A DNA stretch of 64,000 nt, taken from assembly GCA_963666975.2 (NCBI GenBank), contig CAXVYR010000003.1:640001-704000 (forward strand). The letters run 5' to 3'. The DNA is from Terriglobia bacterium. Lineage in GTDB: Bacteria > Acidobacteriota > Terriglobia > 2-12-FULL-54-10. Both the position numbers and the translations under genes were made by a program. This document shows positions 1-64,000 of the stretch, in pieces (position 1 is the first letter of the stretch; every line of letters begins with the position of its first letter). The notes under the pieces were generated by a model. It saw only the letters and a program-made list of their open reading frames with translations. It had not been told where the DNA came from and searched no databases.

Positions 1-2
1 GG

Positions 3-239
3 GGAGATTGCTTTCTATTTGCGAACTTCCCTGCGATTGTCCAGGCCATCGGACGGACCCGGAGCGAGAAAATCGACGACTACGTTGTCTCCATCCGGGA
101 AAATATCTGTGCCACATGCTCCAATCAGGACAATGAGGGAGTCTGCCAGGTGAGAGAGCAGGTCCGCTGCGTTCCGGACCGCTATCTGCTGTTGATTGTG
201 GAGGCCATTGAAGAGGCTGGGACAGGGACGCTCCGGTAA
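3..239 (+). CDS. 3' part of a Cys-rich hypothetical protein (runs off window start)
   Basis: Frame 3 is open from the window edge to TAA 237-239: GDCFLFANFPAIVQAI...ICATCSNQDNEGVCQVREQVRCVPDRYLLLIVEAIEE. Not in the ORF track because no start codon is in the window. Confidence 0.65.
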   Translation, partial: GDCFLFANFPAIVQAIGRTRSEKIDDYVVSIRENICATCSNQDNEGVCQVREQVRCVPDRYLLLIVEAIEEAGTGTLR

Positions 240-324
240 CCAAGAACCTGGAAACCGTTATAGCGAGAGCTGTTTTGCTTCTCTAGCGTTTATCTACTCG
301 CTTGGCGGAGTGGAACCCCTGGAA

Positions 325-1299
325 CTATCCCCGGCGGGACCGGGTCCCATCGCCTCCGTTCAGACCGGAGGAATCTTCCCAGAAACGATGTCCGGTTCGG
401 CGGATAAAAACGTCTTCCAGCGTAGGCTTCGCCAGCATCACCGATTGAATCTCTCCCGGAAATGCCTCCACCAGTTGGGGGATGAACTCGTGCCCGCGCG
501 GGTGCTCGAACCGCACCTTCCCGTCGAGGACCGCAGCGTCCACATCGAACCTCCGGCAAAGTTGTTCCCTCAGCTTCTCCGGCTCACGGGCATCCATGAG
601 GATGACCTGCTCCCCGACTTCCTTCTTCAGAGCGTCGGGCGAGCCGGAAGCGACCAGCGCCCCCTGGTGGAGAATGGCGAGATGGTCACACTCATCGGCC
701 TCTTCCAGTATGTGCGTAGTCAGCAGCACGGTCACTCCGTCGCTTCTGCGCAACTCGCTCAAATAATCCCACAGGTCGCGGCGCGCGCCGGGGTCGAGCC
801 CCGTGCTGGGTTCGTCTAAAAGCAGCAGGTCCGGCTGATGCAGCAGCCCTTTCGCCAATTCAACCCGGCGGCGAAGCCCTCCGGATAGCGTTTCCACCAG
901 TTGATTCCGCCGGTCAGCCATCCCGAGGCGGTCCAAGGCCTGCTCGATTCGTTCCCGCAGCTTGCTTCCGCGCAAACCGTACAGATGCCCCTGGTGTCGA
1001 AGGTTTTCCGCCGGTGTGAGCTTGCCGTCCAAGTTTTGCGACTGAAAGACGACTCCTATTTTCTTTCGCACTTCGCGGGACTCGCTGACCACATCCAAAC
1101 CGAGGATGCTGGCCCTCCCGGCAGTGGGCAGCAGCAGCGTGGAAAGGATGCGGAAGAGGGTGGTCTTGCCACCACCGTTCGGACCCAAGAGCCCGAACAT
1201 CTCTCCTCTCCGGACTGTAAACGACACCTCTGCCAGGGCCTTCTGCGTCCCGTAAAAGTGCGTTAAGCCGGCAATTTCGACGGCGTCTGTGATGGCCAT
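325..1299 (-). CDS. ABC transporter ATP-binding protein (DrrA/NodI-like ABC-2 exporter type)
   Basis: Walker A GPNGGGKT, signature LSGG, Walker B LLLLDEP, H-loop TTH, C-terminal PTLEDVF; RBS upstream. Confidence 0.93.
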   Translation of the reverse strand: MAITDAVEIAGLTHFYGTQKALAEVSFTVRRGEMFGLLGPNGGGKTTLFRILSTLLLPTAGRASILGLDVVSESREVRKKIGVVFQSQNLDGKLTPAENLRHQGHLYGLRGSKLRERIEQALDRLGMADRRNQLVETLSGGLRRRVELAKGLLHQPDLLLLDEPSTGLDPGARRDLWDYLSELRRSDGVTVLLTTHILEEADECDHLAILHQGALVASGSPDALKKEVGEQVILMDAREPEKLREQLCRRFDVDAAVLDGKVRFEHPRGHEFIPQLVEAFPGEIQSVMLAKPTLEDVFIRRTGHRFWEDSSGLNGGDGTRSRRG

Positions 1300-1441
1300 A
1301 CTGATTCCCTGCTGTTAGTGTACTGGATTCGGATTCGGAAGGCGATCCAATAGGCCCGTGTGAAGGAGGATATCCGTTTTGAAAAACGCTTCCTGGAGCC
1401 GCCTCGGGGCAACACCCTTCCATCTCGGCGGCGCACGCCGC

Positions 1442-2362
1442 TTACAGCGCTATTTTGTCGACCATCAGCAGGACGTAAACCAGCGGCAAATAAAGCACCG
1501 ATGCCTGCAACAGCCGCCTGGCCTGCATGGTGGACTTCACTACTGCAACGCGGACACCGAAGTGCAGGTACGCCAATCCAAGAATGAGCGCCCCCCACAA
1601 GTAGAGACCGCCGGTAAACCCGGCCAGCGACGGAAGCAAGCTGATGGGGATCAAGGCTGCGGAGTACAGGATGATTTGCCGCCCGGTCGTTTTTCCGTCC
1701 GGTTCAACCACCGGCCACATGGCAATCCCACCCCGTGCGTAGTCTTCCCGGTACATCCAGGCAATGGCCAGAAAGTGAGGAAACTGCCAAAGAAACAGCA
1801 TCAAGTACAGGATGCACGCCAGCAAGGAGATATCTCCCCGCGCCGCCACCCATCCGATCAGCGGAGGAATAGCGCCCGGAAATGCGCCGACCAGAGTGCA
1901 GTGCGGAGTTCTCGTTTTCAGCGGAGTATAGAGGAACAGATAGCTGCCCAAAGTCAGCGCGGCCAGCAGGCTCGCAAGAAGGTTCGTCAGCCAGGCCAGC
2001 AAAACAATGCCGGCGAGCGACAGGGCGATCCCGAAACACAGCGCTTTCCAAGGCAGCATCCGGCCCGCGGGCAGCGGGCGATCCTTTGTACGCAGCATTT
2101 TTCCATCGCCGTTGCGTTCCCAGTATTGGTTCAACGCGGCGGTTCCGCTGGCCGCAAGCGCAGTGCCGAGCAAGGTAGCAGCCAGCAACGGAAGGCTCAA
2201 ACTCCCGACAGAGCCCAGGTAGAAGCCGACACAAGTGGACATGAGAATTAACAGAGTCACCCGAGGTTTGGTGAGTTCCATGTAATCTGCCAACGGGGAA
2301 CGGCTAACTGCTAGAGCCGGAGACGGAAGTACTGATTTGACTGCTGCCGCGCCCGAATTCAT
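1442..2362 (-). CDS. ctaB: Heme o synthase (protoheme IX farnesyltransferase)
   Basis: LTKPRV, NQYWERNGDGKMLRTKDRPLP, YTPLK, WQFPHFLAIAW motifs. Start placed at ATG 2362, overlapping the ctaA stop (ATGA), with GGAGGAG RBS. Confidence 0.95.
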   Translation of the reverse strand: MNSGAAAVKSVLPSPALAVSRSPLADYMELTKPRVTLLILMSTCVGFYLGSVGSLSLPLLAATLLGTALAASGTAALNQYWERNGDGKMLRTKDRPLPAGRMLPWKALCFGIALSLAGIVLLAWLTNLLASLLAALTLGSYLFLYTPLKTRTPHCTLVGAFPGAIPPLIGWVAARGDISLLACILYLMLFLWQFPHFLAIAWMYREDYARGGIAMWPVVEPDGKTTGRQIILYSAALIPISLLPSLAGFTGGLYLWGALILGLAYLHFGVRVAVVKSTMQARRLLQASVLYLPLVYVLLMVDKIAL

Positions 2363-3297
2363 GCCAGTGTCTCCTCCAGAGTCTTTGGGACAGAAATCGT
2401 GCTTCCCGAAAGCGTCAGCCTTCGATAAGACTGCAAGGTCAACAGCAAGCTGACGCCGAGCAGCAACGCGCCAACCGCCACGTGTGCCGTGGTGATCCAC
2501 ACCGTGGAAAGCTGCGGCTGAACCGCATCCCGTGTCACCAGCCGGATCCAATAGGAGCCGGCTCCCAGGGTCAGTTGCAGGAGCACGATCGCTCCTGCAG
2601 CCAGGGCCAGGCGCAACAGAGTTCCCTGCCCTGACAGCTTCCCCAAAGCCCGGTGGGCCATCCAAAGAATCAGCACGGCGACTATCCCCGCGCCGATCAG
2701 ATGCGGGGCTATGCCTAATCCGTTATGCCGCAAGGCCGCTCCCAGCGCCAGTTGAACAAAGACCGCCACGGTTGCTGCGAGAGTCAAATGGCGAAAATGC
2801 GGAGTATCCTTGTCCCCTGCGTCCCCTGCGTTCTCTGCAGGTTCCAGCGGCGAGTTCCACCCGCGGCTGGTAAATAGCGCCAAGCTCAGAGTCATACAGA
2901 AGAAAAGTTGCGCCAAGCAGGCATGGCTTACCGAGATGGGAGTGGGCAACAGGTAAATTACCGTCAGTCCGCCCAGAATTCCTTGTGCAATGACAGCGCC
3001 TAACGCCACAAAACCCAGCCGCCGGACCCATCTTCGCGGCTCCCTGCGCCATAGCCAGAGGGCCAGTACCGTCATCAAAAAGCCAACCGAGGTGGCTATC
3101 ATGCGGTGGCCGTGCTCGTAAAAGACCCCGCCCTCCATCGGAGGCATCAACATCCCATACGAGAGCGGCCAGTCGGGAACTGCCAGTCCGGCTTCGTTTC
3201 CAACCACCAAGCCGCCAGCGATGATTAGCAGGAACGTTCCACATGCTGTCAGCACGGCAAAGCGGTGAAGCCAAATGGACTCTCCGGGAGCATTCAT
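2359..3297 (-). CDS. ctaA: Heme a synthase (COX15/CtaA family)
   Basis: AGLAVPDWP, FYEHGHR, QGILGG, VSHA, TAHV His motifs in a multi-TM protein; start at MNAPGES. Confidence 0.9.
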   Translation of the reverse strand: MNAPGESIWLHRFAVLTACGTFLLIIAGGLVVGNEAGLAVPDWPLSYGMLMPPMEGGVFYEHGHRMIATSVGFLMTVLALWLWRREPRRWVRRLGFVALGAVIAQGILGGLTVIYLLPTPISVSHACLAQLFFCMTLSLALFTSRGWNSPLEPAENAGDAGDKDTPHFRHLTLAATVAVFVQLALGAALRHNGLGIAPHLIGAGIVAVLILWMAHRALGKLSGQGTLLRLALAAGAIVLLQLTLGAGSYWIRLVTRDAVQPQLSTVWITTAHVAVGALLLGVSLLLTLQSYRRLTLSGSTISVPKTLEETLA

Positions 3298-3470
3298 GCT
3301 GCATCTCCAGCAACCAAAGCGTACAGGGTGGAACCCGCCACGGGTAAGCCACCATACGGCTCGCGAATAACAAACGAGGATTGTAAGGGGGAACCATCGC
3401 GATGGCAAGCGAGCGGCTCCCCCTTGTCCCGCCGTTTTGCAAAGCGAACTGCTTTTGCTTGCGAGTCGCT

Positions 3471-4259
3471 TTAGCTGGAAAAGGTGAACTCAATCTCTTT
3501 TGTTTCCTTCTCCCCGACCGTCACCGTCTGCTCGGCAGTGCCGTACTTTTCATGCCAAGCCTCAATCGTATAATCACCCGGCGGCAAGCCTTCTAAGCTG
3601 AACGCGCCGTCGGTTCCGGTAACGGCGAAGAACGGGTGCCGCAGGACTCCGATGTAGGCCTTCATCCAGGGGTGGACGTTGCACTTGACCGGCAGCATCA
3701 CCTCCGCCCGGGGAAACTGCTCCGTCAGGGCCTCAGTTCCCGGGGGCTGCGATTTGTTCCATTCCCGGTTTTGTTCCGGCATCGGATGGATGTTATGGTT
3801 GGTGGGATCGCTGTTCATGATGTGCAGCGTTTGTCCCGCCATGACCCCCAGGACGTGGGGATGATAGACGCAACCATTTTGGTCCAAGTGAACCAGTTGC
3901 TCGGGAACGTCGAAAGCCCGGTTCCCCAGCCCTTCTTTGACGTAAACGAAGACATTCTGTAGCGTCCCGTTGTCGTTTACGAGCACCTCTTCGCTGTAGA
4001 CGGGGTCTGGGTTTGATTCCGTACAGGCCGGCACGGCGTCCATGCGGATGCGAACCATTCGGGGAGCCTCCCCTTCAAAAGCCACTGAGCCGGTGATCGC
4101 TCCCACGGTTTCCGGATCGATAGGCTCGGCCGGGGGACCTGCCGGAGCCTCATCCATGGCGGCTTCCTCTTGCATCGAGGGTGCTTCACCGCTTCCGCAC
4201 GCAGCCAAGGTCAGTAGCAATAAAAGTGAAACGAGCCAACTCCATTTCAATCGAATCAT
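3471..4259 (-). CDS. Lipoprotein with cupredoxin-like domain and carboxypeptidase-regulatory-like domain
   Basis: Lipobox LAAC; DQNGCVYHPHV, HNIH and CNVHPWM (C-x2-H-x2-M); C-terminal TGTDGAFSLEGLPPGDYTIEAWHE. Confidence 0.8.
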   Translation of the reverse strand: MIRLKWSWLVSLLLLLTLAACGSGEAPSMQEEAAMDEAPAGPPAEPIDPETVGAITGSVAFEGEAPRMVRIRMDAVPACTESNPDPVYSEEVLVNDNGTLQNVFVYVKEGLGNRAFDVPEQLVHLDQNGCVYHPHVLGVMAGQTLHIMNSDPTNHNIHPMPEQNREWNKSQPPGTEALTEQFPRAEVMLPVKCNVHPWMKAYIGVLRHPFFAVTGTDGAFSLEGLPPGDYTIEAWHEKYGTAEQTVTVGEKETKEIEFTFSS

Positions 4260-4399
4260 GTCGTTATACCTTCTTTGTTCCAAAAATACGCAGGGACATT
4301 TACCCATTGCGTTGCAGCGAGTCTGCATGCAGCGGTATTCCATCCGCCAGCGAGCCCTTATTTATGGGAGCAACATATTATCTGTTTCCAACCATAAAT

Positions 4400-4780
4400 T
4401 CAAGGCCCGCCGAACGGAACGGCATGCGTGGAAGGCGATGAATAGGAGTCATTTGCTGCTTCCGGTACCCCCGGAATACGGTTCTCCGGAAGGGTTGGTT
4501 TTGGAGGAGTTGGATATAGCGGAAGGAAGTCCGAATTGCTGGTTGCGGCCGCCGATTGGATGCCCGATTGGGCTTTGACAATCAACAAAGCAGCCAACCC
4601 GGTTACAAGGAACGGCGCACCCAGCAGGAACAAGATGCCGTTGTTCATGCCGCTTGCCAGTTGTTGCCCCTCGGGCGAGTTGGCCAGGGCTGTCTGGCAC
4701 ATTGCGCAGTAGGCGAAGGCAGCCTCGGAGGCAGCCAGCCAAGCTGTCATGGCAAATGCTGTCTGTTTGATCCACTTCAT
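4400..4780 (-). CDS. Small exported/membrane protein with CAMC motif, oxidase-associated
   Basis: Signal-like N-terminus, YCAMC, then TM segment GMNNGILFLLGAPF; lies within the oxidase operon. Confidence 0.7.
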   Translation of the reverse strand: MKWIKQTAFAMTAWLAASEAAFAYCAMCQTALANSPEGQQLASGMNNGILFLLGAPFLVTGLAALLIVKAQSGIQSAAATSNSDFLPLYPTPPKPTLPENRIPGVPEAANDSYSSPSTHAVPFGGP

Positions 4781-4802
4781 GCGCTTCGCCTGCCTTTCCC
4801 GC

Positions 4803-5108
4803 TCAATTGAATGACAGCCTGAGAATCCGAAGGCCGTCAAAGGCAATCACCCCAAAGAGAATAGCTGCGGTGGCCAGGATCCCGGCAGCAACCATCACCA
4901 CAAGGCTTAACTTTTCGAAGCGAAGATGCATGAAATGCGCCCCGATCAAGGAGGCCTTCACCAGCATCGCCGCCAGGAGGAATGCGATCAGGATTCCTTT
5001 GGGAAGAGCCACAAACTCCGTGCCCAGCATCAGCAGCGTGAGCAGGAGCAAGAAGGCCCAAGTGCCCCAGTAGAATTTGTATCCAGGTTTTGGAAGTTCG
5101 TTTGCCAT
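4803..5108 (-). CDS. Cytochrome c oxidase subunit IV family protein
   Basis: Three TM helices, KASLIGAHFMHLRFE motif; operon context. Confidence 0.85.
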   Translation of the reverse strand: MANELPKPGYKFYWGTWAFLLLLTLLMLGTEFVALPKGILIAFLLAAMLVKASLIGAHFMHLRFEKLSLVVMVAAGILATAAILFGVIAFDGLRILRLSFN

Positions 5109-5154
5109 GATTCCCTCTCCGTGCGGCTCACAGGACCGCTATTCCATCAACTTC

Positions 5155-5769
5155 TCAGATTAAATAAAAGAATGTGAAGATGAAGACCCAAACCAGGTCC
5201 ACAAAATGCCAGTAGAGCCCCACCAGTTCCACCCCCTCCGCTGTAGCGCGTCCCGTGACCGACCGCAGTGTGATGATGATGAGCAGGGTGACACCGCTGA
5301 GCACATGCGTTCCGTGAAAACCGGTAATCACAAAAAATGCTGCGCCAAATAGCGGCACTCCCCAGGGGTTCTCTCCCAGCCGCGCGCCTTCGCCGATCAG
5401 CGTGGCCCATTCGTAGGCTTGCATGGACAGGAAGCACAACCCGCCCAAAATCGTCAGCAGGAGAGACCGGATGAGCCACTTGCGGTGGTTTCGTTCCGCA
5501 GCCGCTACGGCCGTGGCCATCGTGGCGCTGCTCGAAATCAGAATGAAAGTCATGATCCCGATCAGTTCCAGGTGGAAGACCTCCGCTGGATTCGGCCATT
5601 GAGGGCTGGCCAGCCGCACAAAACCGTACCCGGCAAGGAAGCCGGCAAACAGGAGCGCGTCGGTGACGATGAAGATCCACATCATCAGCTTGCGCCAACT
5701 AACCGCAAAGGGCGAAACGCCGCCGCCCCAGTTCGATTCGGCCATTCCTACTGTTTGCGCTTCTGCCAT
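5155..5769 (-). CDS. ctaE: Heme-copper oxidase subunit III (second copy in transcription order)
   Basis: KLMMWIFIVTD, TFILISSSATM, FFVITGFHGTHV, GLYWHFVDLVW. Confidence 0.92.
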   Translation of the reverse strand: MAEAQTVGMAESNWGGGVSPFAVSWRKLMMWIFIVTDALLFAGFLAGYGFVRLASPQWPNPAEVFHLELIGIMTFILISSSATMATAVAAAERNHRKWLIRSLLLTILGGLCFLSMQAYEWATLIGEGARLGENPWGVPLFGAAFFVITGFHGTHVLSGVTLLIIITLRSVTGRATAEGVELVGLYWHFVDLVWVFIFTFFYLI

Positions 5770-5814
5770 CCGCATTCCCTCTCTTTTTTCTTTTCTCTTT
5801 ATTTTCTCGTGCAG

Positions 5815-6459
5815 CTATTTCCAAACGAACAGCAACAAAAAAAGAAATACCCAAATTCCCCTCACAAAATGCCAGTAGGTGGCGCAAAGACGAAACGGAT
5901 GTTTCGGTCCTGCTGGCGCTTGCCAGCTCCGTTGGAGCACATACAGCAGTCCGAACACTCCGCCCAGAAGGTGAACCCCGTGCACTGCGGTGAGCATGTA
6001 AAAAAATGAGCTGTGCGGACTGGTCGGCACGTAGATGCCCCGTGCGGCGAGCTGCTGCCAGGCAACGATCTGGCCGATGAGAAAGGCCAGCCCCAGCAGG
6101 GTCGTCGCGGAGTGCCAAAGTTTGAAAGCGGTGCTTTGATGACGATGCATCGCCTCCCGGGCGATCTCCAGCGTCATGCTGCTCGCCAGCAGCAGCACGG
6201 TGTTGAAGCAGAGGACGCTGGGCGAGAGAATCGACTGCCAATCCGATCCTGCACGGCGGACCAGGTAGGCGCTCGTGAAGCCGGCAAACAGCATGGTGAC
6301 CGTAGCCAGCAACGCCCAGAGTCCCAGCTGAGCGGAGTTGGCTGCCACGGCCCCTGTACGGCCATCGCCACTGTTTCCGCCACCCAATCCGAATTCCGCA
6401 ACACTCATTCTGACTCCCGGCATTCTGTTTTGTTTTCCTCTCGCCACTTCCTCATACAT
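5815..6459 (-). CDS. ctaE: Heme-copper oxidase subunit III (first copy)
   Basis: MLFAGFTSAY, NTVLLLASS, FFYMLTAVHGVHL, TYWHFV; start uncertain. Confidence 0.88.
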   Translation of the reverse strand: MYEEVARGKQNRMPGVRMSVAEFGLGGGNSGDGRTGAVAANSAQLGLWALLATVTMLFAGFTSAYLVRRAGSDWQSILSPSVLCFNTVLLLASSMTLEIAREAMHRHQSTAFKLWHSATTLLGLAFLIGQIVAWQQLAARGIYVPTSPHSSFFYMLTAVHGVHLLGGVFGLLYVLQRSWQAPAGPKHPFRLCATYWHFVRGIWVFLFLLLFVWK

Positions 6460-6479
6460 TGCTCCGCTGCGAGACTGGA

Positions 6480-8246
6480 TTACTGCGTGACCCCGCCTGT
6501 GCCCGGAGGCGTCGTCTGCGGAGTGTAATCCTGGGGGTCTCCCAGCAGGCTGTATTCATAGGCCCAGCGATGGACCGTCGGAACACTCGCTCCCCAGTTG
6601 CCGTGCGGCGGCGGGGAAGGCGCCTCCCATTCCAGCGTAGTGGCCTTCCAGGGGTTCTTTTCCGCCTGGGGTCCCTTCCACAGGCTCCAGAAAAAGTTGA
6701 ACAGGAACAGGAACTGAACGGCTCCGAGAACGCAGATCGTGATGAACACATTCACGCCTTGGAATTCTTGCAAGAACTGGAATTCGGTAAAGGCGTAATA
6801 GCGGCGCGGCATCCCCCCGAGCCCAAGAAAGTGCATGCCGAAGAAGACGATGTAAAACGGAATCAAGGTAAGCCAGAAGTGCACTTTGCCCAGTTTCTCG
6901 CTCAGCATCCGGCCAAACATCTTGGGGAACCAGTAGTAGGTGCCTGCAAAGAGGCCGAACAGGGTCACGCCGCCGATCATGAAGTGGAAGTGGCCGACGA
7001 CGAAATAGCTGTCGTGAAGAAAAATATCCGAGGTCGCTGTGCCCAGGAAGATGCCGCCCAGCCCGCCTGCTCCAAACAGCGCCAGGACTCCCAGGGCGAA
7101 CAGCATTGCCGTCGTGAAGCGGAAACTCCCTCCCCAGAGGCTCGCCAGCAGATTCACGCCCACAATCGCCGAAGGGATGGTGATGAGCATGGTCCCGATC
7201 GAGAAGAACTCGCCGACATAAGGGCTCATCCCGCTGACAAACATGTGATGTCCCCAAACGATCATGCTTAAACTTCCTATCGTCAAGAAGGAATACACCG
7301 TCATGCGATAGCCGAAAATGGGTTTTCGGGTGGAGGGTGCCAGGACATCGAAAGCGATGCCCAGGGCGGGCAGAAGCAAAACGTAGACTTCCGGGTGGCC
7401 GAGGAACCAGAACAGGTGCTGCCACAGCAGCGGTGTGCCCCCTGCGTTCGGCAACAGGGTATTCCCGAAAAATAATCCTGCGGGCAAAAAGAAACTGGAC
7501 CCGCCGTGACGGTCAAAGAGCAACATGACAGCCGCAGCCGTAAGAGGAGGAAAAGCCAGCAGGCCGAGGATGGTGGCGAGAAGCAGGGACCAGACGGTCA
7601 TGGGAAGGCGCATCATGGACATTCCCTTGGCGCGCAGGTTCAGGATTGTGGTGAAGTAGTTCAGCCCGCCCATCGTAAACGAAACGATGAACAACGCCAT
7701 TCCCAGAATCCAAAACGTCTGCCCCATTCCGGAGCCCGGAATCGCCTGCTCGACGGCGCTCAGCGGCGGATAAGCCGTCCAGCCGGACGCCGCCGCCCCG
7801 TTTTCCAAAAAAAAGGAAGCCAGCATAATGAGCGTGGCCGGCACGACCACCCAACAGGAAAGCATGTTCAGGAACGGAAAGGCCATGTCCCGCGCCCCGA
7901 TTTGGAGCGGGATCAGGTAGTTGCCAAAGCCGCCGATCAGGGCAAAAGAGATGACAAAGAAAACCATCAGCGTGCCGTGCATGGTCACCAGCGAGAGGTA
8001 GAACTCCGGTTTCATTACTCCGCTTTCCATCCCGCCTGGAAACAGCTTTCCCAACAGTGGCCACTGTGCAGCCGGCCAAGCCAGTTGCAGGCGCATCAGC
8101 ATCGCCAAAAGCCCGGCGACAATGGCGACGAACATCGCGGTCAGAAAATACTGGATGCCGACGACTTTATGGTCCGTGCTAAATACGTAGCGGCGAATAA
8201 AACTCTGCGGCGCATGGCCGGCGTCGGCGCTCGTCACTTCAGCCAT
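6480..8246 (-). CDS. ctaD: Cytochrome c oxidase subunit I, A1 type
   Basis: STDHK, TMHG, WFLGHPEVY (A1 Glu and cross-link Tyr), WGHH, VVGHFH, GMPRR. Confidence 0.97.
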   Translation of the reverse strand: MAEVTSADAGHAPQSFIRRYVFSTDHKVVGIQYFLTAMFVAIVAGLLAMLMRLQLAWPAAQWPLLGKLFPGGMESGVMKPEFYLSLVTMHGTLMVFFVISFALIGGFGNYLIPLQIGARDMAFPFLNMLSCWVVVPATLIMLASFFLENGAAASGWTAYPPLSAVEQAIPGSGMGQTFWILGMALFIVSFTMGGLNYFTTILNLRAKGMSMMRLPMTVWSLLLATILGLLAFPPLTAAAVMLLFDRHGGSSFFLPAGLFFGNTLLPNAGGTPLLWQHLFWFLGHPEVYVLLLPALGIAFDVLAPSTRKPIFGYRMTVYSFLTIGSLSMIVWGHHMFVSGMSPYVGEFFSIGTMLITIPSAIVGVNLLASLWGGSFRFTTAMLFALGVLALFGAGGLGGIFLGTATSDIFLHDSYFVVGHFHFMIGGVTLFGLFAGTYYWFPKMFGRMLSEKLGKVHFWLTLIPFYIVFFGMHFLGLGGMPRRYYAFTEFQFLQEFQGVNVFITICVLGAVQFLFLFNFFWSLWKGPQAEKNPWKATTLEWEAPSPPPHGNWGASVPTVHRWAYEYSLLGDPQDYTPQTTPPGTGGVTQ

Positions 8247-8317
8247 TCTTCAATCCTCCTGAATCAAGCCCGTATGCCGATAGGGACAGGTTGGGCGGCA
8301 ATCAGCAAATCAACTCG

Positions 8318-9151
8318 CTAAAAGAAAGACGGTTCATCCCGGATCAATTGCTCGAACTCTGCCTGTGGCAGCACCTTCAACAGGCCGCGCATTTGGTAGT
8401 GGCCAAACCCGCACAGCTCCGTGCAGGCGATCTCGAAGGTGCCCACCTCGGTCGGGACAAACCACAGGTCGATGGTCATGCCCGGCACCGCGTCTTGCTT
8501 GACTCGGTGGCTGGGCAGGAAGAAACTGTGGATGACGTCTTTGGAACGCAGGCGGATGCGGGCCGGATGGTTTACCGGCAAGAAAAGCTCATTCAGTATG
8601 AGGACATCGTCTTGGGCGGCGGCGTCCTCCTCGTCCAATCCCAGCGGATTGTTCAAGCTGAGAAGTTCATGAGCAGTTTTTCCGAAGACGCCATCCTGCC
8701 CCGAATAACGGACATTCCAGGCAAACTGTTCCGCCGTCACTTCCACCGTGATCGCCTCCGGAGGCGCCGCCGCCGCGTAGAACTTTGCCCAGACAGGCAT
8801 GCCCAGCACAAATACGCCCCCCTCGGCGACTACCGTCATCAGCACGATGGGGATGAGAGACCAGCGTCGCTCCGCTTTCGGGCTGGAGAGCCGGTGTGTC
8901 ACGTTGGGTTTTCCGCTGAAACGCCACAGAAAATACCCGAACGCGATGTGTCCGATTGCCAGCAAGCCTCCCACGGTGACGAACAGGTATTGGAGCATGA
9001 CGTCAATCCCGGCCCCATGCTCGGAGGCAAGCTCGGGCAGCCAGCGCCGCGCGCCGACGACAATCACTACGAGGAGAATCATCCAGATGACCAGCGCCAG
9101 GAGCTTCCCTTCTCCGGCACTGCTAACGCTTGAAGCGACTTTCGCCTCCAT
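8318..9151 (-). CDS. ctaC: Cytochrome c oxidase subunit II (CuA), no fused cytochrome c
   Basis: Two TM helices; DVIHSF...KQDAVPG...CTELCGFGHYQM CuA motif; no CxxCH. Confidence 0.95.
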   Translation of the reverse strand: MEAKVASSVSSAGEGKLLALVIWMILLVVIVVGARRWLPELASEHGAGIDVMLQYLFVTVGGLLAIGHIAFGYFLWRFSGKPNVTHRLSSPKAERRWSLIPIVLMTVVAEGGVFVLGMPVWAKFYAAAAPPEAITVEVTAEQFAWNVRYSGQDGVFGKTAHELLSLNNPLGLDEEDAAAQDDVLILNELFLPVNHPARIRLRSKDVIHSFFLPSHRVKQDAVPGMTIDLWFVPTEVGTFEIACTELCGFGHYQMRGLLKVLPQAEFEQLIRDEPSFF

Positions 9152-9243
9152 CTGTATTCCTCCTTAAATCTTGTGCCAATCAGCTCGTCTGCAAAGTGGG
9201 TTGTCTCGCTTCCAGGTAACGATTCCGTCGTTCGGTGCGAGGA

Positions 9244-9675
9244 CTATTGCAAGCAGGCAAGCCTCTTTGCCTTTGCCCGCCGTGCCAATTCGGCGAGGGT
9301 CACGTTATCGAGCGTCCGACGCAACTGTGCCTGCGCCGTAGCCCAAACGTCATGAGCGGCGCACCGGGTTTGCAATTCACATCCCACACCTGCTTGCACA
9401 CAGACGTTCAGCCCGAGCGGGCCTTCCATGATTTCCAGCAGCCGGTACAGGGTGAGCTTGGCCGGGTCCATCGCGAGTTGGTATCCGCCGCGAACTCCCC
9501 GAAAGGATCGCAGGAGCCGCGACCGGGTGAGCGTATGCAGTATCTTGAGGAGAAAACTTTCCGGGATGTGCTCAGCCTCCGCGAGAGTCCTGGCTTGGAT
9601 TCGTTGTTCGCTGGCAGCAGCCATGTGGGCCATCACGCGGACGGCATAATCGGCTTCTCTGGATATGGTCAGCAT
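9244..9675 (-). CDS. Rrf2 family transcriptional regulator with three Cys (likely Fe-S binding)
   Basis: ISREADYAVR, RGVRGGYQL wing, C-x6-C-x5-C-x2-H. Confidence 0.92.
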   Translation of the reverse strand: MLTISREADYAVRVMAHMAAASEQRIQARTLAEAEHIPESFLLKILHTLTRSRLLRSFRGVRGGYQLAMDPAKLTLYRLLEIMEGPLGLNVCVQAGVGCELQTRCAAHDVWATAQAQLRRTLDNVTLAELARRAKAKRLACLQ

Positions 9676-9795
9676 GAGCTTCGGCCCTGCATACATTCAC
9701 AAGTGCGTTCAGGCGCAGGCCGAAGAATTGCATGCGGACTTCCAATCCACACTAAAAGGATAAGAGTCTCAAACGGAAGGGCTTGCAAGTTTTCT

Positions 9796-9820
9796 AAAGT
9801 GGACTAAATGGGTCAGATAA
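9796..9820 (-). promoter_or_regulatory. Candidate Rrf2 (IscR type-1-like) operator
   Basis: Minus strand TTATCTGACCCATTTAGTCCACTTT, containing a GAC-N7-GTC dyad, ~120 bp upstream of rrf2. Confidence 0.4.
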
Positions 9821-9967
9821 CTCAACTTGGTGGGTTTGCTGCGGAATTGGCCGCATCGCCGGGAGGTGCGCAAGCAGGATGGTTCCATGCAGGAATGCCC
9901 GCAGACAATCTGCAGCGCGGGCGACGCAGCAGAACTTAACCGAGGTAAGAGCCTGCCCGCCGAAGTT

Positions 9968-12900
9968 CTACCGGCCTGTGATGCGGCTCAACTCCTGAGA
10001 TGAAAATTCAAAGATGTAGCGCACCAGAAGTTCAGCGTGATCCCCGTCGTATTGCCGGAAGCCTGGAGGCGTGGGACCGGCAAAGACCCAGCGGTCCCCC
10101 TCCCGCGCAAACAAGCCGGAAGGCATCGCTGTTCCCGGGCTCATCATCGAAGGATCCAGCATCCAGCGGGTCGTCCATCCAGGTTTCAAGCGGTCTCTTG
10201 ACAGCAAGAAATTCGGCGCAGTGGCCCTTTGGTCGCGGGCAGGGTCTCCGATGGCATGACACTCCAAACAGGGCGCTCCCTGGCTGGTAAAGAGCTGTCT
10301 AGCCAGTAGCCGCTCCTGGTTGCTCAATGGCTCCAAGCTGGGCGGAATGTAGGGACGGACCTGGGAAGAAAGCGCCTCAAAGAACCTGACGATGCGGAGA
10401 ATCTCCCCTTGCGAAAACGAAAAGGTAGGCATCCTGGCCTGCAGGTAGGGACGAACTCCATTGCGGTTCTGCGAAGTTTCGCTCATCGCCGGGTTTTCCA
10501 AAAAGTGCGCCAGCCACACAGGGTCTACGCGCCCCCCTTCCCCGATCAGGCTGGGCGGAATCTGCTCTCTCCAATCCGGGTCCTGGTAGCGGGGAAGGTC
10601 CATCAGCACAGAACGTTGCCCGACCCGAACCACATGGCAGCCCATGCAGTTGTACTTCATGACCACTTTCCAACCCTCTTGGATATCCCGGCGCTGATCT
10701 TCAGGCTGATAGAAATAGCGCGCGGGCAGGACGGAATCCGTGCTGCCGAGAAGGAAGGTCGTGAGAGCCGTGACCTCTTCCGGCTGTAGATTGAAGTTCG
10801 GCATGCGCAGTTTTTCGAGCGGCGGCTTCACCTTGCCTTCATCGAAAACGGCTGGATTCTCCAATTTGCTCTCGAAGAAACCTTTGTGGTTGTACCAGCC
10901 TTCTCTTTCGGCATCGTGCGTCAGCAAAGCAAAGTCCAGGCGCTCAATCGGCTTGCTGCCTTCCTTGGTCAATTCGGTTCCGATGCGGCCTTCCTCTTCC
11001 AAGCCGCTGATCTCATGACACCCGGCGCAGCCGTAGTGCCTCACCAATGCAATCCCCTCTTCCATCAGAGCCGGATCGTCCATGTAAGGGGCTTCCGGAT
11101 AATCCTCCGGCTCGCCCTGCCGCAGGGTCATCAGATAAGTGGCAATGTGGCGGGACTCCTGCACCGTCAGCCGCAGATTGGGCATCACCGTCATTTGCTG
11201 GACTTGCAGCTCGGCACCGTCATTGGGGCAGGTGGAATGATCCAGATCGAAGACAAACGGAAGCCCGTGGCGCTCGTAATCCTCCGGCCCCAGGTCGCGA
11301 TTCTCCAGCGGGCAATAGGGGCGCGTGCGCTCGCGCGGATTGTGAACCCAGCGCACCAGGTAATCATAGTTGACTTTCTCGCCCACGCGAGTCAGGTTGG
11401 CGGCAAAAGTTCCGCCCTCGGCTTCTTCAACCTCTCCAACCGAGTGGCACGCCATACAACCACGGGTCTCAAATAATTCTTTTCCTTGCGTGGCATCCCC
11501 TCGCGGATGGGAAGGAAGGTTCCCCTCCACGCCCGATTGCCAAACAAAAGCAGCGATGGCTTGGCGTTGCTGCTCTTCCAGCCGGAACGCCGGCATGCGG
11601 GTGCCGGGCCGGAAGGCGTGAGGGTTCTCCAGCCAGACCGGAATCCACTCCTTGCGCAGCTTGACCCGCACCTCCTTCAAGCTGGGAGCCACCTTCTTCC
11701 GTTCCATCAGAAGGTTTCGGAGCCGTATATTCAGTTGCTCCATCTCGGTGTCCATGACGCTCATTTCCACACGGAGGTTATCCGCCAGACTATAGAGCCG
11801 GTCGGCTTCATCATCGTCCAAGGATTGATCGGCGCGGGCGATGCTCCTTTCGACTTCGAGCTCATGCTCGTAACGCTGCTGTTTCTTTTGGCTGACCACC
11901 AGCTGCGCCGCCAGATACTGTTCCCCTTCGGTGTCATAGCCTTCGTAGCGATGGCAACCGACGCATCCGCGATGGTCAAACAAATTCTTCCCCTGGCTCA
12001 GCGTCTCCGCATTTCTCAGATACAGGTCGTTGGTGTGGCATTGCTGGCAGCCCGACTCGATATTTTCTCTGTGATACAGCGGCCAGAGCCAAAACTTGTG
12101 CCGGCCGTGACCTTTCTCGATGCTGCTGGTCGCCCTGCCGTTGCCGTTGTGGCAAGGAGTGCAACCAAACTGCTCCGGATCGTGAATCTCCAGCAGCTCC
12201 ATCCGCGGGTGGCTGGTAAAGACCGCTTCGCCTCCCATGTCCGCTTGGGTCAGCGTCACGGGCTCCCGTGTACCCAGGTGACAGGATTCGCAGCGGTCGA
12301 CCAGATCCACATCCACCACGTGAATCTGCTTGATCTCCGATCGGAACGCCTCCATGTTCCGCACCAAGCCCTCCATCTGAGCTTCCGTCAGCCCCGCCAG
12401 GTGGTCCCGCAAATAGGCGTTGCGCGCCTCCCGCAATTCGCCGGACGGTCGCTGCAACTGGATGCGCTCGGTTTGCAGGTCCGCCTTCCTTATCTTCAGC
12501 CGATTCAACTCCCCCTCTAAGGATTCATAGTTGAAACTAGCCTCTTCGAAACTGCCATTGCCATCCGAGGTCGGCAAATCGACCGCTAGAACTCTTTGCC
12601 GCTCCTCTGAAATGCTGCTTGCAAAAGCTGCTTTCGCCCCGTCGCTGGAGGAAGTCTCCATCTGATAGGTCAGCGCCTGCACCTGACCCCGCGCCTCCGC
12701 GAACACTTTATTCAGGACGGAGATTTTGGGATTGAGGTCACGGTTGATCTCCCGGTCAATCTCCCCGATGCGGTCCCGGATCGCTTCCTCCGCCTCCGCC
12801 AACTCTTGCTCCAGTCTTTGAAATTCCTCCGACTCCCGCACCTCTGTTTCGAGCTGGGCCTTCGCAGGGATGGCCTTGTCCTGCAGGAAGCTGATGTATT

Positions 12901-13066
12901 GCCGGACGAAACGCGCCTGGTATCCTTTCCATGGGCGCGTGGCGTAGACCTCGTCGTAGAGCGCCCAGACCAAGGTGCCTATCAAAATAAGGGAAAAAAT
13001 CACTAAGAGCCCGCTCAGCGATTGGCTGAGAATCGGGTCCTTCTCTGTGGAAGGAGTTTCAGGCAT
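9968..13066 (-). CDS. Membrane-anchored octaheme cytochrome c of the Rieske/cytochrome b complex
   Basis: N-terminal TM, coiled-coil stretches, eight CxxCH motifs (CESCH, CTPCH, CQQCH, CVGCH, CMACH, CAGCH, CMGCH, CLECH). Confidence 0.9.
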   Translation of the reverse strand: MPETPSTEKDPILSQSLSGLLVIFSLILIGTLVWALYDEVYATRPWKGYQARFVRQYISFLQDKAIPAKAQLETEVRESEEFQRLEQELAEAEEAIRDRIGEIDREINRDLNPKISVLNKVFAEARGQVQALTYQMETSSSDGAKAAFASSISEERQRVLAVDLPTSDGNGSFEEASFNYESLEGELNRLKIRKADLQTERIQLQRPSGELREARNAYLRDHLAGLTEAQMEGLVRNMEAFRSEIKQIHVVDVDLVDRCESCHLGTREPVTLTQADMGGEAVFTSHPRMELLEIHDPEQFGCTPCHNGNGRATSSIEKGHGRHKFWLWPLYHRENIESGCQQCHTNDLYLRNAETLSQGKNLFDHRGCVGCHRYEGYDTEGEQYLAAQLVVSQKKQQRYEHELEVERSIARADQSLDDDEADRLYSLADNLRVEMSVMDTEMEQLNIRLRNLLMERKKVAPSLKEVRVKLRKEWIPVWLENPHAFRPGTRMPAFRLEEQQRQAIAAFVWQSGVEGNLPSHPRGDATQGKELFETRGCMACHSVGEVEEAEGGTFAANLTRVGEKVNYDYLVRWVHNPRERTRPYCPLENRDLGPEDYERHGLPFVFDLDHSTCPNDGAELQVQQMTVMPNLRLTVQESRHIATYLMTLRQGEPEDYPEAPYMDDPALMEEGIALVRHYGCAGCHEISGLEEEGRIGTELTKEGSKPIERLDFALLTHDAEREGWYNHKGFFESKLENPAVFDEGKVKPPLEKLRMPNFNLQPEEVTALTTFLLGSTDSVLPARYFYQPEDQRRDIQEGWKVVMKYNCMGCHVVRVGQRSVLMDLPRYQDPDWREQIPPSLIGEGGRVDPVWLAHFLENPAMSETSQNRNGVRPYLQARMPTFSFSQGEILRIVRFFEALSSQVRPYIPPSLEPLSNQERLLARQLFTSQGAPCLECHAIGDPARDQRATAPNFLLSRDRLKPGWTTRWMLDPSMMSPGTAMPSGLFAREGDRWVFAGPTPPGFRQYDGDHAELLVRYIFEFSSQELSRITGR

Positions 13067-13150
13067 TCTCTAGTCTCCGTGGCTGATGAAAAGATTCCGT
13101 TGCTTCGATGTGGAAGCATTCGGCAAATCGAAAATCTCAAATATTAAACC

Positions 13151-14086
13151 TCAAATATTAAACCAGGGCGTCACCCACACGTACTTGATGCGGAATACCA
13201 GCCGCAGCAGAATCTTTGCGGGCAAAAGCATCATGGTGGTCAGCAGCATTTGCAGCGTCAGATACTGCAACAGAGTCATCCGGGCGTAAATCTTGCGGTT
13301 GAATTCGGTCAGGATGAACAGCTTGTGGACAACCCAGCCTGCCACCGCAAAATACAAACCCACGGTGAGGGCGCCAAAGATGCCCTGTCCCCAAGCGCCG
13401 GTGATCCCCACAATCTCGTGCAGGTCGCGGTTGGTCTCAAAGACTAACCGGTTGTGATCCCATGTCTCACCCGGCCAAAACCACATCCAGCCCGGACCTC
13501 GAATGAAAGTGCCGATAATCACCATCAACACCCACAACCCGACGAATCCGAACAAGAAGGTCAGGATGGCAAATTTTCTTTGCCTGAAGGTGTAATAGCC
13601 GCAACCCAGAGGATTCGTGTCCAGGTAAGGGATCGCCATGAGACCGACGACGATCAAAGTGGGCAGGATGACCCCTGCCATCCAGGGATCAAAGTAAACC
13701 AGCATCTCCTGCAGTCCCAGAAAGTACCAGGGCGCTTTGGCTGGATTCATGGTCAGGCTGGGATTGGCGGGCTCCTCGAGCGGCGCATTCAGAGTGATCG
13801 ACCAGACCATCAAAATGACGGTCACAACGAGGGCCGCCAGAAACTCAATCCGCAGCAGGAAAGGCCACACATGCAGTTCCTTGGCCCATCCTGATTTGTA
13901 GGGCTGGGTCTTGCGGTGGTGCGTCTTCGCCATTTCGGGATCAGCTTCGAGTTGTGCGATCAGCCGGTCATTGGCAAAGCCCTGCCGGAGCCCGTACCAA
14001 ATATAGAATGGCACCAAGAACACCAACCCCACGATGGGGACGTTGTCCGGAGTGCTGACAATTACCCAAAGCTGATGCCAATCCAT
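13151..14086 (-). CDS. Cytochrome b C-terminal half (subunit IV-like), extended
   Basis: LEEPANPSLTMNPAKAPWYFLGLQEML (PEWY-equivalent), AIPYLD; follows the cytochrome b N-half. Confidence 0.85.
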   Translation of the reverse strand: MDWHQLWVIVSTPDNVPIVGLVFLVPFYIWYGLRQGFANDRLIAQLEADPEMAKTHHRKTQPYKSGWAKELHVWPFLLRIEFLAALVVTVILMVWSITLNAPLEEPANPSLTMNPAKAPWYFLGLQEMLVYFDPWMAGVILPTLIVVGLMAIPYLDTNPLGCGYYTFRQRKFAILTFLFGFVGLWVLMVIIGTFIRGPGWMWFWPGETWDHNRLVFETNRDLHEIVGITGAWGQGIFGALTVGLYFAVAGWVVHKLFILTEFNRKIYARMTLLQYLTLQMLLTTMMLLPAKILLRLVFRIKYVWVTPWFNI

Positions 14087-14130
14087 TCACTTACCTCCGC
14101 TCTCCTGGAACTCGCTTGCCCCGCGGCCGT

Positions 14131-15024
14131 TTAGGGTTTTATTTCCTTCTCCAACATCATCGGAGACGGCCCGGAGATTCCTCCATCTTTCCGCACACGC
14201 CAGAAATGGACGATCATGAAGGTCGCGGCGATGATGGGGATGCCAATGCAGTGCCAGATGTAGGCCCGCAGCAGGGCGTTGGAATCGACGATGGACCCTC
14301 CCAGCAGGGCGAACCGCACGTCGTTATAGGCCGTCATCCCCATTTGCGGTCCAAAAGGACCTTCATGTCCCAGCATGGGGCTGGCCCGGGCCATATTGGT
14401 GCCCACTGTCACGGCCCAGAAGCCGAGCTGGTCATCGGGCAACAGGTAGCCGGTGAAGGAAAGCAGCATGGTCAGCACCAGTAAAATCACTCCCACCGAC
14501 CAATTAAACTCTCGCGGCTTCTTATAGGAACCCGTCAGAAAAACACGCATCATGTGGAGCCAAACCGTGATGATCATCAGATGGGCTCCCCATCGATGCA
14601 TGTTCCGGAGGAGCTTTCCGTAGGGGACGTCGTGTTCCAGGTAGAGAATGTCCCGGAACGCCACGATCTTGCTCGGATGGTAATAAAACATCAGAAGGAC
14701 GCCCGTGAGGGTCAGCACGACGAACAGATAAAACGTGATGCCGCCCATCCCCCAGGTATAGTTGTAGCGAACGGCGTCCCGATTGATCCGGGCGGGATGC
14801 AGATGCAAAAAAACGTTGCTCAGCACTCCCAGCGACCGGCTGCGGGGCGTTTCATCGTGCTTGACGCGGAGAATCGACTTCCATAGCTGGGTTTTCTCCG
14901 GCTTCTTCAAACCCTCCAGGTCCTGGTTTAATTTATCCTGGAAGGGCTTGACCCCTTCTTTTACCTTGTCCAAAAGGCCGGGCGGCTGGCCGCCTTCGGG
15001 ATTCTGCTTCTTCTCATCTGCCAT
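14131..15024 (-). CDS. petB: Cytochrome b N-terminal half (b6-like)
   Basis: LRNMHRWGAH...WLHMMR, KPREFNW, SFTGYLLP, WH-x14-HFWR; AGGAG RBS 6 nt before ATG 15024. Confidence 0.93.
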   Translation of the reverse strand: MADEKKQNPEGGQPPGLLDKVKEGVKPFQDKLNQDLEGLKKPEKTQLWKSILRVKHDETPRSRSLGVLSNVFLHLHPARINRDAVRYNYTWGMGGITFYLFVVLTLTGVLLMFYYHPSKIVAFRDILYLEHDVPYGKLLRNMHRWGAHLMIITVWLHMMRVFLTGSYKKPREFNWSVGVILLVLTMLLSFTGYLLPDDQLGFWAVTVGTNMARASPMLGHEGPFGPQMGMTAYNDVRFALLGGSIVDSNALLRAYIWHCIGIPIIAATFMIVHFWRVRKDGGISGPSPMMLEKEIKP

Positions 15025-15162
15025 CAACATCTCCTATTTCTAAACAATCAACGCCGGTTGCGATTCTTCCCTCTTGGAGTGGGGCTAATCTCCCCGTGCA
15101 ATTGCAAACGGCTTCGGGAACGAGCAGCGATGCATGCACAGTCTTCCCGATCCAGAACTACA

Positions 15163-15708
15163 CTAGCCCCGCAAAATGGCGTTTAGGTCGTCAAACGGGA
15201 ATTGGTACAGGACGCTGGTGTCGACCTCGATTTCGCCTGTCGGGGTCATCACAATGCGCGCCCGGTCCATCGGGCGAGGGGCAGGGCCCTCGAAGTTGAT
15301 GCCCTCGCTGTCGTAGCCACTGCCGTGGCAAGGACACTTAAATTTATTTTCGCTTTCCTTCCAGTCCGGCGTGCAGCCGAGGTGGGTGCATCGGGCGAAG
15401 ACTGCAATCAGCCCCTCGGCGTTCCGGACAATCCAAATGCGGTGGTCTTTCTGAAATTTTGTGTCCACGCCAAAGGCGAAGTCCGCAGGATAACCCGCTT
15501 TAAAAACCGTCTTAGGCTCGAAAAGAGTGCGGGGAAAAAAGAACCGCATGAACATGAGCAAATTAATGCCGAGGAATCCCAATATGGAAGCTCCGACGAG
15601 TCTCCGGCGGATCTTCACGCTTTCAGGCGACAAAGCCCCGTCGCTCCCTTTCCCCCCAAGTCCCAGCATCTGAGACAACTTGCCAAAAAAACCTTTTGAC
15701 TCATTCAT
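15163..15708 (-). CDS. petC: Rieske [2Fe-2S] subunit
   Basis: CTHLGC and [14 protein letters not shown]; RRRL plus TM anchor (Tat-like). Confidence 0.95.
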
Positions 15709-16015
15709 CGACGAATCAGTCCTCCCCCCTCTTCCGGAAAGATTCCAGCGATCTAAATCTAATCCAGCAATTCCCGCAAACGCTTATTTTTGTACGTGTG
15801 TCCTGGTGATGTCAAGAGGGTCTTTGAATTGATGCGCAAATTGGGAAGCCGCATGGTGGCGAATTCGGTTCAAAAGCAGGCGCAAGAAATGCGGCTCGTG
15901 ACGATTTGCACGCCCCGAAAGGCCTTCTTTCCGGCATCGCCAGAAAACCGCTCAGGTTGACGAGACCTGCCAAAGCCGATAAACTGACTCCATTCAAGAC
16001 AGCGAAATGCGTTGG

Positions 16016-16092
16016 GCGCCCGTAGCTCAGCTGGATAGAGCGACTGACTACGGATCAGTAGGTCGGGAGTTCGAATCTCTCCGGGCGCACCA
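16016..16092 (+). tRNA. tRNA-Arg (anticodon ACG)
   Basis: GCGCCCG/CGGGCGC acceptor stem, TAGCTCAGCTGGATAGAGC D arm, ACTGA-CT-ACG-GA-TCAGT anticodon arm, GTTCGAAT T loop, encoded CCA. Confidence 0.97.
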
Positions 16093-16135
16093 TTTTTATT
16101 TTGTTATTTGCAAGCTGCTCCTCATCAATCCGTAG

Positions 16136-16155
16136 CAGGTAACAAACAGGTAACA
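16136..16155 (+). repeat. Candidate integrase arm-type sites (CAGGTAACA x2)
   Basis: Tandem 9-mers with 11-bp period; the same motif recurs at 36346-36445. Confidence 0.65.
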
Positions 16156-16262
16156 GGAGGCTGCGCACAGCCATCGCGACATTCGCGCCCTCCACCGTGG
16201 CGGTGTGAGACGGCGGATTGAAAAGAACCAGTTGCTAAGGGAAGAATCCACTAGCCCCTTAG

Positions 16263-16726
16263 CTGCTTGTTGAAAAATTCACTCCGCGAGCGACTTTTCT
16301 GGAATAAGAAGCGTCTATCAGATGAACACGCCTCGAATCACAGGAGGTCCCCTGCGCGGAGAAGACTCGAAACAGGAAGCGATGTTCCGCTACGTGTCGC
16401 CGGAACAGCGAGTGCCGAGAGATCATCCCCTGCGACCGATCCGGGAGATGGTGGACACGATCTGGCAACAGATGTCGCCGCGGTTTGCCCGGCTGTATGC
16501 CCACCGGGGGCGGCCTACAACTTGGTTCGGTTGCGTCGACTGCGGGCGGAGGCGGTGGGCATGACCGCCCAGCTGCAAAGGCGCTCCGAAAGTCCCCAGC
16601 GGGACCTAGGGTAGACCTCTGATCTCTGGCCGGAAACCTCTTTACCCTTTTTACCCTTGTTTTAACTCGATCCGAAACGAAAATAGAAACGGAAATCATC
16701 ACAAACTCGGATTTTTCAACAAACTG
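16263..16726 (+). mobile_element. Truncated IS5-family element
   Basis: N-terminal transposase relic RGEDSKQEAMFRYVSPEQRVPRDHPLRPIREMVD...GRP; imperfect TIRs CTGCTTGTTGAAAAATTC / CAGTTTGTTGAAAAATCC; flanks TTAG and TTAA. Confidence 0.7.
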
Positions 16727-16777
16727 TTAAACTCTTCCAACTCCCCCATGTCCCCTGCACCGATAGGAGCGCGGATT

Positions 16778-16881
16778 TCGTACGAGCCAAGCCGGTCACC
16801 GGGGGAAATTGGCGCGGATTACTCCTGCCAATGATTGAAATTAATGGGGAAAGATTACACGAGGGGAGAGGGGAAAGCAAT
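16778..16881. repeat. ~103-bp direct repeat, copy 1: 5' end and upstream region of a Ser/Thr kinase relic
   Basis: Near-identical to 32588-32690. Minus strand reads PISPGDRLGSYE, continuing IRAPIGAGDMGE, after an AGGAG RBS. Confidence 0.85.
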
Positions 16882-17008
16882 TGGGGACAGGACTGAGACC
16901 TTGCCACAAGAAAGGCGAAAAGAGATTGATCCGATAACGGGGGGGGGCGTATACTTTGTACTCGGAGCTTCCGGATTAACCTGCGAGCAAAAGCTGAGGG
17001 GGTGAATT

Positions 17009-18877
17009 GTGAAAAAGCAATGGGTTTTGGGATTGGCGATATTGATGTGGGTAAGCTGGGCTGGACAGGACTTCCTGTGGGCTCAACAAGCACCGGATAC
17101 CATTCTCTACAATGGGAAAATCGTGACGGTGGACAACCATGAGGTCAATTCGGACTTGGGCACCATCGCGGAGGCGATTGCGATCCGGGATGGAAAAATT
17201 GTGTCCGTGGGAGGCAACGCTGAGATTCGCCGTCTGGAAGGCAATAACACAAAATCCCTGGATTTGAAGGGAAGAATGGTCATGCCCGGTATCGGGCTCA
17301 CGCACGACCACCCGCAGGACTGGGACCCCTTAAATCCGTATATCGTGCAAAAGGTGGTCACTGACGACATGCATATCGAGCGATTCTTTAACGATCCTCC
17401 CGACCAACAGTTGCAACAATTCCCACGGGTTTTAGAGGAAGCGGCACGCAAGGCCAAGCCGGGCCAATGGATTCGGATCAGCATGCTGTTTGGGCCAGAA
17501 TATCGCTGGAGAGACGAGATTACCAGCATGTTAGGGCGGCAGATTAACAAGCAGATGCTGGATCTGGCTGCTCCCAATAATCCGGTGATTGTTCGGGCGG
17601 GTTTTGTCGGAGTGTTGCTGAACCAAAAGGCGATTGACGCGACTAAAGAGTTCTATGGGGACCAATGGGAAAAGTTTGTCAGCAGCCCGCTGCAAAATGA
17701 CCGTATTGAAGAAACAGGAACCTGTGGAACCTGCTATCGGTTTGTGGAACAGGATGCGCTCTACCCACCCGATGTGTTAGCGGAGATCTACCGGCTGGGA
17801 TTGTCCTGGATGACAGGTTACGGTCAGACCCTCAACGCGACGGGTCTCTACACGGGGGGCGCAATTCGAGCCTACAGCACCTTGGATCGCCAGGGGCAAA
17901 TGGCGATGCGCATGGGCTGGGGCTGGTATTGGCCATATCGAAATGACTTCTTTTCTGATCCCTATTTTGTGCAGGCACAGGTCAGCCGGGAGGGCACGGG
18001 GTCGGATTATTTCTGGGTTGTCGGAATGACTTCTCGCATGGGTGGGGGCTGCAGCAAACTGCCCGGCACCTCCCCGGAGGTCAAGCAGCGCGAGGCCCCA
18101 TGCCGATTTGCCGATCCGATTGACTCGAAGGCTCTCTATGAATACATCAAGGCGGGCGGGCGGCTGGCCGGGGATCACATGATCGGGGATGGAGAAATTG
18201 ATCTGGTGTTGGACATCATCGAAAAGGCGAGCAAAGATAGCGGCATGACGCTGGAGGAGATTCGGGCCAAGCGCCATGTGACCGAGCACATGGCCATGTA
18301 TCCTCGGCCGGACCAAATCCCGCGCTTCAAGAACCTGGGCATTATGACCAGTGGTTGGGACTTCACTATCTGGGAAGGTGGAGCGTATTCATCGACCAGT
18401 AATGTTCTCGACAACTATGGCGAGCGAGGAGCCATGCAGATGGTTCCACGGAAGAGTCTCAATGCTGCCGGCATCATGAATAGTATGGAGTTGGATCGGG
18501 CCATCGCTGCCACGAACCTGACCCTCTTCCATGTATTGTATTCAGGAGTTACGCGAAAAGATTGGGATGGCCGAGCGCTCGCCCCACAACAGGCAGTGAG
18601 TCGAGAAGCAATGTTGAAGTCGGCGACGCTCTGGGGAGCCTATGGGGTGAAGCGGGAAGATGTGCTGGGCTCGCTGGAGACGGGCAAATGGGCGGACCTG
18701 ATTGTGCTCAATGAGGACTACCTGACGGTTCCGGTGGAGGAGACTCTCAAGCTGCGGGTGTTGATGACCATGGTGGGCGGCAAGACAGTCCATCTGGTTC
18801 CGTCGCTGGCCCGCGAAATCGGGATGCAGCCCACGGGGGCCCAGGTGGAACTCGGCGGACCGGCGGCTCAATGGTAA
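17009..18877 (+). CDS. Exported metal-dependent amidohydrolase (YtcJ/amidohydrolase_3-like, atypical)
   Basis: Signal peptide, ILYNGKIVTVD, PG...THDH, DHMIGD, TEH, GSLETGKWADLIVL, TMVGGK. Confidence 0.88.
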   Translation: MKKQWVLGLAILMWVSWAGQDFLWAQQAPDTILYNGKIVTVDNHEVNSDLGTIAEAIAIRDGKIVSVGGNAEIRRLEGNNTKSLDLKGRMVMPGIGLTHDHPQDWDPLNPYIVQKVVTDDMHIERFFNDPPDQQLQQFPRVLEEAARKAKPGQWIRISMLFGPEYRWRDEITSMLGRQINKQMLDLAAPNNPVIVRAGFVGVLLNQKAIDATKEFYGDQWEKFVSSPLQNDRIEETGTCGTCYRFVEQDALYPPDVLAEIYRLGLSWMTGYGQTLNATGLYTGGAIRAYSTLDRQGQMAMRMGWGWYWPYRNDFFSDPYFVQAQVSREGTGSDYFWVVGMTSRMGGGCSKLPGTSPEVKQREAPCRFADPIDSKALYEYIKAGGRLAGDHMIGDGEIDLVLDIIEKASKDSGMTLEEIRAKRHVTEHMAMYPRPDQIPRFKNLGIMTSGWDFTIWEGGAYSSTSNVLDNYGERGAMQMVPRKSLNAAGIMNSMELDRAIAATNLTLFHVLYSGVTRKDWDGRALAPQQAVSREAMLKSATLWGAYGVKREDVLGSLETGKWADLIVLNEDYLTVPVEETLKLRVLMTMVGGKTVHLVPSLAREIGMQPTGAQVELGGPAAQW

Positions 18878-19406
18878 AAGCTGTGCCGAGTTTCGGCTTC
18901 CGTCGTGGAATAGGCCATCTGACGAATGGGGATGAAACATTGTAAGATGCTGTCCGGAAAGGCAGTTCCTATAGGGGGTGAACCGATTCCAGTGGCGGGA
19001 CTGGAAGTTTCTCTTCCGGACAGCATTACTTTATGAATGCCATCTATTTTGCCGATTAGCTTCAGAAGGTCAATGATGCGTTTGCATCATTTTCAGCGAG
19101 AAGTAATAAAACCTCTTCATAATCCCCAGGGTTGTGGCAGACTCGCTCCAATCACACACTGACTAGACTTGACCAAAAGCCATCAACCCCGGATGGCGGC
19201 CATTGGGCCGGAGTTGCTGACCGTTCCTCATCGGGTTAGAGACTCCGGCTTTTTATTTCAGGCTGAGACGGATCGAGAGAACCATCCCCTACCTGTTCCG
19301 CCTCTGCGCGATATTGGCTGCTTCCAGGTGGTGGTGTTCTTGATTGCAGTGGGGGTTCAGTTGGAGGTTGAGGGGTGCATACTGGCAACCGCCGGGGGGC
19401 AAAAAA

Positions 19407-19692
19407 CTATTTTCGGGTAGAAGGAGCCTCTATAGCCTGCCGTTCTTCCAACAACAGGCGGTTCAACTTCCTCAAGTCATTCAGGAGACGACGGCTTGAG
19501 GTGATGTGCGATGAAAGCTTGACCAATTTGTAGCTCACGAGCTGTAGCGCCTGCCTTTGGCGTGCCAACTGAGGGTCTGTGGCGCGAACGATTTCCGTAT
19601 CAACTTGCTGCTGCGCTTCCCCTATCGCCGCTAAGAGGAGATTCACGTACTCAAGAGCGTTCTCAACATTTTCAAATGGGGGTTTCTGACAT
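19407..19692 (-). pseudogene. Small helical hypothetical protein, apparently frameshifted in a G5 run
   Basis: Removing one G at 19678-19682 joins ATG 19692 (MSETPF) to ENVENALEYVNLL...SRRLLNDLRKLNRLL. Confidence 0.55.
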
Positions 19693-19866
19693 GAGGGTTG
19701 TTACGTCTTCCTGGATAATTTCTTCCTTTGCACACCCACCCGGGCAACCGCTATCGCAGCCAGCAGAGGAAACTTCACCATTCTCATACCCACCCCTATT
19801 AAAACCCTCCTGGAAAGTCCTCATAGGTCCGTTCGTTGCAATCAATCTCTCATTGTGATGGGGTGT

Positions 19867-21315
19867 GAAGGTGTCCCAAACTCAGTTGCAGGTTGGGACG
19901 GCGGGTTGAGTTCATATTACGCCACTTCCTCCTTGTGAGAGGAAGCAGCGTTTGGACTTCGGCCGAGAATCGATGCCAAAGCCCAGAGATCGTGATAACC
20001 CATGATCTTCCGGAAATTCTTCTCGGTCAGCAGAAACGCTCCTGCCACCCAGCGCAACGTCATCTCGCCGTCGCGCCAGCGGCAAACATTGCCAGTCTTT
20101 TTCCGCACGCCCGACTGCGGGCTCTCGATGAGGTTCGTGGTTGCCAGGCAGCGGTGGAGGCTGGGAGGAACGTCGGCTCGATTGATCGTAAAGGTCTCCT
20201 CCAACCCTTCGCGCAAGCTGGCGGCTGCTGCCGGATGATCGCACTCGATCATCCCAGCGAGCTTCTTTATGCGCACGATGCCTTCCTCGGCTTGGGGCAA
20301 TCGCCAGGCGGCGCGCATCAGCGACCGCACCTGATTCGCCAGCATTTTGTCGCCCTTTGGTAACCGCTCAGCCACGTTGCGCAGCTTATGAGTACGGCAA
20401 CGCTGCACCAGCTGATTGCTGCCGAATACTTCCTCGATCCCCGCGCGGAGCGCTTTGGCGCCGTCGATCACAAACAGATAGCGCTGATCCGTGCGCAGAC
20501 CTTGCTGGCGCAGGCGGGTGAGAAGGTCTTTCACCGCAGCGGCGTTTTCGGTCGCGCCCAGTTGAATCCCCAGCACATGCTTGCGGCCCTCGCTGTCCAC
20601 GCCCACGGCGCTGATGACGTGGTGGGAGCCGAACCGCATTCCGTCCAGGTAAATCACCAGAATCTCGACCTCCTCCCAGCGCCGCGCCAACAGTTCTTCC
20701 AGCCGCCGCGCTCCTTGCTCGGCCGCTTCCCGGCTCACCTGAGACTTCGACACCCCAGCGCTGTTGGCCATCTCCGGGATCACCTCGCGGTAGTTCCGCG
20801 TCGAAACCCCTTTCAACAGTGCCTCGAACATCTCCTCGCCCGTCTTCTCGCTTTTCCGCAGCGCTTCGTAGGCCGGCACCGCTTCTTCCCCTCCGCCCTT
20901 CCGGCGCAGCCGGGGCCGCTCCACCCGCAGCTGGCGATCGGCCAGTTTCACCCTCCCCAATTGCCGGCCATGCCAGCGCACCTCTCCGCTCGCCTTCCCG
21001 GGACTCTTTGGCCCCGCGATTTGCTCTGCGCTCATGCTCAGAATCGTTTCAATCAAACCTCGCCCGGCCCGATCAATCACCTCATCCACCGCCAGACGCG
21101 CCTCCGTGATCAGATCCACCACCGGCAACAGCATCTGTCCGTTGGTTTGGCAAAACTTCTGGATGGTTTCTTCGGCTCCCTTGGAACCCAGTTCCAAAAC
21201 GTGATATTTTCCCTTCATTCGGCGGTTCTCCTTCTATAGGATTTAGGCTTGGCCCGATTCTATTCGATTCGGGCCGAACCGCCGTTCAACCTTCAACTAT
21301 GTATGGGACACCCTC
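19867..21315 (-). mobile_element. IS256-family element, copy 1 (1449 bp)
   Basis: TIRs GAAGGTGTCCCAAACTCAGTTGCAGG / GAGGGTGTCCCATACATAGTTGAAGG; 8-bp TSD TGGGGTGT. Confidence 0.95.
19917..21218 (-). CDS. IS256-family transposase
   Basis: GVSTR, IYLDG, VIDGAKAL, QRCRTHK, TTNLIES motifs. Confidence 0.95.
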   Translation of the reverse strand: MKGKYHVLELGSKGAEETIQKFCQTNGQMLLPVVDLITEARLAVDEVIDRAGRGLIETILSMSAEQIAGPKSPGKASGEVRWHGRQLGRVKLADRQLRVERPRLRRKGGGEEAVPAYEALRKSEKTGEEMFEALLKGVSTRNYREVIPEMANSAGVSKSQVSREAAEQGARRLEELLARRWEEVEILVIYLDGMRFGSHHVISAVGVDSEGRKHVLGIQLGATENAAAVKDLLTRLRQQGLRTDQRYLFVIDGAKALRAGIEEVFGSNQLVQRCRTHKLRNVAERLPKGDKMLANQVRSLMRAAWRLPQAEEGIVRIKKLAGMIECDHPAAAASLREGLEETFTINRADVPPSLHRCLATTNLIESPQSGVRKKTGNVCRWRDGEMTLRWVAGAFLLTEKNFRKIMGYHDLWALASILGRSPNAASSHKEEVA

Positions 21316-21590
21316 TGGGGTGTTTGAGCGAGAGCGTTTTGATTGTCAGAACAAGACAATCCCAGAGAAGCAATAGTACAGTGGATGTGAAGAAATTCCT
21401 CTTCCGCAACTTCATGCCTTAGGCCTCCTTGCTACCGGACAAAACTTCGCTGCCCAAATCCGCAGCACATGCATTGCCAAGGCAACCAGGGTGTCAACTT
21501 ATTGATAACAACGTCATTCGTTAGGACCCAAAAGGACCCGATGGTGGGAAGCGGAAGAGTATTTCCGTTTTGTGACAAAGTTGAGACGTA

Positions 21591-21883
21591 AAACACGCAC
21601 GGTACTACTGGCTCCTGCTGGCAGAGAGCCATCTGACTCGACGGCTATTTGCCAGCATGCTGGGGCGGATTGATGGATTGGCGCTCCCGTCAGGATAGCC
21701 GGGGCTACGGCACGCAAGAAAACGATGCCGCTATCCGCCAGGAATGTAGAGGTGTCTGAAAAAGCTGCTTCTGGAAGCCGATGGTACCGTCTCTGGGAGA
21801 TTAGATTGTGCTCGGGGAGGGCTCGACTGGAGGTATCCGGGTGTATACTGCCAACCACCGGAAGGCCAAAAAGTCAATTCCGG
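21591..21883 (+). mobile_element. 3' end relic of an IS1380-family element
   Basis: KHARYYWLLLAESHLTRRLFASMLGRI; it and the downstream non-coding DNA align with ~38615-38946. Confidence 0.75.
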
Positions 21884-22102
21884 ATTGAAAACGTTGACAC
21901 CTAATCTATGCACAGAACCATACGGCAGCCGCCTTTCCGCCTCAAGCCCCGATTATTGGCGCCGGTTGCAACATAGGCAGGCTGGAAATATAGCTCATAC
22001 TTTGCTTCCCCGACCCTGCAGGACAGCATAAATTCTGGTAGAAAGGCACTGCAACTTCAATCAACAAATCTCCTTCTGATTTCCATCGAGAAAGAAGCGG
22101 CA

Positions 22103-23635
22103 ATGAGTTGGAAAGACCTGGCGGAAATGGCCCCGAAGCTTTCGGAAGCGGAGATCCGCTTCGAGAAGAAACGGAGGCTCGCTGGACTGGTTCTGGGGCC
22201 GCTGCTGTTTGCCATTGCTCTTCTTGCACCCCCGTTAGAACACGTGACTCCCTTGGGCATGCGCACCCTGGGCATCTTCTTGTGGACCGTCACGTGGTGG
22301 ATCTCGGAGGCGATTCCCATCCCTGCGACCGCTTTGTTCTCCATGGCCCTGCTGGTTGTCTGCGGAATCCTGCCGGCGCAGGAAGCCTTCAATTACTGGG
22401 CCAACTGGGTCAATATTTTCCTCATTGGCGCCTTTATCATCGGACACGCCACCAGCATCCACGGCCTGACGCGCCGCCTTGCCTACCGCATGATCGCCTC
22501 GCCGCTGCTCGCCGGCGACCCCTGGAGAATGCTGGTGTTATTTGGGGTCGGCCCGGCTCTATTCAGCGCGGTCATCTCCAACGTGGTCTCCACCATGATC
22601 TTTCTCTCGATCGCGCTGGGCCTGATGAAAACCCTGCAGTTCCCGCAAGAAGGCCGCTACGGCGAATCACTGTGTCTGGCCATCGCTTGGGGAGCGGCCA
22701 TGGGAGGAATTATCACCCCGGTCGGGTCGGCGCCCAATCTGATTATTATCGGGTTTATGGAGCCGCTCGGCTACAGCATTGGTTTTGCCCAGTGGACCGC
22801 AGTCTGCCTGCCCGTCGCTGTGGCCGGGCTGGCGGCGATGTTTTTTGTGATCCGGTATATCCTTCGCCCGCAGACGACGGGCTGGCAAGTGTCACCGGAG
22901 TCGCTCCGGCAGGAGTTGCAGAAGCTGGGCCCCATGAGCCGGGGAGAAAAAATAGCCGGCGGCGCGCTTCTCACCGCCGTGTTTCTGTGGGTGCTGCCGG
23001 ACATGGCGCGTATCGTCTTGGGAAGAGATCACGCCTTCAGCGTCTGGCTCACCGTGCATTTGGGCTGGCAGGTAAGCGCCATTTTAGTGGCGACCGCGTT
23101 GTTTTTGATCCCGGTCGATTGGGAGAAACGAACATTTGCCATGAATTGGCCGGAGGCCGTAAAGGGAATCGAATGGGGAACGCTGAGCTTGATTGGAGGC
23201 GCGCTGGCTTTAGGCAGCATGCTCGCTCACCGGACACTGGGACTGGGAGAGTTCTTTGCGCAAAGCATCTCTTCGCTGGCTGTCTCGGGCGCTTCCCCGT
23301 TCTTGTTCGTGCTGGGGGGAGTCGTCTTTACGATCCTGCTCACAAACCTGGCCTCGAACGTGGCCGTCAGCAGCATGGTGGGCGCGCTCGCCCTGGCGGT
23401 GCTTCCTTCGACCGGACTCAATCCTCTCGCCCTGATGGTCCCCATCGCCCTGGCAAGCTCCATGGCTTTCTCGCTTCCCATGGCCACGCCGCCGAACGCC
23501 ATCGTCTTCGCCAGCGGCGAGGTCCGCATCATGAACATGTTCAAGAGCGGAGCGGCTCTCTCCCTGATTTGCATTGCGATCCTCTCGCTGTTCGGTTTCA
23601 TTTTAGCCGAATGGATTTTTCCCCAGGGTGGTTAA
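22103..23635 (+). CDS. DASS/SLC13 family anion transporter
   Basis: WWISEAIPIPAT, ISNV, TPVGSAPN, TNLASN, AFSLPMATPPNAIVF. Confidence 0.93.
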   Translation: MSWKDLAEMAPKLSEAEIRFEKKRRLAGLVLGPLLFAIALLAPPLEHVTPLGMRTLGIFLWTVTWWISEAIPIPATALFSMALLVVCGILPAQEAFNYWANWVNIFLIGAFIIGHATSIHGLTRRLAYRMIASPLLAGDPWRMLVLFGVGPALFSAVISNVVSTMIFLSIALGLMKTLQFPQEGRYGESLCLAIAWGAAMGGIITPVGSAPNLIIIGFMEPLGYSIGFAQWTAVCLPVAVAGLAAMFFVIRYILRPQTTGWQVSPESLRQELQKLGPMSRGEKIAGGALLTAVFLWVLPDMARIVLGRDHAFSVWLTVHLGWQVSAILVATALFLIPVDWEKRTFAMNWPEAVKGIEWGTLSLIGGALALGSMLAHRTLGLGEFFAQSISSLAVSGASPFLFVLGGVVFTILLTNLASNVAVSSMVGALALAVLPSTGLNPLALMVPIALASSMAFSLPMATPPNAIVFASGEVRIMNMFKSGAALSLICIAILSLFGFILAEWIFPQGG

Positions 23636-23684
23636 TACCGCACCGGTTTCAGGCACAGGGCTGCCCGAGTGGCGATGAGTGCGG

Positions 23685-23999
23685 TGTCCTCTCCCCCAGG
23701 GCCCTGTGAGGAGGACTCTCATTGTACTCCCTCCGCCAAGCCACGATGAACTGCCTAGCTTCTCCCAGTGTTGTGAACCAATGTACATTTAGGCACTCAT
23801 CCCGAAACGTCTGCTCCGAGATCCCTACCTCCCGGACCAGTTCCCCCACCGGCACCCCTACCTCTGCCTGCTTCAGTACTCCCACGATCTGCTCCACGCT
23901 GAATCGCTTCTGTTTCACGGCATATCCCCCTTCTTGAAGTCCTCGATTCTGCCGCAAAAACTCATTCTCAACTTGGCTCAAAAAACTGGGGGCCGGTCA
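23685..23999 (-). mobile_element. Internally deleted IS3-family relic
   Basis: TGA-start left end; orfA start KQKRFSVEQIVGVLKQAEVG...SEQTF fused directly to orfB tail RDECLNVHWF...WRREYN...PHRALG. Confidence 0.8.
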
Positions 24000-24031
24000 T
24001 CACAACCTGGGGCTGTAAACTGATTCCGGGG

Positions 24032-24449
24032 TGACCTGACCGGCGTTTTTTGTACCACCTGAAGTGAGAGAAAATCTCATGAAGGAGGAAAGCCGGACAT
24101 GCCCAACCGGAATTACAAACCCGAGCAGATTGTAACGATTCTGCGGCAGATTGAGGTGGCGGTGGCGAACGGGAAATCGACGCCGCAGGCGTGCAAGGAG
24201 GCGGAAATCCACACGCTAGCTGGGGGATGAATGCCTGAACGGAGAGATTTTTTACTCGCTGAAGGAGGCCCAGATCGTGATCGAGCAGTGGCGGCAGGAG
24301 TACAACACCCGGAGGCCGCATTCCGCGCTCGGCTATAGGCCCCCGGCGCCGGGGGCCTATAGCCCTTTGCTGCCAAGGATCCTCGTTTCACAGCCCAGGC
24401 TGTGATATAACTCTCTCATTGGGATTGGTACAAAAAATCGGTCCGGTCA
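24032..24449 (+). mobile_element. Internally deleted IS3-family relic with both ends
   Basis: TGACCTGACCGGCGTTTTTTGTACCA ... TGGTACAAAAAATCGGTCCGGTCA; orfA start joined to DECLNGEIFYSL...WRQEYNTRRPHSALGY. Confidence 0.82.
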
Positions 24450-24543
24450 CCTTTGGACGAGGGTGGTCGTGCGATTAGCTATTTCTGCCTGATGGAAATC
24501 CCCAAATGGAAAAGGTGGCTGATAGAGAGGGGACACAAAAAGC

Positions 24544-26295
24544 ATGATGCACAAGGTAGAAAAGGTAGAAACTGATGTCTTGGTGATCGGAGGCGGCATC
24601 GCTGCGGCGTTTGCCGCCTACAGGGCCCGTCGCTCCGGGGCGCGTGTCTTGTTGGTCGATCGATCGTATTTCGGCCGCAGCGGTTGCAGCGCCCTAGCCT
24701 CGGGAGTCTATCCCACGTACATGCCGGGCGACAAGGAGGAAGATTGGATCCAAGGGCTTGGCGCCGGGCCATTAGTGAACCAGCGCTTGCTGGTCAAATC
24801 GCTGCCGGTCATGTACGAACACTTGATGACCATGGACCGCTGGGGCGTGAAGTGGATGAAGGAAGGCAAGGAAATCGTGAGGATGGGCGCTCCGGGACGC
24901 ACCTTTAAGAATGGCGCCTGGATGACGGAGGGCGGCCCGCAAATGATGATGGCGGTGCGGGCGGGCGTGCTTGAGAGCGGTGTCCAGACGCTGAACCGGG
25001 TGGCGATCACGGAACTGTTAACCTCCGATGGCACGCTTCCTACCGAAGGACAGGTCACCGGCGCGGTGGGATTTCATGTTCGCGATGGCGGAATTTACTC
25101 CATTCAAGCCAAAGCCACCATCGTGTGCACCGGACCGTACAAATTTCCCTATCCCTGGCCAGGGAGCACGCTGGGATACATGCCCATCGACCTTTCCGGC
25201 GACGGGATTGCCATGATGCTGCGCGCTGGAGCACAGCTCTCACGCTTGGAACTAGGGGGGATCAATCTCAATCCAGACCACCTTCTCTGCGCGCCGGGTC
25301 TGGAATCGCTGATGCCCTCCGGGGCGCGATTCGTAGATAAAAACGGTCGGCGCTTTTTGGAAAACTACGATCCGAAACGGATGGAGATGACCAGCCGAGC
25401 CCTTCTCTACTTTGCCATCTCGCACCAGAAAGAACTCGGCAATGTCCCGTCCATGGACTTGAGAGGGATCGCGTCCGAGCGGTTGGAACTTTTAAAGAAA
25501 GTGATCCCCATTATCATTTCAAATTATGAGGGTCTGGGGGTGGATATCACCAAAGAGCCGGTTCCATACAGCTATCAGGTGGCTGGCACATCGGGTATTT
25601 TTGGCGCCGGAGCACGCATCACAGAGCAGGGGGAAACCACTATTACCGGCTTGTATGCCGCCGGGGGCTGCACCGACAACGCCTATCTTCCCGGCGGACA
25701 TCTATCCTTCTGCTCGACGACCGGCCACTGGGCGGGAGAAGCGGCCGCCGCCTTCGCTGCCCGGTCGGAGCAAGGAACTTTTTTGCCACAGCAGGTTCAA
25801 CAAGCCATCGAGGCCATTGAATTGCCCTTAATACGGACGGACGGTCTGGATTACGAGCCGGTCCATCGGCGACTAGGGGAAATGCTGATGGAGAAAGTTG
25901 GCTTGGTGCTTCGTGCTGACCGGCTTCAGTATGCCATTGATAAACTTTTGGAGATGCGTGAGACGGAGATCTCGCGACTCCACGCTCGCGATTATCACGA
26001 ATTAGCGAAGGTTTGTGGGCTTCAGCAGTATTGCCAGGTCTTGGAGGCGACGCTGCGGGCGTACCTATACCGTACGGAAAGCCGCGTGGCCTTCATCCGA
26101 GAAGATTTTCCGGTTATCGACAATGTCAACTGGGTGAAAATGATTGTGGTGCAACGCCAAGGCAAGAACCTGAAGCTCTGGGACGAACCGATTCCCGAAT
26201 ACTTTCATATCGTTCCCGTCCGCCCTACGCAGAATTTGCATCTGGTATTCCGCAATGCTACTCCCGCAGCGCATTCGAAAGCGCTGGGGTCTTAA
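24544..26295 (+). CDS. FAD-dependent oxidoreductase, SdhA/FrdA/AprA superfamily (AprA/AsfA-like)
   Basis: DVLVIGGG, RSG motif without covalent-FAD His, SGDGIAM, GLYAAG, RTESR...REDFP. Confidence 0.88.
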   Translation: MMHKVEKVETDVLVIGGGIAAAFAAYRARRSGARVLLVDRSYFGRSGCSALASGVYPTYMPGDKEEDWIQGLGAGPLVNQRLLVKSLPVMYEHLMTMDRWGVKWMKEGKEIVRMGAPGRTFKNGAWMTEGGPQMMMAVRAGVLESGVQTLNRVAITELLTSDGTLPTEGQVTGAVGFHVRDGGIYSIQAKATIVCTGPYKFPYPWPGSTLGYMPIDLSGDGIAMMLRAGAQLSRLELGGINLNPDHLLCAPGLESLMPSGARFVDKNGRRFLENYDPKRMEMTSRALLYFAISHQKELGNVPSMDLRGIASERLELLKKVIPIIISNYEGLGVDITKEPVPYSYQVAGTSGIFGAGARITEQGETTITGLYAAGGCTDNAYLPGGHLSFCSTTGHWAGEAAAAFAARSEQGTFLPQQVQQAIEAIELPLIRTDGLDYEPVHRRLGEMLMEKVGLVLRADRLQYAIDKLLEMRETEISRLHARDYHELAKVCGLQQYCQVLEATLRAYLYRTESRVAFIREDFPVIDNVNWVKMIVVQRQGKNLKLWDEPIPEYFHIVPVRPTQNLHLVFRNATPAAHSKALGS

Positions 26296-26311
26296 GGGAT
26301 GAAAGGATCTC

Positions 26312-26521
26312 ATGCCGAAGGTTGAAATCAACAAGGCCGCCTGTACTGGCTGTGGCGTTTGTGTCGAGACGTGTCCTACGGATGTCCTCCGGCTCGATAA
26401 ACACGGAATGGCGTTTGCGGCCTATGAGGCGGACTGTCAGGGCTGTTTCATCTGCCAGTGGGACTGCGCCTATGAAGCCATTCGGGTCCGCATTCGCGGC
26501 GGTCAGGAGATAGACGCATGA
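26312..26521 (+). CDS. 2x[4Fe-4S] ferredoxin (AprB/AsfB-like partner)
   Basis: CTGCGVCVETCP and CQGCFICQWDCA. Confidence 0.92.
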   Translation: MPKVEINKAACTGCGVCVETCPTDVLRLDKHGMAFAAYEADCQGCFICQWDCAYEAIRVRIRGGQEIDA

Positions 26522-26581
26522 GGTCTTTCCCGATCCGGACAATAGCTGAAGGTTGACCCAGTTCATGGAGATGAAATCTTA

Positions 26582-28201
26582 TTGAATAATTCTCAGGACC
26601 TGAAACAGAAAATTGCGAGATTCATGCCGCTGCTGACAGCGTCGGATTGCTGTGATCGGAATGGCCGCGAAATCGGGGAGAAAGAGGCCATTGTCGATCG
26701 CTGCCGGCGCCTGACGTGGGCCCAGGTGAAAGAGCTGTCGGACAGGTTGGCGCTGTGGTTTCTGAATTTAGGTTTGCAGCGAAATAGCCGCGTCTTGGTG
26801 CAGCTCCCCAACTGTGCCGAGCTTTTCCTGGTCCGGCTGGCTTGCGAAAAAGCGGGACTGCGCCTGATCACGGTGCGGCCGGCGTTTCGATATGCCGAGC
26901 TGTCGTCCATCGTTCAGTTCACGAGGCCCGAGACGGTGATCATTCCCCGCGAGTTCCGGGGATTTAATCACTATGAGCTGTTCCAAAAAATCCGCACGCC
27001 GGAACTGAAACACGTTCTGGTTGCGGGACAAGACGTGCCGCCCGGGGCCTTCTCGTTGGAGGAGATCCTGGCGACGGCGGCAAATCTCGCAAGGGGCGCA
27101 GCGAAGCTACAGGAGAGCCGGCACAGTATTCTGGACGTGTGCCAGATTTCCACCACCAGCGGGAGCACCGGGATACCAAAGTGTGTTGAGGTGCCCCTGT
27201 ATACCAGACTACTTACGGGCTGGATTCATTCGCAGCGTTTTGGCGTAAATGCCAACGATACACTCGCTGCTGTAACTTCCATCGTTGCGGGCACGGCGGA
27301 CGCGATCGTCTATAACGCAGGATGTCAGTTGGGCGCCCGTCTTGTTCTCATCGATCACTTCTCTCCCCAAGAACTTTGCGCCACGCTCCAAGCCGAACGG
27401 GTCGATGCGATCCCGCTGGTGCCTACAATGCTGGCCCGGATGATGGCCCTGGAAATTCTACCCCGAAACAAGTTAGCTTTACGGGTCGTTATAAATCACG
27501 CTGCCACATTGCCTATCACCACAGGAGCGGAGGCAGAAAAACGTCTGGACTGCCGCATCATGCAGGCATACGGAACGGTTGATTGCGGGGGCATCTCGTC
27601 CACCTCCTGGGATGATCCGCAGGAGATTCGCTTGGGAACCGTCGGCCGGCCGCTGGATGGAAACGAGCTACGGATTATTGCCTCGGAAGGCCAGGCGGTT
27701 CGTCCAGGAGAGGTCGGCCGCCTTTTGGTGCGTGGATTGCACACGGGGGCCGGTTTTTTTAAGAATCCGAATCTTGACGCCAACAGACGACGTGGGGATT
27801 ACTTCGACCTACAGGAGTTTGGTCGCATGGACGAAGAAGGAAATTTGGCGCTTGTGGGGCGGGAGCAGGATCTCATTATCCGAGGTGGACAAAATATCTA
27901 TCCCATCGATGTTGAATCGGCCTTAATGCAACATCCGAAAATTTCCGAAGTCTGTGTCATGGGCATCCCGGACGCAGAGATGGGAGAGCGACTCTGTGGC
28001 TATGTAGTTTGCCGCGAGGGACAAAGCCTTACGCTTTCTGACGCCACTGCTTTCCTGGAGCATGTCGGGCTCGCTAAATTCAAATGGCCGGAGCGGATTG
28101 AAGTGGTGACCTCTCTGCCCAAAGTGGCCTCCGGCCACAAAATCGACAAGCAAAAACTGAAAGAAAACTTCCTGTCCCTACCAATAATTCGACCGACTTG
28201 A
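26582..28201 (+). CDS. Acyl/aryl-CoA ligase (AMP-binding enzyme)
   Basis: TTSGSTGIPK, AYGT, GR...IIRGGQNIYP, MGERLC, KWPER, C-terminal catalytic Lys. Confidence 0.9.
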   Translation: MNNSQDLKQKIARFMPLLTASDCCDRNGREIGEKEAIVDRCRRLTWAQVKELSDRLALWFLNLGLQRNSRVLVQLPNCAELFLVRLACEKAGLRLITVRPAFRYAELSSIVQFTRPETVIIPREFRGFNHYELFQKIRTPELKHVLVAGQDVPPGAFSLEEILATAANLARGAAKLQESRHSILDVCQISTTSGSTGIPKCVEVPLYTRLLTGWIHSQRFGVNANDTLAAVTSIVAGTADAIVYNAGCQLGARLVLIDHFSPQELCATLQAERVDAIPLVPTMLARMMALEILPRNKLALRVVINHAATLPITTGAEAEKRLDCRIMQAYGTVDCGGISSTSWDDPQEIRLGTVGRPLDGNELRIIASEGQAVRPGEVGRLLVRGLHTGAGFFKNPNLDANRRRGDYFDLQEFGRMDEEGNLALVGREQDLIIRGGQNIYPIDVESALMQHPKISEVCVMGIPDAEMGERLCGYVVCREGQSLTLSDATAFLEHVGLAKFKWPERIEVVTSLPKVASGHKIDKQKLKENFLSLPIIRPT

Positions 28202-28372
28202 GGTGACAACAGCAGATCGGTAAACCAAAGTGCATTGCTCGCAGGTAATCGTCGAGGATAGCGATTTTGCACTGTGATCTTGTGCAGGCTGGGGTGCTTC
28301 TTCGGTTATGCTGTTAATCAACCACTGCTTCAAACGTACGAATACGCACTGTAGCTGTGAGCGAATGGATTT

Positions 28373-29821
28373 GAAGGTGTCCCAAACTCAGTTGCAGGTT
28401 GGGACGGCGGGTTGAGTTCATATTACGCCACTTCCTCCTTGTGAGAGGAAGCAGCGTTTGGACTTCGGCCGAGAATCGATGCCAAAGCCCAGAGATCGTG
28501 ATAACCCATGATCTTCCGGAAATTCTTCTCGGTCAGCAGAAACGCTCCTGCCACCCAGCGCAACGTCATCTCGCCGTCGCGCCAGCGGCAAACATTGCCA
28601 GTCTTTTTCCGCACGCCCGACTGCGGGCTCTCGATGAGGTTCGTGGTTGCCAGGCAGCGGTGGAGGCTGGGAGGAACGTCGGCTCGATTGATCGTAAAGG
28701 TCTCCTCCAACCCTTCGCGCAAGCTGGCGGCTGCTGCCGGATGATCGCACTCGATCATCCCAGCGAGCTTTTTTATGCGCACGATGCCTTCCTCGGCTTG
28801 GGGCAATCGCCAGGCGGCGCGCATCAGCGACCGCACCTGATTCGCCAGCATTTTGTCGCCCTTTGGTAACCGCTCAGCCACGTTGCGCAGCTTATGAGTA
28901 CGGCAACGCTGCACCAGCTGATTGCTGCCGAATACTTCCTCGATCCCCGCGCGGAGCGCTTTGGCGCCGTCGATCACAAACAGATAGCGCTGATCCGTGC
29001 GCAGACCTTGCTGGCGCAGGCGGGTGAGAAGGTCTTTCACCGCAGCGGCGTTTTCGGTCGCGCCCAGTTGAATCCCCAGCACATGCTTGCGGCCCTCGCT
29101 GTCCACGCCCACGGCGCTGATGACGTGGTGGGAGCCGAACCGCATTCCGTCCAGGTAAATCACCAGAATCTCGACCTCCTCCCAGCGCCGCGCCAACAGT
29201 TCTTCCAGCCGCCGCGCTCCTTGCTCGGCCGCTTCCCGGCTCACCTGAGACTTCGACACCCCAGCGCTGTTGGCCATCTCCGGGATCACCTCGCGGTAGT
29301 TCCGCGTCGAAACCCCTTTCAACAGTGCCTCGAACATCTCCTCGCCCGTCTTCTCGCTTTTCCGCAGCGCTTCGTAGGCCGGCACCGCTTCTTCCCCTCC
29401 GCCCTTCCGGCGCAGCCGGGGCCGCTCCACCCGCAGCTGGCGATCGGCCAGTTTCACCCTCCCCAATTGCCGGCCATGCCAGCGCACCTCTCCGCTCGCC
29501 TTCCCGGGACTCTTTGGCCCCGCGATTTGCTCTGCGCTCATGCTCAGAATCGTTTCAATCAAACCTCGCCCGGCCCGATCAATCACCTCATCCAACGCCA
29601 GACGCGCCTCCGTGATCAGATCCACCACCGGCAACAGCATCTGTCCGTTGGTTTGGCAAAACTTCTGGATGGTTTCTTCGGCTCCCTTGGAACCCAGTTC
29701 CAAAACGTGATATTTTCCCTTCATTCGGCGGTTCTCCTTCTATAGGATTTAGGCTTGGCCCGATTCTATTCGATTCGGGCCGAACCGCCGTTCAACCTTC
29801 AACTATGTATGGGACACCCTC
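28373..29821 (-). mobile_element. IS256-family element, copy 2 (1449 bp)
   Basis: Near-identical to copy 1; has its own 8-bp TSD ATGGATTT. Confidence 0.95.
28423..29724 (-). CDS. IS256-family transposase
   Basis: Same as 19917-21218 except one V/L substitution. Confidence 0.95.
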   Translation of the reverse strand: MKGKYHVLELGSKGAEETIQKFCQTNGQMLLPVVDLITEARLALDEVIDRAGRGLIETILSMSAEQIAGPKSPGKASGEVRWHGRQLGRVKLADRQLRVERPRLRRKGGGEEAVPAYEALRKSEKTGEEMFEALLKGVSTRNYREVIPEMANSAGVSKSQVSREAAEQGARRLEELLARRWEEVEILVIYLDGMRFGSHHVISAVGVDSEGRKHVLGIQLGATENAAAVKDLLTRLRQQGLRTDQRYLFVIDGAKALRAGIEEVFGSNQLVQRCRTHKLRNVAERLPKGDKMLANQVRSLMRAAWRLPQAEEGIVRIKKLAGMIECDHPAAAASLREGLEETFTINRADVPPSLHRCLATTNLIESPQSGVRKKTGNVCRWRDGEMTLRWVAGAFLLTEKNFRKIMGYHDLWALASILGRSPNAASSHKEEVA

Positions 29822-29829
29822 ATGGATTT

Positions 29830-29908
29830 GCCTGGAACCCAGTTTCACGGCCCCAGACTGTGATGTAAACTCTCTCACTGAGACTGGTACAAAAGATCGG
29901 TCTGGTCA
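29830..29908 (+). mobile_element. Orphan IS3-family right end
   Basis: Similar to ~24372-24449 (…CTCTCTCACTGAGACTGGTACAAAAGATCGGTCTGGTCA). Confidence 0.65.
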
Positions 29909-30147
29909 CTCAAGGCGAAAACGGTCTACTCTGGAACGAAACATCAACAACTTAGAGATCGCTAAGAAGCGCTCAAATGGAGCTCAAACCGTTCACTCGA
30001 CAGTACTGAATCCGCAGGTCAATCCGAAGTTCCGCCCGAGTGACGGCGTACTCGGAAATGATCTTCATTTTCTTCCCATCTGAACCCGACAAGTGGGGAC
30101 GTGGACCTGAATTCGTTGACGCGATCCAGAAGTCAGCTCCGAGGAAG

Positions 30148-30639
30148 TTAGGGGCGAACGGCACTCGCTGGATTAGATCCCGATAAACGGCTGATCATCG
30201 CGACTGCCATCTTACAGCCCCAGATGCAGCTCGTGCACTTGTCATCGTAGGTTTGCGCAGCAAGTCGCCGATGGCCGCGTTCACGATAGACGGCAAGGTC
30301 CGGTGGGACACCGTGCCATGGTGGTGGCTGTGCCTGTTCATCGCTAGATCGTGCGACTACTTTCAGTTTGCTGACCTTGTAGAGTTCGGCAGTCTCAAGA
30401 CGCGGGTCGGAAACCGGCAGTGCTTCGCCGCTTAGGGTGTCACCAACTTTGACCTGGTGTCTGGTGTGAGCGGCTTCTCCCACGCCAACGAGAAATTCGC
30501 CTTCCTCACCTCCAAGACTACCGCGTACCCGAAGCACGTAACCCTGATACGTGTGATTCCGTTGGTCGAAGGAGCGATTCAATCGGATACGCGATTGTAC
30601 CGAAGTCAACACGCCGCTCCGTGGGATTTTCTCAGCCAT
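30148..30639 (-). CDS. Hypothetical protein with CxxCxxxC, probably C-terminally truncated
   Basis: Plausible protein (SVQSRIRLNRSFDQR...RGHRRL...CTSCIWGCKM); tail looks unrelated. Confidence 0.55.
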   Translation of the reverse strand: MAEKIPRSGVLTSVQSRIRLNRSFDQRNHTYQGYVLRVRGSLGGEEGEFLVGVGEAAHTRHQVKVGDTLSGEALPVSDPRLETAELYKVSKLKVVARSSDEQAQPPPWHGVPPDLAVYRERGHRRLAAQTYDDKCTSCIWGCKMAVAMISRLSGSNPASAVRP

Positions 30640-30912
30640 CGCCGCTGATGCCTTCTATGAACCTTGAAAACCAAGTGTACCCCGTGAGAGGGCGACATCT
30701 CTTTATCCTTTCCCCTTCCAACCCACACACTACACTTAGGTTTCAAGTGTTGGAAAAGAGAGCCAATTAGAAGAATCGAACAGGAAGTAAAGGCTAGCCG
30801 TAGGGTACCGTGAGGACGGGATCGGCAGGGAAGTAAATCCCGGTCATTAAAATTGAGCAGGCATTGTGGGTGGTTAAATTTGCGCTCGGATGCCTGCCGG
30901 ATTTCAGACTCA

Positions 30913-31032
30913 TCAGATTCCCGCAGGCACCCGCTGCTTCTGCTCCTCAAACCAGTTCAGCACGACGTTGATTTGGGTCGCCGCCCGCTCGCTTTCCTGG
31001 ACCATCAGGAACCGCTGGCCATCGGGTGTGAT
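30913..31032 (-). pseudogene. C-terminal relic of a Ser/Thr kinase with PD40/TolB-type repeats
   Basis: ITPDGQRFLMVQESERAATQINVVLNWFEEQKQRVPAGI*, the typical tail of such kinases. Confidence 0.7.
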
Positions 31033-31061
31033 GGATCTATTTAAATCTGGATTTTTCCCCG

Positions 31062-32522
31062 TTAGTTGCCAAACAATAGATCTTCAAGTTTATCAATGCC
31101 CCAAGTCGGACTAGGTAGGGGATCGACGAAGTTTGGGTCCAATGTGGTATCCAAAATCTGCCCGTTTTGAATCACCATGTGAATCTTCCGGGTGTTCCGG
31201 ATGTCCTCCAGCGGGTTTGCATCCAGAATCACAAAATCCGCGTACTTCCCCGGCTCTACGCTGCCCACTTCGTCCCACTTTTGGAACTTCTCGGCCGCGT
31301 ACCGTGTGGCGCCCAGCAGTGCCTGCATGGGAGTCAGGCCCGCGTCCACCAATAATTCCAATTCCCGGTGGAGGTTAATGCCATGCATCTCATAGGGTGT
31401 TGCATCTGAACCCGCCACAATCTTTCCTCCTGCCTCGGAAAACTGTTTCAGAAATAACTGAAGGTTCTTATATGCCTGTTGGTATTTGGGCGTCATTTTG
31501 TACTCGCCGAACTTATCATACGCCATGAAAATCCAGCGGCGATCCAGTTCCGGAATAAAGGCGTAAGCCGGGTCTGCCAACAGGGCCCGGTCCTCCTCCT
31601 CATACTGCTTGGAGAAGCGGTGGCCCCCAAGCCAGTAGCAGACCAGCGTGGGAGTTATCGAAGTTCCCCTCTCCACGAACAACTGGATCAAGTCTGCAAA
31701 CAGCTCCGGCTGCATGTAGTAAAAGCTTTCCGGCAGGGTTGAATGACTCACCATGTAGTGCGGGTCCGTGTACCGGTTCTCTTCGATTTCCTTCAGCTTT
31801 TGCGGATCGGTCATGGTCGCGATTGAAATTCCGCTGGCGTGCTCCAGCGAGTCAATTCCCATCAGGACGGCATCCCGAGCGCTAATGGCAATATGGCCGG
31901 TTACCGGGATTCCAAGGGAGTGAGCTTCCTCGATGACGGCCCGCATCAAGTCGGGCCGTAATTGCTTATAGACCTTTATCCCGTCCACTCCTTTTGTTGC
32001 TTGGCCTCTGACGGCTGCTCTAGCGGAATCTACTGTCTCGACGGGGATAATAAGGCCGTCATGAACTAGGGGAGGGCTGTCAATCATCGCTCCCGCCGGA
32101 TAAACCCTCGGCCCTGAAATTAACCCCTTCTCGATTGCCAATGCTTGGGCGAGTATCCAGGGGTCCGTATTTCCTGTGTCCAAAAGCGATGTGATTCCGT
32201 AATAAAGATAGAGTTGAGCTGTATAGCCGGCGTAATGCGTGTGTCCGTCGATCAGGCCAGGAAGTACAAACTTTCCCTCCGCCTCAATCACCTGGGCTCC
32301 AGCAGGGACCGGCTGATTTGCATCCGGGGAGACGCTCTGTATCTTGTTGCCACGGACAAGGATGGTCCCGTTTTCCCTGGGATCGACCCCTGTTCCGTCG
32401 ATAAGGGTTCCACCTCGGATGACCAGGGATGCAGTTGTTCCTGTGTCTTCGGGACCGTCGGTGGGAGGGGCGGCGCAACTTGCCAAGAACAGGATCGATA
32501 TCAAAGCCGTGAGTTGCTTCAT
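31062..32522 (-). CDS. Lipoprotein amidohydrolase (amidohydrolase_1 / Xaa-Pro dipeptidase-like)
   Basis: Lipobox LASC; PGLIDGHTH, IKVY, VTGH, LEH, AGSD, GSVEPGKYADFVIL. Confidence 0.9.
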   Translation of the reverse strand: MKQLTALISILFLASCAAPPTDGPEDTGTTASLVIRGGTLIDGTGVDPRENGTILVRGNKIQSVSPDANQPVPAGAQVIEAEGKFVLPGLIDGHTHYAGYTAQLYLYYGITSLLDTGNTDPWILAQALAIEKGLISGPRVYPAGAMIDSPPLVHDGLIIPVETVDSARAAVRGQATKGVDGIKVYKQLRPDLMRAVIEEAHSLGIPVTGHIAISARDAVLMGIDSLEHASGISIATMTDPQKLKEIEENRYTDPHYMVSHSTLPESFYYMQPELFADLIQLFVERGTSITPTLVCYWLGGHRFSKQYEEEDRALLADPAYAFIPELDRRWIFMAYDKFGEYKMTPKYQQAYKNLQLFLKQFSEAGGKIVAGSDATPYEMHGINLHRELELLVDAGLTPMQALLGATRYAAEKFQKWDEVGSVEPGKYADFVILDANPLEDIRNTRKIHMVIQNGQILDTTLDPNFVDPLPSPTWGIDKLEDLLFGN

Positions 32523-32549
32523 AAAGGTTTCCTCTCTTCCTCAGAAAAA

Positions 32550-32690
32550 TCTCCCACATGCCACCTGTACCAAACGAGATGAGGACCTCGTACGAGCCAA
32601 GCCGGTCACCGGGGGAAATTGGCAGGATTACTCCTGCCAATGATTGAAATTAATGGGGAAAGATTACACGAGGGGAGAGGGGAAAGCAAT
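32550..32690 (-). pseudogene. N-terminal Ser/Thr kinase relic; includes copy 2 of the ~103-bp repeat (32588-32690)
   Basis: PISPGDRLGSYEVLISFGTGGMWEI (Gly-rich loop); start codon damaged. Confidence 0.75.
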
Positions 32691-32797
32691 GCAACCTAAG
32701 GACGCAATGGTGTTCTGAGCTTGAGTGGACAAGGTGGCTGGCGGATGCTTTTGAGCGGGGCAGAGGCAAATCGCAAATTCTAGTTATTATTTAAACC

Positions 32798-33277
32798 TCA
32801 TTCGATCCGCCAAGGGTTCGGCCGGTAGCCCACCAAAGTGGGCATTGCAGCCGGATTGATTGCCGCCATCTTTATCGCCTTCGCCGCTGCCAAAGCGAGG
32901 CTGTTGGCATAATCGTCGTGCTCTCCGCGGGGGTGATCTACCAGTGTCTTCCCTCCAGCTCTCGGGCGTGCCTCCAGCATCTTTAGCTCTCTGACCAGCC
33001 TCGGATGGTCCACAAGGTCCATACGACTCTGTGCGAAAAGTGGCTGCATTTCCATGTAAGCTTCGGCTTTGGTCATCTCCGCGTCTTGGTAGTGGATTCC
33101 TTCCCGCTGAAATGCTTCCCGCACCCAGCCAGCGGCGTACCGATCCCCAAAAACCGCACAGAGTCGATAATCCTTGAGAGTTTCAGCAATCTCCTTCACA
33201 ACTCCTTCCAAATCCACTTTCTGATTTCGTTCGTACTTATCCCGGAATTTCCCAAAACTAAGAATGTTCGCCCGCAA
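32798..33277 (-). pseudogene. C-terminal nuclease fragment of a terminase large subunit
   Basis: VFGDRYAAGWVREAF...LVRELKMLE...VDHPRGEHDDYANSLA; no ATPase domain. Confidence 0.7.
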
Positions 33278-33286
33278 GAAGGAATC

Positions 33287-33472
33287 TTACTGGCACCACT
33301 CAAGTAACTTACGGGCTTCTTGCGGATCGCGCTTGTCCCGGCGAAGCATCAGATCCGCCTCGTATATCCACTTTTTCATTTGAGTTTTTGTCTTCGCTTT
33401 GGCTGTTAGGTTGTTTTCAGAGATTCGGGTCGCCAGGAGCTTTGCCGATTCGACGGCTTTTGCACAAAACAA
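33287..33472 (-). CDS. Small hypothetical protein, possibly the detached C-terminus of rep
   Basis: Short ORF co-oriented between rep and the terminase fragment. Confidence 0.3.
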   Translation of the reverse strand: MFCAKAVESAKLLATRISENNLTAKAKTKTQMKKWIYEADLMLRRDKRDPQEARKLLEWCQ

Positions 33473-33483
33473 AGAAGACTTAT

Positions 33484-33951
33484 TTAATTCTTTTTCGTAT
33501 TTTGATTATCTATTTCGGGCGCAGAATCTGCGCGGGTCTCATGCAGTATTTTGCGAGGGTTATCTGCACTTCCTTGTACCGGCGCAGAATCTACGGGGGT
33601 GCATTCCTTGCGGGGGTCCCGGCAGAGCAAGCAACCCTTGGCCGCCTTTAGCAAATAGTAAATATTTGAACCAGTACCATTCTTCTGGTGCTCAATTCGT
33701 ATATAGCCGACTTGTTTCAACTTCCTTAGCGCGAGTTGAACAGTTCTGTCGCCCGTGCCGGACCGTTGCGCGATTGTGGGCACGCTCGGCCTTATTTCAT
33801 GGCAGCCAGCGAAGGTCGCCAGGGCCGCATATATGACCTTCTCAGCCGAGGTTAAATGGGGGGCGGCAAAAACGGCATTGTTGACCCATGACCATTGGCC
33901 GTTTCTTCTGTCACGAATTTGCATTTCCCCAGTCAGGACCACTTCGTTCAT
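33484..33951 (-). CDS. Phage/satellite replication-initiator-like winged-HTH protein
   Basis: LTSAEKVIYAALATFAG...PSVPTIAQRSGTGDRTVQLALRKLKQVGYI; internal iteron-like repeats. Confidence 0.72.
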   Translation of the reverse strand: MNEVVLTGEMQIRDRRNGQWSWVNNAVFAAPHLTSAEKVIYAALATFAGCHEIRPSVPTIAQRSGTGDRTVQLALRKLKQVGYIRIEHQKNGTGSNIYYLLKAAKGCLLCRDPRKECTPVDSAPVQGSADNPRKILHETRADSAPEIDNQNTKKN

Positions 33952-34159
33952 CTCTTTTTCTTTCCATCCAAATGCGAACTTCTTCTTCGGGCCAACCAAT
34001 GGCAGCTTGCCCCATCTGGACGGGCGAAGGAAAATGACCCGCTCTGGTCCAACGCCACAACGTTGAATGGCTCACTCCAATCAGTGCGCGTACCTCGGAT
34101 TCCCGAAGGAATCGTGGCAATGTTTGTGCCGCCGTTACCGACATGCCTTGCACCTCCAT
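33911..34159 (-). CDS. alpA: AlpA family regulator/excisionase
   Basis: RFLRESEVRALIGVSHSTLWRWTRAGHFPSPVQMGQAAIGWPEEEVRIW. Confidence 0.9.
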   Translation of the reverse strand: MEVQGMSVTAAQTLPRFLRESEVRALIGVSHSTLWRWTRAGHFPSPVQMGQAAIGWPEEEVRIWMERKRDERSGPDWGNANS

Positions 34160-34256
34160 AAGTTCGTTTTCTATGCCTTAGCTTAAGCGAAGCGCCAGAC
34201 TCTGAATCCGGGACGATTTTATTTTCTCGAAAAAATTAGGCAGGCTTTTGGGTGGG

Positions 34257-35132
34257 TTACTTCTCGAACGGCAGTAGGCCGCAGCAGATCAACAATTTCT
34301 TTTGCGGCTGCACTCTTTCGTGCTTCTGATAATCTGCGTAATCTTGTGGGACACCAGAGGCTTTCAGTTCGCGCTTAATCTTCTGTAGCCACGGGCGCGA
34401 AGGTGGTCCTCGTCGGTTCCTGCGAAGTGATCCTGGAGGATTCCAGTTGATAAATTCGTCCTTTGAGAGCCTATCGAGAAGAGTTTCTAATGCGACAACG
34501 GTTTCGAGTTCCGGCGCTAACGGTAAGGAAATTCCAGTGGGCTGCGGCGAAGAAACAAGCCAATACCGAAAATCTCGTACACATGCCTCAAGGTTATTTT
34601 TCAGTTGATTTCGTTTCGTTATAAATTCTCGCCGACTGTCAAGAGTCCGGCTCGGAAGAAGCTGGTCGTAGTAGGCTTGTTTTGCTTCGATGAGTGCTTT
34701 CAGGGCTTTGCCAAAATCAGTTCAGCCCCTCCTTCCCAAACGTTGGAGCGTAATATCCATCTGCTTGCGCCGCTCTTCGTAGTGCCCATCGCCAAATTCC
34801 GCGTCGCGCTCCAACTCGACGGGCAGGCGCTCCTCTTTTTGTTGGCGGTCTTTCACATATTGAATGCCGTACTGCTGGTCCATCTTCTTTGAAACCCGCT
34901 CCCCGATCTTCTGCAAATCCTTGCCAATCGAGTTTTTCTGCATCTCACGAAAAAGTTTCATGTAATCCAACTTGTATTCCAGAGTGTTCAAGTTCCGGAA
35001 ATTCACCCAAGGGTCTTTCTTGCACTCGCCTTTAGCATCCCGCAAAGGCCACGTTATGAGTAATTCGTAAAAACCCTCGCGTGGCTTTTCCGAGATCATA
35101 CGCTTACCGATTGACGCTTTTTTTGCCCTCAC
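34257..35132 (-). pseudogene. Hypothetical island gene interrupted by an in-frame TGA
   Basis: ORF 34722-35132 continues open in the same frame for 155 codons past TGA 34722-34724, to TAA 34257-34259. Confidence 0.55.
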
Positions 35133-36319
35133 TTGCTCCCTCTCTGCGTTTTCACTTCCCGCAAATTACTCACGATTACCTGTAGCCTATTTCCCCAGGC
35201 TTCCAGGGCCTCGCGCTTTTCCTGGTCATACCCATGCCGGTCATAAACGGCTGTTGCACCTTTTTCGGCGTGGTTCAAAATTTTCTGGATCGTCAGCCTC
35301 GGAACACCCCTGCTGGCCATGTGACTCGCTGCGCTTCTCCGCAGATCGTGTGCTCGGAAATCTAAGCCAGTTTCCTTTCGCAAGCGAGCAACGGCCTTCT
35401 GAACGTTTTCCAGGTGTCCACTGTCGCCGTGGCTTGGGAAAATCCATTCCGACGCCCCTCTGTCGTTTTTGAGTCGTTCCAGGACACGGAGAACGTTCGT
35501 GCTTAGTGGTACGCGATGAGGCAGTTTGTTCTTTGAAAATTCCCTCGGTATGGTCCACCACCCTTTCGCGAAATCAATATCGGACCATTTCATCGTCTGC
35601 ACTTCCCCGCCGCGCTGCGCCGTTATCAGTCTCACCTTGAACGTTGCTGCTATCGAAGAATCTTCTTTGTCGAAAGCCTCCCAGAGTCGCTTGATCTCAT
35701 CCTCGGACAGCACACGATCCCGCTGCCGCTCTTCCGCTGGCCTAGGCAACAGATGGCAAGGTGATGCTTCTAATATGTCGTTCTGGATTGCCCAATTGTA
35801 AATCTTGCGAATCAGCGCGTGTACGCGATTGGCTTCTATTGGAGCATCCTCAGCCAGCTTCTCTAGGAAGGCTCGCACTTGAGCTCTGGTAAGGTCGTTG
35901 GCTCGCAGCGTGCCCCATCGCGGAGCCAGCACGTTATTGATGCGCCGCTCATCTTCCTTCCAGCTCTTCTTTCGCTTCTTTGCGTATCGCTCCAGATATT
36001 GGTTGCAGAGGTCCTTAAAAGTTTCTCCCATCCGATCCTGGCGCTTCTTTGAGGCGGGATCGGCAATGCCCTTGGACGCATCCCGCAGCGAGTCCTTTGC
36101 GCTGTCCCGCGCATTAGCTAACGTCAGCGTGGGGTACGTTCCAATCGTCAACCGACGCAGCCTCCCGGCGAATCGGTACATCAGCGTGAAAGTCTTGCGC
36201 CCCAATGGGGAGACCCGCACGCCGAAGCCCGGCAGGCCTTCGTCAAAGTAATCCACCTGCCTTTCGGCATTCGGCCTGAGCGCGTCCAGCTTTTTCGCGG
36301 TCAGTTTTACGGTCGGCAT
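35129..36319 (-). CDS. Tyrosine recombinase/integrase (P4-like, with arm-binding domain)
   Basis: PGFGVRVSPLGRKTF...IGTYP arm domain; catalytic R (AQRGGE), K, HDLRR, LNH, Y. Confidence 0.95.
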   Translation of the reverse strand: MPTVKLTAKKLDALRPNAERQVDYFDEGLPGFGVRVSPLGRKTFTLMYRFAGRLRRLTIGTYPTLTLANARDSAKDSLRDASKGIADPASKKRQDRMGETFKDLCNQYLERYAKKRKKSWKEDERRINNVLAPRWGTLRANDLTRAQVRAFLEKLAEDAPIEANRVHALIRKIYNWAIQNDILEASPCHLLPRPAEERQRDRVLSEDEIKRLWEAFDKEDSSIAATFKVRLITAQRGGEVQTMKWSDIDFAKGWWTIPREFSKNKLPHRVPLSTNVLRVLERLKNDRGASEWIFPSHGDSGHLENVQKAVARLRKETGLDFRAHDLRRSAASHMASRGVPRLTIQKILNHAEKGATAVYDRHGYDQEKREALEAWGNRLQVIVSNLREVKTQRGSK

Positions 36320-36345
36320 CAGTGTGTCCAATCCTTTCCGGGTTG

Positions 36346-36445
36346 CAGGCAACAGCAGGTAACGGGAGGCAATGGGCAGGTAACAGGCAACCCACTGATT
36401 CCTGTCAGTGTGTCATCCCATCGCGTAGGTAACACTTAGGTAACA
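36346..36445 (+). repeat. Cluster of candidate integrase arm-type sites (YAGGYAAC)
   Basis: CAGGCAACA 36346, CAGGTAACG 36356, CAGGTAACA 36377, TAGGTAACA 36426 and 36437. Confidence 0.65.
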
Positions 36446-36560
36446 AACGGCTGGAATTTGTTGCAACTCCATGCCCTTGATTGGAACACAGTATTTGCAG
36501 TAATGCAAGCATTTTCTTGGGTTTTTATGTTTCAGGAAGTTACAGAAAATAGCAGAATAT

Positions 36561-36615
36561 ACTGACTATAGATCAGTAGGTCGGGAGTTCAAATCTCTCC
36601 GGCCGCACCATTTTT
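36561..36615 (+). repeat. Distal att site (degenerate tRNA-Arg 3' half)
   Basis: 51/55 identity to 16043-16097. Confidence 0.9.
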
Positions 36616-36669
36616 TTGCGTATTCCAAGAGGAAGCAGGACTCAACAAAACCGCTTGAAGAGGAGCCTC

Positions 36670-37257
36670 ATGAAACTGGACTTCTTGGGCGACGCTTTCG
36701 ACCACTGGAAAGGGTCTCTGATTGAGTCCCTAAGCAAAGCGCACATCCTTCGGAATTTCGCCGTGGACCTGATGGTTACCGACGGGGACTGGCGAAATGA
36801 GGACTTCCAGCTCTATGCTCGGCTGCTACGCGTTGCACAAGGCCAACTCCTCGAACATCGAGTAACCCTTACTGAACGGGAGAAGTATTTCAACGAAATC
36901 CAGCATCCTGGCGATCTTTTCCTTGATTCGGACACCGGTGTCGCGACCGGGACCGCGAAAAAGCAGCATGTCAAAGCCTGTGAGATCGGGCAACTGCTCG
37001 ACCGAGGGCCGAGCGACCGTCTCTTAGTGATCTATCAGGCTGTGCGGGGGAAAGTTGAACCACGTGTCAAAGAGGTGGTGAATGCTCTCAAGAAACCCAA
37101 TGTAGTTCTTACCGGATGCTCCTACGAATCCAACACGGCTGCCATGTTATTCCTTTCGCGGATAGCAACACGGTCCGATCAAGTTGCAGATCATTTCGAC
37201 GCTCTTCTCAAACCACGCGCTGGGAACAGGATTAGAAGGTTCCCGGGTGACCAATAG
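36670..37257 (+). CDS. Hypothetical protein
   Basis: GAGGAG RBS; FLGDAFDHWKG and DLFLDSDTG motifs. Confidence 0.7.
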   Translation: MKLDFLGDAFDHWKGSLIESLSKAHILRNFAVDLMVTDGDWRNEDFQLYARLLRVAQGQLLEHRVTLTEREKYFNEIQHPGDLFLDSDTGVATGTAKKQHVKACEIGQLLDRGPSDRLLVIYQAVRGKVEPRVKEVVNALKKPNVVLTGCSYESNTAAMLFLSRIATRSDQVADHFDALLKPRAGNRIRRFPGDQ

Positions 37258-37330
37258 CAGTTGTGGCTAGCTTGTCGCCGGACTCATCTTCTCAAAACGG
37301 CAGCCGCAGCGCGAAGGGCCGCGCTGCGCC

Positions 37331-37555
37331 TCAAAGCAGGCTCAGAAATTCCTCGCCGGTCATCCCGGCATGTCGGATGAGCGCGCGAAGTGTCCCCACA
37401 GAAAGTTCCTTGTGCTGGGGAACCGGCTTGTCCCGAGCGAAGTCGAGGGGAAGGTTTACCCGGATTCCCGGCTTGACCATCACCAGATGACTCCCCACCT
37501 GCCCCAAGGCCCGCCATCCGGCCTTCTGGAAAGCCTTTGCCGCTTCCTTTATGGT
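37331..37555 (-). pseudogene. hicA: HicA toxin relic, 5'-truncated, with in-frame 24-nt insertion
   Basis: KEAAKAFQKAGWRALGQVGSHLVMVKPGIRVNL[PLDFARDK]PVPQHKELSVGTLRALIRHAGMTGEEFLSLL*; no N-terminal start codon. Confidence 0.8.
37426..37449 (-). repeat. 24-nt mini-insertion element CCCTCGACTTCGCTCGGGACAAGC
   Basis: Matches the two nested copies at 46484-46531. Confidence 0.8.
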
Positions 37556-37620
37556 GAGCCTGCCGGCCTTGAGTCGGCAAGGCCGCTGGCATAAAATCTA
37601 AGGCCAAGCAACAATTAATC

Positions 37621-38946
37621 CCGCATTTCCAGTTTGAAATCGTAGAAGCAACCTTCTGCTAACCTCCAACGTCAATATTGATGCTGGTTCGAGCAGCAAC
37701 ATTCCCTTCCGGAGGTTCACACCGAATGGGTGAGAGACAAAATCAGCCATTTCAACTCACTTTTAATGCCTCGTTGAAGGTCGCTTTCCACGGATCGAGG
37801 GTCACCTCCAACGGAGGGTTGATTCTGGTGCGGGAGTTGGACGAACGATTGGGATTCGGTGAACTCATCAAGCAGCACCTAGCCGATCCTCGGGGGAAGA
37901 ACACACGGTTGCCCCTCGCGGACCTGCTACGGCAGTCGGTGTACAGTCGCTTGGCTGGATACGAGGATGTGAACGATGCCGAGCAACTCTCACGAGATCC
38001 GACCTTCCGGCTGATCGGTTCCGAGAAGAATTGGGATCGAGGGGCAGCAGAAGCTGTGCAAGGAAGTGGTGTTTCGTGCCGACGCGGCCTTTGCCAAGCC
38101 GGAGGTTTACGAAGCGTTGGAGGAGCGGGGTGTGAAGTATGCCATCCGCATCCCTTCCAACGAGAACCTCCAGCGGGACATCGAGGAGTTGCTGAAACTT
38201 CCGGTAGGAAGGCCGGGCCAGAAGCCGTTGGTGGAGTACAAGGGGTTTCTGTACCAAGCCGAGAGTTGGAAGACGGCCCGACGGGTGGTAGCCAAGGTAG
38301 AACATCATCCGGGGGAGTTGTTCCCGCGAGTGGGGTTCATTGTGACGAATCTGACGCTTCCGAGTCGAGCGGTGGTGCGGTTCTATAATAAGCGCGGGAC
38401 GGCAGAGCAGTGGATCAAGGAGGGCAAGCAGGCAGTGAAGATGACGCGGCTCAGTTGCCATCGGTTCCGCTCCAACGAGGTACGGCTGTGGCTGACCATC
38501 ATTGCCTATAGTCTGGGAAATCTTTGGCGGCGGCTGGTGGTGCCACAGAGAATCGGGAACTGGTCCTTGACGAGCCTCCAGCAGCGGCTGGTGAAAACCG
38601 GAGGACGCCTGATTAAGCATGCCCGCTACTATTGGCTATTGCTGCAGAGAGCCATCTGACGAGACGTTTATTTGCTAGCATGCTGGGGCGAATAGATGGG
38701 CTGTCGCTTCCGTCGGGATAGCCCAGCCTGCGGCGCACCCAAGAAAATGATTCCGATATCCCCCAGGCATGGAGAGGTGTCTGCAAAAGCTGGTTCTGGA
38801 AGCCGAGGCGATGGGTTTTGGGGACTCGGAAAGAGCGGCTGGAAGCCGCTGGCAGTATCTCGGAGAAAATATTTGTCTGGAAGGGCTCAGTTGAAGGCCA
38901 ACGGATGTATACTCACGAGTCGGATGGGCCAAAAAACTAATTCCGG
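37621..38946 (+). mobile_element. IS1380-family element with internally deleted, frameshifted transposase
   Basis: VTSNGGLILVRELDERLG, AGYEDVND, FRADAAF, FYNKRGTAEQWIKEGK; junction near 38043-38049. Confidence 0.85.
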
Positions 38947-39193
38947 CTAATGACCGTCTGATTGAATGTACAAAAGCCATCTACCTGGGATGGCGAAAAA
39001 AGGAAGCCGGAGTTGCTGATTTGGGGGATACCAACTCAGAGGCTTCGGCTTTCTTGTTTCCCGAAAACCCCGGCTGTTTATGAGCTGCCCGTCCGGAGGC
39101 AACTCTGAGCTTGACCCTCCAGGGAAGCAAGGGTATGTTTTTGACTAAGGCGGGAATTCAAACCGGAAAATCCGGGCAAGAGGAGGGGTCACA

Positions 39194-39508
39194 ATGAAAA
39201 TTTCCATTGTTATGGCGGCGGTTGTATTTACGTGCGCGCTGGGTTTCGGACTTCGCGCCCAAGCTCAGCAGGACGCGCCGAGGGAGCACAGCATGACCGG
39301 GTGCCTGCAGAAGGGCACCGACGGCAATCCGTTCAGGCTTACGGACCTCGAGAGAGGACCTAGCCCGGTGGATATCGCGGAGACGACAGCTAACATGAAT
39401 CCCCACGTCGGCCACAAGGTCACGATCACCGGCACGGCCGTCCCCGACAAGGAGACTCACACGATGAAGGTGACGGCGATGCAGCACGTCTCAGCAACGT
39501 GCCCATAG
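39194..39508 (+). CDS. Small secreted protein with a probable disulfide (OB-fold-like)
   Basis: AGGAGG RBS, signal peptide, TGCLQKG...HVGHKVTITG...SATCP. Confidence 0.8.
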   Translation: MKISIVMAAVVFTCALGFGLRAQAQQDAPREHSMTGCLQKGTDGNPFRLTDLERGPSPVDIAETTANMNPHVGHKVTITGTAVPDKETHTMKVTAMQHVSATCP

Positions 39509-40132
39509 GCTTGACTGTCGGGAGTCTTTTGTTCCTCTGTCTACATGTGCGTGAAGTCTCAAGAAAAGACTCCCGTTCGGTGATTCCGGTCTCCAGATCG
39601 AGCCTAGCAACCTGCTCAACCCTTCCCCATGTGTCGCCAGAAATACCCAGGGTTTCACCAATGGCATCTTCTGAACGGGTAGCGGTCTGCCGCGGCGTTG
39701 GTGCATGAATCGCCTTGACCCTTCCGGCGCTTCGAGCCGGCTTCGGTGAAGCGTGAGAGGTCGCGGCTGACAAACTAACTATATCTCACATAATCATAGT
39801 CTTACTAGAAAACTGCTATCCGCCGACCCCTTTTCGGTTAGCGGGCCACAGGCATGGTCTGGGCGTGTTTCGAGGTGCGATTGACTATTCATGCACCAAA
39901 GCTGCGACGAGGGGGAAAAGAACGTCAGTAGTCGGATGTCTGTCGGAACGCTGGCGCTCCACACCGGATTGTGGCCTTCGCCGGTGATCCCGCCGCCCAC
40001 TTCATCAGCGCCACGAACAGAGCGCAAGCCCATTAATATGACAACTTCCAAGGGGAAAAGATTGAAGGCCATCGGAGTTGCTCATGTGCTAACGGCCGAG
40101 GGGGAAGAAAACATCTCTGTAAGGAGGGCCCA

Positions 40133-41818
40133 ATGAATCTCGTGATTAAAGCAGTCGCCTGGTTGATGCTGGCAACCCATATGCTCTTCGCCCAGCAAAC
40201 GATCTCCACCGTGCCGGACATTGTTTTCTACAACGGAAAAATTATTGCGGTGGATGCAGCCTTTACCATTGCCGAGGCCTTTGCCATCAGAGACGACCGG
40301 ATTGTGGCGGTCGGCAGCAACCCCCAAGTGAGAGCGCTGGCAGGCCCGCGAACGCGTTTGGTGGACTTGCGGGAACACGCGGTCATCCCGGGGCTGATGG
40401 ACAATCACAATCATCAATACCACCACGGCCTGATGACGATGCGCGGCATCGATGTGCAGAAAGTCCCCTCCCTGGCTGAGATGCTCAACCGGATTCGGCA
40501 AGCGGCGGCCGCCGCACCGCCCGGCCAGACGGTCCACACCACCACGGGCTGGAATCCGAACGAGTTTCCGGAAAAACGCTCCCCAACCCGGCAGGAACTG
40601 GACGAGGCCGCGCCGGACAATCCGGTTGTGGTTTACCGCAGCCGCAGCTTGGCCATTGTGAATAGCGCCGCGCTGGAGGCGCTCGGCATCACCCGCGATA
40701 CGGATGCCGTCGGAGTCACCGTAATCGAAAAAGACTCTTCCGGCGAGCCGAGCGGCGTAATCCGCGGGTCTCCGGCCTCCGTGCTCAACCTGACTGCCAA
40801 CATTGTTCCTCCGCCCACCCATGAAGAAAAAAAAGAACTGATTCGCAAAGGCCAGCAACAGCAGCATACTGTCGGCTTGACTGGAATTCGTGAATTGCAG
40901 CTCCATCCCGACGTCATGCGGGCCTACTATGATTTGTGGCGGGAGGGCAGGCTCACCATGCGCGTCAGCATGGGATTGGAGCTGAACGCCGGCGAGGAAG
41001 ACCGCCTGGAGGAGATGCTCGCACCCTGGGGTGTGGGCGCCGGATTCGGCGATCACTGGCTCCGCCTGGATTGCATCGCGGAATATAACCCGGGCACTTT
41101 GCTGCGCGAGCCGTTCGCCGAGCCGGGCGGAAACTTCTACGGCGAATCACGTATACCGGAAGAAACCTTCCGCCAAACGATCCTGCGGATCAACCGCCTG
41201 GGCTGGCGGCCCTCTATCCATGCGGTTGGGGACAAGACGCTGGACTGGGTGCTCGATGCTTACGAAGCCGCCGACCGCGAAAATTCGATTCGCGACAAGC
41301 GCTGGATTGTGGAACATATCCCGCTGGTGCATCCGGACCAGATGGAGCGCATGCAGCGCCTGGGAGTGATGGTGTCCGCCCAGATACAGCCTTACACGGG
41401 AGCCAAAGGCATGATTCGCAGTTATGGCAAACAACGAGCCGAACGGGCCGTGCCCATGCGCGAATTGCTGGACCACGGCTTGATTGTCTCCGGCGGAACT
41501 GACTGGCCAGGCCGCACCAACAACCCCTTCTTAAACATCTATTTCTACGTCACCCGAAACACCGTGGATTCGGGGGTCCTTGGAGCGGCACAGAAAATCA
41601 GCCGCCAGGAGGCGCTCCGCGTGGAGTCCCTCAATAACGCCTACCTCACATATGAAGAAAAGATTAAAGGTTCGATCGAGCCCGGCAAACTGGCGGATTT
41701 CTTGATCCTTTCCCACGACATCCTAACGGTTCCCGAGGAACAGATTCGCTCGATCCTCCCTCTCGCCACCTACGTGGGCGGACGGAAGGTCTATTCCAAC
41801 CCTGAGGGCGGTTTCTGA
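40133..41818 (+). CDS. Exported amidohydrolase (YtcJ/amidohydrolase_3)
   Basis: Signal peptide; PGLMDNHNH, HAVGD, VEH, GGTDWP, GSIEPGKLADF. Confidence 0.92.
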   Translation: MNLVIKAVAWLMLATHMLFAQQTISTVPDIVFYNGKIIAVDAAFTIAEAFAIRDDRIVAVGSNPQVRALAGPRTRLVDLREHAVIPGLMDNHNHQYHHGLMTMRGIDVQKVPSLAEMLNRIRQAAAAAPPGQTVHTTTGWNPNEFPEKRSPTRQELDEAAPDNPVVVYRSRSLAIVNSAALEALGITRDTDAVGVTVIEKDSSGEPSGVIRGSPASVLNLTANIVPPPTHEEKKELIRKGQQQQHTVGLTGIRELQLHPDVMRAYYDLWREGRLTMRVSMGLELNAGEEDRLEEMLAPWGVGAGFGDHWLRLDCIAEYNPGTLLREPFAEPGGNFYGESRIPEETFRQTILRINRLGWRPSIHAVGDKTLDWVLDAYEAADRENSIRDKRWIVEHIPLVHPDQMERMQRLGVMVSAQIQPYTGAKGMIRSYGKQRAERAVPMRELLDHGLIVSGGTDWPGRTNNPFLNIYFYVTRNTVDSGVLGAAQKISRQEALRVESLNNAYLTYEEKIKGSIEPGKLADFLILSHDILTVPEEQIRSILPLATYVGGRKVYSNPEGGF

Positions 41819-41859
41819 CACTTACGGTATGAACATCAGCATACGCCACGGAACGATGG

Positions 41860-42211
41860 CCGACGCCCAGGCCATCTGCCGCGCCGAGAGTCTGGGAAAG
41901 GCGCAGCGCGCCTTCCAGAAATTCCAGGTTCACTGGCGGGAATCGTATCCCGCGATGGTGCGGCGGTTAGAAAACGACTTGTCCGGGCTGCTCAAGTTTC
42001 TTCCACCTCCCCCGACATCTGTGGTGGAAGCTGCGCACTACCCACGTCATCGGGCGCTGTTGCGTGAAGGTTCGGCGCCGCACCCGACCCATGGTTTGCT
42101 TTGTCAATGTTCAGAGCGTGGATCGAATCGTGTTCTCGATCTTTAACCGGATGAACCTACAATGGAAAAACCGCACCCTCCGACTTTTTACACAGGCAGC
42201 TTGACATCACC
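41860..42211 (+). mobile_element. 3' relic of a different IS256-family element
   Basis: YPAMVRRLENDL, frameshifted to LRTTHVI...VRRRTRPM...LFTQAA*; right end TTTTACACAGGCAGCTTGACATCACC. Confidence 0.7.
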
Positions 42212-42326
42212 ATCCTCGGCGAGCACTTGAGTCGACTGGGCGGCTGGCGTAGAATCTTGAACCACGAGGGGGTTGAATTCGGAAATCCCCCGTTCGCACT
42301 AAGACGACTGCAAAGGAGATGCTCTT

Positions 42327-43949
42327 ATGAACGAAGGAAGAATCAAGCTGTTCCGCGCGAGAGGTTCGAATTCGATGGCACTCTTGGCGGTAGTCTTTTT
42401 TTCTCTGCTGTCTCTTGTGCCTGGCTGTAGCAGCAGCCATATCCAACCTTTCCACCTGCTGGAGGCGACCATAGAGGATGTTCATAACGCCTACGAATCG
42501 GGAGATCTCACGTCTCGCCAACTGGTCCAACTCTATCTGGACCGCATCGAGGCATATGACAAAAACGGGCCGAACATTAATTCAATCATCACTCTAAACC
42601 CCCAGGCCCTCGAAGAGGCCGACCGACTGGATGCCGCATTCAACGCCTCCGGTTTTGTTGGCCCACTTCACGGCATTCCAGTGATTGTCAAAGATCAGGC
42701 TGATGCCAAAGGTATGCCGACAACCTTGGGCTCGGTGCTCCTGAAGGATTACTTCCCGGAAAAAGACTCCTTTGCAGTGGCGAAGTTACGGGAAGCGGGC
42801 GCGATCATTCTCGGAAAGTCCACCCTGGGTGAATGGGGAGGGGGAGATACGTATGGTTCCCTCTTCGGGGTTACGCGAAACCCTTATGCATTGGATAGAA
42901 CGGTAGGCGGTTCTTCCGGCGGCACCGGAGGAAGCATTTCCGCAAACTTTGCCACCGTGGGAGTGGGGCAGGAGGGTTTTGCGTCGATTCGCAGGCCATC
43001 CACCTGGAATTCTCTGGTGGGTATGAGGCCGACGGGTGGTCTGATCAGTCGAAGCGGGGTGTATGCCGGATGGCCATCCATCAACGGCTCCCTGGGACCG
43101 ATGACGCGCACGGTAAAAGACCTAGCCACGCTTTTGGACGCCTTAGTGGGCTATGATCCGGAAGACCCTCTTACCGCGCAAGGCGTGGGCAACATACCCG
43201 ATAGCTACACAGATTTCCTCGACAACAACGGGTTGCAGGGAGCCCGCCTGGGGGTAATTCGTGAGTCTATTGCGAGCAATTCGGAGCCTGAGTCAGAAGA
43301 CTTCTCAAAAGTCAGTGAGGTTTTCGACCAGGCAGTTGCACAATTGAAAGCCGCGGGAGCGAAAGTTGTGGACCCGATCGTTATTCCCGACATCAACGAG
43401 CTACTCGCGAAAAGAGCCGGCGGTCCTGATGGGGACCAATCCTTCCAGGTGTACTTCAGCAGGAACCCCAATGCGCCGTTCAAATCTCGCCAGGAAGTCG
43501 TCCAATCGCCTGATTTCGCCAAGGTATTTCGATTTGCACAGCAAATGTTGAGAGGTCCCTCAGGAGGATCACCCGACGAATCCAGACATTACCAATATCT
43601 GCTAGCCAGAGAGCAGTTGATGACAAACCTCCTGAAGGTTATGGCGGACAATAGACTGGATGCGATCGTGCACAAGTCTGTCGAGCACCAACCGACCCTG
43701 ATCCGCGACGGGATGAATCCTCCTTACGTCAACACGAAAGGAGTCCCGCATTTGAACACCTTTTTAGTATTCGTTCCCACGATCACCGTCCCTGCCGGAT
43801 TTACAAGGGACCAGCTCCCCGTTGGGATTAGCTTTCTGGGAAGGCCGTTTAGCGAAGGGGCTTTGATCAAACTGGCCTACTCGTATGAACAGGCGACCCT
43901 CCATCGGAAACCACCGAGCAGCACGCCTGCTCTTCCAGGCAAACCCTGA
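42327..43949 (+). CDS. Exported amidase-signature family enzyme
   Basis: PLHGIPVIVKD, GGSSGG, ASIRRPS (Lys-cisSer-Ser triad); N-terminal hydrophobic signal with Cys. Confidence 0.92.
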   Translation: MNEGRIKLFRARGSNSMALLAVVFFSLLSLVPGCSSSHIQPFHLLEATIEDVHNAYESGDLTSRQLVQLYLDRIEAYDKNGPNINSIITLNPQALEEADRLDAAFNASGFVGPLHGIPVIVKDQADAKGMPTTLGSVLLKDYFPEKDSFAVAKLREAGAIILGKSTLGEWGGGDTYGSLFGVTRNPYALDRTVGGSSGGTGGSISANFATVGVGQEGFASIRRPSTWNSLVGMRPTGGLISRSGVYAGWPSINGSLGPMTRTVKDLATLLDALVGYDPEDPLTAQGVGNIPDSYTDFLDNNGLQGARLGVIRESIASNSEPESEDFSKVSEVFDQAVAQLKAAGAKVVDPIVIPDINELLAKRAGGPDGDQSFQVYFSRNPNAPFKSRQEVVQSPDFAKVFRFAQQMLRGPSGGSPDESRHYQYLLAREQLMTNLLKVMADNRLDAIVHKSVEHQPTLIRDGMNPPYVNTKGVPHLNTFLVFVPTITVPAGFTRDQLPVGISFLGRPFSEGALIKLAYSYEQATLHRKPPSSTPALPGKP

Positions 43950-44084
43950 GAGGAATGATGAAGAATTAACAAGCGACCCTCATTAGGGACTATTTCGTGT
44001 ACTCTTCTCCCGTCGCCAATACGACGTTGCACCCGACGGGTAGCGCTTCAGAATGCTCAGGACAAATCGACCTGTTTCTGGAAT

Positions 44085-44185
44085 CTCTTCAGCCGCTCCC
44101 TTCCGAGGAGATTGAGATATATCCTGTTTCCCGAAAGGTCAACTCCCCGCGATACGACTTGCCTGAGCTAATCGAGAAACGCTAG
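44085..44185 (+). pseudogene. C-terminal relic of an SOS response-associated peptidase (SRAP)
   Basis: LQPLPSEEIEIYPVSRKVNSPRYDLPELIE matches the SRAP tail pattern. Confidence 0.55.
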
Positions 44186-44337
44186 AACCGGTCTCAAAAA
44201 TGGCCATTTTCTGTTAACCGTCAGGGCACGGCTTCAGCCGTGCCGTAAAAAGCCTTGAAAAACAGGGGCTTCAGCCCCTGAGGTAACTTTCGTTTTTGCC
44301 AATTGCGTCATTCCGCGCATTTTTGAGACCAGTTCTA
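44183..44337. mobile_element. MITE-like element carrying two REP-like hairpins
   Basis: 20-bp TIR TAGAAC(C/T)GGTCTCAAAAATG (19/20); internal GGCACGGC-TTCA-GCCGTGCC and CAGGGGC-TTCA-GCCCCTG. Confidence 0.78.
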
Positions 44338-44584
44338 AGGCACGAGGCTTCGCCACAGCCTGCCAGCGGTGGGATTGTGCATGGGTAAATGCCCCGGCCA
44401 GAAAGCGGCCTTACACCGTGCAAGCCCGTTGCTGGCATAGCCCCATGTTTCTTTTTTCATCCCGGACAATATCTCCCCAGCGCTTCTCGCGACCCTTAAT
44501 TTGATTACTGCACACTATTTCTACATCTCAAATCGTAAGTCCGGGATATACTCTACATACGAAAAATAGAGAGGCTAAGCATCT

Positions 44585-44893
44585 GTGGAAAAGCGCAAAC
44601 ATGCGCGTGCTTTTTTAGGCGTACCGGTAATATGCCAGTCGGGCCAGACGAAGGTCGAAGGCATGGCCGAGAATGTGAGTGTTGGAGGCCTTTACTTAGT
44701 CCGGGCGGCGAAGACATTCCCGGTAAATGCGGAGATTATCGCGGAATTCGCAATCCGCGGTTCTAAACAAGCTCTCGCAGCACGAGTGGTTCACGAGGTG
44801 CCAGGTCTGTTTATGGGTGTGGAATTTCTGAATGTTCCGCCGAATTCGAAGGAACTGATTGAGCTGCACGTCGCCACACAATCTGTCCCCTGA
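44585..44893 (+). CDS. PilZ domain protein
   Basis: EKRKHAR (RxxxR), NVSVGG, MGVEF. Confidence 0.85.
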   Translation: MEKRKHARAFLGVPVICQSGQTKVEGMAENVSVGGLYLVRAAKTFPVNAEIIAEFAIRGSKQALAARVVHEVPGLFMGVEFLNVPPNSKELIELHVATQSVP

Positions 44894-45394
44894 GAAAGAT
44901 TTGTTCTTGTCTAAATGATGGCAACTTTCCACCATTTTTCTTTGGCCTTCCCGGTGGTGTTGCTACCTTCGGCTCCAGCTAAAGCTCCTACAGATTAGCC
45001 GCCCTGTGTCGGCTACCCCTAATGAAAGTGAATCTAATTGGTGGAGGGTAAATGAGAACTTGAGTCGTGTATCATTTCAGTTACCGGCATTCCTCTACAG
45101 GAAATTCTAAATCCGCCTTGAGAATCAGGGGATACTGGCTAATAACCGCCAAGAAAAAAGGGCAACAGCAGGCGTTGCGCTTATAATCACGGGACCAAAC
45201 GGGGTGGCAGCTTTTTATGCCGTTGTCAGCACACAACTTGTCGTGACCCCACAGATGCTGTTCACAGTCTGCGCCGTCGCCACAATCTCTGGAAACCCCA
45301 CTTCCCTTTAGGCAAAAAGTGTTTCCCATTATCAATAAGTTGTGATAGTTTTCACCCTGCCTGCCAATGGCAAACTGTGCCTGGATGCTCAAAG

Positions 45395-45820
45395 ATGGCA
45401 AATATTCTCCTTGTCGGTAACGACCCTGCCGAGCGCGAAGTCCTTGGTTTAGTGATTGAGTTTGGAGGACATCGCTGCCGGGTGGCGGTTTCTTTGCAGG
45501 AGGCTGTAAAGCTTCTGAAAGGGGAAACCTTTGATCTGGTGGTCACCGACATCAAGCAGGACCGGAGAAGCTCAAAGCAAATCGCAAAGGGATTGAAGGC
45601 TGCTTCTGCGAAAGCGGCTGTGATGATCCTTACTGAAAGTGGCGACACGGATGCAAAAGAAGCGGATGCAATTGTGGCGATCCCCTGCTCGCCGGTGAAC
45701 TTGCTGCAGCGCATTGAGAGCGCGCTGCGAAAGGCCGCTGACCCGGCGAACAAAAAGCCCAGCCAACGGGAGAAGAGGCCCTCTGCGGAATCCCCATGGC
45801 GACGAGCCGCAAAAGCATAG
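45395..45820 (+). CDS. Atypical stand-alone receiver domain protein
   Basis: ILLVGND, FDLVVTD, MILT; conserved Lys of KP replaced (AIP). Confidence 0.8.
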   Translation: MANILLVGNDPAEREVLGLVIEFGGHRCRVAVSLQEAVKLLKGETFDLVVTDIKQDRRSSKQIAKGLKAASAKAAVMILTESGDTDAKEADAIVAIPCSPVNLLQRIESALRKAADPANKKPSQREKRPSAESPWRRAAKA

Positions 45821-46017
45821 CTCCCCGTTATCTTTCCGCATAACCCCCTGTGCCCCCAAGAACAGGGTGCATCGTTAGTTTCGGTCATAGTTTCTGCCAT
45901 CGTTCGGTTTCAGACGCAAGGAACCGAGGAGCCATTCGATCACCGGGAACCGGCTTGTTGAAAATGGCAGGAACGCTGGCGCAGGTTTTTCCTCTGCGGC
46001 GGATTGAATTCAAAAAA

Positions 46018-46386
46018 ATGATGCAGCAATCGCATGGCGAAATTGACCAAAGGCGGTTCCACCGCTATGGTGTAAATTTCCCCTGCACGGTCAGGCCGGT
46101 GCGCAAGCGCAAAGGCTCCAAACCCCATGTGTTAACTGCAACGGCAATCGAAGCCGAGACAAAAGACGTGAGTACCGGGGGCTTCTACTTTGAGGTATCC
46201 GCCGACTGGAAGGTTGGAACGGAAATTGAGTGCACGATTCGTCTGCCGGTCAAGGCCTTCGGGGGACAGCCCGTAGCGATTCGCTGCCGCGGCAAGATCG
46301 CACGCGTTACAAAAAAAGACCCTGGAAGCATCGGCGTGGGGGCAACGATCGAACAGTTCGAGTTCCAGCATCTGGAAAAGAAGTGA
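46018..46386 (+). CDS. PilZ domain protein
   Basis: DQRRFHRY, DVSTGG, IRCRGKIARV. Confidence 0.85.
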   Translation: MMQQSHGEIDQRRFHRYGVNFPCTVRPVRKRKGSKPHVLTATAIEAETKDVSTGGFYFEVSADWKVGTEIECTIRLPVKAFGGQPVAIRCRGKIARVTKKDPGSIGVGATIEQFEFQHLEKK

Positions 46387-46442
46387 CGGCAGCCGGCCCC
46401 GCCGATTCCCTCTTCCAAACATCCGAACATCAATCGGACCTG

Positions 46443-46564
46443 AGAGGTTGTTGGAAAACTGGTGTATGGGTCCGCTTGCTAACCCCTCGGTTTCGCTCCC
46501 TTCGACTTCGCTCAGGACAGGCGGGACAGGCGCGCGCGGCTCGGATGGTTTTCACACAGGCTCT
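46443..46564. repeat. Composite repeat: imperfect TIR pair enclosing a REP hairpin interrupted by two nested 24-nt elements
   Basis: TIR 13/17; CCGCTTGCTAAC[CCCTCGGTTTCGCTC{CCTTCGACTTCGCTCAGGACAGGC}GGGACAGGC]GCGCGCGGCTCGG. Confidence 0.75.
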
Positions 46565-46707
46565 GGAGCCGTCCGGCACAGAACGTCCCTCCCAAAATAC
46601 GCTGCCGCAGAGATTCCTCGTCTCTAAATCTGCTATGATTAGCGAACATTATTTCTTAAAATCGTTTCTTGAAAATTGTTTTTTGAAAAAGGAATCTTGG
46701 AAAAAAT

Positions 46708-47346
46708 ATGCGAGTTGCCGCAACAGAAACGTCAACATCCAGGACTTCGATCAATTCACTCTCGCCCATCAACTGTCTTTTAGGATTTACGGTTCTTTTG
46801 AGCGCCCTATGGATTCTGCCGGCCGCCCTGCTTGCTCAGGCATCCAACGGGCAAGGCACGCGGGTAGCATTAGGCTCCGTTTCCGGCGTTGCTAAAAGCC
46901 AGGTGATGGTCCCGCTGTACCTGACCCCTGATCCTCCGGATATCAAGGTGGGCAGCATATCAGCCGCTATTGGGTTTGAAACCAAAGCGGTGACTTTTCT
47001 AAAAGCGGAAGAAGGGTTCTTGCTCGATGGCGTCAACGCCGGCTTTGAGGCCGATCTTCAGCAGAATGCCGATGATCCCAACAAATCTATTCTGCTTTTG
47101 GAGGTTGCCACCGAAGGGGACGAGCGCAAGGCTTTGCGGGAAGGCCTGATCCTTTCGCTGATCTTTCGCGTAAATGATGACGCCCCGGAAGGAACGGTGG
47201 TCTCACTGGCTTTTGAGCAACTCGGAGCCAAGAACATCGAGGCTCCGCCCTCCGCGATTGAACCGCTATCCAGCCAAGATGGGACCATCGAGGTGATCCT
47301 GGAAGATGCGCTCCCCTATGTGGGTTGTTTTTTCTTTACGCATTAA
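46708..47346 (+). CDS. Exported cohesin-like beta-sandwich protein ending in CFFFTH
   Basis: Signal-like hydrophobic N-region, V-x-VP-L-x-L, alternating beta pattern, G..LxLxFRV, C-terminal GTI; fold call by eye only. Confidence 0.65.
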   Translation: MRVAATETSTSRTSINSLSPINCLLGFTVLLSALWILPAALLAQASNGQGTRVALGSVSGVAKSQVMVPLYLTPDPPDIKVGSISAAIGFETKAVTFLKAEEGFLLDGVNAGFEADLQQNADDPNKSILLLEVATEGDERKALREGLILSLIFRVNDDAPEGTVVSLAFEQLGAKNIEAPPSAIEPLSSQDGTIEVILEDALPYVGCFFFTH

Positions 47347-47355
47347 TTGCTCCGG

Positions 47356-47846
47356 CTAAGGACCTTCTGCCCGTGCCTGCAACGCAGTCAGCGACTCGGC
47401 TGCTTCTCGAACCACCTGCTCTGCATCGAGTGCTACAAGCTGTCCGTTACGCTTAAGAATGCGGCCGTCGATTACCACCGTATCTACGTTGGCCGGTTGC
47501 GCGGACTGCACCAGGATATTCACGGGTTGCTGTAGGGCGCCGTGTTCAGGTCCGTGGTGCGTACAAGGATTAGGTCAGCACGTGGGCATTGCGCACCACG
47601 AACTCGCCCCGCGCGGGCAGTGGGCCTGGGGAATGTTCCTCTGCGAGGCGGTAAGATGTGCAACCTGCCAGGCTTGCAGTGCCTAGAGCTGCTACCGGGC
47701 CCAAAAACGCGCGCCGGTGGAATTTGTTCTGGCTGCTGATCGCCGCCTCCTATCCCTATGCTTGCGCAAGAAACGCCTGAGACGCTGCTAAAAGCGCGGA
47801 CCCAGCCGGGCCGGCATTCCGTTCGTATACTCATCGTTTCTGCCAA
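47356..47846 (-). pseudogene. Internally deleted amidohydrolase (MtaD/SsnA-like)
   Basis: N-terminal LPARGEFVVRNAHVLT joined to C-terminal RADLILVRTTDLN...SAQPANVDTVVIDGRILKRNG; additional frameshift. Confidence 0.72.
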
Positions 47847-47867
47847 CTAATTCTGCCAACTAATTCT
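47838..47867. repeat. 13-bp tandem duplication TTCTGCCAACTAA
   Basis: Two full copies plus TTCT, at the border of two pseudogenes. Confidence 0.8.
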
Positions 47868-48144
47868 CCGGGACATAATTCGCCCCTGGGCTCATAATCA
47901 TCCGGGAACTGATACCCCGCCGGTTCCCTTTGATCGCCATGGCTTCAAAGATCGATCCCGGCCTCCCGTTGCACCTGGCGTCATCCACGCTGACGAGGTT
48001 CCCGTTCACGACAATCATGTCGGCGTAGCCGTGCTTGGCCACCTCCAGCGGAAGCGCGCTCTGCGCCTCACTCTGAATGGGCATCAGCGGAAAAATCCAC
48101 AAAGACACGAATACTGCAATGGCCAATATCCAGGTTTTTTGCAT
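47860..48144 (-). pseudogene. Internally deleted paralogue of the 48273-50195 amidohydrolase
   Basis: AQSALPLEVAKHGYADMIVVNG...IKGN matches the paralogue N-terminus; a shifted frame then reads EPAGYQFPDDY, matching its C-terminus EPVGYQFPDGY. Confidence 0.82.
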
Positions 48145-48272
48145 GAGCTTTTCTCCTGAAACTGGTTGTTCGATGAACAAAGAGTGGTGCTGGGAAAGGA
48201 ACCGGGCCCCTTGCCGGGAGCGGTTGAAAGCAAACCATTACAAGGCAGCAGGCAGCAAAACCGCCCTGCCGA

Positions 48273-50195
48273 CTACCGGGGAGAGTTTCCCCAGGGGCTA
48301 TAGCCATCCGGGAATTGATACCCCACCGGCTCCATGCCCTGTCTCCGGGCGAAACCTGCGCCCAAGTACCTGACCTCGCCGCCAACCACGGTCATCTGCG
48401 GCACGATGTTGGGTATCTCATCGATCGGGATCGTGAAGTAGTCCTTATCGAGGACCAGTAAATCGGCCAGCTTCCCTACCTCTAATGAGCCGAGCTTGTC
48501 TTCCTTCAACACATACTCGGAGGCCCAATTCGTCCACATCTTGAGGATGGTCATCCGGCTCACAGCTTCATCCGGCAGGACTTTGCCTCCCTTGTAAACG
48601 CCCTCCAGAGCACCCACCTCACGCGTCATGAAAACCTTCCACAGGTAACCGATCCGGCGGTAGGAGTGGTTTTGTCCGACTACCCTGATGCCCGAATTGA
48701 TCCATGTCTTTACGGGCAGCAAGAAGGGGTTCATCTGCTCGCCATAGTCCCGCAAATAATCCGGATACCGCAGCAGGCGGGGCGGTCCGGCACTGACGAT
48801 GATGCCGAACTTTTTCAAATTCTCCATTACATCCGGCACTTGGCCGAGCACGGTGGCGTGCTCCACCGTCAGCCTCAGCTGGCGTATGTCCTCGACTGTC
48901 CTTCCGGTATTCTGCCGGGCCATTTCCACCATCTGCATGAAGCGCCGGACGCCGTCGCTGCCCAAGCCGTGAATGCCGGCCAGCCGCCAACCCGCTTCCA
49001 GGGCATTTTGCAAAGTATCCCAGAACATATCGCCCGGTTCCAGGCAGAGTTCCCGAGCCTTGATCTCTGGCGGCGCTTCGACATCGTCTCCGAGGCAGGC
49101 CATGGGGAAAGAGGTGTCCCACCTTACCGAGGCGACCCCGTGAATCCACAGGTAGTCGTTGCCGAGACCCGTCAGATTGCCGGTCAGCTTGTAAAACTCC
49201 CGCGTGTATTCCGGATTATTGGGATTCCGATGGACCTCATACAGAGATGCGAAGCGGATGGGCATTTTCTCTTCCCGGTTCAGCAGCGCAAAACCGTCCA
49301 TGACCAATGGATGGGGAACGCGGGAGCTGAAAGTAGTCACGCCATGAGAGGCCGCCTCTTCCAGAACCCGCCGGAACATCTCGGCGATCAGGCTGATGGG
49401 CTTGTCCTTATAAAAGATCTCCCACTTGATCGCGGCCATCTCTTGCGAGCCCACTTCGCCGCTGGTGGATGCATCGGAATCTCCGGTGGACTGGTTGATG
49501 AAATCCAGGTAATCCGGCATCACAGCCTTGGCCTCTTCCATAGCCTTGGTATTGAGAGAGCCCCGGATGCCTCCCTGCACGATGACCGGGTTCTCCGGCG
49601 AGATCCGGTCCAGGCGTTCAGCCGTCTCCAGCTTGTCGGCGGCAAACCAGGCAACCCCCCGGTTGCTGCTGACCCCTTCGTCGCGGTTGGGCCGGACCCC
49701 GACCGTAACCCAGTCGCCCGGATCAACTTTCTCAACGGCATCCTTGATGCCGTTTTCAATCTTCAGCCGGGTTGATTCCATATCTCGGGCTGCCTGGATG
49801 GTGAGGTTGACTCCCTTATGGGGCGTCGGCAACCCCATTTGAGTGCCAAGCTGCCCGCCGCCAAACAGGTGGACGTGCGACTCGATGATGCCCGGAATGA
49901 GGGTCTTGCCTCCGAGATCAATCGATTTAGTATTGGAATCCGCCATGGTCCGGATTCGCGCGCTCGTGCCGACGGCGATAATCTTGTTCCCTTTGACCGC
50001 GATCGCTTCATAGACGTTTCCAGGGTTTTCATTCAACCCGGTGTCATCCATGCTGACGACCTTGCCGTTATAGGCGATGATATCCGCGTATCCGTGCCGT
50101 GCCACTTCCGGCGGCAGCGCGCTTTGCGCGCGGACCAGAGGCGCAGCCCATGGAGATAGGAACAGCGCCATAGACGCTATCCAGAGATTTCGCAT
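48273..50195 (-). CDS. Exported amidohydrolase (amidohydrolase_3-like, atypical)
   Basis: Signal peptide from MRNLW; PGIIESHVH, IHGLG, VEH, GSLEVGKLADL. Confidence 0.88.
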   Translation of the reverse strand: MRNLWIASMALFLSPWAAPLVRAQSALPPEVARHGYADIIAYNGKVVSMDDTGLNENPGNVYEAIAVKGNKIIAVGTSARIRTMADSNTKSIDLGGKTLIPGIIESHVHLFGGGQLGTQMGLPTPHKGVNLTIQAARDMESTRLKIENGIKDAVEKVDPGDWVTVGVRPNRDEGVSSNRGVAWFAADKLETAERLDRISPENPVIVQGGIRGSLNTKAMEEAKAVMPDYLDFINQSTGDSDASTSGEVGSQEMAAIKWEIFYKDKPISLIAEMFRRVLEEAASHGVTTFSSRVPHPLVMDGFALLNREEKMPIRFASLYEVHRNPNNPEYTREFYKLTGNLTGLGNDYLWIHGVASVRWDTSFPMACLGDDVEAPPEIKARELCLEPGDMFWDTLQNALEAGWRLAGIHGLGSDGVRRFMQMVEMARQNTGRTVEDIRQLRLTVEHATVLGQVPDVMENLKKFGIIVSAGPPRLLRYPDYLRDYGEQMNPFLLPVKTWINSGIRVVGQNHSYRRIGYLWKVFMTREVGALEGVYKGGKVLPDEAVSRMTILKMWTNWASEYVLKEDKLGSLEVGKLADLLVLDKDYFTIPIDEIPNIVPQMTVVGGEVRYLGAGFARRQGMEPVGYQFPDGYSPWGNSPR

Positions 50196-50487
50196 ACTTT
50201 CTCCTCTCCCAATTTTTGGTGCTGATAATATTTTGCGGCGATTATAGGACCCCTTTTTGCGGAAAGCAAGAAAGGATTGCAGGCCAGGAGCGGGTCCTAA
50301 CTGCTTTGAAAAAAACCACTTGCCGGCGCAAAGAGAAATACCTGCCTTTGCCTGCCTTGGTTGACACAACTCTGGTCGAAAGCTAAAATAGAAGACTAAC
50401 GCAAAGTGAGCGCAAGCCTGACAGCTCTCCCGTAACGAAATACGGTTCAATCGGTTAGGCACAACACCTTCAGGCTCTCAACATCGT

Positions 50488-51438
50488 ATGGCCATTCGAA
50501 TGGCGGTAGCAAAGAAGCCCCAAAAGGCGGAACTCGGCGGCTCCGTGTTGGGTTACGTGGGCAACACGCCACTGCTGAAGTTAAGCCGGATTGCGCGGCA
50601 GTATAGTCCTGTTGAAATTTTTGCCAAGGCGGAGTGGTTCAATCCGGGCGGATCGGTCAAGGACCGCCCCGCGTTACATATGATTTTAGAGGGCGAGCGC
50701 TCCGGCGCCTTGCAGCCCGGCAAAGTGATTCTGGATGCGACCAGCGGCAATACCGGCATCGCCTATGCAATGATCGGCGCAGTGCGCGGGTATCCAGTGA
50801 AGCTCTGCCTGCCTGCCAACGCCAGCCGAGAGCGAAAGGATATCCTGAACGCCTACGGGGCAGAGTTGGTTTTGACTGATCCGGCGCTGGCTACAGATGG
50901 AGCCATTCAGGAAGCACGGGCATTGTACGAAAAAGACCCGGAGCGGTACTTTTATCCGGATCAATACAACAACGATGCGAACTGGAAAGCCCACTACCAG
51001 AGCACCGGCCCGGAGATTCTCCAGCAAACGGATGGAAAGGTGACGCATTTCGTAGCCGGCCTCGGAACCAGCGGAACCTTCATGGGAACGGGCCGCCGGC
51101 TCCGCGAAGCGAATCCCGCGATTCACCTGATCTCCTTTCAGCCGGACTCCGGATTTCACGGTCTGGAAGGGCTCAAGCACATGGGCACCGCGCTGGTGCC
51201 CGGCTTTTACGATCCTTCCCTGGCCGACGAAAATCTGGAAGTTTCCACAGAGGAAGCGCACCGGCTGGTGCGCGATTTGGCGCGGGAGGAAGGCATACTC
51301 GCGGGGATATCGAGCGGCGCCTCCCTGGCCGCTTGCTTTCAGGTGGCCGGCCGTTTGCGCAAAGGAAAGATCGTCACCATCTTCCCGGACGCTGGCGACA
51401 AATACCTGAGCGAAAACTTTTGGCGAGAGCAGGAGTAG
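50488..51438 (+). CDS. cysM: PLP-dependent cysteine synthase (CysM-type)
   Basis: GNTPL, NPGGSVKDR, TSGNTG, GLGTSGT. Confidence 0.92.
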   Translation: MAIRMAVAKKPQKAELGGSVLGYVGNTPLLKLSRIARQYSPVEIFAKAEWFNPGGSVKDRPALHMILEGERSGALQPGKVILDATSGNTGIAYAMIGAVRGYPVKLCLPANASRERKDILNAYGAELVLTDPALATDGAIQEARALYEKDPERYFYPDQYNNDANWKAHYQSTGPEILQQTDGKVTHFVAGLGTSGTFMGTGRRLREANPAIHLISFQPDSGFHGLEGLKHMGTALVPGFYDPSLADENLEVSTEEAHRLVRDLAREEGILAGISSGASLAACFQVAGRLRKGKIVTIFPDAGDKYLSENFWREQE

Positions 51439-51492
51439 CTCGTTAGCGTCCCCTTACAGTTTGCACGTCATTTCAACAAACGGTAATTCCTC

Positions 51493-51951
51493 ATGGCTTT
51501 TGAACTGCAACGAAAAGAATTGGAACGAATCGAAAAAGAAGGGGTCGCGTCCTATCCCGAAGAATGTTGTGGCATGCTGTTAGGAAAGGAGCAGGACGGG
51601 CGCAAGGTGCTCTCTGATATTCTGCCTCTGAACAATGCCCGCGAGGATTCCCCCCGCAACCGGTTCTTGATTTTACCCGAGGACTTTGTGCGGGGCGAGC
51701 GCGAAGCGCGGGCGCGCGGTCTGGATATTTTGGGATTTTATCACTCCCACCCGGACCATCCTGCCCGGCCCTCTGATTACGACCGGGAACACGCCTGGCC
51801 CTGGTATACTTATTTGATCCTCGCAGTGGAGAAGGGCCAGCCGCGAGATATGACCGGCTGGTTGCTGTCCGATGAACGGGCGAGCTTTCTCCCCGAGGAG
51901 ATGACCATCTCTGACGAGGGGACCAAATTCGAAGCACGATCAGGAACTTAA
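51493..51951 (+). CDS. mec: JAB/MPN (M67) metallopeptidase, Mec-like
   Basis: YPEECCG, GFYHSHPDHPARPSDYD. Confidence 0.9.
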   Translation: MAFELQRKELERIEKEGVASYPEECCGMLLGKEQDGRKVLSDILPLNNAREDSPRNRFLILPEDFVRGEREARARGLDILGFYHSHPDHPARPSDYDREHAWPWYTYLILAVEKGQPRDMTGWLLSDERASFLPEEMTISDEGTKFEARSGT

Positions 51952-51963
51952 GGAGCCTTCTGG

Positions 51964-52320
51964 ATGAGTGTGAAAGTGATTATCCCCGCCCCGCTGCGAC
52001 AGTACGCGGGAAAAAGCGACAGCGTCCTGGTGGACGGCCAAACCGTGGACGAGGTGTTGCAAAACCTGACGGAGCGCTATGGAGATTTGCGCAAACACCT
52101 CTACAGCGACGAGGGAAAACTCCGCAGCTTTGTGAACATCTATCGCAATGATGAAGACATCCGCTACCTGGACAAAGGGAGCACCGCCGTGAAGGAAACC
52201 GACGTGCTGAGCATCGTCCCCTCCATTGCCGGCGGCGGTCCGGTCGGTCCAGGCGCCCCCGCGATGGCGGGCGGACTTTCCCTGTTGATGAAAGCATATT
52301 GTGAAAGGAAGATGAGATGA
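51964..52320 (+). CDS. MoaD/ThiS/CysO sulfur carrier with C-terminal extension
   Basis: IPAPLR, FVNIYRNDEDIR, IVPSIAGG followed by ~27 extra residues. Confidence 0.88.
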   Translation: MSVKVIIPAPLRQYAGKSDSVLVDGQTVDEVLQNLTERYGDLRKHLYSDEGKLRSFVNIYRNDEDIRYLDKGSTAVKETDVLSIVPSIAGGGPVGPGAPAMAGGLSLLMKAYCERKMR

Positions 52321-53501
52321 ACCCGATCACCCAGTTTGCCGCGGAGAGAAAAACCGCAAAACTCTCGAATGATGAAATTCTGCGCTACAGCCGGCATCTG
52401 ATCATGCCGGAAGTGGGCATGGAAGGGCAGCTCAAACTGAAGCAGGCCAAAGTGCTGTTGATCGGGGCCGGCGGCCTGGGAGCGCCGCTGGGGCTGTACC
52501 TGGCTGCGGCAGGCGTCGGCAAGCTGGGGCTGGTGGATTTTGACGTGGTCGATTTCACCAACCTGCAGCGGCAAATCATCCATTCCACCGAGACCGTGGG
52601 GAAGCCTAAGTTGCAGTCGGCCCGGGACCGTCTTTCCGGGCTGAATCCGCACATCGAAATTGAAACCTACGAAACGGCTCTCTCCTCCCAAAACGCCCTC
52701 GGCTTGTTTCAGGACTACGACATCGTGGCTGACGGGACAGACAACTTCCCCACCCGCTACCTGGTAAACGACGCCTGCGTGCTGCTCGGTAAGCCGAACG
52801 TCTACGGCAGCATCTTTCGATTTGAAGGACAGGCATCCGTGTTTGCCACCCAAGATGGCCCTTGCTACCGCTGCCTGTATCCGGAGCCGCCACCGCCCGG
52901 CTTGGTGCCGAGTTGCGCCGAGGGCGGGGTGCTCGGAATTCTACCCGGACTCATCGGGGTGGTGCAGGCCACGGAAGTGGTCAAGCTGATCATGGGAAAT
53001 GGCACCTCACTGGCTGGACGGCTGCTGCTCTATGACGCTCTGGAGATGAAGTTCCGTGAGTTGAAATTGCGCAAGGATCCGGAGTGCCCTATCTGCGGGC
53101 CGAATCGCACCATCCACGAGCTGATTGATTACAACCAATTCTGCGGAATCACGCCGGAGCCTCCTCCGCCTCCCGGACTGACCGAGTTTGAACTCGACCC
53201 GCAGGATGTGAAGAAGAAGATGGACCGGAAGGACGATTTCTTTTTGCTGGATGTGCGCGAGCCGCACGAGGTGGAAATCTGCACGATACCCGGCTCACAT
53301 CTGATTCCATTAGGCCAGGTGACGGCTCGAGTGAATGAGCTGAACTCGGCCGATGAGATCGTCGTCTATTGCCGCAGCGGCAAGCGCAGCGGGCAGGCCG
53401 TAGAATTCCTCAAGACGGCCGGCTTCCGGAAGGTGAAAAATATGCGTGGCGGCATTCTGGCCTGGAGCGATGAAGTTGACCCTTTGGTGCCGAAGTACTG
53501 A
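52317..53501 (+). CDS. moeB: MoeB/MoeZ adenylyltransferase with rhodanese domain
   Basis: RYSRH, GAGGLG, NLQRQ, CYRC, PSCAEGG, C-terminal YCRSGKRS. Confidence 0.95.
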   Translation: MNPITQFAAERKTAKLSNDEILRYSRHLIMPEVGMEGQLKLKQAKVLLIGAGGLGAPLGLYLAAAGVGKLGLVDFDVVDFTNLQRQIIHSTETVGKPKLQSARDRLSGLNPHIEIETYETALSSQNALGLFQDYDIVADGTDNFPTRYLVNDACVLLGKPNVYGSIFRFEGQASVFATQDGPCYRCLYPEPPPPGLVPSCAEGGVLGILPGLIGVVQATEVVKLIMGNGTSLAGRLLLYDALEMKFRELKLRKDPECPICGPNRTIHELIDYNQFCGITPEPPPPPGLTEFELDPQDVKKKMDRKDDFFLLDVREPHEVEICTIPGSHLIPLGQVTARVNELNSADEIVVYCRSGKRSGQAVEFLKTAGFRKVKNMRGGILAWSDEVDPLVPKY

Positions 53502-53591
53502 GGGACGGTCTTTCCGTTCTATTCCTCGAATTAAAAAAAGCAGGAAGGCGCTTCTATCTTCTATTTTCATCGTTCAGATGGAAGCGCTGCT

Positions 53592-54107
53592 TTACTGAAT
53601 CTCCAGGGAGATGAGTTGCCATTGGGGAGCCCCCTGATTCCAGGAAAGGGGAAGCCGGTCCATCCGCAATTGAAAATCTCTTGCTTCGCTTGGCGCTAAG
53701 GGCGCGGACGTTGAACGCAACACTTCGCGATCCTCCTTCAGGACAACCTGGCTCAGAACATCGTAAAAGAACAGACGAACCACCAACTGCCGCACGGCTT
53801 TTGATCCGTTGTTGGTAATTTTTCCGTCCAAATAAACGACCTCCTGACCGAGGAAGTTCGCCTCCGCGCTCATCCTCAGTTCGGTAAGGCTCACCTGTGA
53901 AGCGTATGCAAGAGCATCCTCGGTGAGCGGCTGCGGTGGCTCCGTGGCCTGCTGGCGGCCACTCAGCAGGAAGAGCGCAATTACTACAAGCGCCGCAAAA
54001 ATTCCTCCGGCCAACACTGGAATCGAGATGGCAGCTTTTTCTTTGCCGGTCTTGCCGGGGTCGGGCGCAGGTTCTGGAGCGGCTATTGGAACGGGATCGT
54101 CTGCCAT
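53592..54107 (-). CDS. Membrane-anchored Ig-like hypothetical protein (FxLYD/DUF2393-like)
   Basis: Single TM, then GKITNNG...FFYD...LAPSEARDF. Confidence 0.7.
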   Translation of the reverse strand: MADDPVPIAAPEPAPDPGKTGKEKAAISIPVLAGGIFAALVVIALFLLSGRQQATEPPQPLTEDALAYASQVSLTELRMSAEANFLGQEVVYLDGKITNNGSKAVRQLVVRLFFYDVLSQVVLKEDREVLRSTSAPLAPSEARDFQLRMDRLPLSWNQGAPQWQLISLEIQ

Positions 54108-54108
54108 A

Positions 54109-56355
54109 CTACACCCGCTCCAGCCTGGCATATTTTTCCACCAACTTCTTCAGTCCTATGCCGGGAAAACTCACTGTCAACTTTGCCTCTTCTCCCTCGC
54201 CTTCGCGCCGCAGCACAGTGCCATAACCGTATTTCGGGTGGCGCACACGGCTTCCCGGCACAAATCCGGAGAATGCCCCACGCGGTTTGGAAGCAGCCGG
54301 TTTGGATTCTCCCCGAGAACCGAAATATCGATGTACATTTCCTACCGAGGCCTGTTGTACGGCCATTCCCTCCAACTCCGCAGGGTCGTACTCATAAACG
54401 CGCTCACTACTCGGGGAAGCAGCGGAGGACGGCCCGGAGGATAAATTCTCCAGTAGGTGTTCCGGTATCTCGCTTAAAAACCGGGAGGGCATCGAAAGCT
54501 CCGGCATCTGGCTTCCATAGTGTCTCCGCGATTCGGCCCGCGTGAGGATCAGGATATCCTGCGCGCGCGTCATCCCCACATAGCAGAGACGGCGCTCCTC
54601 TTCCAAAGCATTCTCGCTCGGCAAGGAGCGATTGTGCGGCAGCAGCCCCTCTTCCAGCCCTCCCATGAAGACCGCCGGGAACTCCAGCCCCTTGGCGCTG
54701 TGCAGCGTCATCAGAGTAATCAAGGCTTCTTCATCGAAACCGTCCGTGTCACTGACCAGGGCGGCGTGGTCCAGAAATTCCGCCAAGTTTTCACCGCGCT
54801 CCATGCTGTCGGTGGCGGCATTCAGCAATTCCTGGATGTTTTCGATCCGTCCCAAGGCTTCCGGCGTTCCTTCTTCCTCCAGCAGCGCCGTGTAGCGAGT
54901 ACGATCGATGATGGTGCGTAGCATCTCCAGAACATTCTCTTCCATGGCCGCCTTGCGCAGTCCCTCCATCAGACTGTGGAAAGCTTTCAGGGCGGAAGCG
55001 GCGCGGGTCGGGAAGAGGTCCTTCTCGACAGCCTGCCGCAGCCCGTCCCAAAGAGAGAGACCATTCTCGAGAGCCAGCTCCTCCAGTTTCCGAACCGTTT
55101 TCTGCCCGATGCCCCGAGGAGGAGAATTGATGATGCGCAACAGGCTGACCGGGTCCTGCGGGTTGGCGGCAGCTTTCAAGTAAGCCAGCAGGTCCTTGAC
55201 CTCGGCGCGCTCGTAAAAACTGATGCCGCCTACCACGCTGTACTTCAGCCCGTAACGGCGCAACGCCTCCTCATAGAGCCGGGACTGCGCATTGGTGCGA
55301 TAGAGGATGGCAGCTTTTTCGCCGGTCTGGCCGCGCTGGCGTTTGGCGATCCAGTCAGCGACAAACAAACTCTCATTCTCAGCGTCCGGCCCCTCATAAA
55401 AACCAATCTTCTGCCCTCCGTCCCGCGCCGTCCAAAGCGCTTTTCCCTTGCGATAACGGTTGTTGGCGACCACGGAAGCAGCTGCATCCAGAATGTTCTG
55501 AGTGGAGCGATAGTTCTGTTCCAAGCGAATGATGTGGGCCTGGGGATAGTCCTTTTCAAACTCCACAATGTTGCGGATGTCCGCGCCGCGCCAGGAATAG
55601 ATTGACTGGTCCTCATCGCCGACCACGCACAGGTTCTGCTGCGTCTGGGTCAGCAACCGCACTAATTCGTACTGCGCACGGTTGGTGTCCTGATATTCAT
55701 CCACCAGGATGTAGCGAAATCGCTCGTTATATTTCAGCGCGGCTTCGGAGTCCTCTTCCAACAGGCGCACGGCCTCCAGCAGCAGGTCGTCGAAGTCCAC
55801 CGCGCGTGCCTGTTTCAACGCCTTGGTATAAAGGCTATACACAACCGCTACTTTTTCGCTCAGTGGATCGGTCGTTGCCTCGAAAAATTCTTCCGGGTTG
55901 CGGCCGTGGTTTTTGGCATGACTGATGCGCGAGAGCACACCACGCGGCTTCATCTCCCGGTCGGATAGGCCCAGTTGCCGCATGCATGCTTTCACCACCG
56001 CCAATTGGTCCGACTCGTCATAGATCGAAAAGTCCCGGCTCAATCCGATGCGGGAACCGTCCTGGCGGAGCAGCCGCACACAAAAAGAATGGAAGGTCGA
56101 AATCCAGGGTTGGACTGCTCGCGGCGCCCGGATAAGGCGCTCGATGCGGTCGCGCATCTCCTGGGCGGCTTTATTGGTGAAGGTCACCGCCAGCAGGCGG
56201 TCGGGCGATATGCCGCAAGAATTGATCAGATGGGCAATGCGATAGGTAATCACCCGCGTCTTGCCGCTCCCCGCCCCGGCCAGGATCAGCAGTGGTCCCT
56301 CTGTAGCTTCTACCGCCTCCCGTTGCTGAGGATTCAGTTGGTCTAATATGCTCAT
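54109..56355 (-). CDS. pcrA: ATP-dependent DNA helicase PcrA/UvrD
   Basis: LAGAGSGKT, VDEYQDTN, VGDEDQSIY, HSAKGLEF, EERRLCYVGMTRA, C-terminal Tudor-like VRHPKYG. Confidence 0.96.
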   Translation of the reverse strand: MSILDQLNPQQREAVEATEGPLLILAGAGSGKTRVITYRIAHLINSCGISPDRLLAVTFTNKAAQEMRDRIERLIRAPRAVQPWISTFHSFCVRLLRQDGSRIGLSRDFSIYDESDQLAVVKACMRQLGLSDREMKPRGVLSRISHAKNHGRNPEEFFEATTDPLSEKVAVVYSLYTKALKQARAVDFDDLLLEAVRLLEEDSEAALKYNERFRYILVDEYQDTNRAQYELVRLLTQTQQNLCVVGDEDQSIYSWRGADIRNIVEFEKDYPQAHIIRLEQNYRSTQNILDAAASVVANNRYRKGKALWTARDGGQKIGFYEGPDAENESLFVADWIAKRQRGQTGEKAAILYRTNAQSRLYEEALRRYGLKYSVVGGISFYERAEVKDLLAYLKAAANPQDPVSLLRIINSPPRGIGQKTVRKLEELALENGLSLWDGLRQAVEKDLFPTRAASALKAFHSLMEGLRKAAMEENVLEMLRTIIDRTRYTALLEEEGTPEALGRIENIQELLNAATDSMERGENLAEFLDHAALVSDTDGFDEEALITLMTLHSAKGLEFPAVFMGGLEEGLLPHNRSLPSENALEEERRLCYVGMTRAQDILILTRAESRRHYGSQMPELSMPSRFLSEIPEHLLENLSSGPSSAASPSSERVYEYDPAELEGMAVQQASVGNVHRYFGSRGESKPAASKPRGAFSGFVPGSRVRHPKYGYGTVLRREGEGEEAKLTVSFPGIGLKKLVEKYARLERV

Positions 56356-56449
56356 CGGTTCGGGAATCTTCCAAAGCATATTCTAAACTGCAATCCAACC
56401 CATCACAAAATCCTTCGAGCTGCGCTTCCCACCGGGGTAGGCGGCTCCC

Positions 56450-56872
56450 TTATATATCAAAGTAAACCACCGCCTCCCAGCCCTCGCCGGTCTCGCGAAC
56501 CGAAAGCTGGTGATAGGTCACGGCCTTGACGACAACCGCATGCTGATACCGCGCCGGGTCGCGTCGTTCTCCCCATCCTTCCCCCTCGATCACTTTGTCG
56601 CCGATCTTCTGAATCCGGAAATCGCGGAAGACCCAGCCCTCCGCATCCATGTAATAGAGAATCTCGCTGAGCCAGTTCACAAGCAGATCTTCGCGGTCTG
56701 CTCCGTGAGCAGTTAGAGGAATGCGTTCCGTGGAACCGGAATCCTGCGCTTCCAGGGCAATGGCTGTCAGGCCGTATCCGCCGTGCACGAACAGTTCCGC
56801 CAGAGTCCGGCCATATACTCTGAGTCCGATATCAGCGGGATGCTCCAGGATTTCAAAGGAAGGCTTGTTCAC
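56450..56872 (-). CDS. Archease
   Basis: FEILEHPADIG, VKAVTYH, terminal FDI. Confidence 0.92.
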   Translation of the reverse strand: MNKPSFEILEHPADIGLRVYGRTLAELFVHGGYGLTAIALEAQDSGSTERIPLTAHGADREDLLVNWLSEILYYMDAEGWVFRDFRIQKIGDKVIEGEGWGERRDPARYQHAVVVKAVTYHQLSVRETGEGWEAVVYFDI

Positions 56873-56970
56873 GGGCGGTTCTCCACGACAAAGCCGCTAC
56901 ACAAGTAAAACACAACAAAGCTCGGCGCGGCTGGAAAGAAACCGAGTCGTGGCTGAGTCTAACGAAGCAG

Positions 56971-57750
56971 TCAATCTCCGCACAACTGTAGACGCTCGAT
57001 GCTCAACGCGCGTCCCGAGTCAGGGTCTGCCTGAATGAGGACCGCCGCCAGCCGGACGTCATTCTCAGCCGCCTCAAAACGGGTTGGCATCTGGGTCAGG
57101 AACCTCTGCAGGATGCCCTCTTTGACAATGCCGATGACGGAGTCGTAAGGACCGGTCATGCCGACGTCGGTGATGTAAGCGGTTCCGTTCGGCAGCACCC
57201 TTTCGTCCGCTGTGGGAACGTGCGTATGCGTCCCAACGACCGCCGTGGTTCGTCCGTCCAGATACCATCCCAGGGCCTGCTTTTCCGAGGTCGTCTCGGC
57301 GTGCATGTCCACGATTCTAATTTTGCAAGATGCAGGCAGCTTTTCCATCTCGCGGTCCGCGGTGCGGAAGGGACAGTCTATGGAAGCCATATAGACTCGG
57401 CCTTGCAGATTGATCACGGCATACTCTACGCCCCCCCGGGTTTTCCCCACATAACTGCCATGCCCCAATTCCCCAGGATAGTTGGCGGGACGCAGCAGGC
57501 GGGACTGGCGAGGAAGATACTCCAGAATTTCCTTTCGATCCCAGATGTGGTTGCCGCTGGTCAGCACATCGATATCCAGGGCAAGAAGCTCCTCCGCCAA
57601 GCGGGGAGTGATGCCGAAACCGGCAGCGGCATTTTCGCCGTTCGCCACCACCAGATCCACAGCACGGCTGCTGACCAGATCGGAAAGATGACTGGCCAGC
57701 AGATTCCGTCCCGGCCTGCCAAAAATGTCGCCAATAAAAAGAATGTTCAT
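56971..57750 (-). CDS. ymdB: YmdB/TIGR00282 metallophosphoesterase
   Basis: IGDI, NGEN, SGNH, DMHAETTSEK, GTHTH, TDVGMTG. Confidence 0.95.
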   Translation of the reverse strand: MNILFIGDIFGRPGRNLLASHLSDLVSSRAVDLVVANGENAAAGFGITPRLAEELLALDIDVLTSGNHIWDRKEILEYLPRQSRLLRPANYPGELGHGSYVGKTRGGVEYAVINLQGRVYMASIDCPFRTADREMEKLPASCKIRIVDMHAETTSEKQALGWYLDGRTTAVVGTHTHVPTADERVLPNGTAYITDVGMTGPYDSVIGIVKEGILQRFLTQMPTRFEAAENDVRLAAVLIQADPDSGRALSIERLQLCGD

Positions 57751-57893
57751 TTAGTTGCCAGCCTCAGCGCGATCCACAGATCGCATTCTCCCTTTTGGAT
57801 ATTGGGCATCCGGACATGGTTTGCAACCAGAAAGGCGCCTCTCGGACTCGATTTTGGCGGCTGGGCTGGGCGGCGGGAGAGCTAAAAAGAAAT

Positions 57894-58097
57894 GTGAGCA
57901 GACCGCTCGACCGTGCGTGAACTACTTTTGAACCCGCGTAATACGGGCGGAGGCTCAACGTATCCCTTTAGGCTTCTCTGCCATTCCGCGCCGTCGCGTA
58001 TTAACAGAGCCTGCACACCGGAATCCAATCGACCCTCCATGTTGAAAGCATTAGCTCAAAAGTAATGCACTTACACATGCCTCGCAGTACTGCTCCC
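57894..58097 (-). ncRNA. ssrS: 6S RNA
   Basis: Downstream of zapA; closing stem GAGCAG/CTGCTC; inner TACTTTTGAGC/GTTCAAAAGTA pairing; TATAAT just upstream. Confidence 0.82.
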
Positions 58098-58103
58098 GGT
58101 CAT

Positions 58104-58109
58104 ATTATA
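58104..58109 (-). promoter_or_regulatory. -10 box of the 6S RNA promoter
   Basis: TATAAT about 6 nt before the predicted 5' end. Confidence 0.55.
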
Positions 58110-58300
58110 TCCCTGTTCCACCACGCTCGCTCCACCTTAGAAAATTTCCGGCAGAAGAGCGCAACCGGCGTCTCAACCGGTGGCTCGTTTTGCTGCTTGC
58201 TACCACTTCGCACAAAGCAAGGAACAGGACACCGCCACGGCGGGGTCCGTCGCAGGCTCCTCTGGCGTATTATTCACCGGCGGATAATATTGCGCCAGGG

Positions 58301-58600
58301 CTAACCTGCTTTTCGGGCAGCGTTTTCAAGCGCCTGCTGGAACTCGATGCTCTTCTCGGCGACCGCCCCATTTAATTTTTGGTAACGCTCCGAAAGGCGC
58401 TCGCACTCGTCGGCAAAATGCAAAGCAGCCAGGACGGCCAGTTCGAGCGAGTCGATGGTTTGTGTCTTCTCCGCAATCGAACGCATTTTCCCGTCCAGCA
58501 GTTTTGCCAGCCGCCGCGCATATTTCTCCTCCGACGCGGACCGCAGAGTGTACAAGCGGTCGTAAATTTCCACGCGAACTTCCTGCGGTCGGTCGGCCAC
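58301..58600 (-). CDS. zapA: Cell division protein ZapA
   Basis: VRVEIYDRLYTL...LAVLAALHFADE. Confidence 0.9.
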   Translation of the reverse strand: MADRPQEVRVEIYDRLYTLRSASEEKYARRLAKLLDGKMRSIAEKTQTIDSLELAVLAALHFADECERLSERYQKLNGAVAEKSIEFQQALENAARKAG

Positions 58601-58650
58601 AGATCCTCCTGCCAGTCAATTGCGAAAAGCCGCTTTTATTATGCTTCCGA

Positions 58651-58923
58651 TCACTCGTTTGTCAATGCATCCACTTGGTTCATGAGTTTCTGAACACGGC
58701 CCCGCACCGTCTCCCGCTGCTTCTCAAGACGGTTCAACCGGCCCTCCAATAAACAGATGGCCTTGTTTTGCTCGTCGAACGTAGCCTGCAGACGGGAATT
58801 TTCCCGCGCTAGTTCCGCGTTCTCCGCCTTTGTCGCTTTCAGGATGCTGCTGGCTTGGTTAATTTGCTCTTCGAGCTTGAGCAATTGCTCCAGACCGTCC
58901 GCCGGCAAGGAAGGCTCACTCAT
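58651..58923 (-). CDS. zapB: ZapB-like coiled-coil protein
   Basis: Heptad pattern; position between pheT and zapA. Confidence 0.72.
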   Translation of the reverse strand: MSEPSLPADGLEQLLKLEEQINQASSILKATKAENAELARENSRLQATFDEQNKAICLLEGRLNRLEKQRETVRGRVQKLMNQVDALTNE

Positions 58924-59041
58924 ACGCTAGTCTATTTCTCCCTTCCGTGCCAACACGCCAAATCGTGGTTTCCTCTTCCGGTGCAATCTTCCGTTGGCGT
59001 GGACAAGCTGTCGCGTTCTGGGGAAGTTGTCCCTGCAGGCC

Positions 59042-61126
59042 TCACATTCGGATTTGGGCTCCTAGCTTCCGTTCCAGACACTCAATCACCTGGGCGCTGT
59101 GGCCTGCCAGCTCCGCCTCCGTTAGGGTGGCGTTCTGGCTTTGCAAAACCAGCCTAAGCAGAAGACTATATTTTCCCGGCGGAACCGGAGCGCCGCGAAA
59201 GATCTCGACTGGAGTCACCGCCACCAACTCCGGAATGCCAAGTGAAACGATGGCCTCTCGCACCGACTCAAACCACAGGCCCTCCGGCAGCACGATTGAA
59301 AAATCCCGCTCCACCGCCGGGTAACGCGAAATCGCTTGTACGCTCGGAAAACGGAGATTGCGGGCATAGAGTAAGTCCAGCGCAAGCTCACCCAGATAAA
59401 CCGGCTGGCGGAACTTCCACCGCGCGGCGACCTCCGGATGCAACTCGCCTAGCCAGCCCACTGCTTCGCCCTCCATCACGAGCCGGGCACTGCGGCCTGG
59501 AAGATAGTAATCCGGAACGTGCTCTGAATCAATAGAATAAGAAGGATTTTCAAACAATTCAATTAATTGTTCCAGGTCCCCCTTTAGGTCGAGAATTTCA
59601 AAGCTCTTGCCGCTTAATCTCCCGCCATCCTGCTTCAGGCAAGCCTCGAAACGGTCGCCCGTTCCCGCAAGCGCCAGCATCAGCGGCTCGCGGTAGCTCT
59701 CCGCTTCGCGGCGGTAAATGCTTCCTACCTCAAAGATTCGAACCGTCTCACGGCCACGGTTCAGATTCCACTGTAGGGCCGCGAGCAGGCCGGGAACCAG
59801 GCTGGGCCGCAGGATGCAAGCCTCCTCGCTCAGAGGATTGGCAACGGGTACAGGGGGCGCTGATCCAAACGTTTCAGCGGCATGATTGGTCAGGGTAGAA
59901 CAGACCGTCTCATCATAGCCCAATTCCAGGACCCGTCTCCGCACACGCTCCTGTTTGGAGGCATGAGGAGTTTTCCGGGCTGCTTGCCCGGCCATCGCCG
60001 GCAACCGTGCGGGAAATTTGTCATATCCGTATTGCCGCGCGACCTCCTCGATCAGGTCGATCTCCCGGTCCACATCCAGACGATACGCCGGGGCCGTGCA
60101 GTTCCATCCCGTTTGACCTTTGGCACTGGGAGAGAACCCCAGCCGGGAAAGAATCTTCTTTACTTCCGAGGCAGGCGGTTCAATACCCAGGTGACGCCCC
60201 AATTCCGCACGGCGGAGAACAATAGGCTTTGAGGTTCTCTTCCGGGGATACACATCAATCACCCGCGGGTCCGCCTTGGCGCCCCCGGCAAGGTCCTGAA
60301 TCAGTTTGGCGCAACGGTTTGCTGCCATCACGGCAGCGTCAATGTCGGCGCCCCGTTCGAACCGATAGGAAGCCTCCGACCGCAACCCCTGCCTCTTGGA
60401 TGTGCGGCGCACCGAGACCGGCTCAAACCATGCGCTCTCCAGCAGAACGCTCGTGGTGCTAGCAGAAATCTCGGTATCCTGCCCTCCCATCACCCCGGCC
60501 AAAGCAACCGGCCGCCGGGCATCGGCAATGACAAGGTCTTCGGTGGTAAGCCGCCGTTCCACTCCGTCGAGCGTCGTTAACTGCTCGCCGGAAGCGGCGC
60601 GACGAACAATGATCTTCCCGCCTTCCAGCCGGTCCATGTCAAAGGCATGCAACGGGTGTCCGTACTCCATCAAGACATAGTTGGTGGCGTCGGCCACGTT
60701 GTTAATCGAGCGGATACCCACCAACTCCAGCCTCCGCGCAAGCCATGCCGGAGAAACACCGACTTCGACACCGTGGATGAGCCGTGCCGCGTACCTCCGG
60801 CACAGGTCCCGTGCCACAATTTTCACTACAGTCTTCACCACAGTCTTTGCAGGAGATTCCTTGCGGCGTGCCCGTGATTTGCCTGCTTCAGCCTTGCCGA
60901 AGGCGGCCAGCGGCTTGCCGTACAACGCGCTCAGCTCCCGGGCGACACCATAGTGGCTCAGGCAATCCGAACGGTTGGTGGTGATATCCATGTCCAAGAC
61001 CGTCTCGCCATCTTCGGTGGCAACCGCGTCCACAGCCAATCCCAGCATGGTCAGATCATTGGCCAGCCGACGGACGTCAGCGGGAAGAGGAACGAATTCT
61101 TGCAGCCAGGAAAGTAGAATCTTCAT
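59042..61126 (-). CDS. pheT: Phenylalanine--tRNA ligase beta subunit (short form without B2 OB domain)
   Basis: ITTNRSDCLS, YGHPLHAFD, ASYRFERG, DLIEEVAR, SRYPAVERD. Confidence 0.96.
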   Translation of the reverse strand: MKILLSWLQEFVPLPADVRRLANDLTMLGLAVDAVATEDGETVLDMDITTNRSDCLSHYGVARELSALYGKPLAAFGKAEAGKSRARRKESPAKTVVKTVVKIVARDLCRRYAARLIHGVEVGVSPAWLARRLELVGIRSINNVADATNYVLMEYGHPLHAFDMDRLEGGKIIVRRAASGEQLTTLDGVERRLTTEDLVIADARRPVALAGVMGGQDTEISASTTSVLLESAWFEPVSVRRTSKRQGLRSEASYRFERGADIDAAVMAANRCAKLIQDLAGGAKADPRVIDVYPRKRTSKPIVLRRAELGRHLGIEPPASEVKKILSRLGFSPSAKGQTGWNCTAPAYRLDVDREIDLIEEVARQYGYDKFPARLPAMAGQAARKTPHASKQERVRRRVLELGYDETVCSTLTNHAAETFGSAPPVPVANPLSEEACILRPSLVPGLLAALQWNLNRGRETVRIFEVGSIYRREAESYREPLMLALAGTGDRFEACLKQDGGRLSGKSFEILDLKGDLEQLIELFENPSYSIDSEHVPDYYLPGRSARLVMEGEAVGWLGELHPEVAARWKFRQPVYLGELALDLLYARNLRFPSVQAISRYPAVERDFSIVLPEGLWFESVREAIVSLGIPELVAVTPVEIFRGAPVPPGKYSLLLRLVLQSQNATLTEAELAGHSAQVIECLERKLGAQIRM

Positions 61127-61197
61127 TCGAGTGAGAAACAACCGGCAGCCTGCGATGCCGGCAGCGAGTATTCCAACCTATCAGCGGGACTGGTTGG

Positions 61198-62373
61198 CTA
61201 ACGAAACTGATGCAAAAATTTTATATCGCCCTGAAAGAACAACTGAATGTCCCCTACCCCATACTTCAGCATCGCCAGACGTTCCACCCCCATGCCGAAA
61301 GCGAACCCGCTGTAGCGGGAAGGGTCGTAGTTTACATACGGATAGAGCGCAGGGTCCACCATCCCGCATCCCATCAATTCAATCCAGCCGGTTTGTTTGC
61401 AGATGCGGCATCCGGCGCCGCTCGAACCGCAAAACAGGCAGGAAATATCCACTTCGGCGCTCGGCTCGGTAAAGGGAAAGAAGCTCGGACGAAAACGGGT
61501 GCACACCTCCGGTCCAAAAAAGGCCTTGAGGAAATGGTCGAGCGTCCCTTTCAGGTCCGCAAAGGTAATATGGGTATCCACCGCCAGACCTTCCACCTGA
61601 TGAAACATGGGTGAATGGGTGGCGTCCGGCGTATCGCGGCGGTAGGCTCTGCCCGGAACAACAATCCGCAACGGCGGCTGCTGCTTTTCCATGGTCCGGA
61701 TTTGCACCGGCGAAGTGTGCGTCCGCAAGACGGTCGTGGAGTCGATATAAAAAGTGTCCTGATCGTCCCGCGCCGGATGATCCTCCGGGATATTCAACGC
61801 CTCAAAGTTGTAATAGCTGCTCTCGATATCCGGCCCCTCTTCCACCGAATAACCGAGGGAGAAAAAAATCCAGGTGATCTCTTCTATAGTTTGTTGCAAG
61901 GGATGGGGCACGCCAGATGGCCGCCGGTTGCCCGGCAGTGTGATATCTATCGCTGCGGCTGGGGCAGACGAGGCCCCGGCTCCACTCGGTTCTGCCTTCG
62001 CCTTCTTCGCTTCCGGCGTGGCGGAGGGAGACAATGCGGACGGGAGGCTGAACTGCCGTTCGGCTTCTTGTCGCAGGGCGTTCAGCCGCTCCCCGACCTC
62101 CCGCTTTAATTCGGAAGGCGCCGGGCGCAGCCAGTGGTCGGTGACCGAGCGAACGATCCCCTGTTTGCGGCCCAGCCAGCGCAGACGAAGACTTTCCCGG
62201 CTTCCCTGCTCTGAGGAGCCGGGTTCGCCGAGTTGGGCTATATTCTCGGAAAGGCAGCGCGCAAGCCGGTCGAAAAGCACTTTCAAACCGGCGGCATCGC
62301 GAACGCCTAATTGTTCGAGCGTAAGTTGGACGGCTTGGGTAATGTCGCGGTTGGGTTGGTCAGAGGAACCCAT
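61198..62373 (-). CDS. pheS: Phenylalanine--tRNA ligase alpha subunit
   Basis: [34 protein letters not shown]. Confidence 0.97.
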
Positions 62374-62400
62374 TCACAGGATGGCTCACGGAAATGGAAA

Positions 62401-62430
62401 AGCAGGTCCTTCGCTTCGCTCAGGATGACA
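62401..62430 (+). repeat. REP-like repeat AGCAGGTCCTTCGCTTCGCTCAGGATGACA
   Basis: Intergenic; shares the CCTTCG..CTTCGCTCAGGA core with the 24-nt elements. Confidence 0.6.
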
Positions 62431-62457
62431 GATCAAAAATGGCTCTTGTACAAACTG

Positions 62458-62817
62458 CTAAGCAGCCAAGGCTAGCTTGGCTTGCTCGGCGAGGCTGGCA
62501 AAACCTGCCTGGTCAAGCACCGCAATGTCCGCAAGAATTTTGCGGTCCAAATCGACGCCCGCCAACTTCAGTCCATGAATGAACTTGTTGTAGGAAAGCT
62601 CATGCTTTCGCGCCGCAGCGCCGATGCGGATGATCCACAATTTACGAAAGTCCCGTTTACGGTTTCGCCGGTCCCGGTAACTGAACCGCAAGGCACGCTC
62701 TACCGATTCCTTGGCGGAACGGTACAGCTTGCTTTTGGTCAGCCTATACCCCTTGGCACGCTTCAGAATTTTGGTGCGGCGGTCATGCCGCTTGGTTCCT
62801 CGTTTTACTCTAGGCAC
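62458..62817 (-). CDS. rplT: 50S ribosomal protein L20
   Basis: PRVKRG...[19 protein letters not shown]...LDRKILA. Confidence 0.98.
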
Positions 62818-62913
62818 TTTTCGTTCTCTCCCGGCCCGCAGAAACGTCCCTTACCGGGCATGGCGGGCTGGCATTGTTCGAGCATTCCAATCGCCGTTCC
62901 CGTCCCGCGACGG

Positions 62914-63111
62914 TCAGGCATAAGGCAACATTTCCCGCAAGCGTCCCTGGTCGCTCCGAGCCACTATGCCGGTCTGGTCCAGTTTGCGCTTCCGCTTGCT
63001 GCGTTTTTTAGTCAAGATGTGGCGCGCAAAAGAGTGTCCCCTCAAGAACTTCCCCTTGGCAGTGCGCTTAAAGCGCTTGGCTGCGCCACGATGTGTTTTA
63101 ATCTTGGGCAC
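62914..63111 (-). CDS. rpmI: 50S ribosomal protein L35
   Basis: [14 protein letters not shown]...HILTKK. Confidence 0.98.
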
Positions 63112-63200
63112 TCTTCCTCCTGAGTATCCTGGTCTGGGTATCCTGGTAACCCGCCTTGATTCTTCCAGGAATTTCAGGGGGCCAAAGAAACCTGATTGCG

Positions 63201-63713
63201 TTACTTCTTCGGCGCGAAGATGGCATGCAGGGAGAAACCTTCCATGCGGGGCCGAAACTCCACCGAGCCGGCCTCCGACACGTCCTCAACCAAGCGCTCG
63301 ATCATCCTTCGCCCAATATCGGAGTGGGAAATCTCACGTCCGCGAAATGACACAATCGCTTTCACCTTGTCGCCTTCTTTCAGGAACCGGATGATGTTGT
63401 TTTTCTTAAACTCGTAGTCATGCTCGTCCGTATTGGGACGGAACTTGACTTCCTTGAGGATGATGTTCCGCTGGTTCTTCCTCGCCTCGTGAGCCCGTTT
63501 ATTGAGCTGGTAGACGTACTTCCCGTAGTCCATGATCTTGCACACGGGAGGCACAGCGGTAGCGGAAACCTCAACTAAATCCAGGTGCTGTTCCCTGGCT
63601 AACTTCAAAGCATCGGACGGCGGCATGACGCCCAGTTGGGTGCCACTGTCATCGATCACTCGGACCTCACGGGCCCGAATCCTCTCGTTCACCCGGATAT
63701 TCGCAGCCGCGAT
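63201..63713 (-). CDS. infC: Translation initiation factor IF-3 (probable ATC start)
   Basis: [30 protein letters not shown]; GGAGG 5 nt before an in-frame ATC at 63713. Confidence 0.96.
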
Positions 63714-63899
63714 AAAACCCTCCGTAGGCGGGCACGCTGTCTTCCCGCCTTAATCACTTCAGTTCATCTAAACAGCCGCTCTCTGCGAGGGCGGAATTCA
63801 AATTATACCTGCCGGCGAAAAAAAATTATACCACAAATCAGGTTTCCGGCAGCTTCCCGTAATGCAATTCTCCGTCAGAAGAGGCCCCCCTGACAGGAG

Positions 63900-64000
63900 C
63901 TACCCCTCCGCTTGCCGAGACTTGATCGCATGCCGAATTCGCGCCAGGAACTCCTCCCGCGAGAGGGTGCCCTGGTTTCCTTGTTTGCGGCTTCGCACGC
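63900..64000 (-). CDS. thrS: Threonine--tRNA ligase, 3' end (partial)
   Basis: VRSRKQGNQGTLSREEFLARI...; canonical position upstream of infC. Confidence 0.8.
   Translation of the reverse strand, partial: VRSRKQGNQGTLSREEFLARIRHAIKSRQAEG

Follow-up and report, generated by a model that had tools for sequence, protein, structure and literature searches.

A discrete 24-nt hairpin module inserted in repeats, in genes and in itself in a Terriglobia genome

A 24-nt hairpin sequence behaves as a discrete module in the genome of a Terriglobia bacterium: its insertion points are fixed, its host sites exist in filled and empty form, a base pair is maintained in its stem, and the same sequence is spread across phyla. 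With moderate confidence, this unit is interpreted here as a self-contained, non-autonomous hairpin insertion module, probably served by a small GIY-YIG nuclease. The initial annotation of the DNA analysed (a stretch of 64,000 nt, hereafter the window, corresponding to C3:640001-704000 of a genome of 4.23 Mb in 4 contigs with 58% G+C) proposed a mobile unit probably moved by an HUH/RAYT-like or another hairpin-recognising enzyme. The discrete 24-nt module inserted into repeats, itself and genes is supported by the present analysis, but the RAYT/HUH mover is not.

Two nested copies of the unit lie in an intergenic region of the window, with an ORF for a PilZ-domain protein on one side (45850-46386) and an ORF for a cohesin-domain protein on the other (46708-47346). 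These copies and their surroundings, the copy in hicA and a related hairpin are the following.

46439..46546, + strand: whole intergenic repeat that includes REP1 and both units; without the latter it measures about 60 nt
46472..46483, + strand: left arm of REP1 (host hairpin repeat), CCGCTTGCTAAC
46484..46498, + strand: 5' 15 nt of the outer unit (stem arm CCC and 12-nt loop), restored to its unit after excising 46499-46522
46499..46522, + strand: inner 24-nt unit of the CCT...AGG type, CCTTCGACTTCGCTCAGGACAGGC, found with the weight matrix in excision round 1
46523..46531, + strand: 3' 9 nt of the outer unit, GGGACAGGC, found by stepwise excision
46532..46544, + strand: right arm of REP1 (host hairpin repeat), GCGCGCGGCTCGG
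37426..37449, - strand: 24-nt unit of the CCC...GGG type, in frame in hicA, encoding the peptide PLDFARDK
37331..37597, - strand: hicA reading frame (HicA_toxin, Pfam PF07927, E 8e-7)
62401..62430, + strand: REP5-type hairpin, stem TCCT/AGGA, loop TCGCTTCGCTC, sister of the 24-nt unit

Excision of 46499-46522 joins 46484-46498 to 46523-46531 and restores CCCTCGGTTTCGCTCGGGACAGGC, the outer unit, which the inner one splits between unit positions 15 and 16. When CCCTCGGTTTCGCTCGGGACAGGC is excised in turn, CCGCTTGCTAAC abuts GCGCGCGGCTCGG and REP1 is obtained, a repeat with 66 uninterrupted copies in the genome. The letters and coordinates first given for the nested units (46484-46531) are confirmed in the sequence, as is the location of the third copy (37426-37449), in frame within the HicA_toxin ORF. 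The hairpin at 62401-62430, which had been taken for a longer relative of the unit, is indeed related, but it is a distinct hairpin repeat, REP5, and itself a host of the unit. The REP1-containing repeat at 46439..46546 (query positions 590-697) matches about ten further loci of the genome with 77-92% identity, and in the orthologous flank of G002, a genome of the same genus, divergence begins at about position 46441. Also, two further short hairpin repeats, GGCACGGC-TTCA-GCCGTGCC and AGGGGC-TTCA-GCCCCT, are observed in the window at 44221-44290, and repeats of these kinds recur in the flanks of unit loci in other genomes and, translated, in the ribonucleotide-reductase linker described below.

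Many further copies of the consensus exist in this genome. Two matches are found in the window, against none in 100 shuffles, and the whole genome holds 10 exact matches and 88 matches if up to 3 mismatches are allowed. From those 88 sequences a weight matrix was derived, which detects 113 contiguous units at a threshold of at least 14 bits, whereas a single one is detected in a shuffled genome. Moreover, when every matching 24-mer is cut out and the sequence is scanned again, the census rises to about 166 units (112 contiguous, 45 recovered after one excision and 9 after two), for a chance expectation of 1. All 54 restored units are split at one of two places, 15|16 (40 units) or 12|13 (14 units), they are interrupted by exactly 24 or 48 nt, and the orientation of the inner unit is that of the outer unit in 54 of 54 nestings. 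Among these nestings, 38 distinct combinations of outer and inner subtype are present, the commonest of them 8 times.

The arrays can also be described as strings of tokens, A being the 15-mer and B the 9-mer. Of 91 arrays, 47 read AB, 13 AABB and 7 AAABBB, while 20 have unequal numbers of halves (AABBB 6, ABB 6, AAABB 4, AAB 2 and ABBB 2) and the order BA appears in 4. Therefore, deletion or slippage acts on the arrays too. A longer element ending in the 15-nt and 9-nt halves was considered and ruled out, because solitary 15-nt halves are so few (12 orphans versus 6 expected by chance) that the 24-mer does not represent the two ends of something larger. On a separate matter of assembly, the 8.7-kb contig C1 (at 7538) repeats a unit-bearing stretch of C3 (at 767990) letter for letter in the flanks shown, and it may be an unresolved assembly duplicate of that stretch.

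The outermost units, which occupy 112 loci, are mainly located within five families of short hairpin repeats, whose copies were counted after excision with up to 3 mismatches.

REP1: 82 copies, 16 filled and 66 empty; the insert is always after nt 12
REP2: 134 copies, 15 filled and 119 empty
REP3: 44 copies, 7 filled and 37 empty
REP4: 17 copies, 2 filled and 15 empty
REP5: 39 copies, 9 filled and 30 empty

Together, the five families comprise 49 filled and 267 empty copies. The inserts measure only 24, 48 or 72 nt and enter each family at one or two fixed positions; REP2 accommodates the unit in both orientations. Identical three-layer stacks are present within REP1 at several loci. These recurrent composites, together with the 38 distinct subtype pairs, indicate that both repeated insertion and passive, host-borne multiplication took place. 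A search for clean empty orthologous sites in the same-genus genomes G001 and G002 found none; the intergenic DNA is unalignable, and the synteny blocks with these two genomes stop at the repeat clusters.

On the strand as written, three base pairs (CCY/RGG) form the stem of the unit, its loop TCGRCTTCGCTC has 12 nt, and the 6-nt tail RCARGC comes after the stem. Read on the other strand, the unit shows a tag, GCYTGY, then the stem, a pair of G-A mismatches, the GC-GAA-GC mini-hairpin and finally the closing stem; the loop on this strand includes GCGAAGC in units with G at position 7, such as the outer one of the window. This heptamer fits the GCGNAGC form, which the available text of PMC13037366 describes as an extraordinarily stable DNA mini-hairpin. 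The terminal inverted repeats that characterize a MITE are absent from the unit, its ends CCYTCG and CARGC not being inverted copies of each other, and no Rfam family matches it.

The co-variation of pyrimidine and purine positions seen in the first copies corresponds to a real base pair. In 80 loci from other genomes, collected with a search pattern that permitted all four 3:16 combinations, these two positions are T:A in 66 cases and C:G in 14, with nothing else, hence 80 of 80 pair; positions 7, 19 and 22 vary independently in the same set. In the present genome, 89 of the 94 contiguous units maintain the 3:16 pair; so do 46 of 54 split units, in which the outer halves pair with each other.

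Regarding the insertion site, the unit had been said to lie always after a C, and this has to be amended to a pyrimidine. The base at -1 is C in 50, T in 40 and A in 1 of 91 outermost units of this genome (pyrimidine in 90/91), and C in 67, T in 12 and A in 1 of the 80 loci of other genomes (pyrimidine in 79/80). The base just 3' of the unit is T in 50 of the 80 foreign loci. Target duplication amounts to at most 1 ambiguous base, in agreement with the upper limit of one nucleotide originally given. If the rejoined flanks are folded, the junction falls within a predicted hairpin loop at 61 of 112 loci, compared with 459 of 1500 random sites, and when the junction is moved a few bases 3' it falls in a stem; for the other genomes the excess is slight (33/80 versus 56/160). 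A strict rule demanding a perfect stem at the junction was rejected, as stems of at least 4 bp are found at 6% of the loci and at 15% of random sites. Because the excess is moderate to slight and stems are not enriched, the preference for loops is no more than a tendency, most evident in the repeat hosts and in the loop of the unit itself, and a hairpin-loop target rule is only moderately supported by these predicted folds. The orientation of the unit relative to GC skew is weakly biased (about 42 versus 27).

Insertion in genes can be followed most precisely in hicA. The 8 inserted residues are precisely those missing from all 12 aligned HicA homologues (71-79% identity, lengths of 72-79 aa), which show RVNL-S[IV]PQHKEL where the window protein has RVNL-PLDFARDK-PVPQHKEL. 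In the open frame of the window hicA, no start codon (ATG, GTG or TTG) precedes residue 31, and the gene may be decaying. A second verified coding copy is present in a class II ribonucleotide reductase (C3:225624-228632), where the peptide LSRAKPR is located in a hypervariable linker between the barrel and the TSCPD domains. In total, 99 stop-free frames span unit loci, and 21 of them were sent to Pfam, these being 20 of the 25 distinct frames of at least 180 aa and one of the three frames of the hicA locus (not the HicA frame). Among these 21, the unit is found between domains only in the ribonucleotide reductase; in an amidohydrolase frame it is upstream of the domain. Coding insertion of the unit is therefore rare, with 2 verified cases at 112 loci. 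The unit is stop-free in 5 or 6 of its 6 frames, and the frame is preserved because 24 equals 8x3 and the sequence is nearly free of stops. Thus, of the proposal of a frame-preserving element, the existence of in-frame copies (hicA and ribonucleotide reductase) stands, but there is no enrichment in coding sequences.

The presence of both window insertions is supported by independent data. Contigs from 4 runs belonging to 4 studies span 37001-37613 and 46453-47000 without differences, and neither a 24-nt skip nor a polymorphism is detected at the two window loci in the contigs of these four runs. Since independent runs carry both loci unchanged, the insertions are not an assembly artefact. In the same region, just upstream of hicA, the window contains a multi-copy insertion sequence of 2418 bp (37614-40031) with a frameshifted DDE_Tnp_1_4 transposase. 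Contigs of four runs pass from 37613 straight into 40032 (with long flanks in X23 and X24, and 30 nt in X19 and X20), and this insertion sequence is therefore polymorphic. Another transposable element of the genome is of the IS256 family (C3:2850-4500, Transposase_mut in two frames), with a length of about 1.45 kb and roughly 60 copies.

Beyond this genome, the unit (with up to 1 mismatch) is present in 30 of 301 sampled genomes of the phylum, in a patchy distribution and with copy counts of up to 60, 34, 31 and 26, whereas the reversed-pattern control gives 0. A scan for the exact pattern, with one genome per species, returned at least 124 stretches. Among the matches listed, the exact 24-mer is found in more than 15 phyla, most of the matches being from Acidobacteriota, and the others include Planctomycetia, Binatia, Dormibacterota, Alphaproteobacteria, Verrucomicrobia, Patescibacteria, Eremiobacterota, Chloroflexi, Nitrospira, Kiritimatiellae, Gemmatimonadales, Bacteroidota, Fibrobacter, a Trichormus cyanobacterium, Desulfuromonadales, Omnitrophota and Methylococcaceae; most of these records are metagenome bins and some assignments may be wrong. 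An isolate with the exact unit is Edaphobacter aggregans DSM 19364. The foreign loci share the 24-mer alone, with unrelated and sometimes AT-rich flanks, and at some of them (L041 and L096) tandem copies of the unit are observed.

Copies with 92-96% identity over 24-26 nt are also found on plasmids of Trichlorobacter, Methylomonas, Sphingomonas, Planktothrix and Pseudanabaena; no match to the unit was obtained for Nostoc plasmids in the plasmid search, nor in a phage collection. In the Trichlorobacter lovleyi plasmid pIAE1 (L193 2501-2526), a unit-like 26-mer forms, in frame, part of the C-terminal tail of a transposase gene. This transposase is of the IS91 family (Y2_Tnp) and its gene adjoins qacEdelta1 and sul1; in all, 6 places of this sort exist on the plasmid.

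These features suggest a mechanism in which a whole copy of the unit would be placed directly 3' of a pyrimidine, with a target duplication of no more than 1 ambiguous base. The targets would mostly be regions in which single-stranded DNA is expected, i.e. the loops of hairpin repeats and the unit's own loop, and the Russian-doll arrays would arise because this own loop is among the targets. Some composites were later multiplied together with their host repeat. As for the enzyme, a small GIY-YIG nuclease would bind single-stranded DNA at the hairpin and cleave it a few bases from there, and new copies would result from the rejoining of single strands cut next to such hairpins, or from their repair with the help of another copy.

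This enzymatic step is modelled on SsnA, a 94-aa single-domain GIY-YIG protein that, according to the available text of Chenal 2025 (PMC11893778), is often framed by its own repeat, binds this hairpin repeat only as single-stranded DNA and cuts a few bases upstream; in the same text, Ssn enzymes are shown to cut and not to insert. The genome studied here has two small stand-alone GIY-YIG genes, an intact one of 108 aa (C3:816853-817179) and a truncated one of 67 aa. The protein scores 53.9 bits with Pfam GIY-YIG, has no match in NCBIfam and is related to the UPF0213 structure 1zg2 in the PDB (E 5e-6). The intact gene is framed by inverted REP5-type hairpins, one of which contains its stop codon, and the truncated copy has REP5 on both sides, carrying variants of the unit 105 and 33 nt from the ORF. 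REP5, with its stem TCCT/AGGA, has as loop TCGCTTCGCTC, which is the loop of the unit. Its inverted arrangement around a small single-domain GIY-YIG gene resembles NTS-ssnA-NTS. The GIY-YIG enzymes, named only as an alternative in the initial annotation, are a better lead than RAYT/HUH, with sister hairpins framing both genes here.

Comparison with other genomes extends this association in part. At 7 of 18 small GIY-YIG loci, in 5 of the 10 source genomes, the gene has a REP5-type hairpin or a unit no more than 350 nt away. For example, in G226, which is free of the unit, ten REP5-type hairpins with the loop TCGACTTCGCTC, the exact 12-nt loop of the unit, are spaced by exactly 100 nt (L201 1219-2675), three of them before and seven after a small GIY-YIG gene. 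Against the link, the protein family does not discriminate between unit-rich genomes (present in 5 of 5, with 1, 1, 6, 4 and 3 copies) and unit-free ones (4 of 5, with 1, 1, 1, 1 and 0). Three CPR genomes and one alphaproteobacterial genome that hold the unit have 4-9 small GIY-YIG gene copies each; neither a unit nor a REP5 hairpin is found beside 8 of these genes, and the protein has no match in the cyanobacterium tested. In G325-G327, genomes of 0.9-1.7 Mb labelled Curtissbacteria/Patescibacteria, 6-9 matches to the small GIY-YIG protein are observed, with up to about 50% identity to the acidobacterial protein. Also against the link, the published SRM pattern, HGTCWYN(0-2)YYVSBRHN(0-5)WNVSBRGN(0-2)RNCYNB, fits neither the unit nor REP5 and is not enriched in this genome (33 matches versus 52 in a shuffle). 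From the whole of these comparisons, the recognising protein would most likely be a small stand-alone GIY-YIG nuclease of the Ssn kind, and the unit may be a compact relative of the tag-plus-hairpin repeats that such nucleases recognise. In the supplementary table entries of PMC11893778, Terriglobus tenax has columns marked YES and no SRM enrichment; if the GIY-YIG link is true, the missing cognate repeat would be supplied for the acidobacterial Ssn-like nucleases.

A Y1 enzyme is another possible mover, although we consider it unlikely that a Y1 HUH transposase, either a RAYT or a relative of IS200/IS605, cuts single-stranded DNA after C or a pyrimidine on both sides and pastes the hairpin. 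The genome does contain three Y1_Tnp genes. One of them is a true RAYT (NF047646, 114 bits; C3 at about 1355321-1355976, L002 1302-1957), but it is framed by 40-nt GTAG-tagged inverted repeats as in a classic REP-RAYT unit, which is unrelated to the 24-mer. The other two are divergent genes below the NCBIfam cut-offs (L003 1360-1955 and L004 1408-1995), and each lies between inverted copies of REP2, which is the commonest among the host repeats; these flanking copies are, however, empty. The chemistry would be compatible with such an enzyme, in that no duplication is produced, entry is 3' of C or T and the unit ends in C, so that one guide could read both cuts; moreover, T follows the unit in 50 of 80 foreign loci and, according to the available text of PMC3479197, the cut made by TnpA-REP of E. 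coli falls between C and T. Nonetheless, the unit has no fixed tetranucleotide target, a single hairpin instead of two and no GTAG tag, and its strand bias is weak. Y1 genes are more numerous in unit-rich genomes (9, 8, 10, 6 and 1) than in unit-free ones (3, 2, 4, 0 and 4), being present in 5 of 5 and 4 of 5, respectively. Yet the surroundings of 9 Y1 genes from 6 genomes (the three of this genome and six in five unit-rich genomes) are free of the unit to a distance of 1.5 kb. Also, a search at a threshold of E 1e-5 detects no homologue of the REP2-linked Y1 protein in the 5 unit-rich genomes, and the protein is not found across 10 other genomes. These data argue against the RAYT/HUH mobiliser first proposed.

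Alternatively, the unit would hardly move, and a few old insertions in REP loops would have been multiplied passively as the host REPs spread. The recurrence of layered composites (one pair 8 times, and the identical three-layer REP1 stacks) and the inclusion of the window host in a longer repeat of about ten copies are what such a process would leave behind. We regard it as distinctly improbable as a complete account, since five unrelated host families are filled, each at its own fixed positions, the 54 nestings comprise 38 distinct pairs of subtypes, solo copies are present in hicA and in the ribonucleotide-reductase linker, and 80 foreign loci have the 24-mer in common and not the flanks.

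Repair or gene conversion, in which hairpins would be cut (e.g. by SbcCD) and mended from a filled copy of the same host repeat, is in our view very improbable as the origin of the copies. Most copies do lie within repeats that offer flanking homology, and the arrays with unequal halves indicate that recombination or slippage does act, but first arrivals at non-homologous sites, such as hicA or foreign phyla, are left unexplained, and so is the letter-for-letter identity across phyla. Finally, the absence of any insertion, the arrays being half-unit slippage duplications or the unit a selected regulatory or RNA motif that arises repeatedly, is hardly credible: arrays do consist of runs of 15-mers followed by runs of 9-mers, and tandem copies exist in other genomes, but the pairing of partner bases follows the nesting (outer with outer, 46/54), equal half counts dominate (AB, AABB and AAABBB in 47, 13 and 7 of 91), Rfam gives no match, and convergence cannot yield 24 identical letters in AT-rich genomes, in genes and within the unit itself.

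Considering the insertion module in relation to described systems, its closest kind is that of Elhai's cyanobacterial small dispersed repeats. Reportedly, the repeats SDR1-8, described in 2008 by Elhai and co-workers in Nostoc punctiforme and relatives, measure 21-27 nt and have nested copies. Both SDRs and the unit are very short dispersed modules with no known mobiliser, and they are likened here by description and not by sequence. The unit, with 24 nt and 166 copies, falls within the size range reported for SDRs and shares their abundance, their nesting and their exact placement at a constant point in targets that are palindromic or repeated. For instance, SDR5 inserts precisely between the 3rd and 4th base of HIP1, a palindromic target, according to the available text of PMC4390886. 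However, SDRs are described for heterocyst-forming cyanobacteria, whereas the 24-mer is distributed, among the matches listed, over more than 15 phyla.

A second group with a broadly similar architecture is that of the CGTC/TGTC-tagged REPs, which include dRS3/NTS of Neisseria and RPE-4/-6 of Rickettsia (Di Nocera 2013, PMC3733652). In the available text of that work, these repeats have no transposase, REPs are seen inserted within small palindromes, and a CGTC-tagged REP consists of a CGTC, TGTC or CCTC tag, a stem of 8-9 bp starting with A-T pairs and a loop of 4-5 nt. The unit, these REPs and the Ssn-related motifs have in common an oriented succession of tag and hairpin, no attached transposase and some copies inside genes, and the unit and REP5 have the same architecture. 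A TGTC-like tag is present on half of the units, those of the GGGAC subtype only. Unlike the CGTC REPs, the unit has a 3-bp outer stem without leading A-T pairs, and its core is the GC-GAA-GC mini-hairpin (a GAA triloop) with G-A mismatches, instead of an 8-9-bp stem and a 4-5-nt loop. The loop strings of the unit are absent from the 10 text supplementary files of PMC11893778, and the available text of that article does not describe discrete self-nesting for Ssn-related motifs.

Other systems are further apart. REPs or REPINs with their RAYT are, like the unit, short, high-copy intergenic hairpin repeats, and a RAYT system exists in the same genome, but the unit has no GTAG tag, forms no doublets and does not flank any of the 9 Y1 genes examined; in this genome it is the REPs that host the unit. 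Miniature elements of IS200/IS605 have two subterminal hairpins and a fixed tetra- or pentanucleotide target, while the unit has one hairpin and requires only a pyrimidine at -1, and MITEs have terminal inverted repeats and a duplication of several bases, neither of which is observed here. The available text of PMC3184786 deals with the palindromic elements of Rickettsia and with further repeats that are fused to genes in frame, of about 100-150 nt. The unit resembles them in that it encodes stop-free peptides at tolerant sites (the HicA loop and the ribonucleotide-reductase linker) and differs from them in its 24 nt and in the exceptional character of its coding copies (2/112 loci). A literature text search with the 24-mer and four peptides (two of the unit and two of a related repeat) retrieved no published description.

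Elements of this size challenge the need for two ends and a dedicated nearby transposase. The near-identity of the unit from Acidobacteriota to CPR and cyanobacteria points to either a conserved, widespread enzyme or frequent transfer across phyla. In practical terms, because of the units, annotations acquire spurious ORFs and peptides (LRLRSGQA, for instance) and short-read assemblies are broken, and the filled and empty sites offer a substrate for an assay, in which the unit would serve as donor, the REP1 loop in its empty form as target, and two classes of enzymes as candidates. More tentatively, the 24-mer and its sister hairpins could represent a pan-bacterial class of minimal mobile DNA, served by GIY-YIG nucleases of the Ssn type, crossing phyla and entering any exposed single-stranded loop after a pyrimidine. 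If this broader reading is true, these would be among the smallest mobile elements known, and Ssn nucleases would gain a role in the dispersal of repeats.
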